DNA of 64,000 bases from a candidate division WOR-3 bacterium. Lineage in GTDB: Bacteria; Hydrothermota; Tepidihabitantia; Tepidihabitantales; Tepidihabitantaceae. The stretch covers positions 64,001-128,000 of the forward strand of contig CBFGIT010000002.1 of the NCBI GenBank assembly GCA_965648905.1, written 5' to 3'. Below the pieces are notes generated by a model. That model searched no databases. It was not told the origin of the DNA and saw nothing but the letters and a program-made list of their open reading frames with translations. Made by a program: the position numbers and the translations under genes. Positions 1 to 64,000 of the stretch are shown here, piece after piece (positions within the stretch are counted from its first letter, which is position 1; the number at the start of each line of letters is the position of its first letter).

Positions 1-1065
1 TACGATTGCTTTTACGCGCGCAGGGACACCGGCGCCAGCGCTCTGTGGAGCACTCCCAGGAATCTGTCCGGCATTGGACCGAATACCAACGTTTTTCTGG
101 TTTCGGCCGTCGCTGCGGACATTCGCGGTCGAGTTCACGTGGTGTATCAGGGTGACTACAACCCGTCGCGAGTGGATGGGGCCATCTACCACTGTGTCTT
201 CCAAGGCGACTCGTGGACTGGACCATACTGCTTGACTCCTGCTCCGCGCTGGGAGAACATGACACCATCCATTGCCTGCGACCGGCTGGGCCGGCTGCAT
301 GTGGCCTGGCTACTGTGGCAGTACTCGACAAACCGGGACACTGTCTATTATGCGGTCTACGACTCGGGCTGGAGTACGCGCGAGATAGTAGCGGGAGCTG
401 GAATTGGCTACGGAGTCCCATGCATTGCTGCAGACACTGCTGGCGCACCCTTGGTCGCTTTTGTAGCCGGCCCCCTACAGGCCAACTCCGACGTGTTCGT
501 AGCCAGACGAGACAGCACCGGATGGCACCCTACTAACCTCAGCGTCTCCCCCGGCAACTCGTATGATGTGTCCTTGACGGTCCAGCGCGACGACAGAGTC
601 GCCGTGGTCTGGCAGGAGGCCACTCCGCACGACGAGCTGTTCTTGCGCACCTTTGATGGTCGCGTGTGGTCGCCAGCGCAGAATATCTCCGCCGATAGCA
701 TCAAGTCCAGTCTGGTGCCCCAGTTGGCATTCCCACCAGGACCCGACAGGTTGGACCTCATCTGGGTCTCGCCGGAGTCCGCAGGCGCTCAGGTCATGTA
801 CATGGGCCTCTCGCCGGTCGTCTCAGCAATCGCTGGCGAGGCGGCGAGGCTACGGGGCGTCGGTGCTCCGACCTTCGTCATACGCGACTTCGAGCTACAA
901 GGCCATCAGCCCGCCCGATTACTCGACCTCGACGGACGTGCGGTCGGTGTGCTACGTCCCGGCGCGAACGACTTGCGGCATCTGAGTCCGGGCATCTACT
1001 TCGTCAGGCAGGTAGGGAGCGAGGGAGCGGGGGGGAGAGTGAGCAAGGTCGTGGTGGTGAAGTAG
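1..1065 (+). CDS. Secreted beta-propeller (BNR-like) protein with short T9SS-like CTD; 5' end lies outside the window
   Basis: Frame is open from base 1 (YDCFYARRDTG...). Repeated HVxW/PSIAxD blades. C-terminus LLDLDGRAVGVLRPGANDLRHLSPGIYFVR...KVVVVK. Paralog of the next gene. Confidence 0.8.
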   Translation, partial: YDCFYARRDTGASALWSTPRNLSGIGPNTNVFLVSAVAADIRGRVHVVYQGDYNPSRVDGAIYHCVFQGDSWTGPYCLTPAPRWENMTPSIACDRLGRLHVAWLLWQYSTNRDTVYYAVYDSGWSTREIVAGAGIGYGVPCIAADTAGAPLVAFVAGPLQANSDVFVARRDSTGWHPTNLSVSPGNSYDVSLTVQRDDRVAVVWQEATPHDELFLRTFDGRVWSPAQNISADSIKSSLVPQLAFPPGPDRLDLIWVSPESAGAQVMYMGLSPVVSAIAGEAARLRGVGAPTFVIRDFELQGHQPARLLDLDGRAVGVLRPGANDLRHLSPGIYFVRQVGSEGAGGRVSKVVVVK

Positions 1066-1083
1066 CGCTTAGACCACGCGGAC

Positions 1084-2478
1084 ATGGCTACTCTCGCTTT
1101 GTTTATCTGTGTGATGTTCCCCGACTCCGCGTACACGGTAGCGAGGACTCGCACTGGTTCCCCAATCGCATATAGCTGCACGCGGTCAGTCGTGCGCGAT
1201 GACCTTGGCGTTAGCCACGTTGCGTTCTCGTACAATGACGGCCTTCCGTTCGCCGAGTCGGCCGAGGTGTTCTACACCCGCTCGACCGACGAAGGTGCCA
1301 GCTGGTCAGCCTGGGAGAATGTAAGCCGGTCCGACAGCTTCACCGTCTTCTTCCCCTCGCTGGCCGTTGACAGCAGTGGGGCTGTGCATAGCACTTGGCT
1401 GCAGTTCTGGATTGACAGCGCAGCCGGGTGGCACTACGACTGCTTCTACGCGCGCCGGGACACCGGGGTAGGCCACGGGTGGAGTACCCCCAGGAATCTG
1501 TCTGGCATGGGGCCGAATACGAATAACTTCCTCATCTCGGCCGTCGCCGCGGACGTGCGTGGGAGAGTCCATGTGGTGTATCAGGGCGACTACAATCCGT
1601 CGCGAGTCGATGGGGCCATCTACCACTGCGTCTTTCAGGGCGATTCCTGGACGAGACCCTACTGCCTGACGCCTAGCCCGCGATGGGAGAATGAGACTCC
1701 GTCCATAGCCTGCGACCGCCAGGGCCGCCTGCACGCAGCGTGGCATCTCTGGCAGTACTCCACAAATCAGGATACTATCTACTACGCTGTCTTTGACACA
1801 AGTTGGGGCGCGACTGAGGTAATTGCCGCCGGGGCCGGCTACGGTGAGCCGTGCATCGCCGTGGACTCGCAAGGCACACCGCAGGCCTCGTTTGTAGCAG
1901 GGTCTCTGCACACCAACAATGAAACGTATCACGCCCGGCGCGACAGCACAGGCTGGCATTTGACCAATCTCAGCAACTCGCCGGAGAACTGTTACCACGC
2001 AGCTATTTCGGTACAGCCTGGCGGGGAAGCGTCGGTAGTCTGGGGAGAAGTCAGCCCCCATTACGACCTATTCTTGCGCACCTTCGATGGCCGCGTGTGG
2101 TCGCCAACGCAGAATATCTCCGCCGATAGCATCAAGTCCAGTCTGGTGCCCCAGTTGGCATTCCCACCAGGACCTGGCAAGCTGGACCTCATCTGGGTCT
2201 CGCCAGAGTCCGCAGGCGCTCAGGTCATGTACATGGGACTGTCTCCGGTCGTGTCGGCTACGGCCGAGGAGGTGACGCCCCACCTGGCCGGAGCCGTACA
2301 GACGCTGGTGAGCCGCAAGTTTGTGCTCCACGGAGGTAGGCCGGAGAGACTACTCGACGCCGCCGGTCGTGTAGTAACAACGCTGATGCCTGGGAGCAAC
2401 GACCGCTGCCAACTCAGGCCCGGCGTGTACTTCGTTGGTGCCGGAGGCCGCAGGGAGCGTATCGTGCTTATCCGCTAG
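1084..2478 (+). CDS. Secreted beta-propeller (BNR/Asp-box) protein with short T9SS-like CTD
   Basis: Hydrophobic N-terminus, Asp-box STDEGASW, repeated blades, tail LLDAAGRVVTTLMPGSND...PGVYFV. Confidence 0.8.
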   Translation: MATLALFICVMFPDSAYTVARTRTGSPIAYSCTRSVVRDDLGVSHVAFSYNDGLPFAESAEVFYTRSTDEGASWSAWENVSRSDSFTVFFPSLAVDSSGAVHSTWLQFWIDSAAGWHYDCFYARRDTGVGHGWSTPRNLSGMGPNTNNFLISAVAADVRGRVHVVYQGDYNPSRVDGAIYHCVFQGDSWTRPYCLTPSPRWENETPSIACDRQGRLHAAWHLWQYSTNQDTIYYAVFDTSWGATEVIAAGAGYGEPCIAVDSQGTPQASFVAGSLHTNNETYHARRDSTGWHLTNLSNSPENCYHAAISVQPGGEASVVWGEVSPHYDLFLRTFDGRVWSPTQNISADSIKSSLVPQLAFPPGPGKLDLIWVSPESAGAQVMYMGLSPVVSATAEEVTPHLAGAVQTLVSRKFVLHGGRPERLLDAAGRVVTTLMPGSNDRCQLRPGVYFVGAGGRRERIVLIR

Positions 2479-2493
2479 CTGTATGGAGGACAG

Positions 2494-3621
2494 ATGAGAC
2501 ACCTTGTTATGCTGGCCCTGACCCTGGGTTTGGCTTCGGCGACCGTCGTGGTCACGGGCCATTCGGTCGTCACAGTTGACGGCAGCCGTACCCCTGGTTC
2601 ATGCGTGGCTATCGACGCCGACCGAGAGTTGATTGGGAACGGCGGCTTCGAAACCGGGCAATTGCCGCCATGGACGACCATTGCCTGGATTGTCGACACC
2701 AAGTACCCGCACCGCGGCACCTATTGCGCGAGCGTGGTCGGCAACAACTGGATTCGCCAGTTCATCGACACGGTGCCCGCGAACGAAATCCAGAGCGTCA
2801 CCTTCTGGTCCCGCCAGCCGGACCAGCCCGCAGCCCAGGCCTTTGACTTCTTCTACTCGGACGGCTCCTACGAGGAGTTCGTCCACTTCCCACAGCCGGA
2901 CTGGCAGCAGTTCGACGTGACCTACCGGCTGAACCGGTCCAAGAGCCTGGTGGGCCTGGGAATCTGGGGCTATTCCGGCGGCGGGCCCGGGCCGGACAGC
3001 ACGTTTCTGGACGACGTCTCGATTCAGGTGCGCGACCCGCGGCGCGAGGTCGGCATCACGAGCATCTTGAGTCCGCGCGATACGATTCCATTCGACAGCG
3101 CCAATACGCCGATAGTCCAAGTCCGCAACTTCGGCGAGACCAGTGACTCGCTCCGGGTGGTCGTTATGGTCGAGGACATCTGCGACCCTGACCCGTACTA
3201 CTGGGACACGGTGGCCCTGTTCCTCGCCGCGGGCGCGACCGCAAGCCCCGAGTTCGAGCCGTGGCAGCCGCGCTGGCCGTCCATGCACCGTGTCAATTCA
3301 TGGGTAATGCTTGAGGGCAATGCCAACCATGATACGGTGCGGCAGTTCTTCTGGGTGCGGCCGGGAACCGGCGTCGCCGAGCAGGTAGCACGGACAGCGC
3401 GTGCTAAGGCGAGTATCGTACGCGGTGTGCTGTGGCTGACAAGGGACATGACCCAAACGTCCGACGTTTGGGATCGTGTCCCAAGACCACTCCTCGACGC
3501 ATCTGGCCGCAAGGTACTTGACCTGCACCCCGGCCCGAACGACGTCTCTCACCTGGCGCCCGGCGTCTACTTCGTGCGCCAAGAGCCACATGCCACAACC
3601 AAAGTTGTGCTGCAGCGGTAG
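2494..3621 (+). CDS. Secreted protein: CBM-like jelly-roll, CARDB-like Ig domain and T9SS-like CTD
   Basis: RBS GGAGGA, signal peptide, NGGFETG...LDDVS motif, VQVRNFG CARDB motif, tail LLDASGRKVLDLHPGPNDVSHLAPGVYFV. Confidence 0.8.
   Translation: MRHLVMLALTLGLASATVVVTGHSVVTVDGSRTPGSCVAIDADRELIGNGGFETGQLPPWTTIAWIVDTKYPHRGTYCASVVGNNWIRQFIDTVPANEIQSVTFWSRQPDQPAAQAFDFFYSDGSYEEFVHFPQPDWQQFDVTYRLNRSKSLVGLGIWGYSGGGPGPDSTFLDDVSIQVRDPRREVGITSILSPRDTIPFDSANTPIVQVRNFGETSDSLRVVVMVEDICDPDPYYWDTVALFLAAGATASPEFEPWQPRWPSMHRVNSWVMLEGNANHDTVRQFFWVRPGTGVAEQVARTARAKASIVRGVLWLTRDMTQTSDVWDRVPRPLLDASGRKVLDLHPGPNDVSHLAPGVYFVRQEPHATTKVVLQR
3443..3482. repeat. REP-like palindrome in frame within a CDS
   Basis: GGGACATGACCCAAACGTC-C-GACGTTTGGGATCGTGTCCC; near-perfect inverted repeat encoding RDMTQTSDVWDRVP. 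Confidence 0.8.
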
Positions 3622-3853
3622 GGTGGGAAGTGAGGCAGCGCGTGGGTCGGATAATTCCATTTACTATAGGTTGTCAATACGCGGACACGGCAACCGCGGC
3701 CCGAACACAGTCAGCGAGGCGCACCTGTTGAAGCTTGCTGCGGCCAGGGAGCAAGCGACCTGCACGAACTCAGGCAACGTCAGCGGAGCGAAGTAGCCAG
3801 CCCGCAATCGCGGCGGCAAGCCACTCCTTCAACAGAGTCGCCAATGTCCGTCG

Positions 3854-4918
3854 TCACTTTTGCCTTCTGCATTCTAGGGCCTGGCTTCTGACTTCGCCCG
3901 GCTGCGCCACGCGGTCCCATTCTGCCATAACCAGTTGTCCGAGCCGGTCGACCAGGGCCGGGTCGTGCCACTTGCGCAGTCCGACCTTGAGTTGCAGTTC
4001 GACCGCTTTGCCGCGCTCTTCTGACCCGGGCTTGGTCGACCGTGCCACGTTCGTGAACGCGGTCACGAACGCGAGGTAATTGCCCATCTGCTGGTCGGCA
4101 AGCCCGGCCTGCCGGAGCAGGACCTTCACCTTCTCCACTATCGGCTGGAACCGCTGTTCGAACTCGTCATGCTCCTTCGCCTTCTGCTCCAGCCACTCCT
4201 GCCGGCACATCTGTTCGTCGGTCAGCACCCGCTCGCCCGGTGAGGTCGCCATGGTCTTCCGCGCATCCTCAAGACCCGGCAGCCATTCAAGGTCGCCGTC
4301 TTTCTCCATGTCACTGAACAGCCCGGCCACCCTGGTGCCGATGTGTTCAATCAGCTCCTCGGGCAAGGCTTTCTTCCTGGCCCAGGCACGAACTTGACCA
4401 AGGCGCCGAGCCCGCTGCTTTGCGTCGCCGGCGCGGGTCTCGTAGAGAATCCTGAAGGTGCGGCGTGCGAGCCGGGCGCTCACCTTGCGCCACGGCTCAC
4501 CCGGAGAGAGCCCGAGGGCGCTGAACTCGCGGTGCAGGAGGTGCTCAAGCACCTGGGCCAGGGTGTACCATGCTGCCTGCCGCCGCAGCTCAAGGTTGGC
4601 CGTATCGTCCTGGCGCGGGCGGGCGCTGGTGCGCGGGCCCACGCGGCACTCGGGCACGGACAGCGGGACCGCAAGCCAGCGCTTGAACGCCTCGGCAACT
4701 TCGGTCGGGTCAGCCCGGCACGCCCGCAGAAAGTCGATAACGACCCGCAGAGAAGGGTTGGCCAAAGCGCCGTGCTCAAGGCGTGAGACGAAGCTCTTGG
4801 CATAGCGCCGCTCCATGCCCAGCGCTGCCCCGACCTGCGCCTGGCTGAGACCGGACTTCAGGCGTGCGCTCCGGAGGAGCTCAAACAGCCCGGGCATGTT
4901 CGGACGGTTCAGGGTCAC
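3854..4918 (-). CDS. XRE-family HTH protein with long helical C-terminal region (start may be ATG 4897)
   Basis: LRSARLKSGLSQAQVG...VSRLEHG..NPSL is an XRE HTH signature. Confidence 0.8.
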   Translation of the reverse strand: MTLNRPNMPGLFELLRSARLKSGLSQAQVGAALGMERRYAKSFVSRLEHGALANPSLRVVIDFLRACRADPTEVAEAFKRWLAVPLSVPECRVGPRTSARPRQDDTANLELRRQAAWYTLAQVLEHLLHREFSALGLSPGEPWRKVSARLARRTFRILYETRAGDAKQRARRLGQVRAWARKKALPEELIEHIGTRVAGLFSDMEKDGDLEWLPGLEDARKTMATSPGERVLTDEQMCRQEWLEQKAKEHDEFEQRFQPIVEKVKVLLRQAGLADQQMGNYLAFVTAFTNVARSTKPGSEERGKAVELQLKVGLRKWHDPALVDRLGQLVMAEWDRVAQPGEVRSQALECRRQK

Positions 4919-5028
4919 GGCACTAGTTTACATATATTGTAACCCTTGGGCAACCAGAACTTCAGCCTAACCGGTTGGCATATTGCTACTTAGTCCACTA
5001 CCACACTTGAGGTGGGTACGGTCTCCCT

Positions 5029-5280
5029 TGCCACTTGGGCCGCGGCTCTGGTCGTCGCAGTGAGAGCGGCTTGGCCTGTCCTGGTCGGTGTCGCTCTGGC
5101 TGACGCCGGCCCTGGTGCTCTACTTGCCGAGATGTCTGTCCCTGTGCCTGTCGCTCTGTTCCTGGCTCGGCTTCCGGCCGGCAGCGCCGAGCCGACCTGC
5201 GCTTGGACTTAGGTTCCGACTGTGGTTCTGGCCGTGGTTGGCACCGTCGCTCTCCTCGTTGCTTCAGGCGCTCCGCCACA
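5029..5280 (+). repeat. Degenerate 12-bp tandem array, about 21 units, consensus near YGYCGCTCTGNC
   Basis: Units in register, e.g. cgcggctctggt, tgtcgctctggc, tgtcgctctgtt, cctggctcggct, tgtggttctggc, cgtcgctctcct. Confidence 0.7.
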
Positions 5281-5563
5281 CTATGAACGCCGGGTGCGCC
5301 GATGGTTCACCTGGCGTTCGGACTGTTGAGGTCATGGGCAGAATACTCACGAGTTGTCAATACACGGGCCCGAGTCCTGGGAGATGACGCTCAAGACAGG
5401 GGCAAGGGTCAAAGTGGCGGGCCTGCCCGGTGTTCGACATGCGCGCCCCACCATCTTGCTTCCTGCATGTTGCAGGTCGCCTTGGGTCGAAGTTGACATA
5501 GCGCTTGTTCTAGCCCAACATAGGTAGAGAGACCATGCGCCGGCAACACAGAGAGGACTCCTG

Positions 5564-8500
5564 ATGCGCACAGCAACTGTTTCTGTTCTTGGACTTGTTC
5601 TCGCCTCGGTCAGCTTTGCCTTGTCGCCCCTGGAGCAGGACAACGTGTTCTTCGACGGTGAGGTCTCAGCCAACAACGGTCGCGTCGTGCTGAGTACGTC
5701 TCTCGCACCCGCCCGGATGCCCGCCGGCTGGTATGCCAACGTTGAGGGACTTGATACCCTGACCGTGCTGCTTGCCGGCCAGCCGATCGCCGCGTTCGGC
5801 AAGGACAGGCTACCCAAGAGCCGCATCAAGGGGCTGGACTTGTCTCAGTATGCCGGCATGCTCCGACCCGGGAACAACCAGGTCGAGCTCCGCACCAGCC
5901 CGGGTCGGTTCTGGCTGCGGATGTGGACCAGCGACAACGCCTGGTACCCGAGCAACTTTCACGCCCACACCACCTACTCGGATGGCCGGTACTCAGTGCA
6001 CGACCTGCTGCAACTGGTGCTGGCCGAAGGTGCGCGGGCCTATGCGATAACCGACCACAACACCCTGGCCCAGTGCTACGACACCGCATTCCACCCGGTC
6101 GGGGAACTCAATCCGATTCGCGGGACCGAGTGGACATCACCCTTGGGCCACGCGAATATCCTCGGCCCGGAGGGTGCGACCTGGTTCGACTCAACGATGG
6201 CGGTGCGCCAGATGCTCGATGAAGCGAGTTACCGCGGCGGCACGGTGCAGATCAATCATCCGTGCGATGACGAGCTCGGATTCGGCTGGACCCGGTATCC
6301 GGTGCTCGATTCGAGCATCGACTGCATCGAGGTGTTCAACAATCTGACCTGGTTTCCCGGCGGCCCGCGCACCAACGACCGTGAGGCGCTTGCCTGGTGG
6401 CACAGCCTGCTGGTCGCCGGCCATACCATCGCGGCAACCGGCAATTCCGACTATCACGGCACGATTCCGGGTGAGGGCGGGCCCATGGAATCCCAGACCC
6501 GGGTCTGGGCACCGTCGAATCATCCGGACACGATCCTCAAGTACATGAAATTTGGCCAGGGGATGGTGCTCGATGAGTCGGACGATGGTCGCATCTACAT
6601 CTACGCCGACACCAACAACAACGGCTCATGGGACCTGGTCATGGGCCAGCACGCACGCGTGACATCGTCAAGGACGATCCGATTCCGGGCCGAGGTCGAA
6701 GACGCTGACTGGCTTGACGACTTCTGGGTCTACAACCGCTACGGCACAGTCCACAACCACTGGTTCACCAACCCCTTGGGTCCCTGGGACTACGCCTACG
6801 AATGGACCGCAAACTACAATGCCCAAAGCCGTGACTTTGTCCGCGCCTATCTTGAGAATGCTGCCAATGACCCGGAGCTTGCGACCAACCCGATATACGT
6901 CAACCATCCGGACTACGAGCTCGGCCCGACTCGGCTCTCAAGCCAGACCGTGAACCGACCCGACACCGTACTGGTCTTGAGTCCTGAAACCCTGCGGTTC
7001 CGGTTGACCAATGCGGTCGGGTTCTCGCCGTGGCGGTACGGCATTGCGTTCGCCTGCGACACCTCCCGGTTTGATATTATCCGCTGGCAGAGTTCAGGCC
7101 CGGGCATCGGCCAGGTCCAGTACCGCACCAGCGGCCGCTACCGCATCCTTGAGTGGCAGGGCGGGTACACCTGGAGCAACCGGCTTTCGGTCGGCACGAG
7201 TTTTGACTTCTGGCTTGTGGTCCGTGCCCGGGCGCGGGGCAACCAGCAGGTTCTGTTTCGGAGTTGGGCTCACGACCGGATTCAGCTTGTCGAGCTCGAG
7301 CCCAGGACCGGGTTCTTCGGGCCTGAGGCACGGGTCTGGCATTGCGAAACGGTCTTCGTCAAGGCCATGGACGTCCAGCCGGTCTCGATTGAAATCCCAG
7401 CCGCGGTCATGGACTCGTCTGGTCCGATTGTGCCGCAGGTGACCGTGCGCAACAACGGCAACGCGCCGGTTGACTTCGGCGTGGTGATGAACATCGGGTC
7501 GGGTTACTCCGGCTCGGCAAGTGTGACCGGGCTCGGGCCCGGAGCCGCAAGACAGGTCAGTCTCAGCCCGGCGTGGCAGCCGGCACGTGGCGAACAAGCA
7601 ATCCGCTGTGTCACGTTGCTGGCCGGGGACTGCGTTCCGGAAAACGACACACTCTGGTCCTCGGTCCTGGTCCGGGTCCACGATGCGGCTGCGGTCGCAG
7701 TGACCAGCCCGCAATCAAGAATCCCGGCTGGTCGAATCACGCCCGTGGCCAAGGTACGCAACCGAGGAACCGAACGCGAGCCGGTCAAGGTCTTCTTTTG
7801 TATCAATTCAGTTCCGGTTTATGCCGAGTCGGTCGAACTGACTGAAGGCCTGCCGGTTGACGTCGACACCTTGATTGCCTTTCCGGACTGGGTTGCCGCC
7901 CATGGCAGTTATCTGGCCCGGTGCTCGACCGCTCTGGTACAAGATCAGCAGCCGGGCAACGATACCGTGAGCCTCCACTTTGTCGTTGGCCCGACAGGCC
8001 AGACCGGCTGGCAGGAGCGGGCGAATCTGCCCAATTCTGCCCGGGTCGGTGCGTTCCTGGTCAGCGACCAGGCAACGATGAAGGTTTACGGTGCTCCAGG
8101 CGGCAAGGCTTCGGACTTCTACGCCTATGACCCGGGGGGCGACTCTTGGAGTCGGCGCTGTCCGATTCCGGCCGGGGTTGAGAACAAGCCGGCAGGCAAG
8201 GGCGCCAATGCCTGTGCTGCGGGCAACGGCACACTCTACACGGTGAAAGGCAACAACACCCAGGCCTTCTACCGCTACGACGCGGTGCACGATTCATGGG
8301 CAGCGCTTGCGTCAATTCCACTCGGCACCTCGAACAAGCGGGTGAAAGGCGGCGCTGATATCGCCTGCGCCGATGGCCGCGTCTACCTTGTCAAAGGCGA
8401 CCGGAATGAGTTCTACCGCTACGAACCGGCAGGCGACTCCTGGACTACGCTCACCCCCATCCCCGCAGCAACGCCTAGGTTCGGAGCCGGCTCTTTTGCG

Positions 8501-9235
8501 GTCTACGATGGCAACCGGACCATCTACGTGCATCAGGCCAAGTACAACGACATGTTCGCCTACGATATCACCACCGGCGAGTGGCGGCAGATGCCTTCCG
8601 GCATGCCGCTGGTCGGTCGCGCGGGCAAGTCCAGAAAGGCGAAGGACGGCAGCAGTGGTGCATGGCTCGAAAACCGGCTGTACTCGCTCAAAGGCGGCAA
8701 CACCTCTGAGTTCTGGCGCTACTCGGCGGCTGCGGATTCGTGGCACGAGATGGAAGAGCTGCCCCTGCTTGGTTCCAGCGGCAGCAAGAAGAAGGTCAAG
8801 GCTGGTGCTGACCTGACTGATTATGTCTCAGGCCAGACAGGTGTCTGCTACGCGTTCAAAGGCAGCAAGACCCGAGAGTTCTGGTGCTACACGCCGGGAG
8901 CAACGCTCTGCGCCTCGCGCTTTGCGCCCGACGCGAGAACCGGTGTCCAGTCCAGTACGATGCACGAGGCGTCCGGCACGGTGCGGGTCTTCCCTAATCT
9001 GCTTCGAGCCGGCTTCGCGACCATCAGGCTGGATGAACAAGTGGCCCACTGGTCCAGTGGTCCGGTGAAAGTCAGTATCATCGATGTCGCCGGTCGTGTT
9101 GTCCGCCATTCGTCATTCGTCATTCGGACCTCGTCCTTGCCGCTTGACCTCGGCGGCCTGAGTGCCGGCGTCTACACCGTGCGTCTGGCCGCAGGCGGCT
9201 ACCAGGCAAGTCAGAGAATCGTCATCCCGCGCTGA
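5564..9235 (+). CDS. Secreted PHP-domain (CehA/McbA-like) metallohydrolase with CARDB domains, Kelch-like propeller and T9SS CTD
   Basis: Signal peptide. PHP motifs HAHTTYSDG, ITDHN, NHP, GNSDYH. CARDB motifs. KGNNT-FYRY repeats. CTD VFPN...DVAGR...LSAGVYTVRL. Confidence 0.85.
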   Translation: MRTATVSVLGLVLASVSFALSPLEQDNVFFDGEVSANNGRVVLSTSLAPARMPAGWYANVEGLDTLTVLLAGQPIAAFGKDRLPKSRIKGLDLSQYAGMLRPGNNQVELRTSPGRFWLRMWTSDNAWYPSNFHAHTTYSDGRYSVHDLLQLVLAEGARAYAITDHNTLAQCYDTAFHPVGELNPIRGTEWTSPLGHANILGPEGATWFDSTMAVRQMLDEASYRGGTVQINHPCDDELGFGWTRYPVLDSSIDCIEVFNNLTWFPGGPRTNDREALAWWHSLLVAGHTIAATGNSDYHGTIPGEGGPMESQTRVWAPSNHPDTILKYMKFGQGMVLDESDDGRIYIYADTNNNGSWDLVMGQHARVTSSRTIRFRAEVEDADWLDDFWVYNRYGTVHNHWFTNPLGPWDYAYEWTANYNAQSRDFVRAYLENAANDPELATNPIYVNHPDYELGPTRLSSQTVNRPDTVLVLSPETLRFRLTNAVGFSPWRYGIAFACDTSRFDIIRWQSSGPGIGQVQYRTSGRYRILEWQGGYTWSNRLSVGTSFDFWLVVRARARGNQQVLFRSWAHDRIQLVELEPRTGFFGPEARVWHCETVFVKAMDVQPVSIEIPAAVMDSSGPIVPQVTVRNNGNAPVDFGVVMNIGSGYSGSASVTGLGPGAARQVSLSPAWQPARGEQAIRCVTLLAGDCVPENDTLWSSVLVRVHDAAAVAVTSPQSRIPAGRITPVAKVRNRGTEREPVKVFFCINSVPVYAESVELTEGLPVDVDTLIAFPDWVAAHGSYLARCSTALVQDQQPGNDTVSLHFVVGPTGQTGWQERANLPNSARVGAFLVSDQATMKVYGAPGGKASDFYAYDPGGDSWSRRCPIPAGVENKPAGKGANACAAGNGTLYTVKGNNTQAFYRYDAVHDSWAALASIPLGTSNKRVKGGADIACADGRVYLVKGDRNEFYRYEPAGDSWTTLTPIPAATPRFGAGSFAVYDGNRTIYVHQAKYNDMFAYDITTGEWRQMPSGMPLVGRAGKSRKAKDGSSGAWLENRLYSLKGGNTSEFWRYSAAADSWHEMEELPLLGSSGSKKKVKAGADLTDYVSGQTGVCYAFKGSKTREFWCYTPGATLCASRFAPDARTGVQSSTMHEASGTVRVFPNLLRAGFATIRLDEQVAHWSSGPVKVSIIDVAGRVVRHSSFVIRTSSLPLDLGGLSAGVYTVRLAAGGYQASQRIVIPR

Positions 9236-9410
9236 CGCATGCGCCGGGAATGACGCCTTACGCGTTACGCTCTACGCTGGACGCCGGGGAGGGTGTCAGA
9301 CTACAAGCGGAGAAGTCACTAGGTTGATAAGCTGAGCTTCGGGACGTCGAGCGCGACTGCACAGACGGATGACCGGGATTGCGCCGGCCCGGTCGAGGCA
9401 TAAGCCTCAG

Positions 9411-9458
9411 GCCTGCCTGCGCGGGAATGGCAGGCAGGCGCGGGAATGGCAGGCAGGC
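9411..9458. repeat. GCCTGCCTGC...GCAGGCAGGC palindrome with a 19-bp tandem duplication
   Basis: gcgcgggaatggcaggcag occurs twice (9419-9437, 9438-9456); gcctgcctgc at 9411-9420 is inverted to gcaggcaggc. Confidence 0.7.
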
Positions 9459-9464
9459 CGAAAC

Positions 9465-9679
9465 AGTGGAGAACACCTCGAAGCAGACGGCGAGCGTCTC
9501 CCGGGTCGTAAAGAGGTCCCAGAGGGGCTTGCCGGTGGCATCGTCGGTCGCCAGGGTCAGGGTGTCCTCAGGTCGCCCGGTTCCGAGCCGGCGATGCGGG
9601 CTGCCGGCCGCAGTTACCGTTGTCAAGACGGACATTTTCCTCGTGCCATTTCCCTATGACATTATCGCTGTGCTGTCAC
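9465..9679 (-). mobile_element. IS1202/ISNCY-type transposase fragment plus terminal repeat
   Basis: Minus-strand peptide GSPHRRLGTGRPEDTLTLATDDATGKPL...ETLAVCFEVF matches the DGSxH...DDATG core. 9621-9679 has the subterminal repeats GGACATTTTC and TGACATTATC and ends in ACA. Confidence 0.65.
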
Positions 9680-9697
9680 AACGGGTGGCACGGTCGC

Positions 9698-9725
9698 TTG
9701 ACAGCGGCTGGTCTGACTCTATCAT
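9698..9725 (+). promoter_or_regulatory. Sigma70-like promoter for apgM
   Basis: TTGACA-16 nt-TATCAT, about 10 nt before GTG 9736. Confidence 0.55.
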
Positions 9726-9735
9726 TGTACTCGCA

Positions 9736-10941
9736 GTGCAGCTTCCTGATTCGCTTGCCGTTTCCAACGAGAAGAAGATTCTGCTCGTCGTGCTCGATGG
9801 TCTGGGCGGTCTGCCGGTCGACGGTAAGACCGAGCTTGAGGCCGCGGCCACGCCGAATCTGGACCAGCTCGCAGCCCGCTCAAGCCTGGGGCTACACACG
9901 CCGGTCGGACTGGGCATCACGCCCGGCTCAGGTCCGGCCCATCTGGCACTCTTCGGTTACGACCCGGTCCGGTATCAGGTCGGCCGCGGGGTGCTTGAAG
10001 CACTCGGGGTTGGTCTGGACATCGGCCCGGATGACCTGTGCGGCCGGGCCAATTTCTCAACCATCGGCAAGGATGGTCTGCTCGTCGACCGACGGGCCGG
10101 TCGGATTGCCACCGACAAGTGTGCCGAGCTCTGTGTCCGGATTCGCAAGGCAGTTCCGGTGCTCGGCGACATCGAGGTCATCGTTCGGCCCGGCCGAGAG
10201 CACCGGTTCGTTGTCGTGTTCCGGGGGCCAGGGCTTGAGTCGGGGCTTTCCGATTCAGACCCGCTGCACGAAGGGGTCGCGCCGAACGAAGTTCGGGCCG
10301 AGACCCCGGCCGCGGAGAAGTCCGCACGCGCGGCCAATGCGTTCATCCGGGAATGCGCCCGGATTCTGGCTGATGAGCCGAAGGCAAACTACGTGCTGCT
10401 GCGCGGGCTCGATTCGCCGCCTCAGATACCGTCGATGCAGGAGCGGTTCAAGCTCAAGCCTGCCTGCGTTGCGTCGTATCCGATGTACAAAGGCCTTGCC
10501 CGACTGGTCGGCATGGACGTCATCGAGGCGGGCAGTTCATGGGAGGCCGAGCTTGCCGCGCTGCACGAGCAGATGAGGAACTATGACTTCTTCTTCCTGC
10601 ATCTGAAGGAAACGGACAAGGCGGGCGAAGACGGCGACTTCGAGACCAAGGTCGAGTTGATTGAGCGGTTCGACGAAGAAGTCCTGCCGCGACTGCTCCG
10701 GATGGGGTTCGACGTACTCTGCATCACCGGGGACCATTCCACGCCCACCAGGCTACGTGGCCATTCGTGGCATTCGGTTCCGTTCCTGCTTCATTCACCC
10801 TGGGGTCGAGCTACCGGGACACGGGACGAGTTCTCGGAAAAGGCCTGCCTGCACGGCGCGTTCGGCAGCCACACTCCTGCCTGCCTGCTGATGAACCTGA
10901 TGCTTGCCCACGCGCTCAAGCTGAGGAAGTTCGGGGCCTAG
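9736..10941 (+). CDS. apgM: Cofactor-independent phosphoglycerate mutase, archaeal (ApgM) type
   Basis: KILLVVLDGLGG, TPNLD, TPGSGPAHLALFGYDP, GRGVLEALG, TGDHSTP. The ORF portion upstream of 9736 overlaps IS debris. Confidence 0.9.
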   Translation: MQLPDSLAVSNEKKILLVVLDGLGGLPVDGKTELEAAATPNLDQLAARSSLGLHTPVGLGITPGSGPAHLALFGYDPVRYQVGRGVLEALGVGLDIGPDDLCGRANFSTIGKDGLLVDRRAGRIATDKCAELCVRIRKAVPVLGDIEVIVRPGREHRFVVVFRGPGLESGLSDSDPLHEGVAPNEVRAETPAAEKSARAANAFIRECARILADEPKANYVLLRGLDSPPQIPSMQERFKLKPACVASYPMYKGLARLVGMDVIEAGSSWEAELAALHEQMRNYDFFFLHLKETDKAGEDGDFETKVELIERFDEEVLPRLLRMGFDVLCITGDHSTPTRLRGHSWHSVPFLLHSPWGRATGTRDEFSEKACLHGAFGSHTPACLLMNLMLAHALKLRKFGA

Positions 10942-11504
10942 TGCCGCGGCGCGCCATCATCTCAGTCTGGGATAAGTCCGGTGTCGTTGAGCTGGCTCGG
11001 GCCCTGCACGGCGCCGGTTTCGAGATTCTTTCAACGTCCAAGACCGCGGCCGCAATACGTGCGGCGCAGATTCCGGTGATTGAGATATCAGACTACACCG
11101 GCTCGCCGGAAATCCTCGGCGGCCGGGTCAAGACCCTGCATCCCAAGATTGCCGGCGGCATACTCTCGACCCGCAAGGACAATACGGTTGAGCCGATTGA
11201 CGTTGTGGTCTGCAATCTGTATCCGTTTGCTGATGGCCTGGCACGGGGTGCCGGCCATGATGAGCTGGTCGAGCTGATCGACATCGGCGGCATAACGCTG
11301 TTGCGGGCCGCAGCCAAGAACCACGCCTTTGTGACGGTTGTGCCTGACCCAAAGTACTATGGTCGCGTTGCGGCCGAGCTTGCGGCCCGGGGCGAGGTCG
11401 GGTCTGAGCTACGCCTCGAGCTGGCCGCAGTTGCGTTCGACATCACCAGCCGGTACGACACAACCATCGCGCAGTACTTGGACCGGCTGCGTTCAAGCAG
11501 ATAG
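10941..11504 (+). CDS. IMP cyclohydrolase (PurH N-terminal MGS-like domain only)
   Basis: RAIISVWDKSG, GGRVKTLHPKI.GGIL, NLYPF, IDIGG..LLRAAAKNH; ends after about 187 aa with no transformylase domain. Confidence 0.85.
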   Translation: MPRRAIISVWDKSGVVELARALHGAGFEILSTSKTAAAIRAAQIPVIEISDYTGSPEILGGRVKTLHPKIAGGILSTRKDNTVEPIDVVVCNLYPFADGLARGAGHDELVELIDIGGITLLRAAAKNHAFVTVVPDPKYYGRVAAELAARGEVGSELRLELAAVAFDITSRYDTTIAQYLDRLRSSR

Positions 11505-11543
11505 CGGCTGCACGCCGCGCTTGCGCCACAGTTACTGAGTTGT

Positions 11544-11559
11544 ATACTACTAGTAGTAT
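11544..11559. promoter_or_regulatory. Perfect 16-bp palindrome, candidate operator
   Basis: ATACTACTAGTAGTAT in an AT-rich intergenic region upstream of the gene at 11731. Confidence 0.4.
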
Positions 11560-11730
11560 TGCGTCGGACAGCAGCTACAATATGACGTGCCTGACGACGC
11601 ATATCGCGGATTAGCTCCGGGCTTATCCGGGTCTAACCGACGCGGGTTACAATCCCATCGTCGCGTCCAGGGAGCAAGAGCCCTGAGGTCGCGTCAAGTC
11701 AAGGACCAAAACCAACCAAAGGAGCATAGG

Positions 11731-14700
11731 ATGCGCAGGATAAGTATCGTGGCCGCACTTGCCATGTTGGTCAGTTCAAGCTGGGCAGCACCGTACCCAA
11801 TGGTCTTCAAATACCCGCAGTATGTGCAGGGCGGAGCAGCAGCCGGCACTCCCGGAACCGGCGTTCCTTTTGCCATACTGGTTGGAGTCAGGGCAGACGA
11901 GGCTTCGGGGATATATGGCTACCGGCCGAGGTTACTCCAGGCACCGGGCGGGGCAATTCGGCATCTGTTCTGGTCGGATTCGACTGCGGGTGGCGTTTCG
12001 CTGCGCAACCAGTTCATCACTGGAGATGCCGGTGCCTACGACAGCCTTTGCCGGTTGGTGATTTCTGCAGCGGGCGAGACAGCCCGGGTCTGGACGATGG
12101 TGAAGTCTACCGCAGCCGCGGTCGAGCGTGAGAGCATTCAGTTCAGACTGCGGCCCCTCGGCTCGGGGACCAACTACAACTCCGGGACTCGTGATACCCT
12201 GCGCATCATGGATATGACCCGGACCACCGGCAATGGCGGCTGGCTTGCCGGTCATGTTTTCCGCCAGAGCGGTGGGCCGAGGCTTTCGAATGCCGTGGTA
12301 CTGGCGTATTCGGGCGGCGCGATTGTCGGCTCGACCATCTCGGAGAACAACAAGATAAACGAAGGTTTCGACAGCACCGACGCCGGGTTCTTCCTGATGG
12401 CAGTCAAAGCCGGTCAGATTGACTCACTCCGCTTCTGCTCACGCACGAACTACTGGACCGACTCCGCACCGTACACACAGATACCCAGACCATGGGCTGT
12501 GTCACCGGGTGAAACCACCTGGGTTGATGCCGGCGCAATGATTCAAGGTGTGACCCGAACTCCGCAGTATCCGATGAGCAGCGAGAACGTGGTGGTCTCG
12601 GCGCGCATCTACAAGACTGGCGGCAGCGTCGTTTACGATACGCTGTATTACGCGGTGCGCGATACGACCGCCTGGAGCCGCGTCACCCGCGACAGTATCA
12701 GACAGAGCGATTCGACCTACTTTTACCACATTCCGCCCGGTGATACCGGAGCCACGGTCTACTACCGAATCGCCGTGTGGGACGACCTGAACAACCAGGT
12801 CATCACCCCCAGGCTGAGCTATCAGATACCTTTTGACCGCTCCATCTACCAGATTCAGTACACCAGTGGCGACACCTCGCCGGCCTATGGCAAGTATGTC
12901 CACACTGCCGGTATCGTGACCGGCGTTGTGACTCAGAACAAGACCTATGTCGGCACAAGAGAAGGTGGCCCGTGGAACGGTCTCTGCCTGTACCGTCGCG
13001 GCACGATTACCGATACCCTCGTGGTCGGTGACAGCCTCGATGTGCTGGCCGACGTGGTCGAGTTCAACAATCTGACCGAACTGGACACAGTTGTCCGGCT
13101 CGTCCGAAGCGGCTCAGGGCTCAGGTTCGACACAGCCCGAGTGTCGGTTGCCGAATCCAAACTGGAGTCACATGAAGGCGTCGTGCTCAGGCTTGACACA
13201 GTCCGAATGCTCGACGGCGTCGGCGGTCAGTTCCTGGCCGGAGGCTCGTACCGGCTCACCAACTTCGCCGGCACAGACACGACTGTTATCTACGTCACGA
13301 CCGGCTCGCAGTTTGTCGGCCGGACCGTACCTTCGGGTTGGTGCTATCTGGTTGCCAACGGCAGTCAATACCGAACCCAGCGGCAGCTTGACCCGAGGGT
13401 CCCGGGTGACCTGGCCGAGCTCGTGCCCGACGTGGCGGTGACCGCGATACTGGCACCGACCGATTCAGCAGTCGGCGGTGACACGGTTCGACCGACCGTG
13501 GTCGTCAGGAATCTGAGCACGCTGAATCCTGCCACAGATGTTCCGGTGCGGTTTCTTATCGGCTCGGTCTACAACGTGCAGCAGAATGTCGCCAGTCTTG
13601 GCCCAGGGGCGTCCGACACGGTCGTGTTCTCGCCCTGGGTTGCGGTCGGAGGCAGTTATCCGATGAGTGCATTCACTGCGCTGGCCGGCGACCCGAACCC
13701 GGCCAACGACACGGTCCGTGGTGCACTCGTCGTCGTGGTCCGTGACGTCGGCGCATACGTCATCAACCGGCCCCGGGCGGCCGAACAACTGGGCACAGCC
13801 CTGAGGCCGAGCGTCAGGGTCCGCAACTACGGCGGCGCGTCGGTCGTGTTCGACCTGAGACTAATCATCAAGAACAGCTCAGGTGCTACCGTGTACGACA
13901 CGACCGAAACCGGCATCGCGCTCTCGGGCAGTGGCTTTGTTGACCGCGAGTTCACCAAGACCTGGACCGCAGAGCCGGCCGGCACGTACAATGTGACCGC
14001 CTACACCAGCTTGGTCGGCGACACTGACCCGCTGAACGACACTGCCTACAGCGTCTGTGCAGTCAGCTCCGGCCCGGTCCTGCCCTGGGTCTGTATGAAC
14101 CGGTTGATGCCGACCACGCCGTCGAACCGCGAGATGAAAGACGGCGCCTGGCTGGCTGAGAAGGACAATCTCATCTACGCGGCCAAGGGCAACAAGAGCA
14201 CCGACTTCTACTGCTACTTCCCGGCCGCGGATTCCTGGAAGACTCTTGCCAGCATGCCGACCGGGCCGGACAACCGGACCATATCCAAAGGCGCGGCCGG
14301 AGTTGCCGGCGACCGGGATTACATCTACGCGACCAAAGGCAACAACACCAGTGAGTTCTGGCGCTACGACGCATCGCTCGATTCCTGGCGCCGCATGGCC
14401 GATGTTCCGCTCGGCACTTCGAACAAGAAGGTCAAGGGCGGGACCGACCTGGTCTACGTCAAGGCGACCGGTCCGGACCCGGGCCGCATCTATCTGCTCA
14501 AGGGATACAAGAACGAGTTCTACCGCTATGAAGTGAGCACGGATAGTTGGCGCACCCTGCCGCCGGCCCCGGTCGGCTCGAACATCCGCTGGGACAAAGG
14601 CTCCTGGCTGGCCTATCACGGCACTCCGGGCCAGGGCGAGTTCACCATCTTTGCCCACAAGGCTAAGTACCACGAGTTCTACGCTTTCGACGCCGGGGCC

Positions 14701-15345
14701 GATACTTGGTGCACGAAGTCGCTGACCGCCATGCCCCAGGTGAGCCGGACTACCGGCAAGACACGCAAGGCCAAGGACGGGTCGAGCGCGACCTGGTTCA
14801 ACGACGCGGTCTATGCGTTCAAGGGCGCCAACTCTCAGGAGTTCTGGCGCTACCGACCGGACGGCGACTCCTGGACCGAGATGGACACGATTCCTGCGGT
14901 CGGCGTGGCCAACAAGAAGAAGCGGGTCAAGGGCGGGGCCGACATCGTCACAGTCGGCAACGTGCTCTACGCGACCAAAGGGAACAAGAGCAGTGAAATC
15001 TGGCGGTACACGCCGGGAGCGACGCCTTACGCGTTACGCTCTACGCTGTACGCGGGGGAGGGTGTCCAGGCCGACATGATGCCTGAGGCGTCCGGCACAG
15101 TGCGGGTCTTCCCGAACCCGCTTCGAGCCGGCTTCGCGGCCGTGAGGCTGGGCGGTCAGGCCGCTGGTGGGCCGGTGCAGGTCAGCATCCTAGATGTCTC
15201 CGGTCGCTGCGTCCGCAATTCGTCATTCGTCATTCGGACCTCGTCCTTGCCGCTTGACCTCAGCGGCCTGCCGGTTGGTGTCTATACGTTAAGGCTCTCT
15301 GCGGGCGGCGTGACCGAGACCTCTCGACTGGTCATTCAGCACTAG
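11731..15345 (+). CDS. Large secreted protein: OB-fold-like region, CARDB domains, Kelch-like propeller and T9SS CTD
   Basis: RBS AAGGAG, signal peptide MRRISIVAALAMLVSSSWA, IYQIQ...GIVTG...GLCLY...VGD...VEFNNLTEL pattern, KGN-EFWRY repeats, CTD FPNP...GVYTLRL. Confidence 0.85.
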   Translation: MRRISIVAALAMLVSSSWAAPYPMVFKYPQYVQGGAAAGTPGTGVPFAILVGVRADEASGIYGYRPRLLQAPGGAIRHLFWSDSTAGGVSLRNQFITGDAGAYDSLCRLVISAAGETARVWTMVKSTAAAVERESIQFRLRPLGSGTNYNSGTRDTLRIMDMTRTTGNGGWLAGHVFRQSGGPRLSNAVVLAYSGGAIVGSTISENNKINEGFDSTDAGFFLMAVKAGQIDSLRFCSRTNYWTDSAPYTQIPRPWAVSPGETTWVDAGAMIQGVTRTPQYPMSSENVVVSARIYKTGGSVVYDTLYYAVRDTTAWSRVTRDSIRQSDSTYFYHIPPGDTGATVYYRIAVWDDLNNQVITPRLSYQIPFDRSIYQIQYTSGDTSPAYGKYVHTAGIVTGVVTQNKTYVGTREGGPWNGLCLYRRGTITDTLVVGDSLDVLADVVEFNNLTELDTVVRLVRSGSGLRFDTARVSVAESKLESHEGVVLRLDTVRMLDGVGGQFLAGGSYRLTNFAGTDTTVIYVTTGSQFVGRTVPSGWCYLVANGSQYRTQRQLDPRVPGDLAELVPDVAVTAILAPTDSAVGGDTVRPTVVVRNLSTLNPATDVPVRFLIGSVYNVQQNVASLGPGASDTVVFSPWVAVGGSYPMSAFTALAGDPNPANDTVRGALVVVVRDVGAYVINRPRAAEQLGTALRPSVRVRNYGGASVVFDLRLIIKNSSGATVYDTTETGIALSGSGFVDREFTKTWTAEPAGTYNVTAYTSLVGDTDPLNDTAYSVCAVSSGPVLPWVCMNRLMPTTPSNREMKDGAWLAEKDNLIYAAKGNKSTDFYCYFPAADSWKTLASMPTGPDNRTISKGAAGVAGDRDYIYATKGNNTSEFWRYDASLDSWRRMADVPLGTSNKKVKGGTDLVYVKATGPDPGRIYLLKGYKNEFYRYEVSTDSWRTLPPAPVGSNIRWDKGSWLAYHGTPGQGEFTIFAHKAKYHEFYAFDAGADTWCTKSLTAMPQVSRTTGKTRKAKDGSSATWFNDAVYAFKGANSQEFWRYRPDGDSWTEMDTIPAVGVANKKKRVKGGADIVTVGNVLYATKGNKSSEIWRYTPGATPYALRSTLYAGEGVQADMMPEASGTVRVFPNPLRAGFAAVRLGGQAAGGPVQVSILDVSGRCVRNSSFVIRTSSLPLDLSGLPVGVYTLRLSAGGVTETSRLVIQH

Positions 15346-15369
15346 CCGGCGCAACGCAGGCACACTGTT

Positions 15370-15395
15370 CCGGGGCGACCTCAGGGTCGCCCCGG
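15370..15395. terminator. GC-rich hairpin between convergent genes
   Basis: CCGGGGCGACC-TCAG-GGTCGCCCCGG; no clear U-tract. Confidence 0.6.
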
Positions 15396-15455
15396 ATGCT
15401 GGTTGACCAGGCAGTATCGTGTTGCTCTTCTCCGCGACCGCGGAGCGGCTTACCC

Positions 15456-16634
15456 TCAGACTTTGCAGTCCGAAGGCGGAGCGGTGAGTGCAGCCGGGTC
15501 TTGGGCCCGGGCGATGAAGCGTGCGACCTCGTCTTCGGTGTTGTAGAAGTGAGGCGCTATCCGCAGCATGTTCTCACGCAGGGAGCAGACCATCCCTGCG
15601 GACTTGAGCCAGGCGTGAATCGAGGCAGGGCACGCACCAGGTCTGCGGCAGGTGATGATACCGGCGCTTCTGTCCGGTTCGGCTGGCGTGACGACTTCGA
15701 ACCCAACTGCTTCAAGGCCGGTTCGCAGCAGCGCGGCGAGGTTTCGAACCCGCGCCTCGATGGCGGCGATGCCGACGTCAAGCATCAGTTTCAGCGATTC
15801 ACCTAGACCATAGATGGCCAGGTAGTTCTTGGTTCCTTCTTCCAGCCGACTCGCGCCGGGCTTGAGCGGCTTGCGGCTGAAGATGTCGTTGAAGTCGTCC
15901 CATCGGGCTGAGAGCCAGCCGAGGTTGAAGGGCCTGAGTCGAGGCAGCAGGTCTCTGTCCACGTAGATGAACCCGGAACCCTGGGGTGAGAACAGCCACT
16001 TGGCACCGTGGGACACGAGGAAGTCGGGCTTGACTCTGGACCAGTCCAGGTCAACTGCACCAAGTCCTTGAATTGCGTCAATCAGGGTCAGGACGCCCTG
16101 TGTCCGGCAGAACCGACAGATTGAGGCGACGTCGAACCGGCGACCGGTAAGGAAGTGGACCCAAGAGACCGCGACAAGCCGCGTTCGGCGGTCGATAAGG
16201 CGGAAGAGAGTGTCCGGGGCCTGAACCAGCGCCTCGCTTGTGACCGTGCGCTGCTCGACCCGAGGCAGCAGATAGGAGAAGGGATAAGTGACGGTTGGGA
16301 AGTCATCGGCCAGAAGGACGACATTGTCGCCCGGCTGCCATTCGATTGAGCCGATGGCGATTATGACGCCGGCTGAGGTGTTCTTGGTGAAGGCGACGTC
16401 GGCCGGGTCCACGTGGAGGAGCCGGGCCAGATTCGACCGGGTCTGTTCGGCCACGGCTTCGGCCTCAGCGTAGGGAACCTGGCCGGTCTCGGCCTGCTTG
16501 CGACAGAAGCGGTTGATTGCCTCAACCGCGGAAAGAGGCAGCGGGCCGGTCGCAGCGTGGTCAAAGTAGACGAGGTGCTCGGTGATTGGGAACAGTCGCC
16601 GTACTTCGCTGATGCTGGCAGTTCCTCTAGACAT
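15456..16634 (-). CDS. Class V PLP-dependent aminotransferase (cysteine desulfurase-like fold)
   Basis: YFDHAATGP, FTKNTS, DAIQGLG, SHGAKWLFSP (PLP Lys), RIAPHFYNTEDE. Confidence 0.85.
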   Translation of the reverse strand: MSRGTASISEVRRLFPITEHLVYFDHAATGPLPLSAVEAINRFCRKQAETGQVPYAEAEAVAEQTRSNLARLLHVDPADVAFTKNTSAGVIIAIGSIEWQPGDNVVLLADDFPTVTYPFSYLLPRVEQRTVTSEALVQAPDTLFRLIDRRTRLVAVSWVHFLTGRRFDVASICRFCRTQGVLTLIDAIQGLGAVDLDWSRVKPDFLVSHGAKWLFSPQGSGFIYVDRDLLPRLRPFNLGWLSARWDDFNDIFSRKPLKPGASRLEEGTKNYLAIYGLGESLKLMLDVGIAAIEARVRNLAALLRTGLEAVGFEVVTPAEPDRSAGIITCRRPGACPASIHAWLKSAGMVCSLRENMLRIAPHFYNTEDEVARFIARAQDPAALTAPPSDCKV

Positions 16635-16672
16635 GTTCAGTCAGGGCAGGAAGCCACTTCCACACCATACCA

Positions 16673-18415
16673 TCACTGCTCGAGGATGCGGAACTCGGTG
16701 CGTCGGTTCCTGGCCATGCCTTCGGGCGAGTCGTTGGGCGCAATCGGCTGGGTGTCGGCATAGCCGTTGGCGGTCAACCGCCCGGGCGCGATGCCGCACT
16801 TCTCCACAAGATATTCGCGCACCGCCTCGGCCCGGGCTCGGGAAAGCTCCCAGTTGGACGGAAACTCACGGGTGTTGATTTCGCGCGGGTCAGTGTGGCC
16901 GGCCAGTTCGACCTTGATGTCAGGGGTCTGCTTCAGGATTTGTCCGGCACGGTCGAGCACTGCGACAAACTGGGGCAGGATATCGGCCTTGCCGGTCTCG
17001 AAGTTGACACCTTCGAGCACAATGGTCATCCGCTTCTTCACCAGATAGAAGTCGCGCTCGGTTGTCCGGCCGGTTTCAACCCGGAGTGTGCAGGCCTGGG
17101 GGATGTAGTCTTCACTCGGCCCGGTGACGCCGACCCGATACTCGCCCGCGGGCAGATTGCGGAACCGGAACCGGCCCGAATCGCCGACCGCCTGCTCGCC
17201 GAAAGCCACGCCGCGATGGGCGATGCGGCCGGCCAGAGGCTGGCGCGTGGCCGCATCAAAGATGCCGCCCCTGAGCTCGCCATACTTCACCCGCTCCATG
17301 GCAATGACCAGGCGTTGCTCGCTTCGCCCGAGCACGGCCAGGGTGTCTTCCTTCGGAACATAGCCGGCAAGAATCGCCCGCGTGAACAAGCTGCCGGGTG
17401 CGAGGCGTTCAAGACGCAACTCTCCGGCAGTGGCGACCGTGTCCTTGAGCCCACGCACAACCAGATACGGCACGAGCGGTTGCCTGGTTTCGGCATCGAC
17501 GACCTGGACCAGCACCGCGCCGAGCCGCTCGACCGGTGCCCGGCTGAGCGTTGCCGACAGGCCGATGCGATGGGTCAGGCCGAGCTGACCATAAGGGACA
17601 ACCGCGTAGTCCAGACCGAAATTCTGATACCTGACACCCAGCCCCGCGGTCAGTCCGGCAAGACCACCCAGGGTTGAGAGGTCCTCGGGCCCGGTGCGAT
17701 ACCCGAGGCGCAGGCAGAATTCCTTGATGGGCGCGTACTCGACACCGGCTCTCAGGTTGACCGAGTTGTCAAACGGGACGACCACGTCGAGCAGGCCGGT
17801 GACACCGCGTACCGAGTAGCTCGCCCCGGCCGCAAGCTCGGTCGGCAGCTTTTCCGGGCCGCCGGGGAACGACATCGTGCCCAGATTCCGGACCGCGAAT
17901 CCAAACCCAAGTCCGGGACCAGGCCGCATCAGCCCGCCGAGGTCGACTGCTGCGCCGAAACCACGGGCAATGTTCAGGTCTTCGACCAGACCTTTGACTG
18001 CTGCGCCGACCTGATAGCGGTCAAACAAGGTCACGCCGTAGGCAGCAGTGAGCAGGCCGTTCCAGGTCGAGAACGTGTCGCCGGGCAGATTCTCATTGCT
18101 CCAGCGCTCAATGCCCGGCTCACCTGAGTAGACAAGACCGAAGCCGAGGATGCCGGGCCCGGCCGGCAGGGCCGCATGCCCGACTTCATCGGTCGCGTCC
18201 GCAAACCACTGGTGGTGAGAGAGCGCGATGTGATAGTCGACCAGCCCGGCCAGCCCGGCCGGGTTCCAGTACACCGAGCTGGCATCATCGGCCAGGCCGG
18301 TGAACGACTCGCCCAATGCCGCAGCGCGCGGGCCCTGGCCGATTTTCAGGACCGGCAGAGCCGAAGTGCCGACTGAGTTCGACGAGAGGAGCAGAAGAAG
18401 AACAGCCGCGGTCAT
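16673..18415 (-). CDS. PorV/PorQ-like beta-barrel fused to Ig-like domains and an OmpA-C peptidoglycan-binding domain
   Basis: GPRAAALGE...ADDASSVYWNPAGL N-terminus; barrel ending THRIGL; VNFETGKA, GHTD, NWELSRARA, NRRTEF. Confidence 0.85.
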   Translation of the reverse strand: MTAAVLLLLLSSNSVGTSALPVLKIGQGPRAAALGESFTGLADDASSVYWNPAGLAGLVDYHIALSHHQWFADATDEVGHAALPAGPGILGFGLVYSGEPGIERWSNENLPGDTFSTWNGLLTAAYGVTLFDRYQVGAAVKGLVEDLNIARGFGAAVDLGGLMRPGPGLGFGFAVRNLGTMSFPGGPEKLPTELAAGASYSVRGVTGLLDVVVPFDNSVNLRAGVEYAPIKEFCLRLGYRTGPEDLSTLGGLAGLTAGLGVRYQNFGLDYAVVPYGQLGLTHRIGLSATLSRAPVERLGAVLVQVVDAETRQPLVPYLVVRGLKDTVATAGELRLERLAPGSLFTRAILAGYVPKEDTLAVLGRSEQRLVIAMERVKYGELRGGIFDAATRQPLAGRIAHRGVAFGEQAVGDSGRFRFRNLPAGEYRVGVTGPSEDYIPQACTLRVETGRTTERDFYLVKKRMTIVLEGVNFETGKADILPQFVAVLDRAGQILKQTPDIKVELAGHTDPREINTREFPSNWELSRARAEAVREYLVEKCGIAPGRLTANGYADTQPIAPNDSPEGMARNRRTEFRILEQ

Positions 18416-18418
18416 CGG

Positions 18419-21400
18419 TTACTGCCTTACAACTACAAGCTTCTTGGTCACTCGGTTGACTGAGTTCCCGCCTGAGTAATCGAGCACGTAGCGGTAGGTG
18501 CCGGACGCGACCCGCCGACCCGAGTCATTCCGACCGCTCCAGTTGATGAGCACCACCCCGGGCAGCACGCCTGCGTTCTCGCGCAGGCGGCTGATGCGCT
18601 CGCCTGCGCGGTTGTAAATGGTCAGGGTGATGCGGCCGGTGTCGGGTATGCCGATGACGAACGTGGTCGAGTCGGTCAAGGGGTTGGGGAAGTTATGGAC
18701 CGCCAGATTCGGCACCAGGGTCAGTGTCAGCAGCGCGGAATCGGTCACTAACGGGTCTTCGGCAACAACTCCCCGGATGATGAAGGCATGGACTGACGTG
18801 GTGTCAATGGCACCGGACAGTTCTTGAGCCGGGGCATCGACGCGCAACACAAAGGGACAAGCCTGGTTCGGAGCGAGGAACCCGAGGCTCGCAACCGGTG
18901 TCGACTCGAGTGAGTCGAGCAGGGCCGCGCTCCAGCCGGGCGGGGCTGTGACCGGGTTGAGTTCAACGGTTGCTCCGGCCGTGCCGACGACCGTCGCAGC
19001 AAATCGATACGACCGTTGCTCGCCCGACACTATCCGGCCGCTTGTGTCCGGCTCGATGACCAAGACGTAAGGCTGTCTGACCTCGAGCTCCAGTTCTTTC
19101 TTGTCGTTGGTCGGGTCCTCGTCGCCGGCCAGTCGGGTGGAGCAGCCTGCCGTGAACCGGCCCTGCATCGCAACCCAGGTCGGAAACGCCACCTCAACGG
19201 CCGAATCAGGCAGCAGCGAAGTGCTGACGTTCACGGTTCGGTCGTAGACCGTGCCGATGCGGAATCGGACATCAAAGTACTTCTCGGTCCTGGTCCCGTA
19301 GTTGCGAACAAGCACTCTGGGCCGCACCGTGTCCTGACCGCGCAAAGGGCTGGTTGGTGCGATTATCTTCTCGGTGCCGACATCGTGGCGGGTCCGGGTC
19401 TGGACCACGACCCAGGCCCGGGCCGTATCGTTGGCCGGGTTTGAGTCGCCGACGAGCGCGGTGAAACAGACCACGTTCAGGGTGTCAATCGGCTGCGCGG
19501 TCCAGGCAGGAAAGTAGAGCGTGTCGAACCGGCCCGAGGCCAGGGTCTCGGACACGGTGGCCGAGTAGTCAGCGCCGATGCGCATCGTCACGGGAAAGAT
19601 GCCTTCAACCGGGCCGTAGTTGCGCACGACCGCGGCGGGAAACACCGTGACGCCCGAATCGACAAACCCGGTCGGCGCAAGAATCAGCAGCGCGCTTACG
19701 TCCGGCACCGGCAACCGCAGGACATGGACCGAGTCAACCAGCGTGTCGTTGTGCCGGTTGCCGTCGTTGGCAAGCTCGGTGTAACAGGTAATCAGGACCC
19801 GACCGACGGTCCGGGCGGTCCAGTCCGGAAACGTCAGGGTGTCCTGCTGGCCAGGCTCGAGCGAATCGGTCAGGGTGGCCTGGTAGTCTGGGCCGATGAC
19901 GAGCGTCACCGGAAACCGTGCCGGCACCACGCCGAAGTTTCCGACAATCACGACCGGCGCGAGGACCGTGCCCGAGTCAACGCGGGGGCCGGGTGCCAGC
20001 AGTTGCACCGGGCCCACGTCAGGCCTGGGCGGCGGCTTGACGTAGACCGGAGTGCTGATTGTGTCGTTGTGCCGGTTCGCATCACCGGCCAGACTGGTGT
20101 AACAGGTAACAACCTGGGCCCCGGTGTCGACCGCAACCCAGACCGGGAACTCGAGCGTGTCGACTGCGCCCCGGGCCAGACTAACCTCGACCGCTTCCAG
20201 ATACCCGGTGCCGATGGCGACCGAGACCGGGAAGACCGCGGCCCGGTTGCCAAAGTTCTGGACCACGACACGTGGGACAATTGCGACTCCAGAGTCGACC
20301 GTATCGACCGGCGCGACAATCGCAGTCGGGCCGACGTCAAGAAAAGGCAGGGACTCGTAGTCAACCCGTACCGAAAAGAGCATCGGCAGGACCGCAGGTG
20401 ACGCATAGCCCAGTATGCTGCGATACTGGCAATAGCGCGACGCAAGCGAATCAGGCAGGGATTCACCGTTGGTAACTGCCAGCCATGTGCTCCAGTTGGT
20501 GTCCGGCACCGGACTCGGGCCGGTTCGAAACGCCATGTCGTTGGTCGTAATCCCGGGCAGCGAGTCGTCCCAGCTCAAGGTGTGCCAGAGCACCTCGACG
20601 CCGGCATCGAAGACCGATGATACGTAGACTTCCTCGAACCGGCGGTCGTAAGTCGAGCCGAACTCCCGCGCCTGGCCATGATGACTGCGGGCCGCAGGCA
20701 GGGTCTCGATGCGGGTCCAGTCCGGGCCGTAGAGCACAAGGCTGGGCCGAGCCCGGTTGTGGTCAAGGACAAGGAGGTCCATCGCGCCGTCCTGGTCAAA
20801 GTCGGCCAGGAGTCCGCCCGAGGCATTGACCGCGGTTGAACCGACAAGCCCGGTGCGGTCGTCACTGAAATGGGGCACGACCGTGGTGTCGTTGTAATAG
20901 ACCAGCGGCACCATCGTCGTGTCGGACGAGAAGTCACCCCGGAACAGCAACAGGTCAAGGGTCGAGTCGGCATCAAAGTAGCCGGCCGTGCTGCCGCCGT
21001 AGCTCGAACCGGGCCGGACAATCTCGCGGTTGTCGACCGTGAAGCCGGAGTCGCTGCCGTAGTAGATGAAAGTCGTCACCATCGTGTCGTACCCGGAGAA
21101 AACGAGGTCGAGCCAGCCGTCAGCGTTGAAGTCCGCGGTGGTGATGCCGTGCGGACTGCGCTCAGACAGCGGCAGCCAGTCAACGCGGCGAATGGTCCGG
21201 TTCGCCCTCATGTAGATGACCGCGCTCTGCAGCGAGGTCCAAGAGACTGCGGCAACGTCAGGCCAGCCGTCCCGGTCAAAGTCCGCGACCTCGAGATTGT
21301 GCCCGACCTTGCCGTATAAAGTGAAGACCGTGCGGTTGCTGCTCGAAAAGCCGCTGTCTGAACCCCAGAACACGCAGACCGTGCTGCTGTCCGTGGTTGC

Positions 21401-21895
21401 CAGGATGTCGAGGTAGGTGTCGCGGTCGAAATCGGAGACCATCACTGCCTCGCTCTTGCCGCCGGTACGCAGCCAGGTCGTGTCATCGGGCGACGGGCCT
21501 GAACTCGTGCCCCAGTAGACGACAACATGACGCGAGTGCCAGGCCGCGTGAACCAGGTCGGTGTAGCCGTCACAGTCAAGGTCGGCCAGGTCCACGCCGC
21601 CGCCACCGGTAATCGAGTACAGTCGGCGGCGAGTCGAATCAAACCCGGTCGGTGAGTTGAAGTAGACCCGCAGATATGGCCCGGAATCGTCCGGGCAGAC
21701 CACGTCCGCAAGACCGTCATGATTCAGGTCTGCGCGCGGGATGAACTCAACCGCGCCGCCGGCCCGGCGCGATGAATAGAGGTTGTCGGTGAAACTGCCG
21801 TCCTGGAAGTCGGACCCAGTTGTCTCGACCCAGGTGAGTGCGAATCCGATCGATACCAGGCTGAGAAGCAGGGCTGCGGTCAGCCTCACTGCCAA
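18419..21895 (-). CDS. Secreted FG-GAP repeat protein with four CARDB-like domains and FlgD-like CTD
   Basis: Repeated ADxxxDGxxD motifs, DVGP...VxNFG...NDT repeats, tail NFPNP...IYNRAGE...WSGRNDSGRRVASGTY. Confidence 0.85.
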   Translation of the reverse strand: MAVRLTAALLLSLVSIGFALTWVETTGSDFQDGSFTDNLYSSRRAGGAVEFIPRADLNHDGLADVVCPDDSGPYLRVYFNSPTGFDSTRRRLYSITGGGGVDLADLDCDGYTDLVHAAWHSRHVVVYWGTSSGPSPDDTTWLRTGGKSEAVMVSDFDRDTYLDILATTDSSTVCVFWGSDSGFSSSNRTVFTLYGKVGHNLEVADFDRDGWPDVAAVSWTSLQSAVIYMRANRTIRRVDWLPLSERSPHGITTADFNADGWLDLVFSGYDTMVTTFIYYGSDSGFTVDNREIVRPGSSYGGSTAGYFDADSTLDLLLFRGDFSSDTTMVPLVYYNDTTVVPHFSDDRTGLVGSTAVNASGGLLADFDQDGAMDLLVLDHNRARPSLVLYGPDWTRIETLPAARSHHGQAREFGSTYDRRFEEVYVSSVFDAGVEVLWHTLSWDDSLPGITTNDMAFRTGPSPVPDTNWSTWLAVTNGESLPDSLASRYCQYRSILGYASPAVLPMLFSVRVDYESLPFLDVGPTAIVAPVDTVDSGVAIVPRVVVQNFGNRAAVFPVSVAIGTGYLEAVEVSLARGAVDTLEFPVWVAVDTGAQVVTCYTSLAGDANRHNDTISTPVYVKPPPRPDVGPVQLLAPGPRVDSGTVLAPVVIVGNFGVVPARFPVTLVIGPDYQATLTDSLEPGQQDTLTFPDWTARTVGRVLITCYTELANDGNRHNDTLVDSVHVLRLPVPDVSALLILAPTGFVDSGVTVFPAAVVRNYGPVEGIFPVTMRIGADYSATVSETLASGRFDTLYFPAWTAQPIDTLNVVCFTALVGDSNPANDTARAWVVVQTRTRHDVGTEKIIAPTSPLRGQDTVRPRVLVRNYGTRTEKYFDVRFRIGTVYDRTVNVSTSLLPDSAVEVAFPTWVAMQGRFTAGCSTRLAGDEDPTNDKKELELEVRQPYVLVIEPDTSGRIVSGEQRSYRFAATVVGTAGATVELNPVTAPPGWSAALLDSLESTPVASLGFLAPNQACPFVLRVDAPAQELSGAIDTTSVHAFIIRGVVAEDPLVTDSALLTLTLVPNLAVHNFPNPLTDSTTFVIGIPDTGRITLTIYNRAGERISRLRENAGVLPGVVLINWSGRNDSGRRVASGTYRYVLDYSGGNSVNRVTKKLVVVRQ

Positions 21896-22098
21896 CCTCG
21901 TCGCTGCGACCGGGCGGAGATCACATTAGGAGTCTAGCGGCTCCCGTGCGCCTGGCAAGTTCAGGCCGCGTGACTCCGGGCTGCTCTCGTGCACGGCCAG
22001 GCAGAAACCAGGGGATGAGGAACTCAAACTCAAGCGAAGGATTGCCATCCGGTTTTGGCCGGGGAAACCAGTGGTTGTACCTTCGGATCGGAAACGCT

Positions 22099-23949
22099 TC
22101 AGTCGCTCGCGGTCAGTATCAGCTTTCTGCTGATGAGTGTAGCCCCGCCTTGCAGCCGCAAGAAAAACACGCTGGAGGAGAGACTTGAGGAACGAAGAGG
22201 GACAGAGTAGGAACCGGGTGCATGTGGGCCGGAGGCCAACTCGGCGATGACGCGGCCGGTCGCGTCGAATAAGGATAGGCTGACATCGGAAGCGACCGGC
22301 ACGTCGTAGCAGACGACCGCTCTGCCCGCAGTCGGGTTCGGGCTGACAGACAAGGCCCAACCACGGACCGGATGCAGACGGGCTTCCTCCACACCGCTCG
22401 GCCGAATCGTAAACGGCCGGTCGCATTCGTCGTACTGCCAGCCCGGGCCGTAGGCGACAGCCATCACCCGGGCCGACTCAGCCCGGATGTCAGGTACGAC
22501 CCAGAGGCAGGGAGTATCGGTCGGCGCCAGCCCATGCGCAATCGTGTCCAGCCGGTATGTCGAGTCCCGGCGCAAGAACAGCGACACCGAATCGCACCGC
22601 GGCGGCGTGAAAGTCTGCCACGAGACCCTGCAGGTCTCGCCGGCCTGGAAAACCTCGCCGCCCGCAGGCCGCAGCACCTTGACCGCCTCGACCTCAAAGA
22701 CCGATATCTTGCCATCGCCCATGGCCACGATGTCTTGATAGCCGTCGTAATTCACGTCCGCGATGTTCACGTTCAGGTCGGCAGGCGTCGAATGATGGTC
22801 GTTAACCCAGGTCCACTCACGTTGGAACTGGTTCACCCCGCTGGCTTTGATGACACCCAGCGCCCTGACCACACTCCAGACAATCTCCTGGACGCTGTCC
22901 CCATCCAGGTCTGCGCACATGCTCCGCCCGAGTGAGTTCATCCTGACCGAGGATACCCAGACCAAATCGACCAGAACCCGCTCGTACTGGTTGTCCCCGG
23001 TTGCCTGCCAACAGAACAGCCGGTTCAGCCAGGTGCCGCCCAAGTAGGTGGCGAACGCCATGAAGAACTCAGGTCTACCGTCCTGGTCAACGTCGTTGCC
23101 CGCGAAGACATCAACCCCGCCGTTCGGGAGTCCCGTCTCTTCGTACCAAACGCGCTGGTATCGGTCATTGCCCTGGCACTCCCTGACGCCGACTGGGCCG
23201 GACGAGTATATCATTCCGCCGATGAACTCACGCTTGCCGTCTGAATCGAAGTCGCCATAAGTTGTACGCGGGCAGGCACAGTTCTGCGGAGGACGCCATG
23301 CCACCCGGACTGCGTTGTTCCCGGTGCACTCCAGAATGAGGTTCGAGGGCGTGTCATCCTGGGCGGTCAACAGGTCGCTCAGGCTGTCGCCGTCCAGGTC
23401 GCCCGGCAATTGCACGGCCATCATCGTGGCGCTGCCGGGCGAAATGTCGAACGTCCATGCCAATTCGGTCGGCATCCCTGCGGGGTCAGGCTGTTCCATG
23501 CTGCATAGAATGGACCTGCAGGTCGAACCCACCCAGATCCAGTTGTAGCCGACAAGTTCCATCAGTCCGTCGCCGTCAAAGTCCCCGAAGTCACCGGGGT
23601 GGAAATAGCCAGGCCAGATCCCGGGCGGCGGTGGGTACACGATCGTATCGGCGTGCAGAATCGTCCAGCGGTTGTACGGCAGGAACCTACCTATCTCCCA
23701 GCGGGGCGGGCTGGTGAGCATACTGTCAATGTGCCCAGCGTAGTACGCCATCTCCAATCTGCCGTCGTGGTCAACATCAGTCATGGGATGGTAGTCGATG
23801 TCGTTTGCGTAGTAGGCGCAAGGCGCACGGCAGGATACGCGTTTCAGTCTCAACTCGGCCGGAATGACCCGCGGCGTGGCTAACGCCACGAGGAGAGCCA
23901 CAAGAAGGGGGAGGGAGGAACTCCCTCCCCCGCTGAACTGAGCGCTCAC
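22099..23949 (-). CDS. Secreted FG-GAP/VCBS repeat protein with T9SS CTD
   Basis: DxDxDG repeats, Ig-like PAGGEV domain, tail SPNP...FDATGR...VFFLRL. Confidence 0.8.
   Translation of the reverse strand: MSAQFSGGGSSSLPLLVALLVALATPRVIPAELRLKRVSCRAPCAYYANDIDYHPMTDVDHDGRLEMAYYAGHIDSMLTSPPRWEIGRFLPYNRWTILHADTIVYPPPPGIWPGYFHPGDFGDFDGDGLMELVGYNWIWVGSTCRSILCSMEQPDPAGMPTELAWTFDISPGSATMMAVQLPGDLDGDSLSDLLTAQDDTPSNLILECTGNNAVRVAWRPPQNCACPRTTYGDFDSDGKREFIGGMIYSSGPVGVRECQGNDRYQRVWYEETGLPNGGVDVFAGNDVDQDGRPEFFMAFATYLGGTWLNRLFCWQATGDNQYERVLVDLVWVSSVRMNSLGRSMCADLDGDSVQEIVWSVVRALGVIKASGVNQFQREWTWVNDHHSTPADLNVNIADVNYDGYQDIVAMGDGKISVFEVEAVKVLRPAGGEVFQAGETCRVSWQTFTPPRCDSVSLFLRRDSTYRLDTIAHGLAPTDTPCLWVVPDIRAESARVMAVAYGPGWQYDECDRPFTIRPSGVEEARLHPVRGWALSVSPNPTAGRAVVCYDVPVASDVSLSLFDATGRVIAELASGPHAPGSYSVPLRSSSLSSSVFFLRLQGGATLISRKLILTASD
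23907..23931. terminator. Perfect 11-bp hairpin just after the stop of 23946-24629
   Basis: GGGGGAGGGAG-GAA-CTCCCTCCCCC. Confidence 0.5.
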
Positions 23950-24629
23950 CTGCGCACCAGCTTCAGGCCGGCGGCACTGATGCCGTTGCCAACCGTGCAG
24001 TAGTAGACTCCAGGTGGCACGAGAAGACCCTGGCGGTCGCGACCGTCCCAGGTGACGACGGAGCCGGCCGGCGCAGCTTCGAGCGTGAGCTCGCGTACCA
24101 GCCGGCCGGTAACATCTACTTCTGGGCTGACAGGTGACGTAGTGCTGAGGGCCGAAGACGGTGCTCGATAAAAGTCGCCATAGCCGCCACCGCCTTTGTA
24201 CCAGTCATCGTCGCCGGGCAGCGGCGGGCGAGTGCGCGCCACCGAGAGCTGGAGATGCACGACGTCCCAGTCGAGCGCGAGGAACGTCGCCCATAGGTGG
24301 TCGTCAGGCGACACGTTGATAGAAGGGTTGCCCCTGCAGAACGGGTATTGGGCGGGTAGGTCGATCGCCCCTCGCCACGACGCGCCGTCGTCTTGCGAGT
24401 AATCGTACCAGACCCCAGCTCTGTTCCAGACAGCATGTACGCAGTGGTCGGCTGATGGCCCTGCCACGTCAGGAACAACCTGCAGCATATGGCTCGTCGA
24501 GAATCGGGTCGCCTGCTCTGGGTATACCGGCCAGCGCATGTCCTCGGCCGATGCTGTGGTCCAGGCAAGTGCGAGCAGAAGTGCGCCAACCACCGTCACG
24601 GTCATTGTGAAGCCATTCGATTTCATCAT
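23946..24629 (-). CDS. Short secreted protein, probably internally deleted (signal peptide, one Asp-box, FlgD-like CTD)
   Basis: RBS GAGGAGG. SQDDGASW, then an abrupt jump to DVTGRLVREL...WDGRDRQG...GVYY. Confidence 0.6.
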   Translation of the reverse strand: MMKSNGFTMTVTVVGALLLALAWTTASAEDMRWPVYPEQATRFSTSHMLQVVPDVAGPSADHCVHAVWNRAGVWYDYSQDDGASWRGAIDLPAQYPFCRGNPSINVSPDDHLWATFLALDWDVVHLQLSVARTRPPLPGDDDWYKGGGGYGDFYRAPSSALSTTSPVSPEVDVTGRLVRELTLEAAPAGSVVTWDGRDRQGLLVPPGVYYCTVGNGISAAGLKLVRR

Positions 24630-25025
24630 AACCTCCTCGGTTTGAGTGATTGGTTAGGCTTCAGTCGGTCCGTGAAAACCCAACATGCCCCGGAGCTACG
24701 GTCAGCCCCAGGGCGGACTTGGCCTGCTCGGACTTGGCCCGACGGATTGCAGGAACAGGTAAGAGCCAGGGTCGGATATGAACCGCGGGGGGGGAGAACA
24801 GGAGCGGACGCAGTCAGAGAGCAGAATGCAGAGCTGAGGATGTCGGCAACACAACCCGGGCCGCCAATGCGGCAGGGCAGAAATGAGGCGAGATTGTCGC
24901 AAGCCATGCTCATGCTCTGTTCGGCGCCTCCTGCGCCGGGGTTGTAACCAACTGCCCAAAGACAACGGGCCTGAGTAATGATAGGCCGGTGCGCACCGCT
25001 GTCAACAGGCAGACTTCAGCCGGGC

Positions 25026-25112
25026 TTACTGCACCACGACCTTGACCTTGCGCACGATTCCGTGCCCGTCTGCTACCAGCCGCAGGAAGTACACGCCGGA
25101 GGAAAGGACTGG
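25026..25112 (-). pseudogene. Orphan 3' end of a CTD-bearing gene
   Basis: Reads PVLSSGVYFLRLVADGHGIVRKVKVVVQ-stop; the frame closes shortly upstream. Confidence 0.65.
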
Positions 25113-25339
25113 GGTTATCGGGGACGCTACCCATTTGGGCAATCATGTTGTCAATAGCACACGACTTCGACTTCTGCCGGCCGGGTTTGTCCGCGCAGGC
25201 CTGGCTGCGTCCGGCGCACAGAGATAGGCGGGCCGCGATTGTCAGCCCCCCTGCGCCCTTGCCTGGTACGTCCGACATGGCGTATCAGGTAAGTGGCGGA
25301 ACTACAAAGTGTTAGCAGAATGGGGGGGGCGATTCATCC

Positions 25340-25367
25340 TTGACATCTGCCCGCGTTGGTTCATAAT
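25340..25367 (+). promoter_or_regulatory. Sigma70-like promoter upstream of the YncE-family gene
   Basis: TTGACA-16 nt-CATAAT. Confidence 0.5.
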
Positions 25368-25475
25368 GATGACAGAGCGGATGGCTTGACACGGGCTTGG
25401 AGCGATGCCAATGTTGACTGTCGATTGGCAGCCGGGCAATCCGCAAGTCCGTGACCGTCGAGCGCCGCATCGGAG

Positions 25476-26975
25476 GTGACCGTGAGGAAGGTCTTATCGA
25501 GGTTTCTTGAGTTCGGGCAAGCCCGGCGTACCGCTGCGCCGGAGAAGGACAACCAAGACTCTGCGCCGTCCCGGGCCGCGCGACGCGGCCGGGCAACGAT
25601 AGCCGCGCTATCTCTGTGTGCCATTTCCTGTCTACTGCATACTCCGGTTCACGGTCAATTCCTTGAGACGACAATCTGGCTGCCCGACTCGCTCGCCGGG
25701 ATGAGCTATCCGCGCGCCATCGCATGGAACCCGATGAACAACCAGGTCTATGTTGCCAGTGAGGTGAGCGAGTGCGTCATCGCGATTGACGCCCGTACGT
25801 GGCAGAAGGTCGCCCGTATCCCCTCGGGTCGCGGCGGCGCGGCCCTGCTCTGCACCCAGCCGGACAACAAAGTCTACTGCGCCGACGAGTCCAGCAACAC
25901 CCTCACCATCATCGATGGCACCCGCAACGCCCTCATCAGAATGCTCCCGGTCGGCAGCGGGCCCCGTTCTCTCTGCCACAACACGGCCCGGAACAAGGTC
26001 TACTGCACGAACCACGGGGATGAGCTGGTCAAGGTGATTTCGGGACTGCTCGATAGCCTGACCTCGGCAGTGCCCGTGGGCCCCCATCCGACTGGACTGT
26101 GCTACTGCCCGCGTCACAACAAGGTGTACAGTACTTGGTATGTGTACCCGGAGTCCGGTGCGGGCGGTGTTGCCGTGATAGACCGAGTGGCCGACACCGT
26201 CAGAACACGACTGGGATACCCATGCGAAACGCCCGGCGCGATCTGCCACAATCCGGAAGGAGACAAGATATACACCGCAGCACCGCTCCGGGGCAACATC
26301 CTGCGCATCTTCGACTGTGCGACGGATTCGCTCATAGGTGAACTCCCGGTTGGCGGAGCTGCTGCGCTGTGTTACAGCGCAGCGACCGACAAGGTCTATG
26401 TCGGCTGTGCCCGCCTGCAACAGATCCTGGTAGTAGGTGGGGTGGGTGATACTTTGATTGGCGCCATCCCGGTTGGACCAGCCGTAGATATGCGCTGCGA
26501 CAGGCATAGCGGCAGGCTGTATGCGGCAGTGCCGAACACAGGCAGCCTGTATGTGATAGACGGCGAATCGGACACGGTCATCAGGTCACTCAGGCCTGGG
26601 TCCACGCCTACAGCGCTGTGTGTCGACACCGTCGACAACCTGGTCCTCTGTGCTGAACGGGTTGGGCACGGAGTAGCGGTCATTGATGGAGCAAGAGACT
26701 CTATTCTGGGCTATGTCTTTGTCGGGGACCACCCGACCGATATCGTCGTCTGTCCGGCCGCAAACGGGGTCTTCTGCGCCAACCTGCGCAGCGGGCTGGT
26801 CACGGTCCTGGATGCAACAAGCAGCCGGATGCTGCGCAGCGTGGCAACGGGCGATAGCCTGCTCGACCTCTGCCTGAACCCGGTCGGCAACAAGCTCTAC
26901 TGCGCGGACGCGAACTCGGGCATAGTGTCGGTGCTGGTCGCTGGTGCGGACAGCATTGTTGCGGTCGTGCCGGTT
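25476..26975 (+). pseudogene. YncE/YVTN beta-propeller protein truncated at its 3' end by an IS3 fragment
   Basis: Repeats NKVYC...VxVID...D.....PVG. The pattern stops at VAVVPVG, where IS3 sequence begins, and there is no CTD. Confidence 0.8.
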
Positions 26976-27327
26976 GGCGGCGGCCGGAGCCGGGTGCGAT
27001 TCATCACTCGGACCGGGGCGTGCAGTACGTCTGTGGGCGTTCCAGCGGGCGCTGAGGCGGTCCGGCATGGTTCCGAGCATGAGTCGCAGGGGCGACCCTT
27101 ATGACAATGCGGTGGCGGAGAGTTTCTTCCGGACGCTGAAGGTGGAGTTAGTCTACCGGCGGCGGTTTGGGACTCGCTCGGAAGCGAAAGCCGCCATTGT
27201 CGAGCACATCGAGTTGTTCTACAATAGTCGGCGCCGGCACTCGAGCCTGGGCTATCTCAGCCCGAATGAGTTTGAGAAACAAGCCGGTGTCGCTTAAGAA
27301 AGTGTCCATCAAACCGGGGGCAGATCA
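26972..27327 (+). mobile_element. IS3-family remnant (3' part of the integrase core plus right inverted repeat)
   Basis: IHHSDRGVQY, then a frameshift, then SRRGDPYDNAVAESFF...FYNSRRRHSSLGYLSP. End GTGTCCATCAAACCGGGGGCAGATCA terminates in CA. Confidence 0.85.
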
Positions 27328-27885
27328 GACCGCTGCTCGGTTCAGGTTTGGGCGTGTTGCCTGATGTCCAATCATGTCCATCTGGTTGCAGTGCCTGCCA
27401 CCGAGTCCGGGCTGGCACGGGCCATTGGTGAAGCGCACCGACGCTGTACGAGAGCAGTGAACTTCCGGGAGAACTGGCGCGGCTATCTCTGGCAGGGGCG
27501 GTTTGCCTCCTGCCCGATGGATGAGCGGTATCTGCTGGCAGCGGTGCGCTACGTGGAACTCAATCCGGTTCGAGCGGGGCTGGTGGGCGTTGCGTGGGAG
27601 CACCGCTGGTCCAGCGCCGCAGCGCACGTCACCGGCAAAGACGACCGATTGGTGATGGTGAAGCCGATGCTGGAACGGGTCGCGGATTGGAAAGGATTTC
27701 TGAGCGACGGACTGAAGCCAGCAGAGCTGAGAGTACTGCGTGAGCACAATCGGACCGGTCGGCCTCTGGGCTCGGACGAATTCCTCACTTGGGCAGAGCA
27801 GGTGGCCGGCAGAGGCCTGGGCCCAAGGGACCATGGAAGCACAAGCCCGCGAGCTGCCATGAATCTAGTGTTATGTCCCGGAATT
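27328..27885 (+). mobile_element. REP-associated tyrosine transposase (RAYT, Y1 HUH), 5'-truncated
   Basis: CLMSNHVHL (HUH), GYLWQGRF.S, RYVELNPVRAG, WSSA, RTGRPLG. The N-terminus is replaced by the IS3 end. Followed by TTATGTCCCGGAATT. Confidence 0.85.
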
Positions 27886-27954
27886 ACGGCGCAACCGGAC
27901 GGCGTCTGGCATGGTCTATACAACCTGTTGAATCCCTGAAAGGAACTCCAAGTT

Positions 27955-28953
27955 ATGCAGGAACTGAAAGACGATATCAGGCGAGTGCACGAAGAGATTG
28001 AACGCGAGAGCCTGTTCGTCCAGGCAATCACGGCAGAGGTCGGCAAGGTCATTGTCGGCCAGAAGTACCTTGTGGACCGCTTGCTCGTAGGCCTCTTGGC
28101 CAATGGGCACATTCTGATTGAAGGCGTACCAGGCCTGGCCAAGACCTATGCGGTCAAGACTCTGGCGCAGGCGGTCGCCACCAGATTCCAGCGCATCCAG
28201 TTCACTCCTGACCTGCTGCCCGCGGACATCATCGGTACGCAGATCTACAATCAGCGGACCGGCGAGTTCAGTTCGCGCAAGGGACCGGTCTTCGCCAACT
28301 TCGTGCTGGCTGACGAAATCAACCGAGCTCCACCCAAGGTTCAGAGTGCACTGCTTGAAGCGATGCAGGAACGCCAAGTCACAATCGGCGAGGAGACGTT
28401 CCGGCTGGCTGACCCGTTCCTGGTGCTTGCCACCCAGAACCCGATTGAGCAGGAGGGAACTTACCCGCTGCCCGAGGCTCAGACCGACCGGTTTCTGCTC
28501 AAGCTCCGTGTCGGCTATCCGTCCAAAGAAGAAGAGAAGCTGATTGTCGACCGGATGACTGCCGGAGCCGAGCCGACCGCATCCCCCGTGGTCGACGCCG
28601 CCGCGATTATCCGGGGCCGGGAATTGTGTCACCGCATCTACGTCGATGAGAAGTTGAAGGACTACATCCTGAACATCGTCTTTGCCACCCGGTTCCCGAA
28701 GGACCACAATCTGGCCGACCTTGAGCCGCTGCTCCGCTACGGCGCATCACCGCGCGCGTCGATTTACCTGCTGACTGCGGCCCGGGCCATGGCGTTTCTG
28801 CGCCGGCGTGGATTCGTCATTCCCGAGGACATCAAGGAGCTTGCTCCGGACGTGCTCCGTCATCGGGTCATCCTGAGCTACGAGGCCGAGGCCGAGGAAC
28901 TGACGACTGATGACATCGTCCGGCGGGTGCTCGAAGGGGTTGAGGTTCCGTAA
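27955..28953 (+). CDS. moxR: MoxR-family AAA+ ATPase
   Basis: GVPGLAKT, RIQFTPDLLPAD, LADEINRAPPKVQSALLEAMQE, YPLPEAQ.DRF. Confidence 0.95.
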   Translation: MQELKDDIRRVHEEIERESLFVQAITAEVGKVIVGQKYLVDRLLVGLLANGHILIEGVPGLAKTYAVKTLAQAVATRFQRIQFTPDLLPADIIGTQIYNQRTGEFSSRKGPVFANFVLADEINRAPPKVQSALLEAMQERQVTIGEETFRLADPFLVLATQNPIEQEGTYPLPEAQTDRFLLKLRVGYPSKEEEKLIVDRMTAGAEPTASPVVDAAAIIRGRELCHRIYVDEKLKDYILNIVFATRFPKDHNLADLEPLLRYGASPRASIYLLTAARAMAFLRRRGFVIPEDIKELAPDVLRHRVILSYEAEAEELTTDDIVRRVLEGVEVP

Positions 28954-28971
28954 ACCAGGGCAGACGCTGGA

Positions 28972-29892
28972 GTGCAGAAGTCGCAGCCGCGCGCGGCCGA
29001 GCCGGATAGGTCGGGTCGCAGTCACATCCGCCAGGTCGAAATCCGGACCCGGCGCCTAGTCAACACGCTCTTTTCCGGGGACTATAAGTCCTCGTTCAAG
29101 GGCCGGGGCATCGAGTTCCTGGATGTCCGCGAGTATCTTCCGGGCGACGACGTCCGGACCATCGACTGGAAGGTAACGGCCCGGTTCGGCCGGCCGTTTG
29201 TCAAGAAGTACGCCGAGGAGCGGGAACTGGTCGTCATCCTGCTGGTCGATGCGTCCGGTTCGGACCGGTTCGGTACGAAGAAGTTGTTCAAGCTCGAACA
29301 GGCCGCCCAGGTAGCAGCAACCCTGGCGTTCTCTGCCATCCGCAACAACGACAAAGTCGGTCTGCTGTTCTTCACCGACCGGGTCGAGAAGTACGTGCCG
29401 GCCCGCAAAGGCCGGGTTCACGTCCTTCGGCTGATTCGCGACATTCTGTTCTTCGAGCCCGAGCACCGGGGTACCGACCCGATTCAGGCGCTTGAGTTCC
29501 TGATGCATGTTGTCAAGCGCCGGGCGATCGTCTTTCTGATTTCGGACTTTGTCGGCGACGGGTTCCGGCCCGAGCTGTTCAAGCGGCCCTTGGGGATTGC
29601 CGCGCGCAAGCACGACCTCGTCGTCGTCTCAGTTAATGACCCGGCGGAGCAGGACCTGCCCCGGCTCGGACTGGTCGAGGTAGAGGACGCGGAAACCGGC
29701 GAGCTCGTTACGATTGACACCCTTGACACGGGCCTGCGCGAACGGTTCCGGCACTACCAGGCCGCGCGTGAACAGGGACTGCAGAGGCTGTTCCGCCAGC
29801 TTGGGGTCGACCGGATTGCGGTTTCGACCCACGACGACTTCACCCGGAAGCTGCATCAGTTCTTCCAGAGACGGGCGCGGCGGTACCGGTAG
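28972..29892 (+). CDS. DUF58 domain protein
   Basis: G.GIEF.DVREY.PGDD.R.IDWKV.AR, ISDF. Confidence 0.9.
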   Translation: MQKSQPRAAEPDRSGRSHIRQVEIRTRRLVNTLFSGDYKSSFKGRGIEFLDVREYLPGDDVRTIDWKVTARFGRPFVKKYAEERELVVILLVDASGSDRFGTKKLFKLEQAAQVAATLAFSAIRNNDKVGLLFFTDRVEKYVPARKGRVHVLRLIRDILFFEPEHRGTDPIQALEFLMHVVKRRAIVFLISDFVGDGFRPELFKRPLGIAARKHDLVVVSVNDPAEQDLPRLGLVEVEDAETGELVTIDTLDTGLRERFRHYQAAREQGLQRLFRQLGVDRIAVSTHDDFTRKLHQFFQRRARRYR

Positions 29893-29904
29893 GGCGAGTT
29901 CAGA

Positions 29905-30936
29905 ATGCAGCAGCCAAAGTGCCGGGCGCAGGACCATCTGAGACTGCTGGTCGCCTGCTGCCTGTTGCTGGCACCTGGCTTTCTGCACGCCGAGTCCGGT
30001 CCTGACTCGGAGGCGACCCCGCAGTTTCGGGTCGTCGCCGGCGGGCCGGTATCGGTTTCGGCCCGAATAAAGCCCCGCCGAGGCGCGAAGCCGCTGACGG
30101 TCGGCGACCAGTTCGAGCTCGAGCTGACCGTGAAGTACCATCGCGATGTCAAGGTATCGCCGCCCGCGAGTCCGGAGTTCGAGCCGTTCCTTGCTCTGGA
30201 CCGGAAGACCGTGACCCGATATGCCGGCGACACCGTCGTCGACGTGCACACCATTAGGCTTGCGGCTTTCAACACCGGCGAGCTCAGGATTCCGCCGTTT
30301 TTCGTGACCTATCCCAAAGAAGGCGAGGTGGTCGCGGCTGCGTCCGACTCGATTCCCCTGACGGTGGTGAGCGTGCTGCCCAAAGAGATGGTGGACGTGA
30401 ACGACATCAAGCCTCAGGTGCAGTTTCCCAACCTGCTGCCGTTGTGGATTCTCCTCGGCATCATCGGAACTGCCGTACTCGTCATCGCTGGTCTCAGGCT
30501 GTACCGGCGCTACCGCCGGGTCCGGCTTTGCGGCGCGCCGCTGCCTGACCCGTGGGACGAGGCGCTGGCCGCGCTGGGAGCGATTCCGGCCTCGGAGTGG
30601 CTGACAAAGGGGCAGGTCAAGCGGTACTACTACACTGTCTCCGAGGTATTGAAGCGCTACCTGACGCGCCGGTTCAACTTCCCAGCCATCGACCAGACCA
30701 CAACCGAAATCATCCGCTCACTGAAGCTCCAGCACGGCAACAAGGCCCAGGACCGTGTTCCCAAGAGCACGGTCGAGGAGTTCGGCCGGTTTTTCCAGCA
30801 GGCTGATTTGGTGAAGTATGCCAAGTACGTCCCGCCGCCGACTGAGACGGCAGCCGCACTCAGCACCGCACGCGGGCTCGTGCAGGCGACGATACCGCAG
30901 CCTGAGCCTGAATCCGGCGTCCCCACCGCAAAATGA
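29905..30936 (+). CDS. Bat-operon membrane-anchored protein (BatD-like N-domain, one TM helix)
   Basis: Lies between DUF58 and batA; VGD, DIKP, TM helix, TT.EI, ADLVKYAK. Confidence 0.75.
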   Translation: MQQPKCRAQDHLRLLVACCLLLAPGFLHAESGPDSEATPQFRVVAGGPVSVSARIKPRRGAKPLTVGDQFELELTVKYHRDVKVSPPASPEFEPFLALDRKTVTRYAGDTVVDVHTIRLAAFNTGELRIPPFFVTYPKEGEVVAAASDSIPLTVVSVLPKEMVDVNDIKPQVQFPNLLPLWILLGIIGTAVLVIAGLRLYRRYRRVRLCGAPLPDPWDEALAALGAIPASEWLTKGQVKRYYYTVSEVLKRYLTRRFNFPAIDQTTTEIIRSLKLQHGNKAQDRVPKSTVEEFGRFFQQADLVKYAKYVPPPTETAAALSTARGLVQATIPQPEPESGVPTAK

Positions 30937-31910
30937 CATTCGCTCATCCTTGGTTCTTCCTCCTGCTGTTTCTGGTTCCGGTGCTGCTCTGGTGGCAGTT
31001 TCGCAAGCGCCGGGCCGCCATGGCCTACAGCGACCTCAGCTTCCTGAAGGCTGCGCCGAACCGGGGACGACTCGGCCGGGTCGTCGTCAACGGCCTGTAT
31101 GCGGTTGCGCTCTGCTTCATGGTTGTGGCGCTGGCCCGGCCTCAGCGTGGACGTCAGTTCCAGGAGGTCGAGACGCGCGGGATTGACATCATGCTCTGCA
31201 TGGACATTTCCGGCTCGATGCAGGCCGAGGACTTCTCGCCCCGCAACCGGCTGGCAGTCGCTAAGGAACGGGCTAAGGAGTTCGTCGCCAAACGCGCCGG
31301 TGACCGAATCGGACTGGTGGTCTTTTCCGCGACCAGTTTGACCCAGTGTCCGCTGACTCCGGACCGGAACATCCTGAACAGCCTGATTGACCGCGTTGAT
31401 TTCGGCATGCTTGAAGACGGCACCGCCATCGGCATGGGCATTGCCAGCGCCGTGGCCCGGCTCAAGGACTCCAAGGCCCGGGACCGAGTCATCGTGCTCC
31501 TCACCGACGGTGTTAACAACGCCGGTGACATCGACCCGCTGACAGCGGCCCAGACCGCAGCGAGCTTCGGCATCAAGATTTACACCATCGGCGTCGGCAG
31601 CAAAGGCCCGGTGCCGTATCCGGTGCAGGACCGGATGTTCGGCCGACGGTATGTCCAGATTCAGATTGACCTGGACACCGAGATACTCAGTCGGATTGCC
31701 GACCTGACCGGCGGCAAGGCTTTTCTTGCGACCGACGCCACCGGGCTTAGACTGATTTACGACGAGATCGACCGCATGGAACCGACGACCTTCAAAGTGA
31801 AGCAGTACACGGTCTACAACGAGCTCGCCGGCATGCCGCTGCTGCTTGCACTCCTGACCGCAGGGCTGGGCATGGGCCTGGCCTTGACCGTGTTCCGGAG
31901 GTTACCGTGA
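30933..31910 (+). CDS. batA: BatA VWA-domain protein
   Basis: F.HPW.LLLL, ALARP, DISGSM MIDAS, PLT.D, LLTDG.NN. Confidence 0.9.
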   Translation: MTFAHPWFFLLLFLVPVLLWWQFRKRRAAMAYSDLSFLKAAPNRGRLGRVVVNGLYAVALCFMVVALARPQRGRQFQEVETRGIDIMLCMDISGSMQAEDFSPRNRLAVAKERAKEFVAKRAGDRIGLVVFSATSLTQCPLTPDRNILNSLIDRVDFGMLEDGTAIGMGIASAVARLKDSKARDRVIVLLTDGVNNAGDIDPLTAAQTAASFGIKIYTIGVGSKGPVPYPVQDRMFGRRYVQIQIDLDTEILSRIADLTGGKAFLATDATGLRLIYDEIDRMEPTTFKVKQYTVYNELAGMPLLLALLTAGLGMGLALTVFRRLP

Positions 31911-31950
31911 GCGCCCGGGGCAACCTGCCCATCGCGACTGGGAAGGCGAT

Positions 31951-33012
31951 GTGCCGATGATTAAGTGGGCCGCGCCAGAGTACCTCTGGCTGCTCCTGGT
32001 GATTCCGGTCGGGCTGCTTCTCGCGCTGCTGGCGGGCCGGTACCGGCAGCGGATGATGGCCCGCTCGGTTGACGCACACCTTGCTCCACGGCTGCTGCCC
32101 TCGTTCTCTCCGACGCTCGCCACGCTCAAGGCCCTGCTGCTGCTTGTTGCCTTGGCCTTCCTAATCCTGGCCGCGGCCCGGCCCAAGTGGGGCGAGAAGC
32201 TCCAGCTCTACCGGGGACGCGGGATCGATGTGGTCATCGCCCTTGATGCGTCCAAGTCGATGTTTGCCGAGGACGTCAAACCGAGCCGGCTCGTTCGGGC
32301 CAAGACCGAGCTTGCGTCGCTGATTGACGGGCTGACCGGGAACAACATCGGTATCGTCGCCTTTGCCGGCGATGCCTACGTGATGTGTCCGCTGACGACC
32401 GATGCGGCTGCTGCCCGAATGTTTCTGGACATCATCGACCCGAACACGATGCCGGTGCCGGGCACTGACTTCGGCCGCGCGATTGACGTGGCCCTCAGTC
32501 TGTTCAATCCCAAAGAGATGACCCACAAAGCACTGGTATTCGTTACCGACGGTGATGACCTGGGCCGCAACACCCCTCAAGCGATCCGCCGAGCCGCCGA
32601 GAACCATGTCCGGATCTACCCGGTCGCGTTCGCCACGCCCCAAGGCGCGCCGATTCCCGAGTACGACGAGCGGGGAACCCTTGTGTCCTACAAGAAGGAC
32701 AAAGACGGCCAGGTCGTGATGTCGAGGATGAACGAACGCGAGCTGATTGTCATGGCTCAGGCAACCGACGGGCGGTTCTACCGGGTCGAGGGGTTCACCG
32801 GCGAACGGCTGCTCGCTGAGCTTGAAACGATGCGCAAGAAGGAACTCGGCGGCGGAACCTACACCGACTACGTGGAACGGTATCAGCTTTTCCTGCTCGT
32901 CGGACTGGTGTTCTTCGTCGCCGGGTTAGGCCTGAGTAACCGCAAAGGGGAATGGTATCGGGTCACAGGTCGAAGTTCAAGCATCACCAGCCAGCATGAA
33001 AGCGCGAACTAG
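31951..33012 (+). CDS. batB: BatB VWA-domain protein
   Basis: AARPKWG, DASKSM.A.D..PSRL, PLTTD, TDG. Confidence 0.9.
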   Translation: MPMIKWAAPEYLWLLLVIPVGLLLALLAGRYRQRMMARSVDAHLAPRLLPSFSPTLATLKALLLLVALAFLILAAARPKWGEKLQLYRGRGIDVVIALDASKSMFAEDVKPSRLVRAKTELASLIDGLTGNNIGIVAFAGDAYVMCPLTTDAAAARMFLDIIDPNTMPVPGTDFGRAIDVALSLFNPKEMTHKALVFVTDGDDLGRNTPQAIRRAAENHVRIYPVAFATPQGAPIPEYDERGTLVSYKKDKDGQVVMSRMNERELIVMAQATDGRFYRVEGFTGERLLAELETMRKKELGGGTYTDYVERYQLFLLVGLVFFVAGLGLSNRKGEWYRVTGRSSSITSQHESAN

Positions 33013-33610
33013 GACTCTGCGACTGCTTGCCGGCGTGTTGCTGGTCAGCGCGACCGCACGGGCCGATGTCGGCAGTCTGATGCGCCGGGGCAACGGGCTT
33101 TTCGCCCGCGGCAAGTACGACGAGGCGCTGGCTAACTACCAGATGGCTGAGGTGCTTGAGCCGGACGCAACCGCGATTCGGTTCAACAGCGGGAACGCGC
33201 TCTTCCGCCTGGGCCGATACGATGAGGCAGTGAAGGAGCTTGAGCTTGCAACGATCGACCGTCGGCCGGTGCGCCGGGCTGATGCTCTGTACAATATCGG
33301 AAACGTGGCGTTCAAGTCGGGCCAGCTCGACGCGGCAATCAAGGCCTACACCATGGCACTGGTCAATAACCCTAAGGACCAGCAGGCAAAGCAGAATCTT
33401 GAGTTCTGCCTGAGGAAGAAAGAAGAACAGCAGCAGGACAGCTCGGGCCAGAACCAGCAGCAGGAGAAACAGCAGCAGGAACAGCAGCAGCCGAGAATGA
33501 GTCAGGACCAGGCCGAGCGGGTGGTGCAGGCGGTCGAGGACAAAGAGAAAGAGCAGCAGAAGAAGCAGCAGCAGGCCGGCGGCCGGCGCAGGGTCGAACA
33601 GGACTGGTGA
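32996..33610 (+). CDS. batC: BatC TPR protein with Gln-rich linker
   Basis: TPR repeats, poly-Q linker, C-terminal DW. Confidence 0.85.
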   Translation: MKARTRTLRLLAGVLLVSATARADVGSLMRRGNGLFARGKYDEALANYQMAEVLEPDATAIRFNSGNALFRLGRYDEAVKELELATIDRRPVRRADALYNIGNVAFKSGQLDAAIKAYTMALVNNPKDQQAKQNLEFCLRKKEEQQQDSSGQNQQQEKQQQEQQQPRMSQDQAERVVQAVEDKEKEQQKKQQQAGGRRRVEQDW

Positions 33611-35385
33611 TGCGAAGGCACGTCCTGGTCGTCCTGTCGGTACCGTTCCTGCTCGTCGCCGCAGAGCTGAGCCTTTCTGCCAGCGTTGACCGCGACCGGG
33701 TCGGGCTGGGCGAGCAGGTCCAACTGACGGTCACGGTCAGCGGCACCAATATCGGCAGCGTGCCCAGGCCCGAGTTGCCATCGCTGCCCGACTTCGACAA
33801 TCTTGGCAGCACGTCGTCCCAATCCACGAGCATCTCCTTCGTCAACGGCCGGATGACACAGGAGCAGACGACCAGCTTCGTCTTCTTCCTGGCTCCCAAG
33901 AAGACCGGTGAACTGACCATCGGGCCGTGCCGGCTTGATTTCAAGGGGACAACGTATCAGACTGAGCCGATCGGGGTCACGGTAACCAAAGAGAGCCAGA
34001 TGCCGGCGCCGAACCGTCAGCCATCGGCCCGGCCGTCGCCTCTTGACTGGGACCCGTTTGGCCGCCCCGAGCCCAGGCGCGGTGGCGCACGCGGTGCGAT
34101 TCACCTCGCGGCGAGTGCGGACCGAACCTCGGTTTTCCAAGGCGAGCCGGTAACCGTCTCGTTCACGTTCTACACCCAGGCGCAGGTGGCGAACCTGAAC
34201 ATGAAGGAGATGCCCGGCTTCACCGGGTTCTGGGTCGAGAAGCTCTTTGATGCCAAGGAACTCAGCTACCGCCGAACCGCTTACAACGGCCAGCAGTACA
34301 ACGCGGCAACTCTGAAGCGGGTCGCGCTTTTCCCGACCCAGTCCGGTGAGCTCAGCGTCGGCAAGATGACGGTCACGGGCGAGCGTATCACGAGCGGCGG
34401 GTTCTTTTTCGACAGCGCTGAGCCATTTGAGGTCTCGTCCGAGCCGATTGCGGTGCAGGTCAAACCCCTGCCCGAGCAGGGCCGGCCTGCCGACTTCTCC
34501 GGCGGCGTGGGCGACTTCAAACTCTCGGCCGCACTGAGCAGGGACAGCTCGGTCGGCGGCGAGCCCGTGACGCTAATCATCAAGGTGACCGGCACGGGTA
34601 ACATCGGGCTGGTTGGCGAGCCGAAACTGGCGCCGATTTCGGGCGTCAAAGTGCTCGCGCCGGAGTCAAAGCTGAACACCAGCACTCAGGACAGCCGGCT
34701 GAGTGGCACGCGGACGTTCAACTATCCGCTGATTCCGACCGCGGACGGCCGGTACTCGGTGCCGGGTGTTTCGATGAGCTTCTTCAACCCGAAGAGCGGG
34801 ACCTACTACACGCTCACAACCCCATCGCGTGAGTTCTTCGCAACCGGGGCGACCGGCAGCGCGGTGCTGAGGGAGACCGAGCGGGGCGTGCGCACTCTGG
34901 GATCGGACATCGCGCACATCAAGTCCGTGGCATCGGTCCGCGTGCCGGGATTTAGCCGCTGGCACTGGCTGTTCTACCCGCTGGGTATCATTCTGCTCGG
35001 GGTCGGCATCGTTGTCGGACAGCATCAGCGTCGGCTCGAACAGGACCGGGGCTACGCCCGCCGCACCCGCTCCAGCCGCCTGGTCCGTCGCCGCCTGGCC
35101 GAGGCCGAATCGTGCATCAGGCAGGGCCGGAGCCGCGAGTATCACGCGGCCCTGCACCGGGCTGTGCTCGGCTATGTCGGCGACCGCTTCAACATCGAGG
35201 CGACCGGCATGACGAGCGACGAAATCAGAGCTGAGCTGGTTCGTCGGGGCGTGGCCGCGGAAGTAGTGGGCGAGTTGCTGAACCTGGCGGCGGAGTGTGA
35301 TGCGGCCCGTTTCTCGCCCGGGCTCGTGGATTGTCAGCCGACCGAGACGCTGGCGCGCGCGCGCCGGATTCTGGAGAGTCTTTGA
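33607..35385 (+). CDS. batD: BatD-family protein
   Basis: Signal peptide, S.SISFVNG, V.V.PLP..P.DFSG.VGDF, operon position. Confidence 0.85.
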   Translation: MMRRHVLVVLSVPFLLVAAELSLSASVDRDRVGLGEQVQLTVTVSGTNIGSVPRPELPSLPDFDNLGSTSSQSTSISFVNGRMTQEQTTSFVFFLAPKKTGELTIGPCRLDFKGTTYQTEPIGVTVTKESQMPAPNRQPSARPSPLDWDPFGRPEPRRGGARGAIHLAASADRTSVFQGEPVTVSFTFYTQAQVANLNMKEMPGFTGFWVEKLFDAKELSYRRTAYNGQQYNAATLKRVALFPTQSGELSVGKMTVTGERITSGGFFFDSAEPFEVSSEPIAVQVKPLPEQGRPADFSGGVGDFKLSAALSRDSSVGGEPVTLIIKVTGTGNIGLVGEPKLAPISGVKVLAPESKLNTSTQDSRLSGTRTFNYPLIPTADGRYSVPGVSMSFFNPKSGTYYTLTTPSREFFATGATGSAVLRETERGVRTLGSDIAHIKSVASVRVPGFSRWHWLFYPLGIILLGVGIVVGQHQRRLEQDRGYARRTRSSRLVRRRLAEAESCIRQGRSREYHAALHRAVLGYVGDRFNIEATGMTSDEIRAELVRRGVAAEVVGELLNLAAECDAARFSPGLVDCQPTETLARARRILESL

Positions 35386-36110
35386 TTCTGATTCTGGTCG
35401 TGCTGTCCTTGAACCGGGCCGAGTACTTCGACCAGGGCAACGCAGCGTACGAAGCCGGAAAGTACGAGCAGGCAGTAGTGCTCTACGACTCAGCGCTGGC
35501 CGCGGGGCCGAGTGCAGGTCTGTACTATAACCGGGGCAATGCCTGGTTCAAGCAGGGGCAGGTCGGTCGGGCAATCGCCGACTATGCCCGCGCGCATGCC
35601 CTTGCGCCCCTGGACCGCGACACCCGGTACAACCTCGCATTCGCCCGCGCCTATCGTCCGGACAAGACTCTGACCGTTGAGAATCCTCTGGGCCGGGTCC
35701 TGACCGAGCTGCTTCGTCCGCTTAACCTGTGGCTTGTGCGGTTTCTCGCCGGGGTTATTTTCTTCGCGGCCATGGCCGCACTCGCGGTCTACCTCGTCAG
35801 TAGCAGGCGGCCTTTGGGCTGGGTCGCTCTTGGTCTGGGTCTTTCGTTCGTGTATTGCGCTGGCGCCTGGTGGAGCTGGTCCGCAGAGGTGAACGCGAGC
35901 CGGACGGTGGTTGTGGTGCCGGAGTTGACGCTGCGGAGCGGTCCGGGCCCGGAGTACAAAGAGATTGCCGTGGTTCACGACGGACTCGAAGGAACGGTCC
36001 GCGAACGCCGGCCTGGATACGTGCTCCTGCAATTCCCGGGCGGGCTCGGCGGCTGGGCCGACACGTCGTCGGTGGAGATTATCCACGGTAGGCCGGTCAG
36101 GAGCCGCTGA
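35382..36110 (+). CDS. batE: BatE (TPR plus SH3b-like domain)
   Basis: TTG start overlapping the batD stop; YYNRGNA TPR, TM helices, LRSGPG...H.G...GW. Confidence 0.8.
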   Translation: MILILVVLSLNRAEYFDQGNAAYEAGKYEQAVVLYDSALAAGPSAGLYYNRGNAWFKQGQVGRAIADYARAHALAPLDRDTRYNLAFARAYRPDKTLTVENPLGRVLTELLRPLNLWLVRFLAGVIFFAAMAALAVYLVSSRRPLGWVALGLGLSFVYCAGAWWSWSAEVNASRTVVVVPELTLRSGPGPEYKEIAVVHDGLEGTVRERRPGYVLLQFPGGLGGWADTSSVEIIHGRPVRSR

Positions 36111-36126
36111 CCGCCCAACTTCCGAA

Positions 36127-37080
36127 TCAGCGGCGGGCAGGCAGGTTGATGAAGACGTCGGTGCCGGTACGGCCGAGCTCATGGCGCAGTTCAGGTTCGG
36201 CGCCGAGCTCGTCCTTGATGAGTCCCACGATTTCCTCAAGCATGTCGTCCGGCAGCGCGCCGTACTTGATGTTCAACTCCTCGTTGGGATCCGGCTGAAC
36301 GTCGTTGGCATCGCTCGTATAGCCTAGTTCGGCAAGCTGCGCCAGCAGCCTGCGGCCGACCTGGGCTTCGGCGCAGAAGACCGTAATGGCGAAGTCGGCC
36401 CGGCTGAGTCCGGAACGGACCGACCCGAAGGGCAGGTTGACGAACAGGTCTTTGTCGTCGCGGGCAAAGACGTGCTGGCGTTCCAGTTCGACACCGAACA
36501 TCGAGTCGGCAAGCGCCGCCACCTCCTCGACGATGTCGTCTGGTGCTGCACCCCACTTCATATTGAAGTCATCGTTGGGTTCGTCGGTGACGTAGTTCTC
36601 GTCGTTAATGTAACCTAGGGCGCGAAGCCGGGCAAGAAACTGCTCGCCCTTTACCCGGTCGTCGGTGAATACCACGATGCGCAGGTCTTCACGGTCTGGC
36701 GGCCGCTCGGTGCGAACCTGCTCGCCTCCCAGATAGATGAAGACCGAGTAGTCGTCGTCTCGAAACGTATGCTCCCGGTCAAGTTCAACATCGAACCGAC
36801 CCTCGACATAGGCCGCGATTTCCTCGACGTAGCTAAGTGGCGCCGCACCCCAGCAGATCGCCGCATCCTTCTCTTCGAGTACTGCGACCTGGTTGTGCGG
36901 GTTGTCGTAACCCCGGTCATCGAGCCAGTCGAGCAGTTCATGACCTTGGTCGCGGTCGTTGGTGAAGACGACGATACGCAAGTCAGAACGCGGCACCGCG
37001 GAGACGACAACATACCTGGTCACGCAGTTGGTCAGCCCCAAGAGAGCAAACGTTATCAGCACGGTCAGGAGTCGCCTCAC
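36127..37080 (-). CDS. Putative lipoprotein with three tandem repeats of about 90 aa
   Basis: Lipobox-like ALLGLTNC; three copies of I.VF...G..LL..L...GY....N.V...(W/Y)GA.P...EE...H...(V/L)F. Confidence 0.7.
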   Translation of the reverse strand: MRRLLTVLITFALLGLTNCVTRYVVVSAVPRSDLRIVVFTNDRDQGHELLDWLDDRGYDNPHNQVAVLEEKDAAICWGAAPLSYVEEIAAYVEGRFDVELDREHTFRDDDYSVFIYLGGEQVRTERPPDREDLRIVVFTDDRVKGEQFLARLRALGYINDENYVTDEPNDDFNMKWGAAPDDIVEEVAALADSMFGVELERQHVFARDDKDLFVNLPFGSVRSGLSRADFAITVFCAEAQVGRRLLAQLAELGYTSDANDVQPDPNEELNIKYGALPDDMLEEIVGLIKDELGAEPELRHELGRTGTDVFINLPARR

Positions 37081-37081
37081 C

Positions 37082-37855
37082 TCAAACCTCCGATTTGCGT
37101 CTCGCGTCGGCCGCAAGGATGAGCTGTTCGGGAAGCCCTTTGAGATTGGGGACTTCCCAGTGTTCGCGGACGTCGCCGATTTCTTCAAGCGCAGTCACGT
37201 GGAATCCGGCCTGGGTGAGGTAGTAGAAGTGGTCGGCAATGGTCCACTGGTAGTCGTACCGTTCGAGACCGGCTGAGCCGGTCCCTGGGTCGGACTGAGA
37301 GCCTTCTTCGCGTTCCCGACACCGTTCAAAGTAGGAGTAGCGCACCCGCGGATGGCCAGGTTCCTGCTTCCAGATGCGTCGGACCGGATGGTACTCGGTC
37401 ACGACCAGTCGACCGGCCGGGCCAAGGATGCGGTAGAGTTCGGCGTAGAGCCGGCCGAGGTCAGGGACCTGAGGCGCAATGTGGGCGGCAAGGGCGAGAT
37501 GGAAGGAATTGTCGGGCAGGGCGGTTAGGGAGCAGAACTCGGACTGGACATAGGCCAGTTCAACGCCGACCAGTTGGGTCTTGACCATGAGCATGTCGAG
37601 ATAGGACTGGGCCGGGTCAATAACCGTAACTCGTGCTCCGAGCGCGGCCAGGGCCAGGGCCGGAGTGCCGTCGCCGATGCCGAGAAGGCAGGTTCTCTTG
37701 CCGGCAATCACGCCGAGGAGTTCGAGTTCGACGCTTGAGAAGGCAAGGGCTGGCATGGTTGTAACCTGGCGCCAGAGTTCTTTGTCGTCCGGGTTGCGCT
37801 GCCAGGTCTGGGCAACCGGGACCCATTCGCGGCGGGGTCTTGTCGGCTGGTTCAC
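37082..37855 (-). CDS. Class I SAM-dependent methyltransferase-like protein
   Basis: LLGIGDG motif I, LPDNSFHL, ELYRILGPAGRLVVTEYHP. Confidence 0.8.
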   Translation of the reverse strand: MNQPTRPRREWVPVAQTWQRNPDDKELWRQVTTMPALAFSSVELELLGVIAGKRTCLLGIGDGTPALALAALGARVTVIDPAQSYLDMLMVKTQLVGVELAYVQSEFCSLTALPDNSFHLALAAHIAPQVPDLGRLYAELYRILGPAGRLVVTEYHPVRRIWKQEPGHPRVRYSYFERCREREEGSQSDPGTGSAGLERYDYQWTIADHFYYLTQAGFHVTALEEIGDVREHWEVPNLKGLPEQLILAADARRKSEV

Positions 37856-38487
37856 TGTCTGGGGCCGATGTGGTAGTCGCGGAGTAGGGTTACGCTGGCG
37901 CCGGTCTCGGCCCGGACCACACCGACGCCCGGCGCAAGCCATTCGGTGCGGGTTTCGACAAGACTGGTGTCGGCCTGGAGGATGCGTCGGGAGTCAACCC
38001 GGTAGCACTGGCAGAACTCGCCGGCCGGCGTGGCGATATCTTCGGCCCCAACAACCCGGGCCCAGACACTGTCGAAGACCGGAACCGTGTCGGTGCCGAG
38101 GAGGATAACCGTGTCGCGGAACGACTCGGCCCAGGACCTGCCGACGACCAAGGGCAGGGCGTAGACAAGCCGGTACTGTTCTTCGAGCACGTATTCGCGA
38201 CCGCTGCGGATGACGGTGCGGCGGACAAGTTGCCGGACTTCGGTCGCGGTCTTGAGCCAGAACTCGGGCGCAAAGTCCCGGAAGACGACCGTCGCCCGTC
38301 GCCCGGCGACCGTGCTGTCCGGGCCGACCGAGTCAACCCGGGCCGGCTCATAAGTCCACGAGGAACCGGACACGAGCGGGAAGTAGTCCTGGCCTGCCCG
38401 GTACATTAGCATGTCTCCGCAGCCGGATAGACCAGCCAGAGCCGGAATCAGAAGCAGAGCCGTGAGCCGGAGGCGGTTAGAAGACAT
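37852..38487 (-). CDS. Hypothetical lipoprotein
   Basis: Lipobox LSGC; YFPL..GSSWTY, TPAG.F..C, W.APGVGVV. Confidence 0.75.
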   Translation of the reverse strand: MSSNRLRLTALLLIPALAGLSGCGDMLMYRAGQDYFPLVSGSSWTYEPARVDSVGPDSTVAGRRATVVFRDFAPEFWLKTATEVRQLVRRTVIRSGREYVLEEQYRLVYALPLVVGRSWAESFRDTVILLGTDTVPVFDSVWARVVGAEDIATPAGEFCQCYRVDSRRILQADTSLVETRTEWLAPGVGVVRAETGASVTLLRDYHIGPRQ

Positions 38488-38998
38488 AAGCTACCCCGGC
38501 ATGGATTTGAGGCAGGGAGGCGAAGGCCAATCGCGTTGTCGCCCCGGCTGTGCGGCGTTCGATGAAGAGCGCCTGCTCGAACCCAAGGTTGAGCCGGGTG
38601 GAACCTTGATGCTGAACCAGGTCCAGCCCGAGATGAGCAGTTGGCGCGCGGCCTGATTCCCGGGCACTGCCCAGGCTGCGGCTGACCAGTGAGAGGCCGG
38701 CTCCGGCTGCGGCTTCAACACCCCAGCCCGGCCGGTGCAGCAGTTCGAACCCGTACCGACCGCCCAGGTCATGCAGGACCAGGCGATAGGGCGATGCTTC
38801 GCGCCCGGTCAACTCGGCAAAGCCGTAGTCGAGCTCGAACCGACTGCGGCCGAACGTGTAACCGAGCGACACACCAAGACCGGGGCCGGCGCGGTGCTGG
38901 ACCTCGAGCCCGGCAGAAGGAAAGACCGTGCCGATGCGGCCGCCGATATCGAGCCCGGCCAGGATTAGCGACATGAGCAGAAGCGAACTCATCACCAA
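38477..38998 (-). CDS. Small outer-membrane beta-barrel-like protein
   Basis: Signal peptide, amphipathic beta strands, C-terminal AGVAYVF. Confidence 0.6.
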   Translation of the reverse strand: MVMSSLLLMSLILAGLDIGGRIGTVFPSAGLEVQHRAGPGLGVSLGYTFGRSRFELDYGFAELTGREASPYRLVLHDLGGRYGFELLHRPGWGVEAAAGAGLSLVSRSLGSARESGRAPTAHLGLDLVQHQGSTRLNLGFEQALFIERRTAGATTRLAFASLPQIHAGVAYVF

Positions 38999-39019
38999 AA
39001 CTGTAGAACATCCGGCCCG

Positions 39020-39585
39020 ATTGTCAAGGTCGTCCGTCGCTCCAACTCCGAGACCGCAACTCGCTTGCCAACTTCAAGACCGCAACTTTCCGGCGCGCTG
39101 CGGTCTGCTCGCCAAGCAAGCGCAGCCGGACTTTCCGCCGTCGCTTCGAGGCATTGGCACCAGGAGCGCTGGTTCAAGGCGACTCGACACCATACCCGTG
39201 TACTCCCGGTGACAGCACGTACTACCAGTTCATCGCTTTACTCGATGACCGCACCCGGGTCTGTCTCGGCGCGGCGATTGTCGAGTACGACAAGGTAAGA
39301 TCGAGCGGTTTCTCGGGACCGTCCAGGTCCAGCTTCCGATCTGGTTCCGACGCTACGGGGTAGCAGACCCTGCCAGCGTTGCGCCCGTGCTCGGGCGGTA
39401 TCTCGGGTACTACAACGGGGTGCGGGTACACCGGGAGCTCGGCTGCCCGCCCTTGGCAAGACTGAAGCTGCTGGCCGGGCAGAGCCGGTTCACCAGACCG
39501 GGCTCTGACATCGACCTCAATCGGGTCTTTGCGCACCGCTACTGGCGCAGGGTGGACCATGTCAACACGGTCCGGCATGACTGCC
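39020..39585 (+). pseudogene. Degraded IS1202/ISNCY-type transposase
   Basis: LVQGDS...IALLDDRTRV in one frame. After a deletion or frameshift: QGKIERFLGTVQ...YYN..R.H...DLNRVFAHRYWRRVDHVNTV. Confidence 0.7.
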
Positions 39586-39687
39586 AGTTTGGCCAACGGC
39601 CGAGGGCGTGGGCGGGTTTGGGAACAGCGGAGGACTCCCGCACGCCAAACTTGACCAAGAGCGCTTTCGACGGTACACTTCCAGTCT

Positions 39688-40551
39688 GTGGAACGCCTCC
39701 AGGTTCTGGTTGCCCTGAAGCGTCGCAACAGGTTTCTGAACCTGTCGGTTCCAGTTTCCTCAGTTCTCCTCGCCGGTATCGCGCTTGCCGGCCTTTTTGT
39801 TGGCGGGGGCATGCTGGGCTGGCTGGTGGTCGGCCGGCTGACTGGCTCGGATGAACTCGGCCGGCTGGCACGCGAGAACGCATCGCTGCGTGCCCGGCTT
39901 GATTACTACGCCGCGGCCGTCGATACGTTCCAGCAGTTCATTGCTGAGACCGAGCAGATGGACAACCGGTTCCGGGCGGCAATGGACCTGAGCCTGATAC
40001 CTTCCGACATCAGACTTCTCGGCATCGGTGGCAAGCAGCCGCCTGCGCCCGAACCCAGGGTTGATAACCTGCTGCGCCGCATCAGGTTCGAGCAGCAGTC
40101 GCTCGCTGAAATTGCGTCCGCGGTCAGAAAACAGGAGGCGCGGCTCACGAACACCCCGTCAATCTGGCCGGTTCTGGGCTGGGTCACCTCCGGCTTCGGC
40201 TTTCGCTGCGACCCGTTCACCGGCCGCCGCACGATGCACGAAGGCATCGACATCGTCGCACCGGCCGGCGCCAGGATTGTCGCATCGGCAGACGGCAGGG
40301 TGGTCTATGCCGGCTGGAAGAGCGGCTGGGGCCGGGTGGTCGAGATTGACCATGGTTTCGGCATCAGAACCTTCTACGGCCACTGCCGTTCACTCAAAGT
40401 CAACGTCGGCGACCGGGTGACGCGCGGCCAGATGATTGCTACGGTCGGCTCATCCGGCCGGGCCACGGGCGTGCACCTGCACTACGGCGTGATGGCGAAC
40501 GGCTGCTGGGTCAATCCCCGCAACTACATCGTCAGCCCGGCCGGCAGCTAA
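39688..40551 (+). CDS. M23-family metallopeptidase with N-terminal TM helix and coiled coil
   Basis: TPSIWPV.GWVTSGFG, HEGID, TGVHLHY. Confidence 0.9.
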   Translation: MERLQVLVALKRRNRFLNLSVPVSSVLLAGIALAGLFVGGGMLGWLVVGRLTGSDELGRLARENASLRARLDYYAAAVDTFQQFIAETEQMDNRFRAAMDLSLIPSDIRLLGIGGKQPPAPEPRVDNLLRRIRFEQQSLAEIASAVRKQEARLTNTPSIWPVLGWVTSGFGFRCDPFTGRRTMHEGIDIVAPAGARIVASADGRVVYAGWKSGWGRVVEIDHGFGIRTFYGHCRSLKVNVGDRVTRGQMIATVGSSGRATGVHLHYGVMANGCWVNPRNYIVSPAGS

Positions 40552-40597
40552 GAATCGGTCCGGGTCCGGTTCTCCTTCTGCATTCTGTATACGGGTA

Positions 40598-41656
40598 CTA
40601 GCGCCGACCGATATGCCGAAGCGCGAGGATGCCGCCGGTGATGGCGCCGCCGTAGAAGCTGAACAACCGCCACAGGACAACGTATACCCCGAGCATGTAT
40701 CTGGGGCAAATCATCGAGTACAGACCCGCGGCGCCGGCTTCAGCCACACCGCTCGCGCCCGGTGTCGGCACGAAGAGCAGCACCGAGGTCAGAAGCAGAT
40801 TGAGTCCGACGGCGCGCAGGGCATCGGGGTGCACGCCCAGGCCGGCGAGGAGGGTGGCGCTCATGCTGAACAGGGAAAGGATGCAGAGCACGGTCAGCCC
40901 GATCGCCAAGAGCAGGTGCTTCAGGTTGCGGCCATGCAGGAACAGGCTCAACCCGCGCGTGAACTCCTCAAACTCGGCCAGCCCCCACAAGGCACACCGC
41001 CGCAGAAAACCGGGCCGGGGTCGTTCAGCGATACGGCGGCGCAGAGCCTTTAGGCTGGCCGGGAAGACGAAGCTCGCCAGAATCAGGGCACAGCCGCCGG
41101 CGATGATGATCGAGATGTAGCCGGTGAGTACCTTAAGCAGGACGTTTGAGACCCCGAGCCGCAGGGCAACGAACGGCGCCGCGGCAAAGAGCAGCGCGTA
41201 GAAGAGCACCCCGCGCATCAGGAGCACGGCCGATGCCTTGCCCGGACTGATGCCCCATCGGTTCATGATGAAGAGCTGGAGCGGCAGTCCGCCGACCTGA
41301 AACGGCGTAATCGCGGCCATGAAGTAGCCGACAAAGATGACCTCGATCGAAGGCAGCACCGCCATCCGATGCTCGCTGGCGCGGGAGAGGACCGCGAGGC
41401 GCGCGCCGTCGAGTCCGGCCGCACTGAACCAGAGCGCAACCGTCGCCAGCAGCCAGTACCACTTGATGCGGGCCAGCCCGGCCAGGGTCTCGCGGCTGGC
41501 GGTCAGGGCGATGACGATGACCGCGGCGGCGATGCCCAGGAAGACAAAAACTCGCACGCCGCGCGCGATGGCGCGGCGCGTGAGGCTGGGCCCGGCCGGC
41601 TCAGGGCCGCCTAAGAGCGGAACGTCGGGCCCTGAGGCCTCGGGTGGTTCGGTCAC
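40598..41656 (-). CDS. Lysylphosphatidylglycerol-synthase-TM / flippase-like membrane protein
   Basis: ITPFQVGG.P, PTPGASGVAE, LWRLFSFY. Confidence 0.85.
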   Translation of the reverse strand: MTEPPEASGPDVPLLGGPEPAGPSLTRRAIARGVRVFVFLGIAAAVIVIALTASRETLAGLARIKWYWLLATVALWFSAAGLDGARLAVLSRASEHRMAVLPSIEVIFVGYFMAAITPFQVGGLPLQLFIMNRWGISPGKASAVLLMRGVLFYALLFAAAPFVALRLGVSNVLLKVLTGYISIIIAGGCALILASFVFPASLKALRRRIAERPRPGFLRRCALWGLAEFEEFTRGLSLFLHGRNLKHLLLAIGLTVLCILSLFSMSATLLAGLGVHPDALRAVGLNLLLTSVLLFVPTPGASGVAEAGAAGLYSMICPRYMLGVYVVLWRLFSFYGGAITGGILALRHIGRR

Positions 41657-41668
41657 TTGCCTTGTCGG

Positions 41669-42811
41669 TTAGCCGAGCAGGGTGCGGGCGATAACGATGC
41701 GCTGGACTTCGGACGTGCCTTCGTAGATCTCCATGCACTTGGCATCGCGGTAGTACCGCTCGACCGGGTAGTCCTTGGTGTAGCCGTAGCCGCCGTAGAT
41801 CTGCACCGCTTCGCGCGTGACAAAGGTCGCGGTCTCGGCCGCAAAGAGTTTGCACATCGCCGACTCCTGGTTGAACCGGGTCTTGCCCGAGTCCTTCTGG
41901 TGCGCGGCATAGTAGACGAGCATCCGCGCAGCCAGGGTGCGCGTCGCCATGTCAGCCAGCTTGGCCTGAATCATCTCGAACTCGCAGATTGGCCGGCCGA
42001 ACTGCTTCCGCTCCTTGGAGTAGGCAATCGCTTTGTCGAGCGCGGCCTGGGCAATGCCGACCGCTTGGGCCCCGATGTCGATGCGCGACACGTCGAGCGT
42101 GCCGAGCGCGACCTTGAAACCTTCGCCGACCTTGCCGAGCACGTTCCCGACCGGGACTTCACAGTCGTCGAACATCAGCTCGCAATTGGCCGTCGCACGC
42201 AGGCCGAGCAGGTTTTCGTGCTTGCCGAGCGAGAAGCCCTTGAACCCGCGTTCAACGATGAAGCCGGTTACGCCCTTGGCGCCGGCGGCCGGGTCGGTCT
42301 TGGCAAAGACGATGAAAACCTGAGCCACGCCGCCGTTGGTGATGAAGCGCTTGGAGCCGTTCAGGACGTACTTGTCGCCCTTGAGCACCGCGGTCGTTTC
42401 CATCGCCGCAGGGTCAGACCCGGCGTTGGGCTCGGTCAGCCCGAAAGCACCGAGCAGTTCACCGGTCGCCATCCGCGGCAAATACTTCTGCTTCTGTTCT
42501 TCGGTGCCCCAGTTGACAATCGGCCATGCCGCGAGCGAATTGTGTACCGCGGTGATGACGCCGGTCGAGCCGCAGGCACGGGAAATCTCCTCGATCGCAA
42601 TGGCAAGCGAGAGGAAGTCGAACCCGGCACCGTGGTACTGCTCCGGGATGGTCATCGAGAGCAGGCCCAGCTCGGCCATCTGCTTGATCGCCTCGTGCGG
42701 GAACTCGCCCTTCTCGTCAACCTCGGCCGCCCTGGGTTCGAGTTCCTTGGTGGCGAACTCACGGGCCATGTTCCGCACCATTATCTGGTCATTTGAGTAG
42801 CTCAGGTCCAT
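41669..42811 (-). CDS. Acyl-CoA dehydrogenase (butyryl-CoA dehydrogenase-like)
   Basis: FGLTEPNAGSD, NGSKRFITN, ERKQFG, GGYGY, EIYEGTSEVQR. Confidence 0.95.
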   Translation of the reverse strand: MDLSYSNDQIMVRNMAREFATKELEPRAAEVDEKGEFPHEAIKQMAELGLLSMTIPEQYHGAGFDFLSLAIAIEEISRACGSTGVITAVHNSLAAWPIVNWGTEEQKQKYLPRMATGELLGAFGLTEPNAGSDPAAMETTAVLKGDKYVLNGSKRFITNGGVAQVFIVFAKTDPAAGAKGVTGFIVERGFKGFSLGKHENLLGLRATANCELMFDDCEVPVGNVLGKVGEGFKVALGTLDVSRIDIGAQAVGIAQAALDKAIAYSKERKQFGRPICEFEMIQAKLADMATRTLAARMLVYYAAHQKDSGKTRFNQESAMCKLFAAETATFVTREAVQIYGGYGYTKDYPVERYYRDAKCMEIYEGTSEVQRIVIARTLLG

Positions 42812-42820
42812 ACTGTCCTC

Positions 42821-43951
42821 CTAAAGGGTTTCTTTTGCTTCCTTCAGAACTTCCTTGGCGATAATCATGCGCATCACCTCTGAAGTGCCTTCGCCGATTT
42901 CGCCCAGCTTGGCATCGCGGTATACCCGGGCCACCGGCATCCGGTCGGTGATGGCAAGCGGACCGATGGCGTCAATCGCCGTGCCCGCAGCCCAGACCGC
43001 AACCTCAGACGCAAAGAGCTTGGCAAAGGCGCACTGCTTGTCGGCCCGGACATTGGCATCTTTGGTCACCGCCGCGCTGTAAACGAGCTGGCGCGCCGCC
43101 TCGACCTGGGTGGCAACGTCAGATAGGGCCTTCTGCTCAAGCTGGGTCATGTTCCGATCCTTGAACCACTCGACCATCGTATCGAGTGCGCACTGGGCCA
43201 TGCCCAGGCAGAACGCACCGATGGAGATGCGACCGCCGTCCAGGGTCTCCATGAATATCCGGTACCCGTCCATCTCCTTGCCGAGCACGCTGTCCAGGGG
43301 CAGCAGCATGTCCTCAAACGCGAGCTCGACCGTGTCCGAACCCGAAAGCCCGAGCTTGCGCTCTTTTGACGCGACCTTGAACCCAGGGGTCCTGGTCTCG
43401 GCAATGAAACAGGTGATGGCCTTGCGGCCGAGTTTGCGGTCCATGCTCGCCGCGACAATCACAGTTCCGGCATACGAAGCTGAGGTGATGAACCGCTTTG
43501 ACCCGTTGATGAGGAACCCCTGGTCGGTCTTCTGAGCGGTCGTCTCGATGCCGGCCGCATCCGAGCCGGCATTCGGCTCGGTCAGGCCGAACGAGCCGAG
43601 GTACTCACCCCGGGCCAGGCGGGGCACGTACTTTTCTTTCTGCTCCTTTGTGCCGAACTTATAGATGGGATAGGTGCCGAGCGAGGTATGGGCGGCCATG
43701 GTCAGACCGGTTGAAGCGCAGACCCGCGACACTTCCTCGACACCGATGGCATAGGACAGATAGTCAAGGCCCATGCCGCCCAGTTCCTTGGGCCACGGAA
43801 TGCCCAGATAGCCCTGCTCGGCCAGCGCCTTGACGTTGGCTTCGACGAAAGCACCGCTGAGGTCGCAGGCAGCAGCGCCGGGCGCGACGACCCGAAGCGC
43901 GAACTCACGCACTTCCTTTCTGAATCGCTGGTGCGGCTCAGGCAGTATCAT
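42821..43951 (-). CDS. Acyl-CoA dehydrogenase family protein
   Basis: FGLTEPNAGSD, LDGGRI, EIGEGTSE; lacks the R.QFG and GGYG motifs. Confidence 0.9.
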   Translation of the reverse strand: MILPEPHQRFRKEVREFALRVVAPGAAACDLSGAFVEANVKALAEQGYLGIPWPKELGGMGLDYLSYAIGVEEVSRVCASTGLTMAAHTSLGTYPIYKFGTKEQKEKYVPRLARGEYLGSFGLTEPNAGSDAAGIETTAQKTDQGFLINGSKRFITSASYAGTVIVAASMDRKLGRKAITCFIAETRTPGFKVASKERKLGLSGSDTVELAFEDMLLPLDSVLGKEMDGYRIFMETLDGGRISIGAFCLGMAQCALDTMVEWFKDRNMTQLEQKALSDVATQVEAARQLVYSAAVTKDANVRADKQCAFAKLFASEVAVWAAGTAIDAIGPLAITDRMPVARVYRDAKLGEIGEGTSEVMRMIIAKEVLKEAKETL

Positions 43952-43974
43952 CGCTCCTCCTTGCCGAACTCCGT

Positions 43975-44021
43975 GTTCTGGGTTCTTGATTCTGCATTCT
44001 GATTTCCGGTTTCTGACTTCT
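43975..44021 (-). repeat. Solo heptamer array (AGAANNN)n in an intra-operon gap
   Basis: Minus strand reads agaagtc agaaacc ggaaatc agaatgc agaatca agaaccc agaac. Confidence 0.75.
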
Positions 44022-44022
44022 C

Positions 44023-44787
44023 CTAGATATAGTACCGGTCCGGGTCAATCTTCTCACGCAGCAGCGTAAGCTGGCGCTTGGTGGGCGGCCGGTTCACGGT
44101 CACCTTGTCTGCGACCAGGAGCTCGAACCCGGTCGCGGCTTTCACCTGCTCGACCGTCACGCCCGGATGGGTGGCGATGAGCCGCATCCGCTTCGACTCA
44201 GGCTCAAAATCCATCATCGCCAGGTTCGTCACGACCCGGTACGGCCCGGTCCCCGGCGGCAGGCCGGCCCGCTCGCGCGCGCCCGGGCCGGAGAGATACC
44301 CTGGGGTGGTCAGAAAATCGACTTTGGAGACAAACGAACGCGGCTCGTGCTTACGCATGATTACGATGGTCTTCCAGCAGAACGAGCCGACGTCATTGGC
44401 TCCGCCTGAGCCGGGCAACCGAACCTTAGGCGGCCAGTACTGGCCGATAACCGTGGTATTCAGGTTGCCGTACATGTCAATCTGAGCGCCACCTAAGAAC
44501 CCGTACTCGATGAAACCACGGGCCGCTGTCTCCATGATATCGCAGATACCTGAGGCTGCAACCGCCTTGTGGAACGTGCGCGAATCCCCGACTCCCAAGG
44601 GCAACTGCTTGAGCGACGCGCCGGTGCCGCCGAACTCGAATACCGGTACCAGGTTCGGGGCGTGGGTCCGCTTGGCCAGAGCCGCGGCGAGCATCGGGAT
44701 ACCGGTACCGACAAACGCGGTTGTGCCGTCCTCCATCAGCTTGGAAGCAAGGGAGATGAGGAATTCGGCTTCGTTGTACTCTGCCAT
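44023..44787 (-). CDS. CoA-transferase subunit B (glutaconate CoA-transferase-like)
   Basis: GFLGGAQIDMYGNLN, RLPGSGGAND, HPGVT.EQV. Confidence 0.9.
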   Translation of the reverse strand: MAEYNEAEFLISLASKLMEDGTTAFVGTGIPMLAAALAKRTHAPNLVPVFEFGGTGASLKQLPLGVGDSRTFHKAVAASGICDIMETAARGFIEYGFLGGAQIDMYGNLNTTVIGQYWPPKVRLPGSGGANDVGSFCWKTIVIMRKHEPRSFVSKVDFLTTPGYLSGPGARERAGLPPGTGPYRVVTNLAMMDFEPESKRMRLIATHPGVTVEQVKAATGFELLVADKVTVNRPPTKRQLTLLREKIDPDRYYI

Positions 44788-45758
44788 TACCGGCCTCCAA
44801 TCTCGGATTCAAGTTTCCTGAGACGGTCCATGCCTACGAGTTGGACGTACTCGGCGTGGTTCCTGACGCCATACACCCACTTATCGAGGTAAGCCTTGGT
44901 CTTGACCGGGTCAGCCGAGTCCTGAAGGAAACTCTGCAGATGTTCGCCGTCGCGCCAGTAGCAGTAGCACATCTCGCCCGGGTGTGAGCCGTACTTCGCT
45001 TCAACCACCGCGTCGACCAGATAGTACGGGATGACCGTGCGGTCCGGGTACTTCTTGATCTTGTCGGTCGAGACAATCTCCTCGCACGAGACGATGAGCC
45101 GCTTGCTGGCGCGCGCCATCTCGTGAACGAAGCCCGAGATACCATCAACCTGACAGTTGCCGTACTTGTCAGCCCGGTGGACGTGGATAAGTCCGACGTC
45201 CATGAATAGGGCCGGAATCAGGCAGACCGGCTTGCCGGTGAACGGGTCTTCGACCACCTTGGCACCGGAGTGCTTCAGAGTATCAGTGCCGAGCATCGAG
45301 CGCACGGGCACGAACGGCACACCCATAGCCGCGGCCTTGAACCGCCAGGTGATGCCGCCGTTTGACCAGTCAGTCGTCTTCACCCGGCCCGACTCGACTG
45401 CGCGGCGCAGGCACGCCGAGATGCCGTAGACCTCCCATGCGACATAGGTGATGTCGAGCGTGTCGACCAGGTCCGCGGCCAGGAGCAGGTCAATCTCATG
45501 AATGCCCTGGCCCGCGACCCGCAGGTGCTTCTTGCCCTGGCGGATGAGCTCGCGCACCAGGGACATCGGTGCGCGCACCGTGCCGTAGAGCTCGGTGCCG
45601 ATGTAGTCGCCGTCGTTTACGAACCGGCTGATGGCGTCCTGCTCGCTCATCACCTTGTCCACCATCTTTGTGTTCTTCCTGGTGTGGACGAACTCTCGGA
45701 ATCCGTCCGGGTCAGGCGGCTGGAACAGCTCGCCGATACCGGATTCAATGACATTCAT
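44787..45758 (-). CDS. CoA-transferase subunit A (glutaconate CoA-transferase-like)
   Basis: RFKAAAMGVPF.P, HVHRADKYGN, EEIV. Confidence 0.9.
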   Translation of the reverse strand: MNVIESGIGELFQPPDPDGFREFVHTRKNTKMVDKVMSEQDAISRFVNDGDYIGTELYGTVRAPMSLVRELIRQGKKHLRVAGQGIHEIDLLLAADLVDTLDITYVAWEVYGISACLRRAVESGRVKTTDWSNGGITWRFKAAAMGVPFVPVRSMLGTDTLKHSGAKVVEDPFTGKPVCLIPALFMDVGLIHVHRADKYGNCQVDGISGFVHEMARASKRLIVSCEEIVSTDKIKKYPDRTVIPYYLVDAVVEAKYGSHPGEMCYCYWRDGEHLQSFLQDSADPVKTKAYLDKWVYGVRNHAEYVQLVGMDRLRKLESEIGGR

Positions 45759-46060
45759 GGCAGTTGCCTCCTGCGAATGGACGTAGGTATGCTGGCGGCC
45801 TATTCAACAGGTGTATGCTAGATATTCTGGCTACAAAGTCAATTCCGACCAGAGCGACTCAGGAACCATGGTCCGGTCTCAGAGACTTGCGCGGCATGAA
45901 CTTGCACCGCAGGGCTTCTGGCGCTATACTGCATTGCCGTGTCGGCAATGCCAACCCGGAGCCTTCTGTCCGGCAGTACCCATTCACCAAACCAATGCCC
46001 GGCGGTGCGGGCCCGCTCCTTAAGGCAGCGGTTCCAATTCCCGGGCCCAAGGAGGCAGCA

Positions 46061-46714
46061 GTGAGGATTTTCATCGATTCCGCAGACATCAACGAGATTC
46101 GCGAGGTCGCGAGCTGGGGTGTGCTGGCCGGCTGCACAACCAATCCCAGCCTGGTCTGTAAGACCGGCCGTCCTTTCAAGGAGTGTGTCCGTGACATTCT
46201 GCCCGTAGTCCCGGGTCCGGTGTCGGTTGAGGCAGTCTCGGCTGACGCCGCTGGCATGATAAGAGAGGGTGAGGACTGGGCGCGGCTCGACCCGGAGAAA
46301 GTCACCATCAAGATTCCGATGTCGGTTGAAGGGCTGAAGGCGGTGCGCGGTCTGGCCGACAAGGAAATCAAGACCAACGTGACCCTGGTCTTTTCAACCA
46401 ATCAGGCGCTGCTCGCTGCCCAGGCTGGCGCGACGTTCCTGAGTCCGTTTGTCGGCCGACTGGACGACATCTCACACGACGGGATGGAGTTGATTCACGA
46501 CATCGTCGAGATGATTGACACCTACGGCTTTGACACCGAGGTGATTGCTGCGAGCATCCGCCACCCGCTCCACGTCATCGAATCGCTGCGTGCTGGTGCG
46601 CACGTCGCGACGATTCCCTACGATGTACTGCTGAAGATGGTGAAACACCCGCTCACCGATGCCGGTATCAAGAAGTTCTACGAGGACTTCCAGAAGATTC
46701 CGCAATCCAGGTAG
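46061..46714 (+). CDS. tal: Transaldolase (short FSA/TalC type)
   Basis: RBS GGAGG plus GTG; IFIDSAD, TTNPSL, IKIP, TLVFS, SPFVGRLDD. Confidence 0.9.
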   Translation: MRIFIDSADINEIREVASWGVLAGCTTNPSLVCKTGRPFKECVRDILPVVPGPVSVEAVSADAAGMIREGEDWARLDPEKVTIKIPMSVEGLKAVRGLADKEIKTNVTLVFSTNQALLAAQAGATFLSPFVGRLDDISHDGMELIHDIVEMIDTYGFDTEVIAASIRHPLHVIESLRAGAHVATIPYDVLLKMVKHPLTDAGIKKFYEDFQKIPQSR

Positions 46715-46726
46715 GAAGGAGAAAAC

Positions 46727-48838
46727 ATGCCGATTGTTGACTCTACGACCGGACAGGTGAAAAAGACCGCGGGCCTGGGCGAGCTGGTCCAGGCCGCGAA
46801 CATGATGCGCGGCTATGACCTGGTTGCCCTGTGCGCGGCCGGGTCCGGCCACGCCGGCGGGACCCTCTCCATCATGGACATCACCGCGGCGCTGTATCTG
46901 AACGTCGCGCGGCTCGACCCGGAGAATCCGTCCTGGCCGGACCGGGACCGAATCATCTGGTCCACCGGACATAAGGCTCCGGCTCTCTACCTCGGGCTGG
47001 GCATGGCCGGTTTCTTTCCGGTCGAGGACGTGGTGCTGCTGCGCAAGCTGTACTCGCCGTTCCAGGGCCATCCGCACTGGCTTAAGGTACCGGGAGCAGA
47101 GATTTCATCGGGCTCTTTGGGCCAGGGGCTCTCGGTCGCGGTCGGCATCGCCCTGGCCGGCCGGATGGACCGCAGGAGCTTCCGGGTATACTGCCTGACC
47201 GGTGATGGCGAGCATCAGGAAGGCCAAATCTGGGAAGCAGTGATGGAGGCCGGCGCGTACAAGCTCGACAATCTCTGCTGCATCGTCGACAAGAATCGGC
47301 TGCAGATTGACGGCTGGGTCAAGGACGTGATGAACGTCGACCCGCTGGCTGACAAGTACCGCGCGTTCGGCTGGCACGTCATCGAAATCGACGGCCACAA
47401 CATGCAGCAGATTCTGAAGGCGTTCGAGAAGGCGGCTCTGTTCAAGGGTCAGCCGACCGTGATCATCGCCAACACGACCAAAGGCAAAGGCGTGGACTTC
47501 ATGGAGAACCAGGCTGGCTGGCACGGCAAGGCTCCGAACCACGACCAGATGGTGCAGGGCCTGAAGCAGCTCAACCTCGAGTTCCGCATCGACCACAAGA
47601 AGCTCCTGGCCCGTGCTCAGGCCTACCAGACCGAGGCAACGACGAAACTGATGGCCAAGGTCCCGGCTTTCTCGCGCGACTTTTTCTGGAACCGGCAGCC
47701 AGTGATGAAGGTCGAGATGAAACCAACCCGGCTCGGGTTCGGCGATGCGCTCGAGAAGGTCGGTGCGGACAAGCGCGCAGTCGCCATCGGCGCAGACATC
47801 TCCGGCTCGATTGCGATTGCCCGGTTCTTCGAGTGCGACCCGGAGCGGTGCGAACGCTGGATATCGGTCGGCATCGCCGAGCAGTCGGGCACCTGTGTGG
47901 CCGCAGGCCTGGCCAAAGAAGGCAAGCTGCCGGTGTTCGGCACCTATGGCGTATTTGCTGCGGGCCGGAACTTAGACCAGCTCCGGACCACGGTCTGCTA
48001 CGGCAATTTCAACGTGCTGATTGCCGGCGCGCACGGCGGGGTTTCGGTCGGACCGGACGGTGCGACCCATCAGGCACTTGAGGACCTGTTCCAGATCTGC
48101 GGTCTGCCGGGCATGAACGTCTCAGTGCCGTGCGACGCGCTCGAAACCCAGCGGGCAACCGAATACCTCCTGATGGAAGTCAAGGGCCCGAAGTATATCC
48201 GGTTCGCACGCGAGGCGACACCGGTCATCACCCGGCCAGACACGCCCTATATCTGGGGCGAACCCAATGCCTACCGGTTCCGGGGCGAGCAGCCGAACTT
48301 CGCCGACGCCTTTGAGGTGAAGCTGGCCAGCGCGTACAAGAGCGAGAACGAGGACCTGACCGTGGTCGCGTGCGGGCCGATGGTGCCGGAGGCGATGCGC
48401 GCGGCCTGGATACTGAAGACCGACTTCAACCTCGAAACCCGGGTCATCAACCTGCATACCCTGAAGCCGTTCAACCCGGCTCCGCTGGTCAAGGCTGCGG
48501 CTGAAACTGGCATCATCATCACGGCTGAAGAACATCAGGTCGGCGGCCTGGCCAACTGGGTTTCCCATGCCCTGCATGCTGCGCCTGAGCTTTATGGCGT
48601 GCCGATTGCCTTTGGCGCGGTCGGGGTGAAAGACCGGTTTGGCGAGTCGGGCCAGCCCTGGGAACTGATGTGGGAGTTCGAGGTGTCGGGTGAGCACATC
48701 GCAGCCCGGGCCAAAGAGCTTGCTGACTTTGTCAAAGGGCACAAGACCGGAGCCAAGGCAGCCAAGCCAGCGGCCAAGAAGCCGGCGGCAAGGAAAGCGG
48801 CGGCACCGAAGAAGGTTAAGGCGTCGGGCGGCGAATAG
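46727..48838 (+). CDS. tkt: Transketolase (N and C halves of the split type in one chain) with Lys/Ala-rich tail
   Basis: SGHAGG.LS, GSLGQG, GDGE.QEG, GIAEQ, GPDGATHQ. Confidence 0.9.
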   Translation: MPIVDSTTGQVKKTAGLGELVQAANMMRGYDLVALCAAGSGHAGGTLSIMDITAALYLNVARLDPENPSWPDRDRIIWSTGHKAPALYLGLGMAGFFPVEDVVLLRKLYSPFQGHPHWLKVPGAEISSGSLGQGLSVAVGIALAGRMDRRSFRVYCLTGDGEHQEGQIWEAVMEAGAYKLDNLCCIVDKNRLQIDGWVKDVMNVDPLADKYRAFGWHVIEIDGHNMQQILKAFEKAALFKGQPTVIIANTTKGKGVDFMENQAGWHGKAPNHDQMVQGLKQLNLEFRIDHKKLLARAQAYQTEATTKLMAKVPAFSRDFFWNRQPVMKVEMKPTRLGFGDALEKVGADKRAVAIGADISGSIAIARFFECDPERCERWISVGIAEQSGTCVAAGLAKEGKLPVFGTYGVFAAGRNLDQLRTTVCYGNFNVLIAGAHGGVSVGPDGATHQALEDLFQICGLPGMNVSVPCDALETQRATEYLLMEVKGPKYIRFAREATPVITRPDTPYIWGEPNAYRFRGEQPNFADAFEVKLASAYKSENEDLTVVACGPMVPEAMRAAWILKTDFNLETRVINLHTLKPFNPAPLVKAAAETGIIITAEEHQVGGLANWVSHALHAAPELYGVPIAFGAVGVKDRFGESGQPWELMWEFEVSGEHIAARAKELADFVKGHKTGAKAAKPAAKKPAARKAAAPKKVKASGGE

Positions 48839-48860
48839 GCCGGCAGGAAAGGACAAACCG

Positions 48861-50021
48861 ATGAGACTTGCAGAACGGATGTCGCGGCTTGGTACTGAGA
48901 CCGCATTCGACTGCCTTTGTCGGGCTAAGGCGCTCGAATGCAGGATGGACGTCGTGCATCTGGAAATCGGCGAGCCGGACTTTGACACACCGCAGCACAT
49001 CCGCGAGGCAGCCAAGCAGGCGCTTGATGCAGGCTACACCCACTATGGCCCGTCGGCCGGCCTGCCCGAGCTACGTGCCGCGATTGCTGAGTACGCCGGC
49101 CGCTTGCGGGACGTGACGTTCCGCGACGAACAGGTCGTGGTTACACCCGGCGGCAAGCCGGTGATGGCCTTTGCCATCATGGCACTGGTCGAAGAAGGCG
49201 ACGAGGTCATCTACCCCAACCCGGGCTTCCCGATTTATGAGTCGATGATTGAGTACATGGGGGGCAGGGCAGTGCCAATTCATCTGCGCGAGAGCCGGGA
49301 GTTCCGGCTCGATGCCGAAGAGCTGGCCAGCCTGGTCAACCCACGCACCAAGCTCATCATCATCAACTCGCCCCAGAACCCGACCGGCGCAGTCTTGACA
49401 CGCGAGGACCTGCGGTTGGTGGCCGACACCGCGCTCAAGCACAACGTCTGGATTCTGGCTGACGAGATTTACTCGGAAATCCTCTACCAGGGACGCTACG
49501 AGTCCATCTCCCAATTCCCCGAGGTTCACCACCGGCTGATTATCCTCGACGGCTTTTCTAAGACCTATGCGATGACCGGCTGGCGGGTCGGGTACGGCAT
49601 CATGCCCAAAGAGATGGCCGACAAGCTCGCCCGGATTCAGACCAACACCAATTCATGTACCGCAACCTTCAGCCAGCGCGCCTGCCTTGAGGCACTCAAA
49701 GGCCCGCGCGAACCGGTTAACAAGATGGTTGCCGAGTTCAAGCAAAGGCGCGACTTCATCGTCGACGGCCTCAACGCGATTCCCGGATTCCGCTGCGTCC
49801 GACCGCTGGGCGCGTTCTACGTCTTCCCGAACATCGAGGCCACCGGGCTTGACTGCAAGGTATTGGCTGACCGGCTGCTTGAGGAACAGGGCGTGGCATG
49901 CCTGGCGGGAACGTGTTTCGGTAAGTACGGCGACGGTTTCCTGCGCTTCAGCTATGCCAACTCGGTTCAGAACATCGAAAAGGCTCTGAACCGGGTCCGG
50001 CAACTGCTCAACAGAGCGTAG
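48861..50021 (+). CDS. Class I/II PLP-dependent aminotransferase (aspartate aminotransferase-like)
   Basis: IGEPDFDTP, NSPQNPTG, DEIY, GFSKTYAMTGWRVG. Confidence 0.92.
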   Translation: MRLAERMSRLGTETAFDCLCRAKALECRMDVVHLEIGEPDFDTPQHIREAAKQALDAGYTHYGPSAGLPELRAAIAEYAGRLRDVTFRDEQVVVTPGGKPVMAFAIMALVEEGDEVIYPNPGFPIYESMIEYMGGRAVPIHLRESREFRLDAEELASLVNPRTKLIIINSPQNPTGAVLTREDLRLVADTALKHNVWILADEIYSEILYQGRYESISQFPEVHHRLIILDGFSKTYAMTGWRVGYGIMPKEMADKLARIQTNTNSCTATFSQRACLEALKGPREPVNKMVAEFKQRRDFIVDGLNAIPGFRCVRPLGAFYVFPNIEATGLDCKVLADRLLEEQGVACLAGTCFGKYGDGFLRFSYANSVQNIEKALNRVRQLLNRA

Positions 50022-50054
50022 ACGTTCTCTCCGGACAGGAGAGAGACGCTGCGA

Positions 50055-50846
50055 GTGCGGACACACATGGCCCCGGACAGACCGGCGCTCCGACAGGCTC
50101 TTGTTCGGCTCGGTCGTCTCGACTTCGATGACTTCAGGCTGCTGCCCCCAGAAGCGGTTCGACAGGCCCTCAGCGACCCGGACACGCTCGACGACTGGCA
50201 GCTCGCCCTGAACAACGCGCCGCACATCCTCGTCCATTTCCGCCGCTGCTGTTCGGCCTGGTCGCTGGTCATTCGTCAGTCATCACTGGCTGATATCGCA
50301 TCTGCCCAGTCCCGCCTGGTCTTGCACCACGCCCTCCTGTTGCTGCGGGAAAAGGCGCCGCCGCTCTACGACGCGCTGCCCTGGCACGAATGGGACTTCT
50401 CGACGGTCACGAAGAAGTACCGGCTCTGGCAGACGCGGCTCTTCCTGGCCGGCGACGGCACGAGTGCGATTCTGCCCGTGCTCCGCAAGTCTGCGGGAGC
50501 GGTTGTCTTCGAGCCATCCTCAACTCTTGCCCGCTATGTCCAGCGCAAGGCCGAACTCGAACGCATCAGGCGGTTCCGACTCCTTCCGGCTTCTCTGCCG
50601 CTCTCACTTGCGCCTGGCTCTTTCGACCTCGCCATCATCGGCTCCATTCCCTGGCTGCCAACTGCAGAGGGGCAACAGGTGATTAGCGAGGCGCTCCGCA
50701 TCACCCGCGACGTGCTTGTCGTCGAGAACAACCCACTGGTACGGCCGCTGCCCAAAGACAGACTTACCGGGCTGGGTCTTGAGTTCGGCACTGTCCGCGT
50801 TGCTGGCCTTGGCTTGCGTCCCTGCTGGTGGCGCCGGCCAGACTAG
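50055..50846 (+). CDS. Hypothetical protein with a degenerate methyltransferase-like C-terminal fold
   Basis: AGDGT, FEPS and GSFDLAI patterns; co-oriented with the operon. Confidence 0.55.
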   Translation: MRTHMAPDRPALRQALVRLGRLDFDDFRLLPPEAVRQALSDPDTLDDWQLALNNAPHILVHFRRCCSAWSLVIRQSSLADIASAQSRLVLHHALLLLREKAPPLYDALPWHEWDFSTVTKKYRLWQTRLFLAGDGTSAILPVLRKSAGAVVFEPSSTLARYVQRKAELERIRRFRLLPASLPLSLAPGSFDLAIIGSIPWLPTAEGQQVISEALRITRDVLVVENNPLVRPLPKDRLTGLGLEFGTVRVAGLGLRPCWWRRPD

Positions 50847-51071
50847 TTGACTCATGCTGCCCTGGGTCCGGCTTGCCGACGACAGGAGTGAACGGCAACC
50901 GCCGAATCCAGTGCCGGCTTAGACTGACAGTCACCAGCCAAGGCGACTGTTCGTGACGCAAACGGCTATTCAGCAAAGCAGTATAATGGTGAATCAGCCG
51001 GTCATCGGTCTCAACCCTCGAGAGTCACGGAGTTAGCCGAAAAAGAGGCGAAATCCAGAACCCACCCGGGG

Positions 51072-51347
51072 AGTGGCTCCCCATACCGTTCCGGAAAGCG
51101 CTATCCTGAGCGAACCCTCAAGGGCCGTCGCTGCGGCTTTGCCTGCGGCTTGCGCCGCGGCTGGGGCTGGCGTGGGCCGATGCCCTGTGCGAGTCGCGGC
51201 CAGCGGCGCAGTCCTGCTGGCTCTGCTCCTGGCTCGGCATTGCGCTCTCAGGTGCGCAGCCACAATCGCTTCGCACGTCGCTTACCAATCCGCTCCGAGC
51301 GTCGCTCTGCAAGCCGACTTCCGAGTTGCGCCGCAAGCCGCGAGAGC
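51072..51347 (+). repeat. Second degenerate 12-bp tandem array, same consensus as 5029-5280
   Basis: Units tgcggctttgcc, tgcggcttgcgc, gctggctctgct, cctggctcggca, cgtcgcttacca, cgtcgctctgca in 12-nt register. Confidence 0.7.
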
Positions 51348-51476
51348 AGCTTTCACGTCAGGGGTCGGTCGCCCCTGCCCAATTCCGGTGTCCACCTTCA
51401 TTTCAACCGCCTGCTGCTGTCGGTGGGTCGCATGCGGGCAGGAAGGCGCGGACAGGTCCAGCCGGACCGAGTCTCG

Positions 51477-51650
51477 TTACTCGACGACGGCCTTGGGCCG
51501 GTGTGGTTCCGGTCCGGCGTCGGAGAGGAAGAAGTACACGCCGGTCACCAGATGCTGCACGTAGTTCGTTCCCGGCCCAATGTCCATCACCTTGCGGCTG
51601 TTCGCGTCGAACAGGTTCTGCCGTGAACCAGCGGTAAGTTGTCGGCCCAT
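51477..51650 (-). pseudogene. Orphan CTD-only ORF (57 aa), likely a remnant
   Basis: MGRQLTAGSRQNLFDANSRKVMDIGPGTNYVQHLVTGVYFFLSDAGPEPHRPKAVVE aligns with the CTD of 2494-3621. Confidence 0.65.
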
Positions 51651-51764
51651 CAGTAGTCTCGCTTCCTTGAGCCGCGCTTGATTCTGCGGTTGACAGCAGT
51701 ATAGTGAAACCGGCAGGGTTGCGCGGTCAGGAATGGCCCATTACCAAACTGCCGCAGGTTAACC

Positions 51765-53546
51765 ATGAACCCGAGATTCGACCAGGTCTGGGACGCGAAT
51801 CCCGAGATGTATGCTGTGCTGCGCGAGGCGGCGACCGTCGGGGTCGCGCGTGCGCGCCTGTTCGACTACCTGAACCGTCAGGAGCAGGTGTTCCTCAATC
51901 ACGACTTCAACACTCATGCCCTAGAGCTCGCAACTGTTATGGAATGCCTCGACGTGATGAAGCAGGTCATCTCGGTGCGCAACGAGGCGGTAACCGGTTT
52001 CAGCTCGCTCCACCAGTTGCATGCTGCGGCTCACGGGCTGCTCGCTGAGGATTCGGTCGGCCCGGGGTTCAAGGAAGAGTTCCGGCATCTGTTCCGGGCG
52101 GTGCGCGGCGCGGCGCGACTCTATCCTGAGGTTGTGGCCAAGCCACTCGGGCGTCTTACCGGCCGGACTGCAGCCCGGGCCCGGTCCCGCGAGCTTGACC
52201 GGCTGGCACGCTATGTCCAGGACAGGGTACGACGCTACCCCACCGGGCTCGACCCGCACACAATCCATCGCCGGGAGCGCAACCGTGACCGGATTGCATC
52301 CGCACTGGGCGACGACAGACGCAACTGGGACAACCATGTCTGGCACCTGCGGCATATCATCCGGGACGCCGAGACGCTCATGCATCTGGTGCGGCTCACC
52401 CCGGAGGAACACGAGGCGATCGATCTCGCGAATCAGGCCGGGATTCCGTTCGGTATTACGCCTTACTATGTCTCGTTGATGGATTTCAATGCCAGCCGCA
52501 TGCTCGATCACTCGGTGCGTGCCCAGGTGATTCCGACCCGGGAGTACGTTGAGAAGATGGAGCGGAACCGGACCCAGGGCCGGCATTCACTCGACTTCAT
52601 GCAGGAAATGGACACTTCGCCGATTGACCTTGTGACCCGACGCTACCCTTCGATTGCCATCCTCAAGCCGTACAACACCTGTGCCCAGGTCTGCGTCTAT
52701 TGCCAGCGCAACTGGGAGATAAGTCGGCCGATGGATAATTGCGCGCTCGCTTCAGCCGACAAGCTCGACGCGGCGTTGCGGTGGTTCCGGCGTCATCCCG
52801 GGATCACCGAAGTGCTTGTGACCGGCGGGGACCCGCTGGTTGCGGGCACGGCCTTTGTCGAGCGGCTGCTCAACCGCTTGGCCCGAATGCGCCACATCGA
52901 GCGGATCCGCATCGGCACGCGCGTGTTCGTAACCGTGCCCCAGCGGATAACCGACACCCTGGCATCAGTCATCGCCCGTTACCATGAGCCGGGTCGGCGC
53001 GAGGTCTGCCTTGTTACGCACGTCCAGCATGTTTACGAGGTGACGCCCGAAACCGTTATCGCGGTGCAGCGGTTCCGCTCCCGGGGTATACCGGTCTATA
53101 ACCAGATGGTATACACACGTGAAAACAGCCGGCGGTTCGAGGCAGTGGCGCTGCGCCGACTGCTGCGTCTGGTCGGTATCGACCCGTACTACACGTTCAA
53201 CACCAAGGGCAAAGACGAGACGATTGACTACCGTGTGCCTATCGCCCGGTTGCTCCAGGAGCAGAAAGAAGAAGCACGATTGGTCCCCGGGCTGGTGCGG
53301 ACCGACGAGGCCGTCTTCAACGTGCCGGGCATGGGCAAGAACTATGTCCGGGCCGTGCAGCACCATCGACTCATCATGATTCTTGCTGACGGCCGGCGGG
53401 TCTACGAGTTCCATCCCTGGGAAAAAGGTATCTCGCTCGCTCCGACCTACATCGAAACCGACGTCGGTATCTGGGAGTACCTCGAGTGGCTTGAGTCCGT
53501 GGGCGAAAACCCGCGCGACTACCGGAGCATCTGGTACTACCACTAG
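51765..53546 (+). CDS. KamA-family radical SAM protein (lysine 2,3-aminomutase-like, long form)
   Basis: FGITPYY, TRRYP, CAQVCVYCQR (CxxxCxxC), TGGDPL, RIGTR, PGMGK. Confidence 0.9.
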   Translation: MNPRFDQVWDANPEMYAVLREAATVGVARARLFDYLNRQEQVFLNHDFNTHALELATVMECLDVMKQVISVRNEAVTGFSSLHQLHAAAHGLLAEDSVGPGFKEEFRHLFRAVRGAARLYPEVVAKPLGRLTGRTAARARSRELDRLARYVQDRVRRYPTGLDPHTIHRRERNRDRIASALGDDRRNWDNHVWHLRHIIRDAETLMHLVRLTPEEHEAIDLANQAGIPFGITPYYVSLMDFNASRMLDHSVRAQVIPTREYVEKMERNRTQGRHSLDFMQEMDTSPIDLVTRRYPSIAILKPYNTCAQVCVYCQRNWEISRPMDNCALASADKLDAALRWFRRHPGITEVLVTGGDPLVAGTAFVERLLNRLARMRHIERIRIGTRVFVTVPQRITDTLASVIARYHEPGRREVCLVTHVQHVYEVTPETVIAVQRFRSRGIPVYNQMVYTRENSRRFEAVALRRLLRLVGIDPYYTFNTKGKDETIDYRVPIARLLQEQKEEARLVPGLVRTDEAVFNVPGMGKNYVRAVQHHRLIMILADGRRVYEFHPWEKGISLAPTYIETDVGIWEYLEWLESVGENPRDYRSIWYYH

Positions 53547-53552
53547 CCCAAC

Positions 53553-54122
53553 GTGCGCCCCAAGCTGCTGCTGCACATCTGCTGCGGGCCGTGTGCGACC
53601 GAGGTCGTGCGCCGGCTCAAAGAGCAGTATGAAGTCGTCGGGTACTACTACAACCCGAACATCTACCCGCAGGAGGAGTACGACCGGCGGCTGGTCCAGG
53701 TGCAGCGGTTGTCCGCACTCTGGCGCTTGCTGGTTGACCTGGGACCGTACGACCACGAGCGGTTTCTTGAAGTGGTGCGCGATCTGGAGCACGAACCTGA
53801 AGGTGGAGCTAGGTGTGAGAGGTGCTACCAACTTCGGCTTGAACAGGCCGCAGTTGCTGCTCGGGACAATGGCTGCACGCTGCTGGCAACCACACTCACG
53901 ATTGCGCCGATGAAACGGGCTGCAGTTATCAACCCGATCGGCCAGGCTGCGGCCGCGCAGCATGGACTGGTGTTTGTGGCTGAGGACTGGAAGAAAAAGG
54001 ACGGGTTCAAGCGGAGCGTTGAGCTGGCGCGTGACCTCGGGCTCTATCGCCAGCACTACTGCGGCTGTGAATTCTCCCTTCGGATCCGGGAGTCCGTTCC
54101 TGACAGACCGGACGGCCTTTGA
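53553..54122 (+). CDS. queH: Epoxyqueuosine reductase QueH
   Basis: LLLHICCGPC, YNPNI.P..EY, EPEGG.RC..C, YRQ.YCGC.FS. Confidence 0.92.
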   Translation: MRPKLLLHICCGPCATEVVRRLKEQYEVVGYYYNPNIYPQEEYDRRLVQVQRLSALWRLLVDLGPYDHERFLEVVRDLEHEPEGGARCERCYQLRLEQAAVAARDNGCTLLATTLTIAPMKRAAVINPIGQAAAAQHGLVFVAEDWKKKDGFKRSVELARDLGLYRQHYCGCEFSLRIRESVPDRPDGL

Positions 54123-54144
54123 CCCGGCGGGCGGGCAGCGTACA

Positions 54145-54549
54145 ATGACTTCTGTGAAGCGCGTGCTTGCCATGCTCCTGCTCGTTCTTGCCTGCAAGGA
54201 CCCGTACGACTTTGAGCCCGGTGACCCGAGCAAGCCGAACCCGCCAGCAGCACCGGCACTTCGTTCACCGGCCGACGGCTACAACACCGAGACGTATGTC
54301 TACCCGCAGGATGTTGAACTGATCTGGTATCCGGTCGAACGGGCCGAGTTCTATCAAGTCAGGGTGTACCGCGACTCACTGCTTCAGCATCTGGTCGCGG
54401 CCAATGACCGGGCAAGGTCGGTGTCAGTGGTGTTCAGTCTCAGCTTTGGCCAGTACTTCTGGCACGTTCGGGCGGCAAGTCGGCAGTGGAACGACTACAC
54501 CGACTGGTCAGTGACCTGGCGATTCATTGTCCCCAGCCCGGCACGCTGA
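54145..54549 (+). CDS. Lipoprotein with FN3-like domain
   Basis: Lipobox VLAC; P.L.SP, YFWHVRA...DWS. Confidence 0.7.
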   Translation: MTSVKRVLAMLLLVLACKDPYDFEPGDPSKPNPPAAPALRSPADGYNTETYVYPQDVELIWYPVERAEFYQVRVYRDSLLQHLVAANDRARSVSVVFSLSFGQYFWHVRAASRQWNDYTDWSVTWRFIVPSPAR

Positions 54550-54870
54550 CGGTGTAAGGTTGGGAATAGCTCACCCCGCCAGCCAGCAGGAAGCAGGCCA
54601 GTAGCATCAACCGGAATCTCGGAGTCTTCACTGTCGTCTCTACGCAAGAAAGTCCGCCATCCAGCAGCGCCATATCAACCTCGCGCGTTGGCTCACCTCC
54701 TGCCCTGCCACCGCACCACCAGCTTGCAGGTCACCGTTTCTTTGGCCGCGGCGAGCTTGAGCAGGCACACGCCGCTGCTTGTGGCCTGCGCTGGTCATTC
54801 CGTCAACGCATTGACAACACATAATTAAGTATTATGTCCCCAGAATTCCCAGGGCAAGCGGCTTCTCGCA

Positions 54871-55731
54871 TCACCGGCCCGTTCTGGTCGGGTACTCGTA
54901 GACCAGAACATGCCTGATTCCCTCCTCGCGTTTGAGCCCGAGCCTGGTTAGAGCCCTGAACATGGCGCGGCTTGCCGGCATCGCGCTGATACGCCGGCTG
55001 CCGCGGCGCCGGGCAAGAGCGTGCAGGTGCTGCCTGAACGCGGCAAGCGCCGGGCCTGTGCCATGGACAAACGAGATGTCAAGGTCGCGCGGGAAGTATC
55101 GGTGCGGCCGTACCACGATGATGCCTTCAAGCCGGCCGCGCCCGGGCCAGCCGCGAACAAACCCGCGGCCGCAGAGTTCTGTGATGTATTCAGGTGTAAT
55201 CTGCTGGAACATCCAGGTGTAAGGCATCAGTGCGGCCGCGGCCTGGTATTCGCTCGAACCGGCGATGAACGTAAACGCTTCATCCGGCTTGGGCCGGCGC
55301 AGCCGCACACCCGATGCCCGGCCACGGGCCGGGCCGACAAGGAACCAATGCCTACTAAGCAGCCGGAACCCCATCCGGTTGATGATTCTGATGGACGCCT
55401 TGTTGACGTTGGCGGTGGCAAGCCGCAGGGTCTTCGGTCTCAGGGTAAGGGTCAATTGGAGTACACGCTCAGAGATTTCGCGGCCAATGCCCCTGCCCTG
55501 CTGATCCGGGTCAACCCGCAGTCCTTCCAGCCACCATTCGCCCGGAGCTAGCTGGGTCGCCTTGGCGCAGCCAACAACCACATGGCCCAGCTCCGCAACC
55601 CAGAAGTTCCCTTCGCGTATCCAGCGGTTGAAGAACAAAGGCAGGTAGTCGTGGCCCTGCCAGATGCGGCGGCTGATGGCCACGACTTCGGGCCGGTCCG
55701 AGGGCCGGGCCGGCCGGATTATGAGTGCCAC
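54871..55731 (-). CDS. GNAT-family N-acetyltransferase
   Basis: IWQGHDYLP, WLEGLRVDP..QGRGIG, N.AS......MGF. Confidence 0.85.
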   Translation of the reverse strand: MALIIRPARPSDRPEVVAISRRIWQGHDYLPLFFNRWIREGNFWVAELGHVVVGCAKATQLAPGEWWLEGLRVDPDQQGRGIGREISERVLQLTLTLRPKTLRLATANVNKASIRIINRMGFRLLSRHWFLVGPARGRASGVRLRRPKPDEAFTFIAGSSEYQAAAALMPYTWMFQQITPEYITELCGRGFVRGWPGRGRLEGIIVVRPHRYFPRDLDISFVHGTGPALAAFRQHLHALARRRGSRRISAMPASRAMFRALTRLGLKREEGIRHVLVYEYPTRTGR

Positions 55732-57077
55732 ATGACCTCCTTGTGCTTCCAAGCTCCGCCAAAGTAGCCCAGACCCAGGATGACGGCTTCAACTACGATT
55801 GATGCTCCAATACCAAGCCAGACTCCGGCCAGCCCCAATCGGATAGTGAAGGCAAGGAGCAGGGAAATGGGCAGCTTGATGAGCCAGTTTGACACCAGTG
55901 CCGCAACCATCGGCACGGTTGTCGCGCCCGCACCGCGCTGAGCACTGGCCCAGCCGGTGACCAGTCCGAGCACGAGCAAGGTCGGGGTGACATATCGCAG
56001 ATAGACTGTGCCGTGGCGCACAACCTCAGGGTCGGCGTTGAACAGCGCGATGACCGAAGACGCAAAGAGGAACAGCAGCGGCATTGTCGCCATCTGGAGC
56101 AGCGAGCCGATGAACGTGATTCGTCGGACAACCCGCTCGGCCAACACCGCGTCGTTCCGGCCAAGGCTTTGTCCGACCAGGGCCTCGCCGGCCGAGGCAA
56201 GTCCGGAAAGGTAGACATACATCACCTCCAGTGCGCGCATGCCGATGCCGAATGCTGCCATCGCGGCAGTGCCGAACCTTGTAACCATGGCGAACATCAG
56301 CATACCGGTGACCGGTCGAGTCACCCCCTGCAGACCAGCCGGCACGCCGATAGACAGAAGCCCGGCAAACAGCCGGCGCTGGAACCGACCGGGGACGAGC
56401 AATCGGCGTCGAGCCATCACCACAACCATTGCTCCAAGACCGAGCGTCTGGGTCAAGACCGTGGCAATTGCCGCGCCGGTGGTACCCAGCCGCGGCAGGC
56501 CGAACCAGCCGAAGATGAGTATCGGGTCGAGTACGATGTTGGCAAGGTTGGTGACGAGCATCACGTACATCGGCGTGCGCGTGTCCCCCAGCGCCTGAAA
56601 GACCGAATACATGACCATGCCGCAGAAGAAACCCGGGCTGGCTGCGAGCAGCCAACTGAGATAGGGTGTGCCGACTTCAAGTACGTCGCTGGCCGGACCG
56701 AACAGGCTGAGCAACTGGCCGGCAAACACGGAGCCCAAGACCCCGACCGGAGTGGAAAGCAGGATGACGAGCAGGAGCGCGTGGCGCAGGGTTGCGGCTA
56801 CGCCCTCACGGCTGTTCGCACCTGCAGCCCGGGCCGCAGTCGCCATTGTTCCGACCGTGAAGACCGAAGAGAGCGAGAAGAGCACACCGAAGACCGAGCC
56901 GGACAAGGCGACGCCGGCGACTGCGGCCCGGCCCAGCCTGCCGACCCAGAAGGTGTCGACCAGATGCAGAACCGTGAACAAGGCCGAGGTGACCATCACC
57001 GGCCACGCGACCTGCCATGTTGCCCGGCCGAGTGAGCCGGAAAGGTCTACCGCGCTGACTCTTGTCTGGTCGGCCAC
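55719..57077 (-). CDS. MATE-family efflux transporter
   Basis: VDTFWVGRLG, GDTRTPM, NIVLDPILIFG, multiple TM helices. Confidence 0.92.
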   Translation of the reverse strand: MADQTRVSAVDLSGSLGRATWQVAWPVMVTSALFTVLHLVDTFWVGRLGRAAVAGVALSGSVFGVLFSLSSVFTVGTMATAARAAGANSREGVAATLRHALLLVILLSTPVGVLGSVFAGQLLSLFGPASDVLEVGTPYLSWLLAASPGFFCGMVMYSVFQALGDTRTPMYVMLVTNLANIVLDPILIFGWFGLPRLGTTGAAIATVLTQTLGLGAMVVVMARRRLLVPGRFQRRLFAGLLSIGVPAGLQGVTRPVTGMLMFAMVTRFGTAAMAAFGIGMRALEVMYVYLSGLASAGEALVGQSLGRNDAVLAERVVRRITFIGSLLQMATMPLLFLFASSVIALFNADPEVVRHGTVYLRYVTPTLLVLGLVTGWASAQRGAGATTVPMVAALVSNWLIKLPISLLLAFTIRLGLAGVWLGIGASIVVEAVILGLGYFGGAWKHKEVMWHS

Positions 57078-57083
57078 GCCCTG

Positions 57084-60000
57084 TCAGTCCAGCAGGGCAA
57101 CGATTTCGCGGCAGATATTCTCGGACGCAAAGCCGCGGATGTCGATCGCGAGCGAGCGGCAGTTGGCGGCGCAGGCACCGCAGCCCTTGCACAAGGCTTC
57201 ATTGACGACTGCGGCCTCGCGTCCGGTCTTCTCGTTCACGACTTTGACCTCGATCGCCCGATAGGCGCAGAGCCCTTCGCACATGTGGCAGGCCGAGCAC
57301 TTGGCCGGGTCAACCTGGGCAACTGTGGCCTCAGCCTCCAGCGAATCACGGGAAAGTACGGTTGCAGCCCGGCCGGCAGCAGCCCGGGCCTGGGCGGTCG
57401 CCTCGTCGATGAACTTGGGGAAGTGGCAGAGCCCGGCCATGAACACGCCCTCGGTGGCGAAGTCGACCGGCCGCAGCTTCATGTGCGCCTCAAGGAAGAA
57501 GCCGTCAGAGTTCAAGGGAACCTTGAGCATCTGGGCCAGTTCTTCTGAGCCGGTCTGCGGTACCAGGCCCGAAGAAAGCACGAGGAAATCAGGCGCAAAC
57601 TCGATTTCCCGGCCCAGCACCGGGTCGTGCGCCAGGATGACCGGCTTGCCTTCAACGAGCTTCACCTCCGGCGGCTGCTCAGGCGCGTAGCGGATGAACA
57701 CGACGCCCTGCTGCCGCGCCTTGCGAAAGTATTCTTCGCGCATGCCATAGGTCCGGATGTCACGGTAGAGCACGTAGACATCAGTGTCAGGGTTCATCTC
57801 CTTGACCGCCAAGGCGTTCTTGACCGCCTCGGTGCAGCAGATGCGCGAGCAGTAGGGCCGGTCCGCATCGCGCGAGCCGACACATTGGATCATGACCACG
57901 CTGACTGCCTGCTTCACTCTGGTCGGCTCCTTATCGAGCAACGCTTCGAATTCCTTCTGACTGATGATGGCTGAACTTGCGCCATAGCCGTATTCAGTCG
58001 GCATTCGGTACTGGGCGCCGGTTGCGACCACGACCACGCCGTGCTTCAGGGTGATGTCTGACCCGTTGGACTTGTCGGACGAGTCGGACACCCGGATTGT
58101 GGTCTGGAAGTTCCCGACAAAGCCGTCTATCGCCTTGATGTTCGCGCCGGTGAAAACCTTGATGCGCGGATGCTGCCGGACTCTGGTCTCAAGTTCCTTG
58201 AGGCGCTTGCGCACGTCTTCGCCCTCGACCGTTTTCGCGATGCTCCGGCCATTGCCGCCAAGCTCGTGCTCGCGCTCAACTAGGAAGGCGTCAAATCCTT
58301 CTTCTGCCAGGGACAATGCTGCGGTCATGCCCGCGATGCCGCCACCGATGACCAGCCCGGCCTTGGTCACGGGCAGTTTGACCTTGGGCAGCGGTCTCAG
58401 GCGCAGCGCGCGTGCCACTGCCATCTTCACCAGGTCTTTCGACTTCTCAGTTGCCTTGTCCGGCTCCTTCATGTGGACCCATGAACACTGGTCCCGGATA
58501 TTGGCCATGGCGAACAGGTGCGGGTTCAGTCCTGCCTCTGCCACGGTCGCCTGGAACAGCGGCTCGTGAGTGCGCGGCGAGCAGGAGGCGACAACCACCC
58601 GGTTGAGCCGGTGCTCCCGGATACGTTCCTTTATCTTGTCCTGGGTGTCGCCCGAGCAGGAATAGAGGTTCTCCTCGGCATAGACGACATGGGGCAGGGT
58701 TCGGGCAAACTCAACCACTTCGGGCACGCGCACCACACCGCCGATGTTGATGCCGCAGTGACAGACGAACACGCCGATTCTCGGCGCCTCACCGCGCACG
58801 TCGGTTTCGGGCGGAGCCACCAGTTCCCGGGCCAGTGTGCCGCGTTCGGCTGCAAGCACCTCTTCGGCTGAGGCCGCGGCACCAGATGCACCGGTCACAG
58901 CTTCAGGTATCGCCATCGGTTTTGAAAAGCTGCCGGCCACACTGATGCCTGGCCGGCTGGTCGCGGTCGGGTTCCAGTCGTCGGTCCGGGTAAAACCGAA
59001 CCGGTCCAGCTCAAGGTCCAGCCGCTTTGACAGCTCGACCAGTTCCGCCGGCGGCACGAACCCGCACGAGAGCACGACCAAGTCGAACTCCTCGGCGCGT
59101 GTGCCTTCCTCGCCGGCGTAGCGCAGAACCAGATTGTGGGTTTCAGGGTCTTCGCGGACTTCAGGCACGCGCGCCCGCACCAGGCGCACGCCGTACTGTG
59201 TCTCAGCGCGTTCAACGTACCGGTCGAAGTCCTTGCCGTAGGAGCGCATGTCCATGTAGAACACGGTCGGCTCGACGTCTCGGGCATGCTCTCGGGCAAT
59301 GACCGCTTCCTTCACCGCATACATGCAGCACATCGCTGAGCAGTAGCCGCGCTCGACCGAGTCGTCACGCGAGCCGACGCACTGCAGCCAGGCAACGCGT
59401 CTGGGCGGCCTGCCGTCTGAGGGCCGCTGCACATGGCCGCCGTACGGACCCGATGCAGACAGGATGCGCTCAAATTCAAGGCTTGTGACTACGTTCGGAT
59501 ATCGACCATGGCCGTACTCAGGCCGCAGTGTGGTCGGTGCGATTGCCGAGCCGGCAGCGACAACAACCGACCCGACTTCAATGGTCAACTCCTCGTCCTG
59601 CTGGGTATAGTCGATTGCCCCGGCCTTGCACGATTTCTGGCACGCGCCGCACTTATCCTTGAGAAACTTCAGACAGTGCGCGCGGTCGATCGTCGGCGCA
59701 TTCGGCACGGCCTGCGCGTACAGCCGGTAGATGGCGCGGCGCTTGTTCAAGCCGCCTTCGAACTCGTTGGGCAGGTCTCGGACCGGGCACTTGGTCAGGC
59801 AGTCACCGCAGCCGGTGCACTTTGCCAGGTCCACTGACCGGGCATGACGTCTGAGTCTGACCTGGAAATTACCCGGTTCGCCTTCGACCGAGAGCACCTC
59901 GGTAAGGGTCAGAAGCTCGATGTTGTGGTGCCGACCTGCGGCCACGAGCTTGGGCGAGAGGATGCACATCGAGCAGTCATTGGTCGGGAAGGTCTTATCG

Positions 60001-60146
60001 AGCATCGCCATGATCCCGCCGATGGCCGGCGACCGTTCGACCAGATAGACCCGATAACCGGAGTCAGCAAGGTCCAGCGCGGTCTGAACACCGCCGATAC
60101 CGCCGCCGACCACCATGACCGCGCCAATCCTTCTGGGTTCACTCAT
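57084..60146 (-). CDS. hdrA: Heterodisulfide reductase subunit A-like FAD/Fe-S protein (long form)
   Basis: GGGIGG, LDKTFPTNDCSMC, QCVGSRD, CHCG.NI, CSPRTHE, FLEAHMKLRPVDF, ferredoxin motifs. Confidence 0.93.
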   Translation of the reverse strand: MSEPRRIGAVMVVGGGIGGVQTALDLADSGYRVYLVERSPAIGGIMAMLDKTFPTNDCSMCILSPKLVAAGRHHNIELLTLTEVLSVEGEPGNFQVRLRRHARSVDLAKCTGCGDCLTKCPVRDLPNEFEGGLNKRRAIYRLYAQAVPNAPTIDRAHCLKFLKDKCGACQKSCKAGAIDYTQQDEELTIEVGSVVVAAGSAIAPTTLRPEYGHGRYPNVVTSLEFERILSASGPYGGHVQRPSDGRPPRRVAWLQCVGSRDDSVERGYCSAMCCMYAVKEAVIAREHARDVEPTVFYMDMRSYGKDFDRYVERAETQYGVRLVRARVPEVREDPETHNLVLRYAGEEGTRAEEFDLVVLSCGFVPPAELVELSKRLDLELDRFGFTRTDDWNPTATSRPGISVAGSFSKPMAIPEAVTGASGAAASAEEVLAAERGTLARELVAPPETDVRGEAPRIGVFVCHCGINIGGVVRVPEVVEFARTLPHVVYAEENLYSCSGDTQDKIKERIREHRLNRVVVASCSPRTHEPLFQATVAEAGLNPHLFAMANIRDQCSWVHMKEPDKATEKSKDLVKMAVARALRLRPLPKVKLPVTKAGLVIGGGIAGMTAALSLAEEGFDAFLVEREHELGGNGRSIAKTVEGEDVRKRLKELETRVRQHPRIKVFTGANIKAIDGFVGNFQTTIRVSDSSDKSNGSDITLKHGVVVVATGAQYRMPTEYGYGASSAIISQKEFEALLDKEPTRVKQAVSVVMIQCVGSRDADRPYCSRICCTEAVKNALAVKEMNPDTDVYVLYRDIRTYGMREEYFRKARQQGVVFIRYAPEQPPEVKLVEGKPVILAHDPVLGREIEFAPDFLVLSSGLVPQTGSEELAQMLKVPLNSDGFFLEAHMKLRPVDFATEGVFMAGLCHFPKFIDEATAQARAAAGRAATVLSRDSLEAEATVAQVDPAKCSACHMCEGLCAYRAIEVKVVNEKTGREAAVVNEALCKGCGACAANCRSLAIDIRGFASENICREIVALLD

Positions 60147-60171
60147 CGTTACCGCACTCCCGAACACCGGG

Positions 60172-60644
60172 CGAAGTCAGAACCTAGAAGCGAGAATCCA
60201 GAAGCTAGAACCCCGACCACTTCAGCCTCTCTTCCCCGTATTGGACTTAGCGGTTAGAACCGACTTCACGACCATTCGGATGAGCTCATCCGCCTCGGTA
60301 AGCAGAGGTGCCAGCGCACCTGCGGGTGCGAGACCTGCCCGCTGCACGAGCATCAACCAGTACTGGGTTTCGCGCAGCTCCTTGAGCACAACTTGGAGCT
60401 TGTGGACAAAGTCCGCTCGGCTCTCTGCCCCACGGGCTTCCTGATAGTTCGCTCCAGCCGAGGTAGCGGAACGTATGACCTGGCTACTGATATGCCGAGC
60501 TGATGCGGTTCGTGCCATTCGGTCGGTCAGCTTGAGACAGCCGGTAGCGAACGTCAGCAGTCGTTCACCCAGGCTACCGGGCTTCAGCGTATCAGGGACC
60601 CGCTGCTCTGGCTTCTGTGCTCTAGCTTCTACCATCTGACTTCG
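60172..60644. repeat. 38-bp imperfect inverted repeats (60172-60209 and 60607-60644) made of heptamers, bracketing the four-helix-bundle gene
   Basis: Plus strand CGAAGTCAGAACCTAGAAGCGAGAATCCAGAAGCTAGA vs minus strand CGAAGTCAGATGGTAGAAGCTAGAGCACAGAAGCCAGA; 30/38 identical by my alignment. Confidence 0.8.
60222..60635 (-). CDS. Four-helix-bundle protein (23S rRNA IVS protein / Avd-like family)
   Basis: QVIRSATSAGANYQEARGAESRADFVHKL.V.LKELRETQYWL family signature. Confidence 0.9.
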   Translation of the reverse strand: MVEARAQKPEQRVPDTLKPGSLGERLLTFATGCLKLTDRMARTASARHISSQVIRSATSAGANYQEARGAESRADFVHKLQVVLKELRETQYWLMLVQRAGLAPAGALAPLLTEADELIRMVVKSVLTAKSNTGKRG

Positions 60645-61347
60645 TCTGGTCTGCATGTTCCAGCGCTGCCAACGTTGCCGGGTAGCTGTACCCGTCTTCA
60701 ATGGCGCACTGTTTGATGGCGTTCATTATCCGGCTGATCTGCACACCCTGGGGGCAGCGCGAGATGCAACGAAAATGGGTGGCGCAGATGTCTTTGAACT
60801 CATCGGCCAGTGCCTCGTCGCGCAGGCCGAGGTTGACCTTGCGGATGAACCGGCGCGGGTCCTTTTCCGGGTCAAAGAGCGTCTCCGGGCAGACTGCACT
60901 GCACGAGCCGCAGACAAAGCAGGCAGTGACGTTCTCGGCCATCCGGCGCACCTGCTTCTTGAACGTGCGGTCCAGGTCGGACTGAAGGACTCGGGACTTT
61001 GTGCTCAGGAGTCTGGACTTGCGTGCTTCTTCGGCCAGGCGCGAGACTGCGTCTGCGACCTCGCCGATGTTCACGCCCTGCGGACACCGATGCAGGCAGG
61101 TCGTGTGATACGAGCACATCCAGACAAACTCGGAGCGATACACTTCATCCTTCATGCCCATGATCGCCATGCGGATGATACGCCTCGGGTTGTACTTCTC
61201 TTCAAGCCGGCGCACCGGACAGGAAGCCGAGCACGAGCCGCAGGACAGGCAGTGCATGAACCCGGTGTCGCCGTACTTTTCGGCCAGCCGGTGCTTGAAC
61301 TCGCTGTCGAGGTCGTTGACGAGCAGCTCGCGTGCTTCGGCCAACAC
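60622..61347 (-). CDS. hdrC: HdrC-like Fe-S protein with two tandem HdrC domains
   Basis: Two copies of CxxCGSCSxxCP...PRR.IR...LG/MG...CxxHxxCxxRCPQGV. Confidence 0.8.
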   Translation of the reverse strand: MLAEARELLVNDLDSEFKHRLAEKYGDTGFMHCLSCGSCSASCPVRRLEEKYNPRRIIRMAIMGMKDEVYRSEFVWMCSYHTTCLHRCPQGVNIGEVADAVSRLAEEARKSRLLSTKSRVLQSDLDRTFKKQVRRMAENVTACFVCGSCSAVCPETLFDPEKDPRRFIRKVNLGLRDEALADEFKDICATHFRCISRCPQGVQISRIMNAIKQCAIEDGYSYPATLAALEHADQTKSDGRS

Positions 61348-62465
61348 TACTCTTCTCCTACCCTGGTGAACTCCTGCTCACGGAACATCGTCAAGGGCAG
61401 CGGTTCCTCAAGCGAGCGGCCGGACAGGTAGTCGAACTCTTTCTGCGCGTTCTGCGACACCTTCTTGAACAGGGTGGCAAGCCCGACCGTCACCGGGCAG
61501 GAGTCTTCGCAGATGCCGCACTGCACGCATGAGGTCATCATGTGATTCATGCGGGTAATGTGAAACAGCAGTGTCTCGGACGGCATCCGGGTCATGCCTT
61601 TGCGCATCGATACCCGGACGTGTTCGCCCAAGTCACGCTGGAACGTGTCGGAGTCGAAGAAACACTCGCGGCAGTAGCAGACCGGGCAGACCCTCATGCA
61701 GTTGTGGCAGTTGAGGCAGTCGGCAAAGTACCTAACCAGCTTTTCCGGGCCCATCATTTCTTTGTCCAGTTGCCCAAGCCGCGCTTCAGTCTGCGCCTTA
61801 CGCTTCGTGCTGAGGGTCTCAAGCGCCTTCTTTCGTGCCTCTGGCTCTTCGCTTGGCTCCAGCTCTACGCCCTCAAGCAGGGCCTTGCCTTTGTTTGTCG
61901 CTGCTTCAAGCCAGAGCTCTTTGTCCGGGTTCAAGCCGATATAGCCAATGGCAAGGTCGAAGACCAAGGGCCTGGGAAACTCGCACATCTGGCAGGCAGT
62001 TCGGAAGTTGACGTTCTCGGCCCAGCCGGCTTGGTCGCGGACGTGCTTGTTGTCGAACTCCTCGTCGCCGGCCCGGAGGTTGCGGAATCCGGCCGCTTTG
62101 TACGTACCCGGACAGTCGATGCCGATGAGCACGATACTGTCCGGCAGTACCTGCTTCAGCTTCTCAAGCTCCACGACCGCCCGCAGCTCGCACGGCCGCA
62201 GCAGCAAGCCGACCTGGGCGTTCGGTGCTGGTTCGCGCGCTATCTCGGCAACAATCGAGGCAGCGTTGACCGCCATTGCCGGCAGCAGGGGCGCAGCGTC
62301 GTCCATTCGGGCGGGGTCAGACGCCAAAGCCATGGTCGCCGTACCAGACTTCGAATAGGCCGGCATCAGGATACCGGACAAACGGTTCTCCCTCAGCCAC
62401 TGCCGGCACAACTCACGCAGTGTCGCAGATGGGTTCTTGTCCTTGACCTTAAGCATGCCCTTCAT
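61347..62465 (-). CDS. FdhB/FrhB-like Fe-S subunit (4Fe-4S dicluster)
   Basis: LRPCELRA, IGIDCPG, R.AC..C, CLNCHNCMRVCPVCYCREC, CVQCGICEDSCP. Confidence 0.8.
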   Translation of the reverse strand: MKGMLKVKDKNPSATLRELCRQWLRENRLSGILMPAYSKSGTATMALASDPARMDDAAPLLPAMAVNAASIVAEIAREPAPNAQVGLLLRPCELRAVVELEKLKQVLPDSIVLIGIDCPGTYKAAGFRNLRAGDEEFDNKHVRDQAGWAENVNFRTACQMCEFPRPLVFDLAIGYIGLNPDKELWLEAATNKGKALLEGVELEPSEEPEARKKALETLSTKRKAQTEARLGQLDKEMMGPEKLVRYFADCLNCHNCMRVCPVCYCRECFFDSDTFQRDLGEHVRVSMRKGMTRMPSETLLFHITRMNHMMTSCVQCGICEDSCPVTVGLATLFKKVSQNAQKEFDYLSGRSLEEPLPLTMFREQEFTRVGEE

Positions 62466-62472
62466 CGCGTCC

Positions 62473-62895
62473 TCACACTTCCCACTTCTGCTTGAACGGA
62501 CTCGGGCCCTTTTTCTTCAGGTGCTCGGTCATCGCGGTGATGGTGTCGGCGAACTTGCGACCCTCGGCCGCGGAAATCCAGCGCAGCCAAACCCGATCCT
62601 CATCCAGGCCAAGCGAGCGCATAATCGAGTTGAACAAGACAGCCCGGCGCCGCGCCTTATAGTTGCCTGATACATAGTGGCAGTCGCCAGGGTGACAGCC
62701 GCCGATGAACACGCCGTCTGCGCCCTCAAGCAGGGCACGCAGGATATAGACCGGGTCGACCGCACCCGAGCACATCACCCGTATCGGCCGCATATTCGGC
62801 GGGTACTGCATGCGCGAGGTGCCGGCCAGGTCCGCGCCGGCATAGGTACACCAGTTACAGAGGAAACCGACAATCCTAGGTTCGAACTTCTCCAT
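62473..62895 (-). CDS. mvhD: MvhD-like [2Fe-2S] subunit
   Basis: FEPRIVGFLCNWCTYAGADLAG, RVMCSG, GCHPGDCHY..GN, WISAAEG. Confidence 0.92.
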   Translation of the reverse strand: MEKFEPRIVGFLCNWCTYAGADLAGTSRMQYPPNMRPIRVMCSGAVDPVYILRALLEGADGVFIGGCHPGDCHYVSGNYKARRRAVLFNSIMRSLGLDEDRVWLRWISAAEGRKFADTITAMTEHLKKKGPSPFKQKWEV

Positions 62896-62924
62896 CTCAT
62901 GCACCTCCGTTGCGGAATCGTCTC

Positions 62925-64000
62925 TCATAGCGCCGAGTCGACCATCGACAGAACGTTCTTTGCCTCAAAGCTCTTGAGCTTAATTGCCTCAGACGGACAG
63001 GCGGCAGCACACGCGCCGCATCCCTGGCACAGCACCGCGGTAACCTCGGACCTGCCGGTTTCCGGGTTGAGCCGCGCTGCCTCGTACTGGCAGACTTCTT
63101 CGCACACGCCGCAGCCTACGCACCAGCGCTGGTTCACCTCAGCTACCACCGCCTCAGTCGAGAGCTCTTTGTGCGCGATGAGCGAGCAGGCGCGGGCTGC
63201 AGCCGCATAGGCTTGGGCAACAGTTTCCGGGATCCGGCGCGGGCTGTGCGCCATGCCGGCCATGAATACCCCACGCGTGGTGAAGTCTACCGGCCGCAGC
63301 TTCATGTGCGCTTCGAGGAAGAAGCCGTCCTCGTTCAACGGCACCTTGAGCAGTTGGCCCAGGGTGAAGTTGCTCTTCGGCGGCACGACCCCGGCAGACA
63401 GGACCAGAAGGTCGGCATTGATGCCCAGGCGACGCTGCAGCACCGGGTCATAGACCGACACGTGCAGTTGACCGTCAACCGACTGCACTTCGGGCTTGGT
63501 CTCGGGGTCAAATCGGACAAACATTACACCTGCCTCGCGTGCGTCGCGGTACAGCGCTTCTTTGAACCCATAGGTGCGCATGTCGCGATAGAGCACGTAT
63601 ACGTTCACCTTTGGGTTGACCTGCTTCAGCTTGAGCGCATTCTTCACCGCTTCAGTGCAGCAGATACGCGAGCACCAAGGACGTTCACTCTCGCGCGAGC
63701 CCACGCACTGTACCATCACAACGTGCTTCAAGTCCCTGGCTCTGTCCGGCTGTTCGACCAGCAGCTTCTCCAGTTCGGTCTGCGTCTTTACCCGCTCGTC
63801 CTTGCCGTAGAGGAACTCGGTCGGCTGATACTCCTCAGCACCGGTTGCCACCACAAACACGCCGTGCTCGAGCACGGTGTCCGACCGGTCGGACCGGTCT
63901 GACCTGTCAGACTGCCGGACCGTGGTCCTGTAGTTCCCGACATAGCCGGTCACGTCGACCAGCTCGGCCTTGGTGAAAACCTTCACCATAGGATGACGCC
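62925..64000 (-). CDS. hdrA: Second HdrA-like protein (C-terminal part; 5' end lies beyond the window)
   Basis: QCVGSRE, CSRICC, FLEAHMKLRPVDF, two ferredoxin motifs; paralog of the C-terminal half of 57084-60146. Confidence 0.9.
   Translation of the reverse strand, partial: RHPMVKVFTKAELVDVTGYVGNYRTTVRQSDRSDRSDRSDTVLEHGVFVVATGAEEYQPTEFLYGKDERVKTQTELEKLLVEQPDRARDLKHVVMVQCVGSRESERPWCSRICCTEAVKNALKLKQVNPKVNVYVLYRDMRTYGFKEALYRDAREAGVMFVRFDPETKPEVQSVDGQLHVSVYDPVLQRRLGINADLLVLSAGVVPPKSNFTLGQLLKVPLNEDGFFLEAHMKLRPVDFTTRGVFMAGMAHSPRRIPETVAQAYAAAARACSLIAHKELSTEAVVAEVNQRWCVGCGVCEEVCQYEAARLNPETGRSEVTAVLCQGCGACAAACPSEAIKLKSFEAKNVLSMVDSAL

Follow-up and report, generated by a model that had tools for sequence, protein, structure and literature searches.

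Proteins of the PF05635 family, a very common four-helix-bundle family, have to our knowledge no known function, and we know of no explanation for the 7-mer repeats found at gene junctions in bacteria. The best comparison for the locus described here comes from the intervening sequences (IVS) of 23S rRNA in Coxiella burnetii and Leptospira, in which terminal inverted repeats close a loop that contains a PF05635 (S23p) ORF, with tandem heptamers just upstream of the ORF and a sporadic, horizontally acquired distribution (accessible part of PMC4990558). In the helix-45 IVS of C. burnetii, the stem measures 28 bp, RNase III cuts the arm at the first repeat, and the ORF is decaying (same source). 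The PF05635/Avd family forms homopentamers (PMC4990558, PMC5758913), and Avd of DGRs is a homologous, basic homopentamer (PMC10053308). A DGR target comprises an IMH and a GC hairpin with a 4-34-bp spacer (PMC3240598, PMC5758913, PMC12875486), and the route by which the cDNA finds this target is described as unknown (PMC12875486). The known Avd site in BPP-1 is a spacer RNA (PMC7826257).

Here, we analyse a cassette in a 64,000-nt stretch (the window) of a candidate division WOR-3 genome (G000). Its design is that of an ORF-bearing rRNA IVS, yet location and enzyme set it apart from one, and it is neither an IS nor a DGR. With the 23S IVS it shares a PF05635 ORF of similar size, the terminal inverted repeats and the heptamers ahead of the ORF (PMC4990558, as accessible). 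Unlike them, it lies between protein-coding genes in a host lineage without detectable RNase III, its ORF is under purifying selection, both of its arms are five-unit arrays, and several cassette types alternate at one site. As in many DGR target genes of the Avd type, a 7/8-nt array with a pyrimidine-rich strand follows the stop codon of the cassette gene, yet the locus has no RT, template or variable repeat, and the Avd model NF033474 does not match its protein. The TAACTGA repeats of Beggiatoaceae likewise form runs of 2-6 heptamers at gene junctions, with their origin left unexplained, but the accessible text of that paper reports a single inverted case and makes no mention of a helix bundle, S23 or an intervening sequence (PMC4679880). 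The 23S_rRNA_IVP genes between cas genes (PMC3936711) and the rRNA insertions of CPR bacteria (bioRxiv 10.1101/2024.02.27.582315) similarly show family members dispersed through operons and inserted at several places, although repeat arms are undescribed in the accessible parts of both. A literature search, within whose reach few subscription papers fell, returned no description of an armed cassette between protein genes.

Results

Architecture of the cassette

The cassette has the following features, all on the minus strand and in window coordinates:

60166..60650, minus strand: whole cassette (5' arm, four-helix-bundle gene, 3' arm), 485 bp
60607..60650, minus strand: 5' arm, a 6-nt flank and five heptamers with an AGA/CGA core; mRNA strand purine-rich
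60222..60635, minus strand: four-helix-bundle protein gene, 137 aa, PF05635 and TIGR02436; start codon predicted
60166..60209, minus strand: 3' arm, five heptamers with a TCT core; mRNA strand pyrimidine-rich; non-coding
60622..61347, minus strand: upstream host gene, HdrC-like two-domain Fe-S protein; last codons supplied by the 5' arm
57084..60146, minus strand: downstream host gene, HdrA-like flavoprotein; ATG at 60146

A first-pass annotation had described a 473-bp unit with 38-bp inverted ends. The arms stand at the same coordinates (60172-60209 and 60607-60644, 30/38 inverted match) and the unit is real, but pairing continues 6 bp outward (60166-60209 and 60607-60650, 34/44), which gives a length of 485 bp; the span is 484-485 bp in four orthologues. 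Each arm consists of five heptamers plus three bases. The annotation had also assigned the hdrC stop codon (60622-60624) and the ATG of the four-helix gene (60633-60635) to one arm, and both indeed lie inside the 5' arm.

The cassette sits outside rRNA genes, between hdrC-like and hdrA-like neighbours whose scores against HdrC- and HdrA-type models stay under the equivalog cut-offs. It holds one ORF with PF05635 as the sole Pfam match and thus no transposase, as had been stated before. An Rfam search returned nothing above threshold, with a single sub-threshold snoRNA match, and detected no group I or II intron ribozyme fold in the cassette. The scanned neighbours encode Hdr/Fe-S, MATE and GNAT proteins, with no RT, template or variable repeat among them, and the DGRs of G000 are located on other contigs. 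Besides, a worn, in-frame heptamer run lies in the linker between the two HdrC domains (window 60985-61030), and in-frame 9-mer repeats (SDRSDRSD-like) occur within two HdrA-type genes (58055-58085 and 63880-63930); similar repeats lie around and inside longer four-helix genes on contigs C6 and C4.

A conserved, basic four-helix-bundle protein

The cassette ORF scored 61.7 bits against PF05635 (cut-off 33.8) and 82 bits against TIGR02436 (cut-off 24). Its product has a predicted pI of 10.2 and is related to PDB 2RLD (E 6.5e-16), which was solved with five chains. The Avd model NF033474 is not among its matches; the G000 matches to that model lie on C3 and C51. When four copies were modelled, the self-association score was 0.57 against 0.18 for the best control; the mark was reached by 21/30 solved pairs and 0/23 single chains, and runs agreed in at least 73% of contacts with pLDDT of at least 83. 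The fold model thus supports self-association, although memory may contribute, a similar structure having been solved. Among type-A orthologues (see below), synonymous codon changes exceeded non-synonymous ones by about 2:1 (e.g. 45 vs 19), with 38-59 of 100 third codon positions differing. This excess at high third-position divergence indicates that the protein is kept by purifying selection. Viral contigs yielded one weak, partial match to it.

Inverted arms accompany the protein family

G000 holds 11 PF05635 matches, which, read from sequence, comprise seven plain genes flanked on each side by heptamer arrays, two longer genes that have 9-mer repeats, and two Avd genes of DGRs. The nearest paralogues of the cassette protein in this genome are 60-61% identical and have different arms, and no near-identical cassette copies were found at several G000 sites. 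Flanking inverted arrays around other four-helix genes, which the first-pass annotation had proposed to look for, proved widespread. In the host family, inverted arms with a score of 32 or more were present at 83/90 loci, compared to 8% when flanks were swapped between loci; 7/97 loci too close to a contig end had been dropped, and about 90 of some 130 matches were retrieved. Across phyla, 66/70 homologues had them, compared to 25% with swapped flanks (1/71 loci dropped). In both sets the loci are kin, and these counts overstate their independence. The cross-phylum array period was 7 in 29 and 8 in 39 cases, the latter mostly in Chitinophagaceae.

The unit sequence varies between cassettes and is common to both arms of one cassette, and cassettes with proteins 55-65% identical have widely different cores. 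Within the heptamer, four phases pair at 86-89% and three at 61-65% across cassettes, the phase having been chosen on the same data. A unit-permutation test gave a significant total of 869 vs 782 +/- 11, a difference inflated by alignment ends, and p 0.097 for the present cassette type. The number of units peaked at five in both arms, i.e. in 20/39 and 20/39 family representatives, in 21/35 and 20/35 octamer cassettes, and in 10/31 and 12/31 cross-phylum heptamer cassettes; period and core were set for each cassette individually, and the counts have tails from 3 to 18. Because the score threshold excluded few loci, this peak is not merely a detection floor. It matches a homopentamer.

The earlier claim that the element lacks an evident target duplication was confirmed more broadly, as direct words shared by the flanks of 83 cassettes were no commoner than in the swapped control; old insertions could have lost such a duplication.

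The arm match against other arrays

G000 is rich in period-7 arrays (222, compared to 12 of period 8 and four of period 10), and the proper null for the arm match is therefore the other arrays. Seven of the 222 matched arm A as well as its partner does, and five matched arm B. The match is thus better than that of random heptamer-array pairs, an outcome on which the first-pass annotation had made its proposal depend; it beats about 97% of random G000 arrays, though it is not unique. Among 1731 G000 genes of 240-1500 nt, called with a simple self-trained model that overlooked the cassette gene itself, 13 have flanks that reach the inverted-repeat score of the cassette, and four of these belong to the PF05635 family. 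Solo arrays showed a mild skew towards pairing inward with a close partner at 21/28 (22/222, compared to 14/222 outward), and 81/222 lie within predicted genes.

Further period-7 arrays were seen in the window at 9097-9288, 15019-15246, 38278-38316, 43970-44016 and 50257-50287, and the two near 9.1-9.3 kb reappear near 15.0-15.2 kb in swapped order. Clusters of repeated arrays and hairpins without a gene, spaced by about 90-230 nt, occur elsewhere in G000 (C14:2606-3804, C1:113711-114336).

An allele series at the hdrC-hdrA junction

The first-pass annotation had proposed to compare this junction in relatives for an empty site. Among the 29 relatives with both hdrC and hdrA in hand, we found 18 empty junctions, including that of the sister species, alongside five cassettes, two gene-less hairpins, one case of arrays in frame into HdrA and three remnants (all classes other than 'cassette' were judged by eye). 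None carried the gene at this junction without arms (5/5 armed). Three further genomes, outside the 29, have cassettes at hdrC-hdrA. The cassette alleles at this junction are of three types, each with its own matched arms:

Type A (the type in the window): also in G010, G025, G033 and G064; 77-81% identical
Type B: hdrC-hdrA junction of G036, G067 and G063; 55% identical
Type C: G031; about 60% identical

In G036 and G067, a type-A 5' arm with the hdrC stop is retained ahead of type B. Type B also occupies an hdrA-hdrA junction in G009, and its copies are 75-82% identical. Alternative types occur at two more junctions, namely at a sulfite-reductase/hydrogenase-like gene pair, where G000 and G001 differ, and behind a HAD-like gene (labels assigned by eye).

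The sister species G001 has an empty junction, in which a GTG start overlaps the hdrC stop by 8 nt. The same empty 8-nt overlap was found in G018 and G029 and in the more distant G009, G017, G011, G002 and G020. G001 is sister to G000 in the rpoB, hdrC and hdrA trees (the rpoB tree being a quick version, with the G031 row, a wrong ORF, left out). The HdrC C-terminus differs from that of the empty-site relatives, and because type A replaced the last hdrC codons, its deletion could not restore the G001 junction. We infer that hdrC-hdrA alleles either were swapped along a short stretch of DNA or arose by several separate gains; the hdrC and hdrA trees fit repeated gain of the cassette as well as re-acquisition of empty alleles.

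The arms themselves are conserved. Among the five orthologues, the mean identity of the 5' arm is 92%, and the 3' arm is 88% identical compared to 50% and 37% in the 30 nt on either side. Mismatches between the arms are fixed across species, with one compensatory change. As side observations, the arrays in G027 (L030) are now part of the HdrA N-terminus behind an intact 8-nt overlap, and in G033 (L014) the 5' arm is duplicated at a distance of 85 nt.

Similar arrays at DGR target ends

A chain of 7/8-nt units was detected at the target end of 22/28 Avd-bearing DGRs and at the template end of 0/28. In DGRs without detected Avd, it was present in 1/10 (Fisher p 2.5e-4, which overstates the difference, several loci being kin and five of the ten being crAss-like). 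The Avd sample comprised phages of Bacillota and Gammaproteobacteria, cyanobacterial plasmids and metagenome contigs; 3/31 loci in which no TR/VR pair was found were dropped, and L252, scored at a truncated edge, was counted as a miss. For ANMV-1, the lone Avd-less DGR with an array, a drawing in PMC4372165 includes a putative Avd. Six Avd DGRs failed the array test, BPP-1 among them; by eye, the IMH of BPP-1 contains three units that end in TGA, spaced by 8 and 7 nt, and all three are altered in IMH*. Earlier, differently anchored passes gave 19/23 vs 10/148 ordinary genes, and 3/8 vs 0/10.

In G000 itself, all three targets of the C3 DGR, one of which sits on another contig, have, in the interval from the stop codon to the GC hairpin, five ATCTG units spaced by 8 nt, and the three targets of the C51 DGR have an array of 4-5 units. 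The arrays are located as follows:

G000 DGR target arrays, in the stop-to-GC-hairpin interval: C3:89140, C3:92431 and C9:86552; C51:1114, 5490 and about 12536
Other Avd-type DGR loci with arrays: L243, L245, L246, L248-L250, L253-L257, L289-L296, L301-L308

Across 15 aligned DGRs, the arrays lie at or past the end of template homology. TCTG is the commonest DGR array core and occurs also in the 3' arm of the cassette, and the TAACTGA 7-mer of Beggiatoaceae recurs at the target end of the VHML DGR. We found no description of periodic arrays at DGR targets in the literature, including the main texts of PMC3240598 and PMC5758913 as far as accessible; the supplements of the latter align IMH regions and may bear on this claim.

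Discussion

The present data document an insertion at the hdrC-hdrA junction in which gene and arms are both conserved. Our tentative preference, held at a little under an even chance, is for an exchangeable cassette whose arms are putative binding tracks for its own pentamer and which host recombination, perhaps aided by that binding, moves and swaps. The arms would act as recognition tracks for a basic homopentamer with about one 7-8-nt unit per subunit, each unit comprising a fixed core of about four bases and three free ones, as seen in the arrays that stand at the target ends of Avd-type DGRs. More weakly, binding might unite the two ends or keep them single-stranded, host recombination might then move, swap or delete the cassette at gene junctions, and gene-less hairpins and solo arrays might be its derivatives. 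An upstream stop restored by the 5' arm, together with translation that would be coupled into the cassette gene, could keep insertion cheap. The mobile unit suggested by the first-pass annotation is thereby partly retained: empty, arms-only and replaced alleles show a cassette that is insertable and exchangeable, but it encodes no transposase, and insertion is not precise. Against our preferred reading stand the 222 arrays for seven plain family genes in G000, the widely different cores of cassettes with proteins 55-65% identical, the tails of the five-unit counts, the Avd DGRs that failed the array test, the arm cutting by RNase III and the decaying ORF in Coxiella, and the report that BPP-1 Avd binds DNA and RNA in vitro without detectable sequence specificity (PMC5758913, accessible part). 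The lack of near-identical recent copies and of a target duplication speaks against it as well. Besides, the patchiness could reflect plain allele exchange, and the move of type B could have used homology between hdrA paralogues.

A wider proposal, which we consider possible yet rather doubtful, holds that PF05635/Avd pentamers count repeats, one unit per subunit, and so mark both cassette ends and DGR target ends for cDNA homing. The cassette could then spread without a transposase or RNase III, and the BPP-1 track would be the three TGA-ending IMH units, each broken in IMH*. If true, this proposal would link rRNA intervening sequences, the excess of 7-mer repeats and the choice of DGR targets. 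DGRs are in use as engineering tools, and recognition of arrays, if real, would make DGR target recognition predictable from sequence. Independently of this, the hdrC-hdrA locus presents empty alleles, arms-only alleles and alleles of three cassette types as a natural series. As the lineage has no detectable RNase III, this series sets the cassette apart from the account of rRNA processing.

Could the cassette instead act at the RNA level? Rings that bind RNA repeats are familiar from TRAP and Hfq. By analogy, the ring protein might bind the mRNA repeats, with the stem or its blocking setting downstream translation or stability, and the cassette would be a portable, autoregulated insert spread by ordinary gene transfer. 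In line with this, the arms pair in both the MFE and centroid folds of the cassette RNA, and in most of the 76 loci scored the start of the 5' arm lies about 50 nt or less from the upstream stop. In Beggiatoaceae, heptamer arrays directly precede start codons and have been suggested to bind RNA (PMC4679880), and Avd binds RNA (PMC7826257, both sources as accessible). The folding that the first-pass annotation expected is hence predicted for the arms, but the cassette RNA as a whole is no more stable than shuffled sequences (z -1.29). Co-orientation with the upstream gene (62/81 loci) equals the genome baseline of about 80%, and sister species operate the same operon without a cassette. Neither did we observe a preference for the mRNA strand in wobble pairs or duplex energy: G-U pairs numbered 173 on the mRNA strand vs 220 on the other in the family, and 43 vs 46 and 47 vs 53 across phyla, the sense strand had the better duplex energy in 36/83 loci, and the arm stem of the present cassette is more stable on the non-coding strand (-56.9 kcal/mol) than on the mRNA strand (-48.6 kcal/mol). 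The overall strand test pointed toward the non-mRNA strand (p 0.02), an effect lost per cluster. We therefore regard such a regulator as unlikely, albeit worth keeping in view. Far less credible for this locus is excision from the mRNA by RNase III without ligation, as for the rRNA IVS, even though the architecture is the same as in the Coxiella 23S IVS (PMC4990558, accessible part). RNase III was not found in G000 (99.57% complete) with TIGR02191, PF14622, PF00636 or a motif scan, and in other well-assembled genomes of the order (families f1-f5) it was found in 2/45, as a fragment at a contig end in one and carrying a stop in the other, yet 27/43 family genomes carry the PF05635 gene; other families of the class have the enzyme in 8/8, 11/11 and 18/19 genomes. 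Cutting here would also take out the hdrC stop region. The idea of an mRNA-excised IVS, put forward in the first-pass annotation, thus did not hold, given the undetected enzyme, the missing wobble bias on the mRNA strand and stem mismatches that are conserved and not repaired. Excision by RNase III may apply in lineages that possess it, and the RNA of the present cassette may still fold or be cut by another nuclease.

The arms might also be recognised by nothing at all. Arrays would then disperse by slippage and be inverted in pairs by template switching, the gene would ride along as a neutral passenger, and exchange would be left to host recombination. The 222 arrays of G000, most of which lack a close inverted partner (22/222 inward at 21/28) and 81 of which lie inside predicted genes, fit such an origin, as does a register-specific matching that is not significant in most single cassettes. 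It is nonetheless improbable, since the non-coding 3' arm is 88% identical between flanks at 37-50% while about half of the third codon positions differ, since paired arms occur at 83/90 and 66/70 homologues compared to 13/1731 ordinary genes, and since neither the five-unit peak nor the DGR target arrays would be expected. A MITE-like, non-autonomous transposon, with the arms as terminal repeats, the gene as cargo and a transposase or recombinase encoded elsewhere, would account for the inverted ends, gene-less derivatives, patchy presence and nesting. We deem it quite improbable, though, as there is no target duplication, cassettes within one genome have different arms which, by eye, follow the protein clade, the insertion is unclean with the last hdrC codons replaced, and the orientation is non-random.

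Genes of other kinds were also seen between arrays in G000. Two lipoprotein-like genes of about 260 codons (label by eye) lie within inverted heptamer arms (C1:88433-89236 and C13:8137-8910), and other cargo may thus exist. Lastly, a GxxExxY gene (TIGR04256; L321, C19:12123-12470) is flanked by inverted 9-mer-like runs which, by eye, have the opposite polarity.
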